32,000 nt of DNA from Moraxella nasicaprae. Its GTDB lineage: Bacteria; Pseudomonadota; Gammaproteobacteria; Pseudomonadales; Moraxellaceae. A program made the position numbers and the translations under genes. Positions within the stretch are counted from its first letter, which is position 1, and each line of letters opens with the position of its first letter. The notes under the pieces were generated by a model, which did not search any database, was not told the DNA's origin, and saw only the letters and a list, made by a program, of their open reading frames with translations. The stretch spans positions 840,001-872,000 of the forward strand of contig NZ_CP089977.1 in assembly GCF_025643275.1 (NCBI RefSeq), read 5' to 3'. Below are positions 1 through 32,000 of the stretch, piece by piece.

Positions 1-2
1 AA

Positions 3-122
3 TTCTTTGAACACTCAAAGCCATTGCCCTACTTATGTCTATATTTATTTATCGCTGGGCTGCTGTATGTCGCACCGCCCGTCAAAGATATTTTGCTTAG
101 CATGGGCAAATTCATCAAATAA
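3..122 (+). CDS. Possible 3' end of a + strand gene truncated by the window edge; hydrophobic C-terminus, product unknown
   Basis: The frame from nt 3 is open to TAA at 120-122 (..FFEHSKPLPYLCLYLFIAGLLYVAPPVKDILLSMGKFIK*). It is convergent with the next gene. It is too short to identify. Confidence 0.25.
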   Translation, partial: FFEHSKPLPYLCLYLFIAGLLYVAPPVKDILLSMGKFIK

Positions 123-124
123 TC

Positions 125-568
125 TTAACCAAATGCCAATCCTGTCGCCACAAATGCCAGCGACCACAGACAAATCAAGATGATATGAACATACATGATT
201 ATCAAGGTGTTTGGCGTATGGTTGCCATTGATTAGTTTTTTGACCACAAAAAATCTGGCGTGCAATGCCGTGATGAGCGTCAATAATAACCAAAATAGCT
301 TGGCAAGCACCAAATGTCCAAGCACACCCGCCCTACCATCAATGAGCATCGACCAATCGGGCAAATAGCGATGCACCATGTATAACCCTGTCACAACCTG
401 TATGGCAAGTGCAGTCATGCCAAGCGGTTCATAGCTTTGTTCAAATGCCAAAAATGCTTTGACATCGCCAGTCTTTAAGATGGGTGGCATCACTCGAATC
501 AATAGATACAAATGACCACCCACCCAAATGCTTGCTCCAATCAGATGCAAAAATAAGACCATCATCAT
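125..568 (-). CDS. CopD-family-like integral membrane protein (about 4 TM helices)
   Basis: 147-aa ORF. It is hydrophobic throughout, and the N-terminal LHLIGASIWVGGHLYLL motif is typical of CopD-like domains. Its start overlaps the upstream stop as ATGA at 565-568, suggesting translational coupling. Confidence 0.5.
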   Translation of the reverse strand: MMMVLFLHLIGASIWVGGHLYLLIRVMPPILKTGDVKAFLAFEQSYEPLGMTALAIQVVTGLYMVHRYLPDWSMLIDGRAGVLGHLVLAKLFWLLLTLITALHARFFVVKKLINGNHTPNTLIIMYVHIILICLWSLAFVATGLAFG

Positions 569-1452
569 CGTCTGCGACCTGCTCGAAATACGCTGGCATC
601 TTGATAAAATTCATCATCTTGATTTGCCCAAAAATAAGGAATGCCTAGCACGGGTAACGGCTGCAAATCTCTTGGCGTGGCATCATCACGACCAAGCCAA
701 TCATCAAGTTGCTGTGCCAAAAGTTGGTCTAGATACGCCAGTTTTTCGTCCATCGTCCAGCCAAAAAATTCTGCTTGAACAGGCACTACTAATGTATGCC
801 CACAGAGATTTTTGCGAGGATTGATTAGCTGTTCTAATAAAGCGTGTCCAAACAAAAAACTCTGGGCATGCGTTTGATGATTTGGCTGGTCAGGATTGTG
901 CCAATATTGTCTTGGAGTAACCAAACTGTGCTGCCAATCAAAATGGCATAGACGACTGGCGATTTGCTGTCCAATCTGCTCGGTCGATACCGCAAGCACA
1001 ATGCCATTTTCATCGAACACCGTGATGGCATCTCGCACTCGATTGCGTTTATTTTGTGTGTCATCTACAAAAATATGTCGCAAATGATGCTTGTTCAAGA
1101 TTGCTTTTGCACGCCCAAACACCGACCAAACACACGCCCCAAACCAATCATGCAGATTGTCTCTGGTGGGAATTTTGTGAAAATCACCAATAAACTGCTC
1201 ATAAGCTGTGCCGTGTGGCAAATCATTTTGATGAGAAAATATGAGTGGTTTGTCCTGATAATTATTTAGGATAATTTTATTATCTGCAAAATAATCGTTC
1301 AGCCATGCATGAAGTGGCACATTCCCACCATTTACAAATGCCTGATGAATGAGCAAATAAGGCGATAACCAAAGTTTGGTTTGGTCAATGGTGTGAAAAT
1401 CGTCAAAAAAAGTATGCATAAGTAAGCTAAAATGAAAATTAGCATAGCACAT
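565..1452 (-). CDS. Conserved hypothetical protein, DUF3025-like
   Basis: 295-aa ORF. The FGHALLEQL motif and the C-terminal PVLGIPYFW..FYQD..VFR motif resemble my recollection of DUF3025 proteins. This was not checked by a search. Confidence 0.4.
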   Translation of the reverse strand: MCYANFHFSLLMHTFFDDFHTIDQTKLWLSPYLLIHQAFVNGGNVPLHAWLNDYFADNKIILNNYQDKPLIFSHQNDLPHGTAYEQFIGDFHKIPTRDNLHDWFGACVWSVFGRAKAILNKHHLRHIFVDDTQNKRNRVRDAITVFDENGIVLAVSTEQIGQQIASRLCHFDWQHSLVTPRQYWHNPDQPNHQTHAQSFLFGHALLEQLINPRKNLCGHTLVVPVQAEFFGWTMDEKLAYLDQLLAQQLDDWLGRDDATPRDLQPLPVLGIPYFWANQDDEFYQDASVFRAGRRR

Positions 1453-1476
1453 TTTGGTAGGTTTGAGAAGTCAATA

Positions 1477-1502
1477 AAAGCTCCCCAGTTGGGGAGTTTT
1501 TA
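1477..1502 (-). terminator. Rho-independent terminator downstream of the TonB-dependent receptor gene (bidirectional shape)
   Basis: ctcccc (1481-1486) pairs with ggggag (1491-1496) around a 4-nt loop. An A-run precedes and a T-run follows. It lies directly 3' of the receptor stop at 1504. Confidence 0.7.
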
Positions 1503-1503
1503 C

Positions 1504-3990
1504 CTAAAATTTAAAGGTCAATTCTGCCAAATATTGTCGTCCGATTTCAGATTCTAGTGACGAGCCGTTTAGGTATTTGTTTTGGCGGTTTAGGACATTA
1601 TTGACCGTTACGCCCAAGATGGTTTGGTAGCGGTTGCCAAACGCATATTGGGCTTTTGCGTCCCATTCTAACGCACCCCCAATGTGCGTGGGGTTGTAGG
1701 CGGTGCGTACCAGTTCACCGTCATGATAAAACTGTTCGGCAGTAGGCAAACGACTGCCAACAGTAGCTTGATAATCAGTGCGATATCGCAGGGTATTGGT
1801 GAGTGTAAGCGGAATTTTGTGAAATTGGCTATTAATTCCTAGTCGATAGGTTCTAGGCTGGTTGTAGTTGTCAGCAGGTCTGTCCACATTGGCGATGACT
1901 TGACCATTATATAGGACGTATTTGTCTTCGTTGAGTGTGCTGTCGTCATAATCGTTAAAATTGCGATAAACATCGCTGACATCTGCACCAAAATACAACT
2001 GGTGATTTGCCCCTGCAAAGTCAAGCGGTTTTAGGGTGTTTAGAGTTAGACTATAATTTTTGGCATGACTTTGCCCCAGATTGTCATAGGACCACACAAG
2101 AGGTGAGAGGCTGACTCGGTAACGGCGAATCTGGTCTTTGTAGTCTCGTTCTACATATTTAAGCTGCCAAGCAGTATTATAAGCCTTACCAAACAATGTC
2201 AACACCTTTTCATCTGCATAAGGTGTGGCAAGAGTGTTGCGACTGGTATTGGTTGCCAATAAATTACCTGAGGTTACCCAGTCACTGTTGATATTGGTGC
2301 GAGTTTGTGTCCAGCCAAGTTTATTGATGCCGTCTTGTAAAGCAGTATTAAAAGCATTGCGTCCATAATAGCGGTTGTAGCCGACATCAATCGCCAGTTT
2401 GTCATTGGCAAATGGATAATAAGTTGCATTTAGGCGTGGGGAAAGCGTATCATCACGGCTTAGATTATCTTTGTCAAAACGCACACCAAGATTGGCTTTT
2501 AGATAGTCGCCAAAACTTAGATGGTTTTCAAGATAAGCCGACCAACTTGTTTGATTGACGTCAATTTTACCTGCTTGATTGTAAGTGCGGCGAACATGAA
2601 ACTGTCCGACAGTTTTGCCGTTTCGTTCATATGTAGGGTCGCAATAAGGGTCAGTTGTACCGTCTGTACGCACACAGTTTGTACCATCGCCCCCAGTAGC
2701 GTTAGGAGCAAAATATTGATAAAAATCATGAGGGCGATACCAATTGGCAGTTTGTTTGCTTAGATTCGCCCCCAGTGTTGCTTGATAACCAAACCAGCCT
2801 TTTTGGTAGGGATTGAAGACAGATTTGACATGATATTCTAGGGTTTTGCCATGATGTTCCAAAGGGGAGCCTGCTGTCCCATCTGTTACCACACCTGCAA
2901 CTCCCCAATTTTTGGCAGGTGATGACCGCCAAGGAACAGATTGGTTGGCATCGGTGGTGCGAGCTTGCTCTTTTTGGCTGTATGTTAGCCCGTGGGTCAA
3001 AACAGCGTTTTGCAACGCATGTTTAAAGGATAAATCAAAAGCATTCACTTGGGTGTTGATGTCCATGCGACTGCCCAAAACATTGTTTTGGTAGTACTCT
3101 CCGCCTGTGGTAGCATGGTTTAGATTTAATTTAACTTGGTTATCATCATCAATATCATAATACAATCCAAACATGACATTATCAGCTTGGCGTGTTTGGT
3201 TATAAGGGCGTGCGTCTGCTAGGCGAGATTTTAAATAAATATCCGACCAGCGATGAGATGCAGATAATTGCACACCAAGATTTTTGGTGGGATTGCCGTG
3301 CAGGGTTAAAGACACACCTTGTTTTTTGAATTCTTTTTGGTAATTGACATTGGTGCTGTCTTCAAAATTATCAATTTCAGATTGCGATACAGGATTAAAT
3401 TTTGCCCAATCACTACTGGTATAATCATAGCTAACACTTCCATGAATTTTACCAACATCACTGGTGGGGCGACAGGTATTTGCTTTAACCACCCCACCAA
3501 CAAAACTACCGTATTGAGCAGAGATATTACTATCCAAGACTTCTAGGCTGCACAATAAGTCTGTGTTGATTGTGATGTCTTGGGCGGTGGCAGGCAAAGA
3601 ATCAGTAGCAGATGGATTATCTCCATTACCCGCAGGATTAATGGTATTAGCGATATTAATGTTGTCTAGTAGGATTTTGTTATCATAAAACAATGCTCCA
3701 TTAATGCTAAAATCCCCTGCTGATAGCTCGCCTTGCTTACCTGCACGGCGATGAGCTTTGTCAAATTGAATGTTGGGGTGTTGTTTTAGAATGTCGCTGA
3801 CAGTTTTATTGATGGTGGGGGCATTAGCAAGCTGTTGTTGAGTTTGGACGGTCTTGCCTGTTGTTCGTTCTAATGTGATGAACATTGGGTCAAGCTCAAC
3901 ATAAGGCAGTTCATCAGCATAAGCAGACGCACTGATAATCATCATTGATATGATAAGGAGAGTAGGTTTAGTAGTCATGGCTTTTCTCAT
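1504..3990 (-). CDS. TonB-dependent outer-membrane receptor
   Basis: 828-aa ORF with an N-terminal signal peptide (..ISASAYA/DE) and a plug-like N-terminal region. The body is long and rich in beta-strands with many Tyr, Asn and Gly residues, and the C-terminus ends in an aromatic residue (..AELTFKF). An alternative start is Met5 at 3978. Confidence 0.85.
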   Translation of the reverse strand: MRKAMTTKPTLLIISMMIISASAYADELPYVELDPMFITLERTTGKTVQTQQQLANAPTINKTVSDILKQHPNIQFDKAHRRAGKQGELSAGDFSINGALFYDNKILLDNINIANTINPAGNGDNPSATDSLPATAQDITINTDLLCSLEVLDSNISAQYGSFVGGVVKANTCRPTSDVGKIHGSVSYDYTSSDWAKFNPVSQSEIDNFEDSTNVNYQKEFKKQGVSLTLHGNPTKNLGVQLSASHRWSDIYLKSRLADARPYNQTRQADNVMFGLYYDIDDDNQVKLNLNHATTGGEYYQNNVLGSRMDINTQVNAFDLSFKHALQNAVLTHGLTYSQKEQARTTDANQSVPWRSSPAKNWGVAGVVTDGTAGSPLEHHGKTLEYHVKSVFNPYQKGWFGYQATLGANLSKQTANWYRPHDFYQYFAPNATGGDGTNCVRTDGTTDPYCDPTYERNGKTVGQFHVRRTYNQAGKIDVNQTSWSAYLENHLSFGDYLKANLGVRFDKDNLSRDDTLSPRLNATYYPFANDKLAIDVGYNRYYGRNAFNTALQDGINKLGWTQTRTNINSDWVTSGNLLATNTSRNTLATPYADEKVLTLFGKAYNTAWQLKYVERDYKDQIRRYRVSLSPLVWSYDNLGQSHAKNYSLTLNTLKPLDFAGANHQLYFGADVSDVYRNFNDYDDSTLNEDKYVLYNGQVIANVDRPADNYNQPRTYRLGINSQFHKIPLTLTNTLRYRTDYQATVGSRLPTAEQFYHDGELVRTAYNPTHIGGALEWDAKAQYAFGNRYQTILGVTVNNVLNRQNKYLNGSSLESEIGRQYLAELTFKF

Positions 3991-4009
3991 TAATCATAAT
4001 ATTAATAAT

Positions 4010-4028
4010 AATAATAATTATCATTAAT
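4010..4028. promoter_or_regulatory. Fur-box-like site upstream of the TonB-dependent receptor gene
   Basis: aataataattatcattaat matches 14 of 19 positions of the Fur consensus GATAATGATAATCATTATC. The surrounding intergenic region is extremely AT-rich, so a chance match is possible. Confidence 0.35.
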
Positions 4029-4086
4029 TTAAATAAAAATGTCAATGGTAACATTTATTAATAAAAATTTACATTGTAACACAATG

Positions 4087-5175
4087 TTAAAGAGTCATTA
4101 AAAATGCTGTTAGAGCATCCATTTCGTCAGTGCTTAGCCCTAGTGGTTTGATGAGTGGGTCTAGGTGGTCTTCATGGGCAATAGGTGGAGCATCTTTGGT
4201 GGGTGATAAGGGCATGCCACGATTATAAATTGCCACTACGCCTCGCAGATTAATAAATAGTCCATGATGAAACCAAGGTTTAGAAACAGATAGATTGCGT
4301 AGCGATGGGGTTTTAAATTTACCAAAATCGCTTGGATTGTTCGTATTGGCATATCTGCCAAAATCTTGCCATTTGCGACCTGATAGGGTTTGATTGAGAT
4401 TGTGAAATTGGTTGTCAGTCAAGGCTTGCCCAAAATGACAATTCATGCAGCGAGCTTTGGTGCGAAACAAATGCAGACCTAAAATCTCAGTGTCGGTCAA
4501 GGCGGTGGGGTCGCCATTTAAAAAATCATCAAAGCGTGTAGGATTGGGTGCAAGCGTTTGGAGATAAGCAGTCAAGGCTTGGGCAACTTGACTGATGTCA
4601 ATGTCGGTCAGACGCTCACCAAAAACCATCTGAAATTTTGGCAAATAGCCTGCACTCACCAAGCGTGTCGGTACGCTATCAAGGGTAATGTCCATTTCAT
4701 TGTGGTCGGTCAATGGCATAAGCACTTGCTCATCTAGTGTGCTTGCTCGCCCGTCCCAAAAAAATCCATTGGGTACAGGTGCATCAAGCCCCAGATGCAG
4801 TAAAGATTGAGCATTGCGTTTACCTTGCCTACCAAAGACACCAAGCGACACTGTGCGTGGGTCAGCAAAGGCGTGGGCTGGGTCATGGCAACTGACACAG
4901 GCGATTGTCTGATCTGATGAAAGTGCTTTTTCAAAAAATAAGGCTTGACCCAGTTTGACAAGCAAGGTGGGAGGCGTTGGATTGCGAGTGATGGGAGCAA
5001 GCTCAGTCCAATTTACACCTTCATCAATGGTGGGGGCGTGCCATTGGGCAGTTGGTTTAGTATAATGTGTGCGTAAGCAGGCGATGTCATACGCATGGTT
5101 ATCCTGACAGACGGCAAATGCCCATTGGCTAACAAATAATAAAAAACACAACAAATATCTATAATGACAAAACAT
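4087..5175 (-). CDS. Di-haem cytochrome c peroxidase (CCP/MauG family), periplasmic
   Basis: There are two CxxCH haem motifs (CVSCH, CMNCH) with CCP-like context (FFWDGR, KTPSLRN). I moved the start to Met24 of the tracked ORF (ATG at 5175). An AAGGA Shine-Dalgarno (SD) sequence lies 6 nt upstream, and this start gives a signal peptide (..SQWAFA/VC). Confidence 0.85.
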   Translation of the reverse strand: MFCHYRYLLCFLLFVSQWAFAVCQDNHAYDIACLRTHYTKPTAQWHAPTIDEGVNWTELAPITRNPTPPTLLVKLGQALFFEKALSSDQTIACVSCHDPAHAFADPRTVSLGVFGRQGKRNAQSLLHLGLDAPVPNGFFWDGRASTLDEQVLMPLTDHNEMDITLDSVPTRLVSAGYLPKFQMVFGERLTDIDISQVAQALTAYLQTLAPNPTRFDDFLNGDPTALTDTEILGLHLFRTKARCMNCHFGQALTDNQFHNLNQTLSGRKWQDFGRYANTNNPSDFGKFKTPSLRNLSVSKPWFHHGLFINLRGVVAIYNRGMPLSPTKDAPPIAHEDHLDPLIKPLGLSTDEMDALTAFLMTL

Positions 5176-5229
5176 AACAATCCTTGCAGTAACAAAGATT
5201 TGCCTAGCATAAAACAAAAATACCAAATA

Positions 5230-5248
5230 GTAAATGATAATCAATCGC
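5230..5248. promoter_or_regulatory. Fur-box-like site upstream of the cytochrome c peroxidase gene
   Basis: gtaaatgataatcaatcgc matches 14 of 19 positions of the Fur consensus, with a contiguous AATGATAATCA core. It lies 55-73 nt upstream of the revised start at 5175. Confidence 0.45.
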
Positions 5249-5459
5249 TATTCACCAAATTAAACCATTGGCTGTAATACATAAATTCATGATTTTTGTA
5301 TTGTTAATACACTTTCATCATGGCTTAGAGGTGATTTTTGATGGATTTTTTGGTATTAAAATTCTTGATATGGATGCCAGCAACCAAAATTTTTGTAATT
5401 CTTGGTTGCATTTTTCCAATCTATATGTTGTCTTGATGATTTGTTGTTTTGTTTTCTTA

Positions 5460-6344
5460 TCAAATACTCGCCCCAACCGCTCTGGCTTTTGCCAAACCCT
5501 CCTCAATCGTCAGATAGGTTTTTTTGCTTGGTGTATCGGCAAACACCACGCCACCATCTTGAAAAATCAGACATTCGTCCACGGCAAGCTGTTGCCATTT
5601 TTCATTTTTTGTCAAAGGAATGGTGGTCAAAATCGTCACCCTATCCTTATCTGTGGTGACATCGCCAAAGTTCACGCTCATCTCGCCATCTGATAATCTA
5701 GCCTCGCCAAAAGGTGCTTGACGAGTTAAATAAAACAGCAGACTACCAGCATAAGCCAATTGCCAATTGCCATTGGAAATGAGGCAATTAAATAAACCAT
5801 TGGCGGATAAATAACGGCATTGGGCAGTCAAAAAAGCAAATAAGGCTTCATCAGATGGGCGAGATTTAAAAGTGGCTTTAAGACGATTTAATAAATAACA
5901 AAACGCAAGCTCGCTATCGGTCGTTCCCACAGGCGAATAATGCTCGGCATTGCCGTTGTTCATCAGTCGTGTTGTGCGAGCGATAAAGCTGTCTGTCATC
6001 TGCCCATTGTGAGCAAATGCCCATTGTTCGCCCCACACTTCACGCACAAAAGGGTGCGTGTTGGCAAGACAATTAACGCCTGTGGTTGCCTTTCTGATGT
6101 GGGCGATGACATTCATGGCTTTGATGGGATAGCTGTTTACCAAATCCGCCACAGGCGAGATATGGCAAGGCTTATCATCATGAAACTGACGAAGTCCTAG
6201 CGTGTCGCAATCACTTTTTTCAAAAAAGGCGATGCCAAAGCCGTCCTCGTGGTGGTCGGTCAAGCCCCCACGCTGGCGAAAGCCTGTAAAGCTAAATCCG
6301 ATATCGGTTGGGGTATTGCAGTTCATTCCAAGTAGTTGGCACAT
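5460..6344 (-). CDS. Class II (Ntn-type) glutamine amidotransferase, YafJ-like
   Basis: The N-terminus MCQLLGMNCNTPTDIGFSFTGFRQRGG matches the YafJ/GATase_4 type, which needs Cys2 as the nucleophile. The start is therefore set at the internal ATG at 6344 rather than 6398. Confidence 0.8.
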   Translation of the reverse strand: MCQLLGMNCNTPTDIGFSFTGFRQRGGLTDHHEDGFGIAFFEKSDCDTLGLRQFHDDKPCHISPVADLVNSYPIKAMNVIAHIRKATTGVNCLANTHPFVREVWGEQWAFAHNGQMTDSFIARTTRLMNNGNAEHYSPVGTTDSELAFCYLLNRLKATFKSRPSDEALFAFLTAQCRYLSANGLFNCLISNGNWQLAYAGSLLFYLTRQAPFGEARLSDGEMSVNFGDVTTDKDRVTILTTIPLTKNEKWQQLAVDECLIFQDGGVVFADTPSKKTYLTIEEGLAKARAVGASI

Positions 6345-6506
6345 TGTTTTACTCTTTTTGTGTAATGTTGCTTGGCAAATAATCGTGGCTATATTCAAAT
6401 CTATACCAATACACCCCCAGACCCTGACTTACTCCCTTGGGAATAAAATTCAGACTGGGGCTGTCTTTTGTGTGTTTAGCATGGTCAATGATAATAAGAT
6501 AATTTT

Positions 6507-6953
6507 TTAATCAATTACCTTTCTATACAATATCACTTCTGGTGTATCAGCAAATTTATTATAGACACGCTGAGCATCGTGATTATCTTTATCCGTTACC
6601 CAATAAACCCTATGCCACCCATTGTCTTTGGCTAAACAATAAATTTGCTCAATAGCAAAGCTGGCAACACCTTGCCGCCTTACATGATGTGCCACAAACA
6701 AATCTTCCAAATAACATACTGGTAAAGTATGCCATGTATTTGGGTGAATGACACAATGAGCAAAGGCGATTAGCTCATTATCTTGAAAAACACCAAATCC
6801 ATGAATGTCTTTGGTTAATATTCTTTGCCATAATGTTTGAGTAACCACATCATCAACATCGGCTTTATAAAATTCCAAATAATCTTGCCATAAAGATAGC
6901 CATTTTTGTTGATGATGAGCAGTTAGATAGGTGAAGACAAGCTGACCTGCCAT
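6507..6953 (-). CDS. GNAT-family N-acetyltransferase
   Basis: It has an acetyl-CoA-binding-like segment (VAHHVRRQGVASFAI) in an ORF of about 150 aa. The start could be 6971 or 6953. The 6953 start abuts the thrB stop at 6955-6957. Confidence 0.7.
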   Translation of the reverse strand: MAGQLVFTYLTAHHQQKWLSLWQDYLEFYKADVDDVVTQTLWQRILTKDIHGFGVFQDNELIAFAHCVIHPNTWHTLPVCYLEDLFVAHHVRRQGVASFAIEQIYCLAKDNGWHRVYWVTDKDNHDAQRVYNKFADTPEVILYRKVID

Positions 6954-6954
6954 A

Positions 6955-7962
6955 TCACACGCTCTCCCCATGACGATTTTTCCAATGATAACTCGCCAGC
7001 CGTTTCATCAAATCAGGATTTTTGACCATAATATCATCGCCTGTGCGTCCTTGTTCACGATTGTAATAAATGACATTGAGGCGAAGTAGCCAAAAAATCG
7101 TCGCCGCATAAGCCAGCATGATTGGCAAAGCATCTTGCTCATCAGCCGTCAAAGGACGCACACTTTGATAGCCTGCGATAAGAGCGGTTTTTTTCTTTTC
7201 GTCAAAATAGACACTCTCGCCATCACTAGCATTACCCCAAGTGGTGCAAAAATCATTGATGGTGATGGCAATATCCATCAAATAATGCTCCACCGACACT
7301 TCGGTAAAGTCAAGCAGTCCAGTCAGACGGGCTGCGTCCAAATCCCATAGCGTATTATCAGCAAATAAATCCAAATGACACAGTCCCTTTGGTAAATCTT
7401 TGGGCAAATGCTCGTACGCCGCCCAGATGTCATTCATTAGCCTAGCTTCGTCGATTGGCATGAATGCCGTCTCACGCTCCTTGACTCTCGCCCAGTCGTA
7501 TAATGGCACACCATAATCTTCGGCAGGTTGTAGTGTTTTTAGGGTGTCGTGCAAGGTTGCCAACGCACGCCCCATTTGTTCGCACATCGCCTCATCAGTG
7601 ATGGCAGGGTGCTTGCCTGACAATTTTGGCACGACCAAAATCGCCTTATTTTCATATCGCATCACACAATCTGCCCCAATATTCACACCTTTGGCGGTGC
7701 GTTTGACCAGCGGTGCTGCGATGGGCAGCTTGTCTTTTAGGGCGTGCATGATGGTTGCCATTTTTTCAATATCGGCTGGCACTCGCTCCTCATAGAGGGT
7801 AAAGACATAGCTAAAATCATCATCTGCGTCTGTTGTCGTCTGAATGAACCAGTTAGAATTTTTGACCCCTTGCACAATAGGAATGGCATTCTTAAAATTC
7901 ACGCCATACAAACCACAAAATGCAAAAAATTCATCATCAGATAAGTGGGTATAAACAGACAT
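6955..7962 (-). CDS. thrB: Homoserine kinase, APH/phosphotransferase type (Pseudomonas-type ThrB)
   Basis: 335-aa ORF. The N-terminus MSVYTHLSDDEFFAFCGLYGV and the catalytic-loop motif HLDLFADN are typical of type II homoserine kinases. Confidence 0.8.
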   Translation of the reverse strand: MSVYTHLSDDEFFAFCGLYGVNFKNAIPIVQGVKNSNWFIQTTTDADDDFSYVFTLYEERVPADIEKMATIMHALKDKLPIAAPLVKRTAKGVNIGADCVMRYENKAILVVPKLSGKHPAITDEAMCEQMGRALATLHDTLKTLQPAEDYGVPLYDWARVKERETAFMPIDEARLMNDIWAAYEHLPKDLPKGLCHLDLFADNTLWDLDAARLTGLLDFTEVSVEHYLMDIAITINDFCTTWGNASDGESVYFDEKKKTALIAGYQSVRPLTADEQDALPIMLAYAATIFWLLRLNVIYYNREQGRTGDDIMVKNPDLMKRLASYHWKNRHGESV

Positions 7963-8094
7963 ATAAAATTCCTAAAATCCAAGCAATAATTGCTGTTATT
8001 TTAATGATTTTTTGTTAAAATTTCCAAAATATTTTTGCATATCTATTTGAACGATGAGCATAACCATCATCGTGATTAGCCAAAGGAAACTGTC

Positions 8095-8865
8095 ATGCTA
8101 GCCAAACGCCTAATCCCTTGCCTTGATGTTGAAAATGGACGAGTCGTCAAGGGGGTCAATTTTGTGGACATCAAAGACGCTGGCGACCCTGTGGAAATTT
8201 CCAAACGCTACAACGACCAAGGGGCGGACGAGATTACTTTTTTGGACATCACCGCCACCTCAGACGGTCGAGACACCACTTATCATACTGTCGAATCCAT
8301 CGCCAAATCGATTTTTATCCCGCTAACCGTGGGTGGTGGTGTGCGAAAAATTGATGACATTCGAAATCTGCTGAGTGCAGGGGCGGACAAGGTGGGCATC
8401 AACTCTGCCGCCATCACCAATCCTGACCTAGTCAGTGATGCCGCCGCTCGTTTTGGCAATCAATGTATCGTCGTCTCCATCGATGCCAAAAGAGTCATCA
8501 AAGCAGATGGTACGATTGGTTTTGAGATTTTTACACATGGCGGTCGTAAAGCAACTGGCATTGATGCAATAGACTGGGCGAAACAAATGACCGACAGAGG
8601 GGCTGGCGAACTCTTGGTTACCAGCATGGACGGCGATGGCACTCGGGCAGGCTATGATTTGTTACTGACTCGCACCATCTCGGAGATGGTTAATATCCCC
8701 GTCATCGCCTCAGGCGGTGTGGGCAATTTGCAGCATTTGGCAGACGGTATCCTAAAAGGCGGTGCTGATGCAGTGCTGGCAGCCAGCATCTTTCACTTTG
8801 GCGACTATACCATCAGGCAAGCCAAAGAATACATGGCAAGCCAACATATCCCTGTTCGACTGTGA
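8095..8865 (+). CDS. hisF: Imidazole glycerol phosphate synthase, cyclase subunit
   Basis: [32 protein letters not shown] and SGG.G motifs in a 256-aa protein. Confidence 0.95.
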
Positions 8866-8948
8866 AGTAGATTTGGGACAAAACAGCCCCAACTTGTGCT
8901 ATAATGCTGGGGAAAATTTTCATACATCATCATTTACAAGGCAATTTT

Positions 8949-9443
8949 ATGACAGTATTCACCTCCCAAAAAGCTGCCGTTACTCACATTGACGGTGCAT
9001 TACACAACAATCAAAACCTACGCATCGGCATCGCTGTTGGGCGTTTTAATGGCTTTTTGGTTGAAAGTTTGGTTGAAGGAGCGTTAGACGCTCTACTTCG
9101 TCACGGTGTCCTTGGCGAAAACATCACGGTCGTGCGTGTACCAGGGGCATTTGAGTTGCCTTTGACTGCCAAGCGTATGGCAACTTCTGGCAAATTTGAT
9201 GCCATTGTGGTGCTTGGGGCAATCATTCGTGGGGCGACACCGCATTTTGACATCGTGGCAAGTGAGAGTGCCAAAGGTCTCTCCAAAGTCGCCTTAGACC
9301 ATGGCATTCCTGTCATCAATGGCATCTTGACCACCGAAAACATTGAGCAGACCATCGAACGAGCAGGCACAAAGGCTGGCAACAAAGGCTATGAAGCTGC
9401 CATGACCGCCATTGAAATGGTTAGCGTTCTACAAGACATTTGA
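8949..9443 (+). CDS. ribH: 6,7-dimethyl-8-ribityllumazine synthase
   Basis: [27 protein letters not shown] and [12 protein letters not shown] motifs. The start is set at ATG 8949 (MTVF..), inside the longer tracked ORF. Confidence 0.9.
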
Positions 9444-9463
9444 CACAATACTGTCAGCACTTA

Positions 9464-9503
9464 GGCAGGTGCTTGATGATTATAAAGCTCCTGCCAATTT
9501 TTT
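9464..9503 (+). terminator. Intrinsic terminator or attenuator hairpin between ribH and nusB
   Basis: ggcaggtgctt (9464-9474) pairs with aagctcctgcc (9485-9495) at 10 of 11 positions, followed by aatttttt. Confidence 0.5.
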
Positions 9504-9548
9504 CCATTAAAAGATGATTTTAATGCAGCACTATTTATAAGGTAAATT

Positions 9549-10094
9549 ATGACCAACATCACGCCCGACAACGACCAATTTGACATCAACGAAACAGGCT
9601 ATAAGACCACCCACACTGCTGTTCGCAAAGCTCGCCGTTTTGCCCTACAAGGTCTATATGAGTGGCTTTTGACCGACCATCGTTTTGCCAAAATCGACCG
9701 CCATCTGATGGGTGGTAACGAACCGCACACCATCGCTGCTCGCACTCGTGCAGATAATGCCATGCATACGGTACATCTAGGCTATTATCACGAAATGATG
9801 CGTCGCATTCCCGAAAAAGCTGATGAATTGGTGATGGAGTTGGCACAACACATCGACCGTAGTTTTGACCGTCTAGACCCCATCGAAAAAGCGGTACTAC
9901 TTATCGGTGCTTATGAACTCAAATACAGTCTGCATATCCCTTACAAAGTGGTGCTTGATGAAGCGATGCAACTAAACACTCACTTTGGGGCAACCGATGC
10001 CCATAAGTTCATCAATGCGGTGTTGGACAGATATGCCAAGCAGACACGAGAGCTTGAATATCAAGCCAACAAAGCTCAAAAATCTACAAAATAA
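9549..10094 (+). CDS. nusB: Transcription antitermination factor NusB (long-N-terminus form)
   Basis: The [14 protein letters not shown] and FINAVLD motifs are present, and the gene sits directly after ribH. Confidence 0.9.
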
Positions 10095-10110
10095 GAACTG
10101 ACAATAAACC

Positions 10111-10141
10111 AAAATACGCTATTGCAAAATGGCGTATTTTT
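10111..10141 (+). terminator. Candidate rho-independent terminator after nusB
   Basis: aaaatacgc (10111-10119) pairs with gcgtatttt (10132-10140) around a 12-nt loop, and a T-run follows. Confidence 0.5.
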
Positions 10142-10157
10142 CTATAAAAGAGGCTAA

Positions 10158-11030
10158 ATGGCACAAAAACATCATGCTAACCATCGTCAGCAATACGATG
10201 ATGACATCTTTTTAATCAAAAAGAATAAAAAGTTTGGACTGGTTGATAAGAATAACAGCCCCATCACATCGGTGATGTATGATGATATTTTGCCACCTGA
10301 AAATGGTTTGTTTCGTGCCATTTTAAACGATGAGTGGTACATATTAAATCAACAAGGTCACGCCATAAGTCCTGCTTATCATTATATTGGCTACATTGAA
10401 GACAATCGTACCAAAGTTAAGTTATTTGACAAATTTGCCTTGTTTCATATCGACAATGGCTTATTGACGGATTTTGTATTTGATGGGATTGATGATTTCA
10501 TCGAAGACCTAGCACGCATTCGTCAAGGCGACAAGTATGGCTATCTTGATAGAAATGGGCAAATTGTGATTGATTGTCGATATGACGATGCGGGTTATTT
10601 TTCACAAGGATTAAGTTACGCCCGAAAAGATGACAAATATGGCTATATTGATGCTCAAAATCAAACAGTCATCGATTTTATTTATGATGATGCTGACTCA
10701 TTCAGTGAAGACTTGGCATCAGTGATGAAAGATGGCAAGACTGCCTTTATTGACAAAACTGACAAAGTGATGATTGGCTGGGCGGACTATGAAGCCAAAT
10801 ATTTTTTGCGTGGTGTCGCCCAAATCATCATTGATGAAAAAATTGGCTTTATAGATAAAGCAGGTCATATAATGATTGAACCACAATTTGACTATGCCAG
10901 TTATTTTGATGAAGAAACTGATTTGGCAAATGTAGAAAAAGACGGCAAAGAATTTAAAATTAACCGTCAAGGAAAGCAAGTAGGTAAGGCTAAGCAGGCT
11001 TTGCATTGGACTGACATATTTTTGACTTAA
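10158..11030 (+). CDS. WG-repeat (KWG-type) protein, cytoplasmic
   Basis: 290-aa ORF with about six tandem degenerate repeats of the type DKYGYLDRNGQIVIDCRYDDAGYFSQGL, KYGYIDAQNQTVIDFIYDDADSFSEDL and KIGFIDKAGHIMIEPQFDYASYF. There is no signal peptide. Confidence 0.7.
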   Translation: MAQKHHANHRQQYDDDIFLIKKNKKFGLVDKNNSPITSVMYDDILPPENGLFRAILNDEWYILNQQGHAISPAYHYIGYIEDNRTKVKLFDKFALFHIDNGLLTDFVFDGIDDFIEDLARIRQGDKYGYLDRNGQIVIDCRYDDAGYFSQGLSYARKDDKYGYIDAQNQTVIDFIYDDADSFSEDLASVMKDGKTAFIDKTDKVMIGWADYEAKYFLRGVAQIIIDEKIGFIDKAGHIMIEPQFDYASYFDEETDLANVEKDGKEFKINRQGKQVGKAKQALHWTDIFLT

Positions 11031-11039
11031 AAGGAATCT

Positions 11040-12005
11040 ATGAGCGAATTTTCTTTAATCCACACCCATTTTAAACACGCCACCGCCAAACACAAAAACA
11101 CCATGTTGGGCATTGGCGATGATTGTGCGGTAAGTGCCATTCCTTCTGATTGTGAACTCATCAGCTGTGTCGATACGCTGGTGGCAGGACGGCATTTTGT
11201 GTTTGAGACCGACCCACACGCCATCGGGTTTAAATCGGTAGCGGTGAATTTATCGGATTTGGCAAGTATGGGAGCAACGCCTTATGCAATTTTATTGGGA
11301 TTATCTTTACCAAATAATGATAATGAGTGGTTAAAAGAATTTAGTCGTGGTATTAGCGATATTTGCCAAAAGTTTAATGTGGAGTTAATCGGGGGCGATA
11401 CCACAAAGTCGGATATTCTGACCATTTCTATTACCGCACTTGGCTTTATTAAAAAAGGCAAAAGCATAAAAAGAAATAATGCCAAAATCGGCGATGTGAT
11501 TTGTGTCAGTGGCAATATTGGCTCGGCAAGTTTGGCATTAAATCATATTTTGGGCGAAAATGGACATTGCAAACATTCTAACTCCTTAAATGATTTATCG
11601 CCCACATTATGCACCGCCCTACAATACCCAACGCCACAAATTGATTTGGGACAAAAGTTAATTGACTATGCCCACAGCATGATTGACATTTCGGACGGCT
11701 TGGGGCAAGATTTGGGGCATATTTTAAAAAATAGCGGTATGGGAGCAAAGCTGTATTTGGACAATATCCCTTGTGCTGATGAATTAAATGCTTTGCCGTT
11801 TGATAAAAAATATCAGCATATTTTAAATGGTGGCGATGATTATCAACTTTGTTTTACAATATCAAAAGATAAATTTGATGAATTTAATATGCTTTATCCT
11901 AATTTAATTTACCCCATTGGCGAAATTGTAGAAAAACAAGGGGTGGAAATTTATTATCAAAATCAAATATTGGATTTTGAGATTAAAGGTTGGGAGCATT
12001 TTTGA
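11040..12005 (+). CDS. thiL: Thiamine-monophosphate kinase
   Basis: IGDDCAV, DTLVAGRHF, AVNLSDLASMGA, GGDTT and DISDGL motifs in a 321-aa protein. The last two-thirds of the gene are visibly more AT-rich than the first ~240 nt. Confidence 0.9.
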   Translation: MSEFSLIHTHFKHATAKHKNTMLGIGDDCAVSAIPSDCELISCVDTLVAGRHFVFETDPHAIGFKSVAVNLSDLASMGATPYAILLGLSLPNNDNEWLKEFSRGISDICQKFNVELIGGDTTKSDILTISITALGFIKKGKSIKRNNAKIGDVICVSGNIGSASLALNHILGENGHCKHSNSLNDLSPTLCTALQYPTPQIDLGQKLIDYAHSMIDISDGLGQDLGHILKNSGMGAKLYLDNIPCADELNALPFDKKYQHILNGGDDYQLCFTISKDKFDEFNMLYPNLIYPIGEIVEKQGVEIYYQNQILDFEIKGWEHF

Positions 12006-12583
12006 TGAGCTTACAAACTGATAACATAGAAAAAACCGAACGCCTAATCCGTGAAATTAACTTAATTCACGCCAAATATTCGTCAGATTATTTTGAAACA
12101 GGAAAAGTGGAAAAAATCAATTTAAGCCGTAGCTTAAAAAATATTCCAACAGAACATATTTTCTCTTATCGGCTCAATTTACACGAAGCGATTAACGATT
12201 ATTTGTTATTTTCTGACACCAAAGATATTAACTTTTATTATCGTGTCAAAACTTCTGAAAGCATTCAAGATAAAATTGAGCGTTATTTAAATCGTCAAAA
12301 TCAATACCCAACCAATAATATTTTAAATGACATTTTTGGGGCAAGAATTGTTTTGCCGTCTGATGATATTGCCATTATTTTGGAAAAATTGGACAATTAC
12401 AAAGACAAATACAGTCTTAAAAATTGGTATTTAAGAGATGTTGATGGTTATGTTGGTATCCATATTTATTTTAAAAATTCTAGTAATTTTTATTACCCTT
12501 GGGAATTACAAATTTGGGACGAAAATGACGCATTAAGCAATATTAAAAATCATATACTTTATAAAAGAAATTTTGTTAAATAA
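12005..12583 (+). CDS. RelA/SpoT-domain nucleotide pyrophosphokinase (small alarmone synthetase or toxSAS-like), 192 aa
   Basis: The synthetase motifs appear in the expected order: YRVKTSESIQDKIERY (R.K...S...K), NDIFGARIV (D..G.R), DGYVGIHIYF (GY...H) and WELQIWD....NHILYKR (E.Q......H...YK). ATG 12005 overlaps the thiL stop (TGATG), with a GGGAG SD sequence 7 nt upstream. The gene is strongly AT-rich. Confidence 0.75.
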   Translation: MSLQTDNIEKTERLIREINLIHAKYSSDYFETGKVEKINLSRSLKNIPTEHIFSYRLNLHEAINDYLLFSDTKDINFYYRVKTSESIQDKIERYLNRQNQYPTNNILNDIFGARIVLPSDDIAIILEKLDNYKDKYSLKNWYLRDVDGYVGIHIYFKNSSNFYYPWELQIWDENDALSNIKNHILYKRNFVK

Positions 12584-12600
12584 TTTGAGAGCGAAAGGCA

Positions 12601-13011
12601 ATGAATGAAATTCCATCGCATTTAATTTTTGGTAACACCTATTCTGATTTTGAAAAGAAGAAAGGTAATCCAACCGAATTTCTACCTATTAGCAAAGAAT
12701 TGGCTGACGAATTGGGCGTGCAAGTTGAAAATTGTGCCTTTTTTCCTTATAGTGGCGAAACAATGAAACCAACTCTAAATGGCAAGGGTATTATGCTTGC
12801 TGATTTGTCCGATAATAAATTACAAGATGGTAAAATCTATCTTTTAAGTATCAATTCCAGACTAGTTGTTAGGCGAGTGCAGATTTTATTAGATAAAATT
12901 ATTTTAATTGCAGATAATCCAAAATACCAAAATATTGAAGTTTTTGGCGAGCATTTAAATAATTTAAAGGTAATTGGAAGATTGCGTTATATTATGCAAA
13001 ATTTTGATTAA
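12601..13011 (+). CDS. Stand-alone S24 (LexA/CI C-terminal-like) peptidase-fold protein with no HTH and a substituted catalytic dyad
   Basis: Residues 46-135 align by eye with the LexA and lambda CI C-terminal domains: SGETMKPTL against G(M/N)SM, and LVVRRV against TVKRL. Thr54 and Arg91 occupy the Ser and Lys positions, with the same 37-residue spacing as LexA S119-K156. Only about 45 aa lie N-terminal to the domain. Confidence 0.65.
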   Translation: MNEIPSHLIFGNTYSDFEKKKGNPTEFLPISKELADELGVQVENCAFFPYSGETMKPTLNGKGIMLADLSDNKLQDGKIYLLSINSRLVVRRVQILLDKIILIADNPKYQNIEVFGEHLNNLKVIGRLRYIMQNFD

Positions 13012-13041
13012 TTTATTGATAGAAATATAAGTAAAATTGTT

Positions 13042-13668
13042 ATGACTAACCACAAACCCGATATTTATAAATCCAACCTGTGTCCGCCTTGCCCACCCAC
13101 CGCCACCGCCTTTGAAAGATGTGTGTATTGGCTAGGCATTGGGCTTGGTTCTGGTCTGCCCAAAAAAGCCCCTGGTACTTGGGGAACGGTGGGTGGACTT
13201 GTTATTGCTATGCCAATGTTATTATTGGGGTTTTGGGGGTTTTTGATTATTACCATTATTGGCTGTTTAATTGGTAGTTATATTTGTGGTAAGACTTCGG
13301 ATTTGATGAATGTTCACGATGACCCACATATTGTGTTTGATGAATGGGTGGGAATGTGGATTGCATTATTGCCCTATTCCTATTTTATTTTCAACGGTCA
13401 AGACATGCATGAACTCATTTGGCTTGGGGTTGGAGCATTGATTGCCAATCCTGTCATGACCATCTTTGCAACCATATTGGCTTTTCTACCGCCTTTTGCC
13501 CTATTTCGCTTTTTTGACATTATTAAACCATTTCCGATTAAATGGGTGGATAAAAATGTCTCGGGTGGATTTGGTATTTTGATTGATGATGTATTGGCAG
13601 GGATAATGGCGGCATCTGGTGTACTGCTTACCGTTTGGGGTATGGTGGCTGTGTTTGGTATGTCTTAG
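13042..13668 (+). CDS. pgpA: Phosphatidylglycerophosphatase A
   Basis: GLGSGLPKKAPGTWGT, DDPHIVFDEWVGMW, FRFFDIIKPFPI and DDVLAG motifs. Confidence 0.9.
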   Translation: MTNHKPDIYKSNLCPPCPPTATAFERCVYWLGIGLGSGLPKKAPGTWGTVGGLVIAMPMLLLGFWGFLIITIIGCLIGSYICGKTSDLMNVHDDPHIVFDEWVGMWIALLPYSYFIFNGQDMHELIWLGVGALIANPVMTIFATILAFLPPFALFRFFDIIKPFPIKWVDKNVSGGFGILIDDVLAGIMAASGVLLTVWGMVAVFGMS

Positions 13669-14232
13669 ATGATTGCTGATTATTCTGTGGATTTGGGACT
13701 GATTGTTTTAATAATAAGTGCCGCATTGTTATTTGCCTTTAAACGAGCTGCCAGCTTGCACGAGTATCCAAAAGAACAAATTTTATATGCTTTTTTATTA
13801 TTTGGCGGTGCATTAGGCGGTATCTTGACCGCAGGACTGATGATATTATTTAGTCTGTCGGCAGAAGACTGGCAATCCTTGTCATTACAATCACTTGATG
13901 TCGCCATCATCGCTCAATCATTGCTTGGTGGCGTTGGCTTATTCGGCATTACTGGGGCATTTATCGGTCTGATTCCAGCAGTCATCACAGGCATCATCAT
14001 TACCAAAAAACGCTTCACTCTTGTGGCAGTAAGCGAGTATTTGTCAGTCTTTATCATCGGATTTTTGGTCAGTTTGCCCATGGTCTTATTGGTGCACTAT
14101 TTATTTTTTGAAGAGATTTTAATCACCATCAAAGAACTCTTATTTATCCTTACCCCCTGTATTTCTGGTGGATTGTCCGCTATGATTTTGCTTAGGCTGT
14201 TTGTGCCAAATCGCTCACTCCATCAAAAATGA
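13669..14232 (+). CDS. Hypothetical multi-pass membrane protein
   Basis: 187-aa ORF with 5-6 predicted hydrophobic helices. Its ATG immediately follows the pgpA TAG (tagatg). The 3' end overlaps the convergent murI by 18 nt. Confidence 0.5.
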   Translation: MIADYSVDLGLIVLIISAALLFAFKRAASLHEYPKEQILYAFLLFGGALGGILTAGLMILFSLSAEDWQSLSLQSLDVAIIAQSLLGGVGLFGITGAFIGLIPAVITGIIITKKRFTLVAVSEYLSVFIIGFLVSLPMVLLVHYLFFEEILITIKELLFILTPCISGGLSAMILLRLFVPNRSLHQK

Positions 14233-15063
14233 CACAGGCATACCCGCCAATCTATTGGCAGTTGCTCGTACGCTGTCGGTCAAATCTGACGCATAAAACT
14301 GCACCTGCGTGCTGGCAGTGTTCGTATCATTTTGGGCGATTTTAAACAATTCCAACAACGACTGCACTCGCTTGGCGATGGCAACCCCAGAATCAATCAA
14401 AGTCATCTCAATGCCCTGCTCATCAATCCACGCCTGCAAAAACTCCCTAAAAAACGGATAATGCGTACAGCCTAGCACGATGACATCAACGCCCATCTGT
14501 TGCCATTTTTTGGTTTGCTCAATCAGTAAATCTGCCACCTGATGTGTGATGGGCATTCCCTGCTCCACCCACGGCACAAGCATTGGTTCAAAGTGCTTAT
14601 ATACTGTAATACCATTTGGTGTCGCCACCTCGTCAATCACTTGGGTCAGTAGCCTGCCTTGTAATGTTGCCTGCGTGGCAAGCACCGCTATTTGTCCTGT
14701 TTGAGTGATTTGGCAGGCTGGCTTGACCGCAGGCACCAGCCCAACAATCGGCACATGGCAACGCTCTCGTAGGGCGGACAAGGCGTGAGCTGAGGCACTA
14801 TTACAGGCAATGACGACCAATTTACAGCCCTTTTTACACAGCCAATCCACCGCCTGTAAAGTCAGTAACAAAATCTCATCGGCAGATTTGTTACCATAGG
14901 GAACATTTTTGGTATCGGCATAATAAATATAGCTTTCATACGGCATCAACGCCGCCAAATGACGCAAGACCGATAGACCGCCCACGCCAGAATCAAACAC
15001 ACCAATCGGTGCTAAATTTGATGAATGATGGCTATCAAAGACAGGTTGGGTCGTCATAATCAT
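14215..15063 (-). CDS. murI: Glutamate racemase
   Basis: IGVFDSGVGGLSV, ACNSASA and GCTHYPF motifs. The alternative start is Met3. Confidence 0.9.
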   Translation of the reverse strand: MIMTTQPVFDSHHSSNLAPIGVFDSGVGGLSVLRHLAALMPYESYIYYADTKNVPYGNKSADEILLLTLQAVDWLCKKGCKLVVIACNSASAHALSALRERCHVPIVGLVPAVKPACQITQTGQIAVLATQATLQGRLLTQVIDEVATPNGITVYKHFEPMLVPWVEQGMPITHQVADLLIEQTKKWQQMGVDVIVLGCTHYPFFREFLQAWIDEQGIEMTLIDSGVAIAKRVQSLLELFKIAQNDTNTASTQVQFYASDLTDSVRATANRLAGMPVSFLME

Positions 15064-15585
15064 TGCTCGTTTGGCTGATATTTTTGTGTGTATTTTAGCA
15101 CCACTGATTTATTTTAGCATTATTTTATCATATTCTGACGGTAATTCTTGATGATTTGGCTGAATGTACCGCACCGAGCAAATGCACTTGTATGAGAGAT
15201 TTTAAGCGTTTTAGACTTAGCCATCAAATAAACGAAAACACCGACCTAAAAAAACAGGCTAAAAACTAGCCAAAGACGAACAGGAACGCCAAGAGAAAGA
15301 GCGAGCCGAACAGCGAAGAAAAACACTCATTTAAAATGCCTGAGAGCCTAGATGAGCAATACCAAGGGCAGGCCCTTGATGAAGTTGCCAAGAGTTTTGA
15401 TAACAGTATTTTTTTCAAAGTGGTTCAAGGAGGCATGAGAGCAAAGAGTAGCCCATAAAGACCCTAAATTCATTGGTAAGTTTTATGAGTTGTTTGGGTG
15501 GTGAAAGTAAATCTTATTTCAGTTGATTTTAAAAATATATCAATGTAGAATAAGTGAATTGTTTAATTTTAGAAGGGGTAAGACT

Positions 15586-15858
15586 ATGCTCAAGAAAACA
15601 TTAATTGTTTCAACAGCTTTACTTAATATGATATTATTTCCAGCAGTAGCCCAAGCCAAAACTTATACAGATACTGCAAAATGTGCAGTTATTGTGCATG
15701 ATAAAAGTATTGCTCCTGCCAATCCACCACAATGGGTAACAGGTACAGGTACAGGAAAAACTAAAGCACTGGCTTGTACGGCTGCGAAAAAGAATGCAAC
15801 GAGCAAAGCTCCAAGAGGCACTTATGCTCGTCATTGTGATTGCGGTAAAAGAATTTAA
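15586..15858 (+). CDS. Small secreted basic protein with four cysteines (90-aa precursor, about 66 aa mature), unknown function
   Basis: ATG 15586 is preceded by an AGAAGGGG SD sequence. The signal peptide is MLKKTLIVSTALLNMILFPAVAQA/KT. The mature part is rich in Lys and Arg and has 4 Cys (C..C......CDC). The gene is AT-rich. Confidence 0.55.
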   Translation: MLKKTLIVSTALLNMILFPAVAQAKTYTDTAKCAVIVHDKSIAPANPPQWVTGTGTGKTKALACTAAKKNATSKAPRGTYARHCDCGKRI

Positions 15859-15868
15859 GGAGTTTTAA

Positions 15869-16165
15869 ATGCCAATAGGCTATGAAGAAGTAGTCAGAAC
15901 CGTTGTTTTTGATGTAATTGATACAGATGATGATGGTTTGGTTTATAGGCTTGAAGTACTTAAATCCAGTAATGGATTTAGGGGGCAATTATTCAGATTG
16001 GATTCATTTTCTTTGGAATGTTCTTTTTCTGATAATAAGCCTGATGAAAGTTTTTATGTGCTAGACACCCATTCTCATTCTGTAGATTTGGATGAAAAGG
16101 TATTTGATGACCCACAAAGTTGCATTGATTTTGTTGCCAATGCCTTACAAGAAAACTTTTCTTAG
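15869..16165 (+). CDS. Small acidic cytoplasmic protein (98 aa), unknown function, coupled to the upstream secreted protein gene
   Basis: It starts 10 nt after the upstream stop, with GGAG in the gap. It is rich in Asp and Glu and has no signal peptide or TM helix. A strong terminator follows. Confidence 0.5.
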   Translation: MPIGYEEVVRTVVFDVIDTDDDGLVYRLEVLKSSNGFRGQLFRLDSFSLECSFSDNKPDESFYVLDTHSHSVDLDEKVFDDPQSCIDFVANALQENFS

Positions 16166-16171
16166 AAAATT

Positions 16172-16206
16172 AAACCCATTATTGTTGAAATCAATAATGG
16201 GTTTTT
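16172..16206. terminator. Bidirectional rho-independent terminator
   Basis: aaacccattattg (16172-16184) pairs perfectly with caataatgggttt (16192-16204) around a 7-nt loop, and a T-run follows. It lies between the convergent stops at 16165 and 16209. Confidence 0.8.
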
Positions 16207-16208
16207 AA

Positions 16209-16580
16209 TTACTTCAACTCCGCCACGCAATACCTATCGCCCTTACTGCCATAATTGCATTTGCTTTCAATGACTTTTACGCATAACCGCTTATCGCAAT
16301 GACTGGTTTGTAGGCATTGCAGGTTTTGGGCTTTCTCAATTTTGGCGGTTAGGTGGTCTAGTTCCACTCGTCTGCTTGCAATTTCATCAAGGCTAGGCAC
16401 AAACCACAGCATAAAGCCCATACAGCACGCCATAAACACCACAAAACCGCCAAAATACCAAAGGTTAATACATAAATTAAATAAGACAATTTGATGGATA
16501 AAAAAACCATTTTTGCAAAACAATGGTAAAAAATCGTGAGCAAATGCCGTCAATTTATCGCTTTTACCCAAATCAATCAC
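16209..16580 (-). CDS. Hypothetical membrane-anchored protein with a Cys-rich C-terminal domain
   Basis: 123-aa ORF. It has a long hydrophobic segment (FFIHQIVLFNLCINLWYFGGFVVFMACCMGFMLWFV), then a charged helical stretch, then CLQTSHCDKRLCVKVIESKCNYGSKGDRYC. The start codon is uncertain. Confidence 0.4.
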   Translation of the reverse strand: MIDLGKSDKLTAFAHDFLPLFCKNGFFIHQIVLFNLCINLWYFGGFVVFMACCMGFMLWFVPSLDEIASRRVELDHLTAKIEKAQNLQCLQTSHCDKRLCVKVIESKCNYGSKGDRYCVAELK

Positions 16581-16690
16581 ATAAAGTCAATAAATTAACT
16601 TGCCTAATTGCATAAGATTGCTAAAATAGACATATCTAGCACGCTAATCCTGATGGTTAGCCAGCCATATTGATATTAAGGAATCTTTTT

Positions 16691-18352
16691 ATGCAAATCG
16701 AACGAGAATCTATGGAATTTGATGTCGTCATCGTTGGCGGTGGTCCTGCTGGATTATCAGCAGCCATTCGCTTGCGTCAGCTTGCCATTGCCGCTGGCAT
16801 GGACGAGTTTACCGTTTGCGTCATCGAAAAAGGCTCAGAATTTGGGGCTCATACACTCTCTGGTGCGATTATGGAAACTCGTGCTTTGGACGAGTTGATT
16901 CCTGATTGGCAAAATAAAGGTGCACCCATCACAGTCGCCGCCAAAGAAGACCGAGTCTATATGCTAGGCAGTGACACTCGCAGCACTCGCTTGCCTGATG
17001 CCATCGTGCCAGCCAGTATGCACAACAAAGGCAACTACATCGTCTCTTTGGGCAATGTGGTGCGTTGGCTTGCTCAGCAGGCAGAAGAGCTGGAAGTCAT
17101 GATGTTTGCAGGTTTTAGTGCCAGCGACATCTTATACCACGAAGATGGCTCGGTGCGTGGTATCGTAACAGGCGACATGGGTGTCAATGCCAAAGGCGAG
17201 CCAAAATCATCGTTTGAGGCAGGTTATGAGCTGATTGCCAAATACACCATCTTTGCCGAAGGTTGTCGTGGACATCTGGGCAAACGCCTAATCAGCCGTT
17301 TTCATTTGGATAAAGACAAAGACCCACAACATTATGGCATTGGACTCAAAGAGCTGTGGGAGATTGACGCTGACAAGCACGAAGAAGGTGTGATTTTGCA
17401 CGGTTCTGGTTGGCCATTATCGGAAACTGGCAGTACAGGCGGCTGGTTCTTGTACTTTGCAGAAAATAATCAGGTCAGCTTTGGTTTAGTGGTGGATTTA
17501 TCTTATCACAATCCCCATCTGTCACCCTTTGACGAACTGCAACGCCTCAAACTACACCCACTCATTCGCCCAATCCTAGAAGGTGGTAAACGCCTGTCTT
17601 ATGGTGCAAGAGCCTTGACCAAAGGCGGTCTAAACAGCCTGCCAAAACTTAGCTTTGCTGGTGGTGTCTTGGTTGGCGATGATGCAGGCTTTCTCAATCC
17701 TGCCAAAATCAAAGGCACGCACACCGCAATGAAATCAGGCATGCTGGCAGCCGAAAGCATTTTTGATGCCATCAAACAAGGTCGAAGTGGCGATGAGGTG
17801 GCAGAATACGAACAAGCATTCAAAAATTCTTGGTTGTTTGAAGAGGCTCATCAGGCACGCAACTTCTCGCCTGCGATGCACCGCATGGGGTCATGGCTGG
17901 GCGGTGCGTTTACTTTTGTCGAACAAAACCTACTTGGTGGCAAAATGCCGCTAACCATCAATGACACCACGCCTGACCATAGCCAGCTTGACAAGGCAGA
18001 TTATGCTTATCGACCCAACTATCCTAAACCAGATGGCAAATTGACTTTTGATAAACTTTCTAGCGTGTTTATTTCTAATACCAACCACGCCGAAGACCAA
18101 CCTTGCCATCTGCGATTGACCGACAACACAGTCCCCATCAGCACCAATCTACCACTCTATGCCGAGCCTGCTCAGCGTTATTGTCCTGCTGGGGTATACG
18201 AAATTGTCCAAAAAGAAGGTCAAGAACCCACCTTTGTCATCAATGCCCAAAACTGTGTGCATTGCAAAACTTGCGACATCAAAGACCCATCACAAAACAT
18301 CACTTGGGTCACGCCAGAAGGTGGTGGTGGTCCAAACTACCCCAATATGTAA
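16691..18352 (+). CDS. Electron-transfer flavoprotein:ubiquinone oxidoreductase
   Basis: It has an FAD-binding DVVIVGGGPAGLSAA motif and a C-terminal 4Fe-4S ferredoxin-like motif, CVHCKTCDIKDP, and ends ..EGGGGPNYPNM. The start is set at ATG 16691, which follows a TAAGGAA SD sequence. Confidence 0.9.
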   Translation: MQIERESMEFDVVIVGGGPAGLSAAIRLRQLAIAAGMDEFTVCVIEKGSEFGAHTLSGAIMETRALDELIPDWQNKGAPITVAAKEDRVYMLGSDTRSTRLPDAIVPASMHNKGNYIVSLGNVVRWLAQQAEELEVMMFAGFSASDILYHEDGSVRGIVTGDMGVNAKGEPKSSFEAGYELIAKYTIFAEGCRGHLGKRLISRFHLDKDKDPQHYGIGLKELWEIDADKHEEGVILHGSGWPLSETGSTGGWFLYFAENNQVSFGLVVDLSYHNPHLSPFDELQRLKLHPLIRPILEGGKRLSYGARALTKGGLNSLPKLSFAGGVLVGDDAGFLNPAKIKGTHTAMKSGMLAAESIFDAIKQGRSGDEVAEYEQAFKNSWLFEEAHQARNFSPAMHRMGSWLGGAFTFVEQNLLGGKMPLTINDTTPDHSQLDKADYAYRPNYPKPDGKLTFDKLSSVFISNTNHAEDQPCHLRLTDNTVPISTNLPLYAEPAQRYCPAGVYEIVQKEGQEPTFVINAQNCVHCKTCDIKDPSQNITWVTPEGGGGPNYPNM

Positions 18353-18365
18353 GCAAGCACATCAT

Positions 18366-18399
18366 AAAAAAAGCGTACCTAAATGGCACGCTTTTTTTA
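18366..18399. terminator. Bidirectional terminator between the ETF-QO gene and ahpF
   Basis: aaaaaaagcgtacc..ggcacgcttttttt forms a stem paired at 7 of 8 positions, flanked by A- and T-runs. Confidence 0.65.
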
Positions 18400-18417
18400 T
18401 CGCTCAATGCTGCTCAA

Positions 18418-19971
18418 TCAATGACTCATCATCAAATATTCAAAGGCAGCCAGCCCTGCTTTTGAACCTTCGCCCATGGCGATATTGATTTGTTTAAATG
18501 GTACTGTCGTCACATCACCACAAGCAAAAATCCCTGCTTTGTTGGTACGGCATTTTTCATCGATGATGATTTCGCCTTGTGCATTGGTTGCCACCACAGA
18601 TTTGACAACATCAGCATTTGGCACCAGTCCAATCTGCACAAACACCGCAGACAATGGCAAGGTTTTTTGTTCGCCAGTGCTGCGATCTTGATAAATCAAT
18701 CCACTCACCTTGCCATCGGTAGCAAGAATTTCTTGTGTCGCTGCCATCTTGATGATGTCAATATTTTTGGTGGTCATCGCTTTGTCAATCAGCACTTGGT
18801 CAGCACGCAAGGACTCGCCAAATTCTAATACAGTCACATGATTGACAATGCCTGACAAATCAAGTGCTGCTTCAATACCAGAATTACCACCGCCAATCAC
18901 CGCCACAGGCTTACCCTTAAAAAACGGCCCATCACAATGTGGGCAATACGCCACACCATTGCCAATGTATTCATCTTCTCCCTTGACACCAAGTTTACGC
19001 CAATTCGCTCCCGTCGCCACAATCACGGTGCGACTTGTCCAACTTGCCCCTGTATTTAGCGTGATTTGATAACCGCCTTGCACCTCATCGATTTGGCTGA
19101 CACGCACATGTTCTTTGACAGTAATGTCATACGACTTGATGTGGGTTGCCAGATTGGCTGCCAGCGTATTGCCATTGGTCAAGGGTACTGAGATGAGATT
19201 TTCGATGTCTTGGGTGTCTTTGACCTGACCGCCAATACGGTCAGCAACCATCGCCACACGCAATCCCTTACGAGCAGTATAAATTGCCGCCGCACTGCCT
19301 GCTGGACCACCACCGATAACGGTGACATCTTGGACTGGCAAACTCTCATCAACGGTATTTAATAGTTGTGGATAATGTTCTTGTAATTTTTCAATCAATT
19401 TGGCGGTATCAATTTTACCATTAGCAAATGGCTGACCATTTAAAAACACCGCTGGCACACCCTGAATAGAATGCTTTTCCACCAACTCTGGGAACACGCC
19501 GCCATCAATCATCTGACTGCTAATGTTGTCATTAAGCAAAGCAAACTGGTTTAATGCCTGCACCACATCAGGGCAGTTATGGCAAGACAGTGACACAAAG
19601 GTCTCAAAATGCAAAGGCGTCTGAATGCTTTTGATTAACGCCTGAATGTCATCGTCCAATTTGAGCGTATGTCCACCTGCTTGCAAAATCGCCAAAATCA
19701 ACGAGCTAAACTCATGCCCACCTGGAATACCGCTAAACACAATGCCTGTATCCTGCCCTTGTGTAGCAATCTTAAAACTCATCGGCGATAAATGCTCATC
19801 ACGGTGCGATTCATCAAAGATAATCTTATCGCTGGTGCTGGCAAGTTTTTGCAAAAAATCAATCAATTCGCCACGCTTATGATGCTCCCCCTGCCCAATA
19901 ATCATCTGAATGGGACGGGTCATTTTTTCACTATAACTTCTGACAGCCTCTAATAAATTTTGGTCTAGCAT
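18418..19971 (-). CDS. ahpF: Alkyl hydroperoxide reductase subunit F
   Basis: It has the N-terminal redox centre CHNCPD, an FAD motif [12 protein letters not shown], and the CPHCDG centre. The start is set at [10 protein letters not shown] (ATG 19971), which gives 517 aa. The tracked ORF extends a further 37 aa upstream, which is not credible. Confidence 0.9.
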
Positions 19972-20196
19972 GACACACCTACCTGTTACTTGATAAGATT
20001 TATTGAAAAAATTATTATAACCCAAATTAACCAATTTCCCAAATTTATCATCAATACAGCATGACATTTGATGATTTTGCATGGGATTTCATCTGCGATG
20101 GCTTGATAATATTTGCCATTCTTGATAATATAAAGCCAAGGTTATTTTGACCGACTTGGAAATTTTTTTCCACATTCACATGATTAGGAGAACATT

Positions 20197-20418
20197 ATGT
20201 TGCCAGAATACAGAGAGCTAATGACTCAACTAAAAACAGAAGGCGATGCACACTTTCTAAAACTATTCAACGAACACAATGAGTTGGACACCGAAATCGA
20301 AAAGCTAGAAAATGACCCAGTTGCTTCTGTCAGTCGTGCCAGCGAAATCGACGAAATGAAACACAAAAAACTACATCTAAAAGACGAACTAAAAGCCTAT
20401 CTAGAAAGCAAAGCCTAA
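20197..20418 (+). CDS. YdcH/DUF465-like small coiled-coil protein
   Basis: 73-aa ORF with H.L.KLFNEHNELD.EI..LE and a helical, charged composition. An AGGAG SD sequence lies upstream. Confidence 0.6.
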   Translation: MLPEYRELMTQLKTEGDAHFLKLFNEHNELDTEIEKLENDPVASVSRASEIDEMKHKKLHLKDELKAYLESKA

Positions 20419-20431
20419 TTTGCTCGTCATC

Positions 20432-20462
20432 AAAAAACCCCAAAATTGATTTGGGGTTTTTT
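20432..20462. terminator. Bidirectional terminator serving the DUF465 gene (+) and ahpC (-)
   Basis: aaaaaaccccaaa attga tttggggtttttt forms a 7-bp GC-containing stem with flanking A- and T-runs. Confidence 0.8.
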
Positions 20463-20480
20463 AATCATCATCTTAGCAGA

Positions 20481-21047
20481 TTAGATTTTGCCCACCAAGT
20501 CAAGGCTTGGTTTTAGGGTTTCTTGACCTTGCTCCCAAGCAGCTGGGCAGACCTCGCCATCATTCTCACGCACATATTGAGCCGCTTTTACCTTGCGAAC
20601 CATGTCTTTGGCAGAACGACCAATGCCCAAATCGTGAATCTCTGCCACTTTGATTAGACCATCTGGGTCAACCAAGAAAGTGCCACGCAATGCTGCATGC
20701 TCACCCTCAATCATCACATTAAAACCACGAGTAATCTCGCCTGTGCCATCGCCTAGCATTGGATAATTGACTTTGGCAATCGCAGGCGAAGTGTCATGCC
20801 ATGCTTTATGCACAAAATGCGTATCTGTTGATACTGCATACACCTCAACACCCAAGCCTTTTAGCTCTTCATAATGCTCAGCCATGTCTTCAAGCTCGGT
20901 TGGGCAAACAAAGGTAAAATCGTGTGGATAAAATAGAAAAATCGCCCACTTTCCCTTGACATCAGCGGTTGTAATGGTTTTAAATTCGCCATTAACATAC
21001 GCTTGGGTCGAAAATTCTGGAATATGCTGATTGATGATTGCCGCCAT
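20481..21047 (-). CDS. ahpC: Alkyl hydroperoxide reductase subunit C (typical 2-Cys peroxiredoxin)
   Basis: The peroxidatic Cys lies in DFTFVCPTE and the resolving Cys in GEVCPAAW. The protein is 188 aa. Confidence 0.95.
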   Translation of the reverse strand: MAAIINQHIPEFSTQAYVNGEFKTITTADVKGKWAIFLFYPHDFTFVCPTELEDMAEHYEELKGLGVEVYAVSTDTHFVHKAWHDTSPAIAKVNYPMLGDGTGEITRGFNVMIEGEHAALRGTFLVDPDGLIKVAEIHDLGIGRSAKDMVRKVKAAQYVRENDGEVCPAAWEQGQETLKPSLDLVGKI

Positions 21048-21305
21048 AATTCACTCCTATTTTTTGCGGTAAAAAGACGATAATGCAGACAGTGATGATT
21101 TAATTTTATGATTAAAAAATACAAATCTGCTGTTTTATTTTATCAAACTTAGCCATGCTTGAATATGTCTTTTTATCAAAAAATACACACCAAATCCAAA
21201 AAAATTCATCAATATCCAGCAAAATCTCAAAATTTATTATCAAAAATCAGCAGAATGATTTATAATCTATATCATTGATGATGAAATGGAAAAATAGGAT
21301 TTTTT
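21048..21305. promoter_or_regulatory. Divergent ahpC/oxyR promoter region; OxyR operator expected but not located
   Basis: 258-bp AT-rich gap between divergent ahpC and oxyR. I could not confidently place the ATAG-N7-CTAT repeats. Confidence 0.4.
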
Positions 21306-22202
21306 ATGATTACTTTACGCCAGTTAGAATTCGCTCTTGCTGTTGCCAAGCATCGCCATTTTAAACGAGCCGCCGAAGAATGCAATATTTCTCAGTCCGC
21401 CCTAAGTCTGGGCATTGCTGAACTAGAAAAACAGCTTAATACCCAGATTTTTGAACGCAATAACAAACAAGTACTCATCACGCCCATTGGCGAGGAGCTA
21501 CTAGAAAGAGCTCAGAATATTTTTAGCGACATCAATGATTTGATTACCCGAGCCCAAAGCCATCAGACACCATTGACTTATCCAATGACCATCGGCATCA
21601 TTCCGACCGTCGCCCCTTTTTTATTGCCAAAAGTATTGCCAACACTCAAAGAAAAATTCCCCGCCTTTGAATTGTCAGTCATCGAACAAAAAACCGAGCG
21701 ACTCATCGATCAGGTGCGTTATGGGCATATCGACACCGCCATCATTGCCCTGCCTTATGCGGTGGAGGGTCTGCACGCCTTTGAATTTTGGGCAGAAGAT
21801 TTTTATGCGATTTTGCCACAGCCTGCCCAAAATGGCACGCACAACGCCATCACTGGCGATGCTCTATCACAAAGCAATCTGCTGTTGCTTGGCGAGGGTC
21901 ATTGTTTGACCGACCAGACTTTATCTGTTTGTTCATTGAACAAAAACCAAATCAAATCAAGCTTTTCAGACGCCAGTCTCAATACATTGATTCAAATGAG
22001 TCTGGCAGGCATGGGAACAACCCTAGTACCAAAAATGGCACTAGACCAATTTGCCAGCAATCAACAAATCCACGCTGTGCCACTGGCTGAACCTGGCCCA
22101 CACCGCCGTCTGGCATTCATCACTCGCCTCAATTATGCTCGTGTCAATGATGTCAAATTGCTCAGTGAAGCCTTTAAACAAGCATTAAGCAGCCTATCAT
22201 AA
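21306..22202 (+). CDS. oxyR: LysR-family peroxide-sensing regulator OxyR
   Basis: It has an N-terminal HTH (LRQLEFALAVAKHRHFKRAAEECNISQSALS) and redox cysteines in GEGHCLTDQ......C, equivalent to E. coli C199/C208. It is divergent from ahpC. Confidence 0.85.
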   Translation: MITLRQLEFALAVAKHRHFKRAAEECNISQSALSLGIAELEKQLNTQIFERNNKQVLITPIGEELLERAQNIFSDINDLITRAQSHQTPLTYPMTIGIIPTVAPFLLPKVLPTLKEKFPAFELSVIEQKTERLIDQVRYGHIDTAIIALPYAVEGLHAFEFWAEDFYAILPQPAQNGTHNAITGDALSQSNLLLLGEGHCLTDQTLSVCSLNKNQIKSSFSDASLNTLIQMSLAGMGTTLVPKMALDQFASNQQIHAVPLAEPGPHRRLAFITRLNYARVNDVKLLSEAFKQALSSLS

Positions 22203-22874
22203 CGCCTGTCCACGAAGCAAGCTGTGCCAATGCTGATAATCTGGCATGGCTTGTTTGACACTCTCCCAAAACAAAGATCCATGATTGGCATGATGCAAAT
22301 GGCATAATTCATGCACCACGACATATTCTAAGCATTGGCGTGGATAGGCTGCCAGCCGACTGGATAAGGCAATTTTGGCAGTAACAACCTGACAACTCCC
22401 CCAGCGACTACGCATATTTTTGATGACGAACGCACTGGCTGACTTGCCAACAACCATCTGCCATCGCTGGCTGATTGAAGGCAGGGCTTGCTGAATTTCA
22501 GCTCGATAAATCCACTCCACCTGCTCTTCTTGACTTAATTGCCCAAAAGACAGTCGCTCCTGCTGACTAAGCCCTGCTTGATTTAGCCATTCGTCAATCA
22601 CCAGCGGCTCTCCCCACAAAGTTGGCTTGACCATCTGCTGTCGTGCCAGCAGTCTTTGATGTGCTGACACCGCCCAATCATAACGCTTGGCAATCGCCTG
22701 TGCCACGACAAGCCGACTGATACTTTTTGGCGTACTGACATACAAATAGCCCAGCTTAACACGAAAATTGATGTTTTTGACCGCTTTGGTCTGAATCACA
22801 AGCGTCATGCCTTGCTTGGCAAGTCGTTCATGCAACTGCGTCAAGACTGTCACATCATCTTTGTTAAAAAACAC
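22197..22874 (-). CDS. YgjP-like (DUF45/M48-type) metal-dependent hydrolase
   Basis: It has an HExxH motif in VVHELCHLHHANH..FW. The 3' end overlaps the convergent oxyR by 6 nt. Confidence 0.7.
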   Translation of the reverse strand: MFFNKDDVTVLTQLHERLAKQGMTLVIQTKAVKNINFRVKLGYLYVSTPKSISRLVVAQAIAKRYDWAVSAHQRLLARQQMVKPTLWGEPLVIDEWLNQAGLSQQERLSFGQLSQEEQVEWIYRAEIQQALPSISQRWQMVVGKSASAFVIKNMRSRWGSCQVVTAKIALSSRLAAYPRQCLEYVVVHELCHLHHANHGSLFWESVKQAMPDYQHWHSLLRGQAL

Positions 22875-22950
22875 ACACCACCATCGACCAACTTTTCTTT
22901 AAAATGCCAAACCATTATATCGCACCATGACTGTTTGGTATATCATTCAA

Positions 22951-22982
22951 AAAAAGAAAAACGAGCCAATCACTTGGCTCGT
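22951..22982 (-). terminator. Rho-independent terminator of the OmpA-family gene
   Basis: acgagccaa (22961-22969) pairs perfectly with ttggctcgt (22974-22982) around a 4-nt loop. A T-run follows on the minus strand. Confidence 0.8.
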
Positions 22983-23002
22983 TTTGTCTTATCGACCAAC
23001 AC

Positions 23003-23677
23003 TTACATATTTTGTGGTGTTTGGATTGTTAGCTCAACACGGCGGTTTTGGGCACGACCTGCGTCAGTCGCATTGCTGGCGATAGGCTGTGTTTTACCAT
23101 AGCCAACTGTTTGGATACGACTGGCATCAACACCTTGTACAACCAAATAGTTACGCACAGAAGCGGCACGCTGTTCTGACAGACGATAGTTATAAGCATC
23201 AGAACCGTTAGCGTCAGTATGACCAGCAACCACGATGGTGGTCTTGTCATATTGTTTCATTGTTTGAGCCAATTGGTTTAGGCTGCCTGTGAACGCTGGG
23301 TTTAAAGTTGCATCATCATAAGCAAAAGTGATGTTACCTGGCATCACAAGATTGATGTCGCCTGTGGTTGGGTTTTGTTCAACCTTCACGCCAGTGCCTT
23401 GCATTTGGGTTTGGATTTGTTTGGCTTGGCGTTGCATGTATGCACCAGCTGCACCACCGATAACCGCACCAATTGCAGCATCACGACCTGTTTTTTCGCC
23501 ACCAGTTGCCTTAGAGATGGCTGCACCAGCCGCTGCACCAGCAATCGTGCCAAGTACCGCTTTATTGATATTGCCAAAACCTGCACCAACGCTAGCACCA
23601 GTACCAGTATTGGCACAACCTGCCAACGCCATGCTAGAAGCCAAAACAGACACACCTAAGAATTTTACAGCTTTCAT
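23003..23677 (-). CDS. OmpA-family lipoprotein (Gly/Ala-rich glycine-zipper N-terminal region plus OmpA-like peptidoglycan-binding domain)
   Basis: It has a lipobox (LAGC), a Gly/Ala-rich region, and the OmpA_C motifs GHTD..GS..YN..LS..RA..V and RRVEL. Confidence 0.85.
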   Translation of the reverse strand: MKAVKFLGVSVLASSMALAGCANTGTGASVGAGFGNINKAVLGTIAGAAAGAAISKATGGEKTGRDAAIGAVIGGAAGAYMQRQAKQIQTQMQGTGVKVEQNPTTGDINLVMPGNITFAYDDATLNPAFTGSLNQLAQTMKQYDKTTIVVAGHTDANGSDAYNYRLSEQRAASVRNYLVVQGVDASRIQTVGYGKTQPIASNATDAGRAQNRRVELTIQTPQNM

Positions 23678-24081
23678 TATTATCTCCTTATTTTGAGATG
23701 AAATGGGAATGTGTTCCCGTGATGATTTGGTAAGTTTGAACGCTTACCGACTTGCGGTCTATTATGCACCAAAATTCTTGCCCATTTGTAGTACAACTGT
23801 ATCTAAATGGTATGTTTTATATGACTTCATTTATCTGATGATGTCGTTCATTTCTTGAAAAAGCAGCACATCAGCACACCCAAACCAATCCAAGATAACA
23901 GATAATTTTGGCAAAATATTGTTTCAAAAATTTAAAATCCCAAGCAAACTTCGCTCAACTTGACATTTTGACGACAATAATTTGAGCATTTTGCCAGTAT
24001 TTTTTGTTAAAATAAACGACTGTAAACCAAAATGGTGTTGTCCTAAAATAATACAACACGCCACATGATGCTAGGATAATT

Positions 24082-25041
24082 ATGCAAAACGACCGCCGAA
24101 CTTTTTCATTTGTGCAAAAACTGCATGAAAAAACACCAAAACTCGCCCAAAAGCTGTCTTTGCTTGCCAACACAGGTGCGATTGCCGCTAACAGTCTGGT
24201 GGTTGGTGTGCCTGTACTGACGGCTGGGGCATTAAAAATGCTGACCAAATCCAAAACCGCCGACCAAACCGTCATCAACATCGCCAATCATTGGATTAAC
24301 ACCAACAATCGTCTGATTGATAAAATGCTACCAGCCAAAGATTGGCGAATTACCCTACCTGACAACCTTAATCCACAAGGCAAGTATCTGCTGATTTGCA
24401 ATCATAAATCATGGGTGGATACCAGTATTATTCAATACATCAGCGAAAATAAACTGCCGATTACTCGATTTTTTGCCAAGCACGAATTGCTGTACATTCC
24501 CATCATTGGGCAGACTTTTTATTTTTTAGATTTTCCGATGATGAAACGCCATTCTAAGGAAGCCATCGCCAAAAATCCTGCCCTTGCCCATCGAGACTTG
24601 GACGAAGCCTTGCGTGCCTGTCGCTTGCTAGAAGATAAGCCTTTTGTACTGCTCAACTATCTAGAAGGCACTCGCCTCACGCCTGCCAAACATCAGCAGC
24701 AGCAATCGCCCTATCAGCATCTGCTCAAACCAAAAGCGGGTGGTTTTGCGTTGGCGATTGCAAGCCTAGGCGAGCAGATTGACGGTATTTTGGACATGAC
24801 CATCGTCTATCCTGACGGCACACCAGAATACAGCGACCTATGGCAAGGCAAAATCACACGACTGGGCGTAGATATTCGCCAAATCACCCCGCCACAATCA
24901 CTGTTTGAAGCTCTAAAACAGGGCGAATACGAACACAATCCTGCCGTCAAAGCACAGCTATTTGCTTGGCTTGATGAACTATGGCAACAAAAAGATGTCA
25001 AAATCAGTCAAATGCTGGCTGATTTTGGTATCAACGCTTAG
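24082..25041 (+). CDS. PlsC-family (lysophospholipid) acyltransferase, YihG-like
   Basis: It has the HX4D motif in CNHKSWVD and an EGTR motif in YLEGTRLT. The protein is 319 aa. Confidence 0.7.
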   Translation: MQNDRRTFSFVQKLHEKTPKLAQKLSLLANTGAIAANSLVVGVPVLTAGALKMLTKSKTADQTVINIANHWINTNNRLIDKMLPAKDWRITLPDNLNPQGKYLLICNHKSWVDTSIIQYISENKLPITRFFAKHELLYIPIIGQTFYFLDFPMMKRHSKEAIAKNPALAHRDLDEALRACRLLEDKPFVLLNYLEGTRLTPAKHQQQQSPYQHLLKPKAGGFALAIASLGEQIDGILDMTIVYPDGTPEYSDLWQGKITRLGVDIRQITPPQSLFEALKQGEYEHNPAVKAQLFAWLDELWQQKDVKISQMLADFGINA

Positions 25042-25050
25042 GAGCGTGCG

Positions 25051-26148
25051 ATGAATAAAGAACGCCAAACCCCAACCCTAGAAGACCTAGATGTCCCAAA
25101 AAATCACGAATTGCCCGAAGATGTCATTCCATTTTATGGTAACACACATTCAGAACAAAACGCCAGTGCATTAAAGCTAGCTTATGATATTTTGACGCTG
25201 TGCTTGCTGGTGGTGGATTTGATATTGATTGCCACCGACAGCATTTTGATGAGTGCTTTCATGCAGTACATCTCGACATGGCTGGGTTTTGGGGTATTTT
25301 TGGAGAATTATGCCACCAATCATCACACCATCATCGCCACCATTGGCGGATTTTTTACCTTGTTTTGGATAACTGATTTATTAGTGCGTTGGCTACTTGC
25401 CATCATCAAACGCACCTATTATCGCTGGTTTTTCTTTCCATTTGTGCATTGGTATGAAGTTTTGGGCTGTTTTCCGGTCTTGCGTGCCTTGCGACTACTA
25501 CGAGCGGCGGTCATCATCAGACGACTGCATCGCATGGGCATTCAAATCATTCCAACTCGCTGGTTAAATTCAGCCAAATTTTATTATCATGTCATCTTAG
25601 AAGAATTGTCCGACCGTGTGATTTTGACTGCCATCGACAATCTTAGAGAACAGCTTGGTCGTTCTGGCTCACATGGGCAGATGATTCATCGCACCATCAG
25701 CCAAAATCGCCAAGCCATCGAATCTGCCATACTCAGCCTACTTCGCAACGAGCTGACCCCTCGCCTGCAAGCAGCATTACTGGCAGATGAAGGTGAAAAA
25801 CTTGCCCAAGACATCGGCAAAGCGGTCGAAAATGCCCTAAGCGAAACGCCAGAGTTACGCCGCTATCTTAAACTGATTCCCATTGCTGGTGGCATGATTG
25901 AGTCGCAAATCACCAATGTCGGCAAGCACATCGGCACCAGCGTAACCCAAGCCATCAACGCCCACCTCTTCCACGATGAGACGCTAGATGGTCTGATGAC
26001 CTCCATCGCACACGGTGTGGCAAACATTGACACCTCTCGCCCAGAAGTGCAGCATCTGGTCAGCGAAGTGGTCGAAGATGCCATCAGTACTTTTGAAGAG
26101 CAAGTCAAAAACCAGCAATGGAAACATAGCCAACAATTACCACTATAA
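25051..26148 (+). CDS. Membrane protein with a voltage-sensor-like (S1-S4) domain, no recognisable pore, and a soluble tail of about 200 aa
   Basis: The hydrophobic helices end in an S3/S4-like segment, WFFFPFVHWYEVLGCFPVLRALRLLRAAVIIRRLHR, with Arg at every third residue. No P-loop or S5-S6 follows; the rest is hydrophilic and helical. Confidence 0.5.
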   Translation: MNKERQTPTLEDLDVPKNHELPEDVIPFYGNTHSEQNASALKLAYDILTLCLLVVDLILIATDSILMSAFMQYISTWLGFGVFLENYATNHHTIIATIGGFFTLFWITDLLVRWLLAIIKRTYYRWFFFPFVHWYEVLGCFPVLRALRLLRAAVIIRRLHRMGIQIIPTRWLNSAKFYYHVILEELSDRVILTAIDNLREQLGRSGSHGQMIHRTISQNRQAIESAILSLLRNELTPRLQAALLADEGEKLAQDIGKAVENALSETPELRRYLKLIPIAGGMIESQITNVGKHIGTSVTQAINAHLFHDETLDGLMTSIAHGVANIDTSRPEVQHLVSEVVEDAISTFEEQVKNQQWKHSQQLPL

Positions 26149-26169
26149 ATAACCCGTCATACAAACAAA

Positions 26170-26200
26170 CCATTCAATCTTCATGATTGGGTGGTTTTTT
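26170..26200 (+). terminator. Rho-independent terminator after the voltage-sensor-like gene
   Basis: ccattcaatc pairs with gattgggtgg (10 bp including 2 G-U pairs) around a 5-nt loop, and tttttt follows. Confidence 0.6.
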
Positions 26201-26214
26201 CATCGTCAAAAAAA

Positions 26215-26223
26215 TGCTACAAT
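26215..26223 (+). promoter_or_regulatory. Candidate extended -10 promoter element for minCDE
   Basis: tgctacaat fits TGnTAnAAT. It lies about 110 nt upstream of the minC ATG and just after the preceding terminator. Confidence 0.3.
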
Positions 26224-26334
26224 CTAAGCATGACAATCAAAGAGTTTTGAGGTCATCAGATGATGATTACCCTGCCCATCTGATGCCAGAAAAATTGGAC
26301 GACTCACCATTTGATACACATAAGCGATGATTCT

Positions 26335-27138
26335 ATGAGCCAAACCATCAAACTGTACGGCAAAATGCTGACATTTAGCCGTCTAAAAATCTACGAAAAT
26401 AACCTAATTGACATCAAAAATCAGCTCCAACAGATGCTGGATAACAATCCCATCAGCAATGAGTTGCCCATCGTCATCGACAGTGAAGTTGAGCTTGAAT
26501 TAGATACGCTCATTGATATGCTGTGGTCGATGAATGTTCAGCCCATTGGCGTGGTCAGCGGTGTACTCAATGACCAAGCCAAAGAGCTTAAATTGGCAAT
26601 TTTTCCTGCTGATGGCAAACGCATCGAACGCTTGCCTAATACCGATAAACCCAGCACGCCTGCTCCACAGTCTGAGCCTGCACCGCCTGCCAACCAGCCA
26701 AATGACAAGACCCCAGAGGTGGTAGATGCCCCTGTGCAAGCTGTGGCAACCAGCACCCAAAGTACCACACTCATCACCGCCCAAGACCACAGCATCAAAC
26801 TTGCCAGTGGCATTCATACCCAGATGCTTCGTTCAGGTCAAAGCCTACAACATCTGGGTGGCGATTTGACCATCATCGGTGGTGTCAATGATGGTGCAGA
26901 AGCCATCACCGATAACAGCCTGCATATCTATGGGCGTGGCTTAGGTCGCTTGGTGGCAGGAGCAACAGGCGATAAAAACGCCAGAATTTTTTGCCAAAAA
27001 TTCAACCCCTCTTTGGTGTCGGTCGCTGGCACTTTTTGCCTAAGAGATGCCATTCCTGCTGAGATGATTGACCAGCCTGTACAGGTCACTTATGATGAAG
27101 AAAATGGGCTGATTTTCACACTACTCAAACAACTGTAA
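26335..27138 (+). CDS. minC: Septum site-determining protein MinC
   Basis: The C-terminal beta-helix motifs SGQSL...GDL.IIG.VN.GAE....SLHIYG and ARIFC are present. A Pro-rich linker (PSTPAPQSEPAPPANQP) separates the two domains. The gene is followed by minD and minE. The start is set at ATG 26335. Confidence 0.85.
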   Translation: MSQTIKLYGKMLTFSRLKIYENNLIDIKNQLQQMLDNNPISNELPIVIDSEVELELDTLIDMLWSMNVQPIGVVSGVLNDQAKELKLAIFPADGKRIERLPNTDKPSTPAPQSEPAPPANQPNDKTPEVVDAPVQAVATSTQSTTLITAQDHSIKLASGIHTQMLRSGQSLQHLGGDLTIIGGVNDGAEAITDNSLHIYGRGLGRLVAGATGDKNARIFCQKFNPSLVSVAGTFCLRDAIPAEMIDQPVQVTYDEENGLIFTLLKQL

Positions 27139-27287
27139 GAATCGTCTATTTATTGAACAATCATCAAGAAAAAATTCTACCGCCATCATCATTTGATTGA
27201 TGGCAATCGCTAAATATGCTATGCTAGAAAGGATTTTTTAGCATCAGTTTTGGCTGATGGATTTTTTGAATTTTAAGGAGTGCCGTT

Positions 27288-28103
27288 GTGGCAAAAATTA
27301 TCGTTGTAACTTCGGGCAAAGGCGGTGTTGGCAAAACCACCACCAGTGCATCTTTTGGTGCAGGTCTTGCCAAGCGTGGCTTTAAAACTGTCATCATCGA
27401 CTTCGATGTGGGCTTGCGTAACCTAGACTTAATCATGGGCTGCGAAAACCGCATCGTGTACGATTTTGTTGATGTGATTAGCGGTAATGCCAAATTGGCA
27501 CAAGCCTTAGTCAAAGACAAGCAGTATGACAATCTGTACATTTTGCCAGCCTCACAAACTCGTGACAAAGACGCTTTGACCGATGACGGCGTTGCCAAAG
27601 TCATGAAAGAACTGTCAGAGGATATGGCGTTTGATTACATCATCTGCGACAGTCCAGCAGGTATTGAGCGTGGTGCTCAGCTTGCCATGTATCACGCTGA
27701 TGAAGCCTTGATTGTAACCAACCCAGAAGTATCATCGGTACGAGATTCAGACCGTATCATTGGTATTTTGCAAAGTCGCACCAAAAAAGTTGAGGAAGGC
27801 AGCAGCGTCAAAGAACACTTGGTCATCACTCGCTACAACCCACAACGAGCCTCAGAAGGCGAGATGATGGATTATCACACCATCGCTGACGAAATCTTAC
27901 GAGTGCCACTCATTGGTATCATTCCAGAAAGTAATGCCGTCCTAGAAGCGTCAAACCAAGGTCAGCCTGTGATTCATTTCACAGACTCAGCAGCAGGTCA
28001 ATGCTATGAGGACATCGTTGCCAGATTCTTGGGCGAAGAAGTGCCTTTGCGTCATCTTGATGTGAAGAAAAAAGGCTTCTTCCAACGACTATTTGGGGGC
28101 TAA
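27288..28103 (+). CDS. minD: Septum site-determining ATPase MinD
   Basis: It has the deviant Walker A motif [10 protein letters not shown] and a C-terminal amphipathic helix ([11 protein letters not shown]). The start is GTG, preceded by an AAGGAG SD sequence. Confidence 0.95.
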
Positions 28104-28104
28104 G

Positions 28105-28380
28105 ATGAAAAAAGGATTTTGGGGTTCGTTGTTCGGTGGCAACAACAGCTCAAACAGTGCTAATATTGCCAAAGACCGTCTAAAAGTCATCGTTGCAAGC
28201 CACGACCGCCTCAACACTCGCCTAAATGCCGAGCGTATCGAGCAGATGAAGCGAGAAATTTTGGCGGTGGTCAATAAGTATGTCAATGGTGTTAGCATTG
28301 ATGATTTAAACATCAATCATCGCCACGAAGACAGTGTCGATGTCTTAGAAATGAACATCAGCTTGCCTGACCGCAAATAA
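28105..28380 (+). CDS. minE: Cell division topological specificity factor MinE
   Basis: The motif [14 protein letters not shown] is present. ATG 28105 lies 1 nt after the minD stop. Confidence 0.9.
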
Positions 28381-28391
28381 GACAATCTGTC

Positions 28392-28429
28392 AAAAAAAGC
28401 CAACGCCTGACAAGGATTTGGCTTTTTTT
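28392..28429 (+). terminator. Terminator after minE
   Basis: aaaaaaagccaa...ttggcttttttt, with an inner cct/agg pairing, followed by a T-run. Confidence 0.55.
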
Positions 28430-28667
28430 ATTATCAAATGGCAGCCAAATGAAGCAGTTGGAATAATCCATCAAAAAGGCGTAAACCATCTCATGCCAAA
28501 CGGTTTACGCCACATTACTTAGGCTTGTTGTTATTATCATTATTAGTGCAATCAATCACGCAATGCTCATCACAAATACGCCATCAATCAACAAACCAAA
28601 ATATCTTAGTCATCACGCCAAGCGATTAACAAATGGCGTGATGACACAACCAAAAGCTGTGCTTTGA

Positions 28668-29732
28668 TTAGAAGCGATAAGCACTAAACAAAATCAAGCC
28701 TAGGCTATCGGTGTCTTGTTTGTGTGCCAGCACAGCTTTACCATCTTTATCAGCATGGGCTGGTACATTGATGGTTTCTTTGTAGTAAGTACTCTCTGCA
28801 CCCAAAATCAATTTATCAGTGATTTTTCGGTCGTACGCCACAGTAACAGAGTTGTACTTGCCGTCTTTGCCATATGGGTTGACTGCGTGGTTCACATGGG
28901 CATAAACGGTGTCTTTATCATTGAACTTATGACTAGCACCAACACCCAAGCCCCAGTTATTTTTTGCAGCTTGCCCATAATGCACATCATTAAACTTGTT
29001 CTTTTGGTAGATGAAGTTGATTTGATTGGCTTTATCAAAATCATAATAGCCCGTCAAGCGTAGTTGGTCTTTGAACTTAACACCATGTAGCGACTTTTGA
29101 CTATCGGCATAAAAATATGCTGCACCCAAAGCGTAGTTGTCTTTTTGGTGCTTGACAAGCAAACCCACGCCATCGGTATCCAAAGATTCGGTCTTGGACT
29201 CTCCACCTTTTTTGTTTTCATCAAGCACATAATGAATCATAAAATCCGTGCCATTGAAAGTTGGCGATTCATAACGAATGGCGTTATTTGAACGGTTGCC
29301 GTCCGCACCCCAAGTCGGATAGTCCCAAGTATAGCGAATGTATGGCTCAGGAGATAATAGGCGACCTGCTTTGAAAGTACCGTATTTTTTGTGCTTGATT
29401 GCAAGCCAACTATCACGAGGCTCAAAAGCTCGTTGGTCGCTATCTAGCGGCGAACGCCACTCAAAGCGATACTGAACAGAAATGTCGTTGTTTAACGCCT
29501 CTTCGCCACGAATACCCATACGAGAGCCATTGTCATACAACTGTTGGCGATATTTGGTCTTTTCGACAGTCTTGGTGCCGTCAGAATAGGTTTTGGTAAC
29601 TTTATCTTCGCTACCACGAGTATCTAGATACAGACCGCCATAAATGGTCGGTGGTGTGATGCTGGCTAGGGCTGGTGCGGCATACAAAACCGACAACACT
29701 GCCGCAGAACTGATTTTTAGAAACTTAGACAT
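28668..29732 (-). CDS. General-diffusion porin (Gram-negative porin family)
   Basis: It has a signal peptide (MSKFLKISSAAVLSVLYAAPALA), alternating beta-strand composition, and the C-terminus ..LFSAYRF. The start is set at ATG 29732, with an AAGGAG SD sequence 6 nt upstream. Confidence 0.8.
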   Translation of the reverse strand: MSKFLKISSAAVLSVLYAAPALASITPPTIYGGLYLDTRGSEDKVTKTYSDGTKTVEKTKYRQQLYDNGSRMGIRGEEALNNDISVQYRFEWRSPLDSDQRAFEPRDSWLAIKHKKYGTFKAGRLLSPEPYIRYTWDYPTWGADGNRSNNAIRYESPTFNGTDFMIHYVLDENKKGGESKTESLDTDGVGLLVKHQKDNYALGAAYFYADSQKSLHGVKFKDQLRLTGYYDFDKANQINFIYQKNKFNDVHYGQAAKNNWGLGVGASHKFNDKDTVYAHVNHAVNPYGKDGKYNSVTVAYDRKITDKLILGAESTYYKETINVPAHADKDGKAVLAHKQDTDSLGLILFSAYRF

Positions 29733-30082
29733 AAACAACTCCTTGTATTCTGCCAAATCACAACCTTACAATCCAAGCAATGTTTGGCAATCATTCCTTG
29801 AATCACTGTCTTGTTTGTTAATATATAGTAACAAAATAGTAAAATCAAGCCTAAATTAAAAAAATTTATGAAAACTATTTGTTTTATAAAATATAAAATA
29901 TTGTCTCTTGACTTTTTCTATGTGTAATAGTATTTTTAATAAGCGAGATTTATTGTATCAATCAAGCATGAATATTAACAATATTGTTACATTCATTCGG
30001 ATTAGCGACATAATTCAAGCCAAGCCATTATTTTAGCAAGGATTATCAAGCTGGTCTGACTGTTAAGGAGAACGCATTTCTT

Positions 30083-31288
30083 ATGAAATATCATCTAAAA
30101 CACGCACCTAAGGCATTGACCTTGTGCCTACTGGCTGCCACTGCAATGCCCGCCAATGCAGTATTCATCGATACGCCAGCCGTCCGTGATGGCAAACGCT
30201 TTGGTATCTTTGTTAGTGTTGAGCCAACTTTGACCACCACCTCCAACAAATTTAGCTACACTTACGGCAACCCAAGCATCTATGGTGCAAATGGCACAAT
30301 AGAGCAAGTGCTTGCCGACCAAGACCGCAAAGACAGTGACGAGCAGTATCGTCTGGATAATGTTGGTTATGGCTTGGTAGAATTTTACACCCAACAAAAA
30401 CTGACCAAAAAGATGAGTTTAGGCGGCTCACTACTGATTCAAGCCAACCCAGACAGCCTGACCAACTTTGGTGCTTACTGGGGTACTCGCCTAGATTTTG
30501 GTAGCTGGGGTGAACTGGGTAGTATCACGCTGGGCGGTCGTAACAATGGCTTGTCTGTCGGTCAAACTGGCATCAATATGCTAAACACCATCAACGATAG
30601 CGGTTTTAACATCAATGGTCGTTATACTGGCATTCCTGATTTGACTTTATCCGCCTATCATATGTTCTCCCAATCTGCTGATGTACGCAACAGAAGAACA
30701 GGAGGCTGGCATGACAGCAATGGTGTTTCTGCCAAATACGAATTCAACCTTGCTCCACGCAAAAATGCCACCATTGCCCTTGGTGCTAGTCGCTCCAAAG
30801 GTCATGATTTACCATTTTATTGGGATGCAGCCGCTCGTGGCAAAGGTTATATGGCTGGCTTTAAAGCCCAATATAACGACCTAACTTTCGCTGCTGACTA
30901 TGGCGAAAAAGAGCAAAGATTTAATGGTCTATATATTGATGACATCAACACCAAAACTTATGGGGCAAAAATCGACTACGAAATCACGCCTCGTTTGACC
31001 ACCAACATCAGCTATGGTCACAAAAAGACAAAAAACAGCAAGCCGATTGATTTTGCATTTTGGCGTGATGAATTGCAAACACCAAGCTCTAATGCAAATA
31101 TTGAAGAAAAACTATTCAATCAAGTCAAACAAGACCGCTATGGTTTGGGTGTGAATTACCAAATCTACAAAGGATTTAGCGTCAATGGTTCTGTTAATAG
31201 CACCAAAACTCGCAACTATGTAGCCGAAGGTGAATTTAGTAAACGGGAACGACTTGATGTGAATGTTGGTGCATCATTTAGCTTCTAA
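30083..31288 (+). CDS. Outer-membrane beta-barrel protein (porin-like)
   Basis: It has a signal peptide (..ATAMPANA/VF), beta-strand segments rich in Tyr and Gly, and the C-terminus ..VGASFSF. A GGAG SD sequence lies upstream. Confidence 0.65.
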   Translation: MKYHLKHAPKALTLCLLAATAMPANAVFIDTPAVRDGKRFGIFVSVEPTLTTTSNKFSYTYGNPSIYGANGTIEQVLADQDRKDSDEQYRLDNVGYGLVEFYTQQKLTKKMSLGGSLLIQANPDSLTNFGAYWGTRLDFGSWGELGSITLGGRNNGLSVGQTGINMLNTINDSGFNINGRYTGIPDLTLSAYHMFSQSADVRNRRTGGWHDSNGVSAKYEFNLAPRKNATIALGASRSKGHDLPFYWDAAARGKGYMAGFKAQYNDLTFAADYGEKEQRFNGLYIDDINTKTYGAKIDYEITPRLTTNISYGHKKTKNSKPIDFAFWRDELQTPSSNANIEEKLFNQVKQDRYGLGVNYQIYKGFSVNGSVNSTKTRNYVAEGEFSKRERLDVNVGASFSF

Positions 31289-31324
31289 TTTTTAACTTTA
31301 TTTTAATTATGAAAGGATTTTATC

Positions 31325-32000
31325 ATGACTAAGCAAGCCACTTTTCGTCTAACTAAGCTAGCTTTGGCAGCTTCTGCACTGGGCATGGCATTCAACGCCA
31401 ACGCCATTTTTAACCTATACAATAAAGATGGTCTAAGCCTAGACATCAATGGTCAAATTGATATTCAAGCCACCAAGAATGACCGCACTCACACCCTATT
31501 GCAAGATGGTGCTGACTTGGTATATACCCAAGCTGGTACTTTGCAATTTGCCAACACCTCAAAAGCTGGTGCAGTCATTGACAGTACTGACAAAGAAACT
31601 CGCCTAAACCAAAATCAAGGCGTATCTTTCATCGATTTTCGTGGTTCACAAAAACTACCAAATGACTGGCGTGTCACTGGTAATGTTGGCACAGGATACA
31701 GCGATGACCGCAATCTATACCTGTCTAATTCTAGCTTGTCTTTGGACAAAAAAGGCATCGGTGCCATTACTTTGGGTCGTCAATACCTACACACCAACTA
31801 TGTAGGTCGCACTGGCACAGACACGCCACTAGACATTTTTAGCACCTCAGCACTTCGCCTAGACTACTACGGCATCAAAGGCTTACACGCCAGTGCTTAT
31901 TATAGTCTGGCAGGCAGCAACGATGTTCGTAAAGAAAATAACACCGAGCTAGAATCTGGCTATGGTGCGTCATTAAGCTATCGCTTCCCATTCTCTGATA
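31325..32000 (+). CDS. Porin (5' partial, runs off the window end)
   Basis: ATG 31325 is preceded by an AAGGA SD sequence, and the frame is open to nt 32000 by manual translation. The signal peptide is MTKQATFRLTKLALAASALGMAFNANA. The following IFNLYNKDGLSLDINGQID segment is a typical porin first strand. This ORF is not in the supplied track because it has no stop codon. Confidence 0.75.
   Translation, partial: MTKQATFRLTKLALAASALGMAFNANAIFNLYNKDGLSLDINGQIDIQATKNDRTHTLLQDGADLVYTQAGTLQFANTSKAGAVIDSTDKETRLNQNQGVSFIDFRGSQKLPNDWRVTGNVGTGYSDDRNLYLSNSSLSLDKKGIGAITLGRQYLHTNYVGRTGTDTPLDIFSTSALRLDYYGIKGLHASAYYSLAGSNDVRKENNTELESGYGASLSYRFPFSD

Follow-up and report, generated by a model that had tools for sequence, protein, structure and literature searches.

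Between thiL and pgpA in Moraxella nasicaprae lie two short genes that a first-pass annotation had read as a toxin-antitoxin or sensor-effector module, and we find that each probably resides independently at what is a variable site. One, here called rel, encodes a RelA/SpoT homologue that, as judged from its sequence, is most likely an ATP-dependent pyrophosphokinase that stands alone and lacks a dedicated antitoxin; the other encodes an S24-like protein predicted from its active-site residues to be catalytically dead. The explanation as a whole (variable junction, two unrelated stacked residents, stand-alone rel enzyme, dead S24-like protein) is one that we consider likely. The stretch analyzed is 32,000 nucleotides long (the window), and its relevant features are the following.

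11040–12005, + strand: thiL (thiamine-monophosphate kinase), upstream housekeeping gene (Pfam AIRS 110.7 bits, AIRS_C 32.3 bits; sequence)
12005–12583, + strand: rel, 192-aa single-domain RelA/SpoT synthetase-fold protein (Pfam, profile search, AF2/Foldseek, PHROG)
12584–12600, + strand: 17-nt spacer downstream of rel, in which a Shine-Dalgarno-like GAGAGCGAAAGG precedes the S24-like gene (sequence, terminator scan)
12601–13011, + strand: S24-like gene, 136-aa LexA/CI C-terminal-type domain, no HTH (Pfam, alignments, PHROG)
13042–13668, + strand: pgpA (phosphatidylglycerophosphatase A), downstream housekeeping gene (Pfam PgpA 113.1 bits)

The first-pass description of the locus is confirmed: two AT-rich genes sit between normally adjacent housekeeping genes, 17 nt apart and on the same strand by their ORF coordinates. 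GC at 12001–13000 is 0.29–0.30 versus ~0.43 for the remaining window, the flanks are identified by Pfam, and in more than 20 Moraxella-like contigs thiL and pgpA are only 21–29 bp apart. The ATG start codon of rel overlaps the thiL stop TGA as TGATG, pgpA starts 30 nt past the stop of the S24-like gene, and a terminator scan found no terminator between the two genes. Given this stop/start overlap, spacers this short and no intervening terminator, both genes would be read through, and hence co-transcribed, from the host operon. Their exact M. nasicaprae matches at NCBI are UXZ05618.1 (“GTP pyrophosphokinase”) for rel and UXZ05619.1 (“S24 family peptidase”) for the S24-like gene. These are genuine genes and not chance ORFs, because both are under purifying selection, which is very strong for rel (dN/dS 0.03–0.08) and also evident for the S24-like gene (0.14–0.16). 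No Rfam matches were found in 9000–15500, and a search for RNA antitoxins or repeats returned nothing, the only tandem repeat being a 16-nt chance match.

A survey of the junction finds rel and the S24-like gene together in the window and at one other locus (L001); the pair also occurs in Moraxella sp. ZY210820, and at least three isolates carry it. In seven other Moraxella genomes (L002–L008), rel occupies the thiL|pgpA junction without the S24-like gene, its catalytic residues all intact except for H183R in L007, and in three lineages (L088–L093) the S24-like gene is there without rel. It is because each gene is found alone at the same junction in related Moraxella that we regard the two as probably independent, not as a toxin-antitoxin pair. 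Moreover, in L005, L007 and L008 the dS of rel is as saturated as that of the flanks, which points to a long stay of rel there in the absence of the S24-like gene. Other Moraxella have empty junctions of 21–29 bp or carry different cargo (a GmrSD restriction enzyme, a SAM methyltransferase and two secreted proteins). Cargo GC is 0.28–0.38 versus 0.43–0.50 in the flanks, the genes are packed tightly from the thiL stop to the pgpA start, and no flanking repeats or att-like sequences were found at cargo boundaries. The junction is in this respect a tidy intra-operon variable site that gathers single accessory genes, the GmrSD enzyme among them. The thiL|pgpA junction of the ribH-nusB-thiL-pgpA operon would thus be a variable Moraxella site for single low-GC, same-strand accessory genes, at which M. 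nasicaprae appears to have stacked two unrelated residents. Between M. nasicaprae and “M. lacunata” NCTC10359, dS across the two genes is 0.12–0.20 versus 1.0–1.6 in the flanks; as judged from this divergence, rel and the S24-like gene were exchanged as one block. Plain adjacency may account for the joint exchange; functional linkage would fit too.

That rel encodes a single-domain RelA/SpoT homologue with all the synthetase motifs, as first described, is upheld. The protein matches Pfam RelA_SpoT (PF04607) at 28.1 bits, above the cut-off of 27 (E 2.7e-6, profile positions 2–111 of 113), and a precomputed match to the same family is present on most of its homologues. The motifs R80.K82...S86...K90, D109..G112.R114, G148-Y149...H153, E167.Q169 and H183...K187 are all present, each catalytic motif being kept in 117–121 of 121 homologues. 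Catalytic-residue substitutions occur in ~12% of 90%-identity rel clusters, an indirect hint bearing on active-site-dependent toxicity. Against PHROG, rel matches phrog_4012 (E 3.7e-66). A partial match to the PADLOC profile PDC-S33 spans only positions 63–152 of its 349, and a literature search found no mention of PDC-S33.

The proposed resemblance to toxSAS enzymes also holds. FaRel2 was the sole sequence match in a profile search of solved structures with rel (E 3.3e-7), and RelQ and RelP chains gave no match even at E up to 10. With the AF2 model of rel (pLDDT 84.3, pTM 0.81), Foldseek returned FaRel2 first (E 3.6e-8, TM 0.49–0.57, 26% identity), with RelQ and RelP at E ~1e-4 and TM ~0.33; the best 18 matches are all FaRel2, RelQ or RelP, which places the model in the SAS/toxSYNTH fold. 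The fallback offered in the first-pass annotation, a housekeeping SAS of the RelV or RelQ type, therefore names the wrong subfamily: there is no sequence match to RelQ/RelP structures, the Foldseek fit is weaker than that of FaRel2, and rel most likely fits FpRel2. Likewise, we rejected a CapRel-type fused toxin-antitoxin, as the 192-aa protein ends 4 residues past HxxYKR and has no C-terminal antitoxin/sensor (pseudo-zinc-finger) domain beyond that motif.

By homology, rel is most likely a member of the catalogued, uncharacterised FpRel2 subfamily. Genes of this subfamily are listed for N. gonorrhoeae FA1090, S. agalactiae 2603V/R and S. equi, and in the tables for S. agalactiae 2603V/R fpRel2 appears alongside only Rel, RelP and RelQ (Atkinson 2011). 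Homologues of rel are 75% identical in N. gonorrhoeae FA1090 and 66% identical in the S. agalactiae 2603V/R prophage Javan5. The published range of FpRel2, Firmicutes and beta-proteobacteria (Atkinson 2011; Jimmy 2020), is shared by rel through its homologues in those listed organisms, but Moraxella belongs to the gamma-proteobacteria, and the putative membership of rel would widen that range. FpRel2, PhRel2 and FaRel2 form a supported published clade, in keeping with FaRel2 as the nearest structure to rel; within it, FpRel2 would be sister to FaRel2 and PhRel2, both of them toxins that pyrophosphorylate tRNA. FpRel2 is absent from the subfamilies with TA-like gene neighbourhoods. A literature search found no experimental work on FpRel2, and the N. 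gonorrhoeae stringent-response paper is silent on the SAS genes of that species.

The closest characterised comparison is FaRel2, the Coprobacillus sp. D7 toxSAS (PDB 8PU1/8PU3/8PU4) that serves as the toxin of the faRel2/aTfaRel2 type II TA system. Both proteins have a single-domain toxSYNTH fold of ~200 aa with conserved ExQ and HxxYK(R) motifs; the Mg2+-binding Asp D90 of FaRel2 corresponds to D109 of rel, the G-loop Tyr Y128 to Y149, and Y134 to Y155. They differ in that rel has neither an ATfaRel2-like antitoxin gene nor any conserved neighbour, lacks the ~39-residue C-terminus that stabilises the toxin-antitoxin complex, and does not keep three of the six mapped tRNA-interface residues (S41, N46 and N105; R42, K133 and Y155 are kept). 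With about half of these residues kept and rel near neutral, at a pI of about 7, the acceptor may be either a tRNA or a nucleotide; net charge and pI are uninformative as a test of tRNA binding, the aligned cores of FaRel2 and rel both being at -1. PhRel (Phrann gp29/gp30) and CapRelSJ46 are prophage-borne RelA/SpoT-fold enzymes expressed in lysogens, and the rel family, too, lies in Streptococcus prophages, between cI and int. However, PhRel needs its adjacent antitoxin gp30 and CapRelSJ46 carries a fused C-terminal antitoxin/sensor domain, whereas rel has no counterpart of either, and neither protein is among the top sequence or fold matches of rel.

Outside the Moraxella junction, rel is patchily distributed, its habitats including prophages, satellites and megaplasmids, and the family spans 65–75% identity from Moraxella and N. 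gonorrhoeae to S. mitis, S. pneumoniae and group B Streptococcus prophages. In Neisseria, Kingella, M. osloensis and Streptococcus it is found by itself. The genes next to it vary (pgpA, a lipoprotein gene, parC, punA, leuD, ddc), and on S. salivarius megaplasmids it lies beside an AcrIIA9-family gene. Two partner candidates with 4-bp overlaps were rejected, the Neisseria one as an over-extended lipoprotein ORF and the M. cuniculi one as a PEBP-family protein. In IMG/VR, rel is downstream of cI on the same strand at all 34 loci, directly so in 32, and the order in the Javan5 prophage is cI, rel, a small ORF and int. The position directly after cI is an ordinary place for lysogen-expressed accessory genes.

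What rel does may be considered from its intact motifs, which predict a complete, catalytically competent RelA/SpoT-type pyrophosphokinase. By homology to FaRel2 D90, it would bind ATP as pyrophosphate donor through R80/K82/S86/K90 and D109, and by homology to FaRel2 Y128, the acceptor adenine or guanine would stack on the G-loop Tyr149; it would work without a dedicated neighbouring antitoxin. We hold, tentatively and at a little less than an even chance, that rel serves growth arrest or defence against phage: expressed by the lysogen or host, it would stay inactive until triggered and then pyrophosphorylate tRNA 3'-CCA ends or make (pp)pApp or (p)ppGpp, its substrate, trigger and toxicity being in each case what we infer. 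A link of rel to mobile elements and defence is suggested by its place after cI in prophages, its occurrence on megaplasmids and its partial PDC-S33 match, and the prophage-encoded PhRel gp29 is a precedent.

The main alternative, which we hold to be less likely, is a non-toxic, low-activity role for rel as an accessory small alarmone synthetase that supplies RelA-independent (p)ppGpp for host physiology, the S24-like gene being unrelated. Consistent with such a role, rel sits inside a housekeeping operon to which its translation is coupled, is very strongly constrained in the absence of an antitoxin, and, by the saturated dS in L005, L007 and L008, has been vertically inherited for a long time; long vertical residence in a housekeeping operon, under strong constraint, fits a physiological gene better than a defence gene with rapid turnover. 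In addition, SpoT of the Moraxellaceae no longer has its synthetase sites (Atkinson 2011). However, rel is closest to FaRel2 and not to RelQ, RelP or RelV, and it lacks the RelQ/RelP-type C-terminal helix region. Its patchy distribution with prophage, satellite and megaplasmid habitats, the presence of a GmrSD restriction enzyme at the same junction in other strains and the share of clusters with catalytic substitutions likewise argue against a purely physiological role.

The two-gene defence first proposed, in which the S24-like protein binds and gates a toxSAS as its neutraliser or sensor, we consider unlikely. In its favour, the genes are close neighbours of the same orientation and matching low GC, two divergent Moraxella have exchanged them as a single block, at least three isolates have both, and the toxSAS clade to which rel belongs is one in which a neutraliser is normally required. 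An observation in favour of the original proposal is that Streptococcus prophage rel always directly follows an HTH+S24 CI repressor, starting 1 nt past the full-length gene. Against these points, seven Moraxella genomes have rel at this site, active site intact and under very strong constraint, without the S24-like gene, and rel is alone in the other taxa listed above too; the S24-like gene is alone in three lineages, and in Neisseriaceae its homologues follow tex with no rel nearby. Elsewhere the two families scarcely co-occur: of 80 genomic loci with rel, spread over genera that include Neisseria, Kingella and Streptococcus, just one has an S24-domain ORF within 5 kb. The conserved, co-inherited adjacent antitoxin that characterises type II toxSAS is thus missing from L002–L008 and from 79 of the 80 loci. 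The prophage CI repressors are full-length, catalytically intact and diverse, their classes being only 38% identical to one another and 18% identical to the S24-like protein, while rel remains 65–70% identical, which is unlike cognate TA partners; the gene order is also reversed in prophages. The statement that S24 proteins had not been described as toxSAS partners agrees with our literature search, which found no such pairing.

If the two genes are unrelated residents, as we favour, the S24-like protein requires an account of its own. Its description as an HTH-less S24 fold of the LexA/CI C-terminal type proved correct: it matches Pfam Peptidase_S24 (PF00717) at 41.8 bits (cut-off 23.3, E 1e-10), Pfam finds no HTH in its 136 aa, and the lengths of its family are uniform at 135–140 aa. 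Like the LexA, UmuD and lambda-CI autopeptidases, it has the S24 beta-barrel domain, and in its size and lack of an HTH it resembles UmuD. However, a DNA-binding domain, a umuC partner and a recognisable Ala-Gly or Cys-Gly cleavage site are all absent, and the Ser-Lys dyad is replaced throughout its family. The window protein has Thr (GETM) for the catalytic Ser and Arg (VRRV) for the catalytic Lys; across the aligned family, the Ser position is T, V or A and the Lys position is invariant Arg, whereas UmuD, LexA, Javan5 CI, the Mannheimia phage repressor and P0317 keep both residues in the same alignments, so the nearest phage repressors retain the dyad. It is because of these replacements that we predict a catalytically dead pseudo-peptidase. 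Outside its own family, the nearest relatives are Mu-like phage repressors, and its PHROG match is phrog_6201 (“CI-like repressor”, E 5.7e-17); an AF2 model from a 13-sequence alignment had a pLDDT of 42.6 and was unusable. The S24-like gene would be a domesticated, HTH-less, catalytically dead copy of the C-terminal domain of a Mu-like phage repressor, which could act by protein-protein contact only, e.g., by pairing with LexA/CI-type proteins, and would be dispensable for rel.

The phage affinities of both proteins, the adjacency of cI and rel in Streptococcus prophages and the Mu-like relatives of the S24-like protein could also point to an eroded prophage lysogeny module, i.e., a repressor C-terminal domain and a lysogen-expressed rel left behind after prophage decay. 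We find this very improbable, since no other phage genes, att sites or integrase lie near the pair, the rel-then-S24 order is the opposite of that in prophages, the S24-like protein is so distant from Streptococcus CI, and both genes are under purifying selection, each occurring by itself at the junction, cleanly bounded and with no trace of the other. A long shot of another kind is that S24-fold proteins are the natural gate of FpRel2, as the CI C-terminal domain in Streptococcus prophages and as a free non-cleavable pseudo-S24 in Moraxella, such that disturbance of the S24 protein by a superinfecting phage antirepressor or RecA* would release growth arrest through tRNA or nucleotide pyrophosphorylation, with solo rel relying on S24 proteins encoded elsewhere. 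In rel-only genomes, an S24-like paralogue or a small alarmone hydrolase may act in trans.

Were the pair a TA system, it would represent a new antitoxin fold for toxSAS, but the evidence points otherwise. The lasting interest lies in the rel family as an apparently antitoxin-less member of a clade that holds tRNA-pyrophosphorylating toxins. How rel is tolerated without a neutraliser, and what its target is, would clarify the boundary between housekeeping alarmone synthetases and toxSAS effectors, and rel could reveal a prophage-encoded function in major mucosal pathogens.

The first-pass annotation placed two short genes between thiL and pgpA, an observation that the order of the open reading frames, their low GC content, both Pfam domains and the lack of a helix-turn-helix (HTH) bear out. 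Gene 1 (rel) scores 28.1 bits against RelA_SpoT (cut-off 27) and gene 2 scores 41.8 bits against Peptidase_S24, with no HTH. In the window, which comes from Moraxella nasicaprae, the + strand carries, in order, ribH, nusB, a gene for a WG-repeat protein, thiL, gene 1, gene 2 and pgpA:

11040-12005, + strand, thiL
12005-12583, + strand, gene 1 (rel), 192 aa, Pfam RelA_SpoT
12601-13011, + strand, gene 2 (S24-like), 136 aa, Pfam Peptidase_S24
13042-13668, + strand, pgpA

The thiL stop and gene 1 start share bases (TGATG), spacers of 17 nt and 30 nt follow gene 1 and gene 2, respectively, and a terminator scan found no terminator-like site between the genes. GC is 0.29-0.30 over gene 1 and gene 2 versus ~0.43 elsewhere in the window. 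Public databases already annotate the two genes, whose proteins match the NCBI entries UXZ05618.1 ("GTP pyrophosphokinase") and UXZ05619.1 ("S24 family peptidase") exactly. Starting 1 nt past the pgpA stop is a gene for a 187-aa multi-pass membrane protein (13669-14232) with no Pfam or NCBIfam match, in place of which L088 and L093, two loci with the S24-like gene only, carry glmU. Two small low-GC ORFs lie at 15523-16165, one of 111 aa with a signal-peptide-like N-terminus and the other of 98 aa and acidic.

As had been stated, thiL and pgpA are normally adjacent: in a survey of Moraxella-like metagenome contigs, they are 21-29 bp apart in > 20. Other contigs hold alternative cargo at this junction:

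L101, L104, L110, L111 (about 1970-4004), GmrSD type IV restriction enzyme, 675-677 aa (PADLOC HEC-06, E 6e-45)
L099 3222-3995, SAM methyltransferase
L097/L100/L116 and L106/L109/L115/L150, either of two unrelated secreted proteins with a common leader sequence and no Pfam match

The cargo is all on the same strand, with GC of 0.28-0.38 versus 0.43-0.50 in the flanks, and the thiL-pgpA junction is a variable site holding single low-GC genes. A 290-aa WG_beta_rep protein (10158-11030; Pfam 161 bits, 5 repeats; GC 0.35-0.38) is encoded between nusB and thiL; as this gap is only ~55 bp in relatives such as L088 and holds a WG-repeat gene in L003, it constitutes a second variable junction in the same operon.

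The rel family comprises 679 clusters at 90% identity, with identities of 61-91% across Moraxella, Neisseria, Kingella, Eikenella, Alysiella, Cardiobacteriaceae, Actinobacillus and many Streptococcus. The synthetase motifs are complete in gene 1 and near-invariant across homologues. Among all solved-structure sequences, the family profile matches only FaRel2, a tRNA-pyrophosphorylating toxic small alarmone synthetase (toxSAS; E 3.3e-7), and FaRel2 is also the best fold match of the gene 1 AF2 model (pLDDT 84; E 3.6e-8, TM 0.49-0.57), with RelQ and RelP well behind (E ~1e-4, TM ~0.33). The suggested likeness to toxSAS enzymes is thus upheld. In the alignment, the Mg2+ ligand Asp90, the G-loop Tyr128, and Tyr134 of FaRel2 correspond to D109, Y149 and Y155, and about half of six mapped tRNA-interface residues are kept. 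Because gene 1 stops 4 residues after HxxYKR, it lacks the FaRel2 C-terminal segment, a stabiliser of the antitoxin complex.

A 2011 census of RelA/SpoT homologues lists an "fpRel2" subfamily in Firmicutes and beta-proteobacteria; N. gonorrhoeae FA1090 and S. agalactiae 2603V/R each have a member. FpRel2 clusters with FaRel2 and PhRel2, and it falls outside the subfamilies with toxin-antitoxin-like gene neighbourhoods. Given this grouping, the FaRel2 match, the census members and a 66%-identical homologue in the Javan5 prophage of S. agalactiae 2603V/R, gene 1 is probably an FpRel2 member, an assignment made through relatives rather than by a subfamily HMM. We found no experimental study of FpRel2 in the literature.

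Homologues at 66% identity occur in S. agalactiae prophages and Streptococcus satellites, and gene 1 matches phage family phrog_4012 (E 3.7e-66). In satellite Javan292, the homologue is followed by a Fic/DOC gene. The gene is also found on a B. thuringiensis plasmid and on S. salivarius megaplasmids, where it adjoins a T4SS ATPase gene and an AcrIIA9-family gene. On one of these (L179 3986-7588, NZ_CP018188.1), a 57%-identical homologue sits among DUF3854, T4SS ATPase and PcfJ conjugation-type genes, two genes from one annotated as a Cas9 inhibitor of the AcrIIA9 family, possibly a sign of an anti-defence or leading-region setting. Catalytic-residue changes are scattered over ~12% of rel clusters. 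Those at positions that are invariant otherwise, in P0042, P0057, P0060, P0066-P0068, P0077, P0079, P0080, P0086, P0092 and P0096, are R80W, R80P+K82T, D109N, G112W, Y149C+H153C (twice), Y155C, E167K (three times) and H153D. They could mean that a costly enzyme has been inactivated repeatedly, or they could be metagenome-assembly noise.

We tentatively read gene 1 as acting in conflict, halting translation or nucleotide metabolism when triggered, on account of its clade and mobile-element habitats, a junction that also holds a restriction enzyme in other contigs, a weak PADLOC PDC-S33 match and the catalytic-residue changes. A precedent exists in PhRel gp29, a prophage-borne defence against superinfection. 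The long residence of rel inside a housekeeping operon, under strong constraint, points instead to a physiological alarmone synthetase that the cell tolerates, a reading we hold less likely. Neither charge nor interface residues favour one acceptor substrate.

The proposal that the two genes form a toxin-antitoxin or sensor-effector module fared poorly. They are found together only in the window, "M. lacunata" NCTC10359 (L001) and Moraxella sp. ZY210820. The arrangement thiL-rel-pgpA, with only 0-88 bp left and no space for another gene, is that of seven other Moraxella genomes, and three lineages have thiL-S24-pgpA without rel. The rel-only copies keep all catalytic residues, except for H183R in a metagenome-assembled genome (L007), and evolve more slowly than thiL or pgpA (dN/dS 0.03-0.08); in L005, L007 and L008, synonymous divergence of rel matches that of the flanks in saturation, which implies long residence without the S24-like gene. 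When 80 genomic rel loci, including Neisseria, Kingella and Streptococcus, were searched within 5 kb with an S24 HMM built here, an S24 ORF appeared only at L001; the neighbours were unrelated housekeeping or miscellaneous genes. In Neisseriaceae, S24-like homologues are located after tex with no rel nearby. These (L081, L083-L087, L094) are 47-50% identical; the gene lies 13 bp after tex in L081-L087, followed by a 107-aa ORF and recC in L083-L087, and in Neisseria elongata (L094) a RhuM/HsdM/HsdS type I restriction-modification island separates it from tex.

In the pair's favour, the window and L001 share 91-100% DNA identity over the rel+S24 block (dS 0.12-0.20) versus 45-85% over the flanks (dS 1.0-1.6), so the block was recently exchanged as a unit. 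L002 shows the same pattern for rel alone. Joint transfer is what one would expect of neighbouring genes, however, so this is no proof of functional linkage. The one result keeping the pairing idea alive is that rel adjoins an S24-domain repressor in Streptococcus prophages. In Javan5 (L177 2699-5563), cI (HTH_3+S24, intact dyad) is followed 1 nt on by rel, a 60-aa ORF and int, and in all 34 IMG/VR loci (L182-L215) a same-strand HTH+S24 repressor comes before rel, immediately so in 32 and at a distance of 0.5-0.9 kb in the remaining two. The slot downstream of cI is a site of lysogen-expressed accessory genes. We consider this adjacency a by-product of lysogeny-module architecture, since a conserved rel stands next to canonical repressors that diverge strongly (only 38% identity between two C-terminal-domain classes, several N-terminal types), the window has the opposite gene order, and an S24 neighbour is missing from most rel genes. 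Strong selection for an intact toxin leaves no room for loss of an antitoxin that it requires, so a toxin-antitoxin pair is very improbable; the original interpretation is partly supported, and its new pairing is probably not real.

Gene 2 itself belongs to a small family (~46 clusters, 135-140 aa) in Moraxella and Neisseriaceae and is under purifying selection (dN/dS 0.14-0.16); its AF2 model was too low in quality for use. Aligned with UmuD, LexA and phage repressors, it has Thr at the catalytic Ser position (Val or Ala in relatives), and Arg replaces the catalytic Lys in all aligned members, whereas outgroups retain Ser and Lys. The next matches are 206-220-aa HTH+S24 phage repressors. Among phages, its closest relatives are the Mu-like repressors found in those of Mannheimia, Pasteurella and Haemophilus (28-32% identity). 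These replacements and relatives mark gene 2 as an HTH-less pseudo-peptidase descended from a repressor C-terminal domain, and it would most plausibly act via the protein-protein contacts typical of LexA/CI C-terminal domains.

Gene 1 is predicted to be an active ATP-dependent pyrophosphokinase, operating with no antitoxin dedicated to it. A prophage-borne, antitoxin-less and highly conserved enzyme, carried by important mucosal bacteria and probably of the FpRel2 subfamily, merits experimental work.
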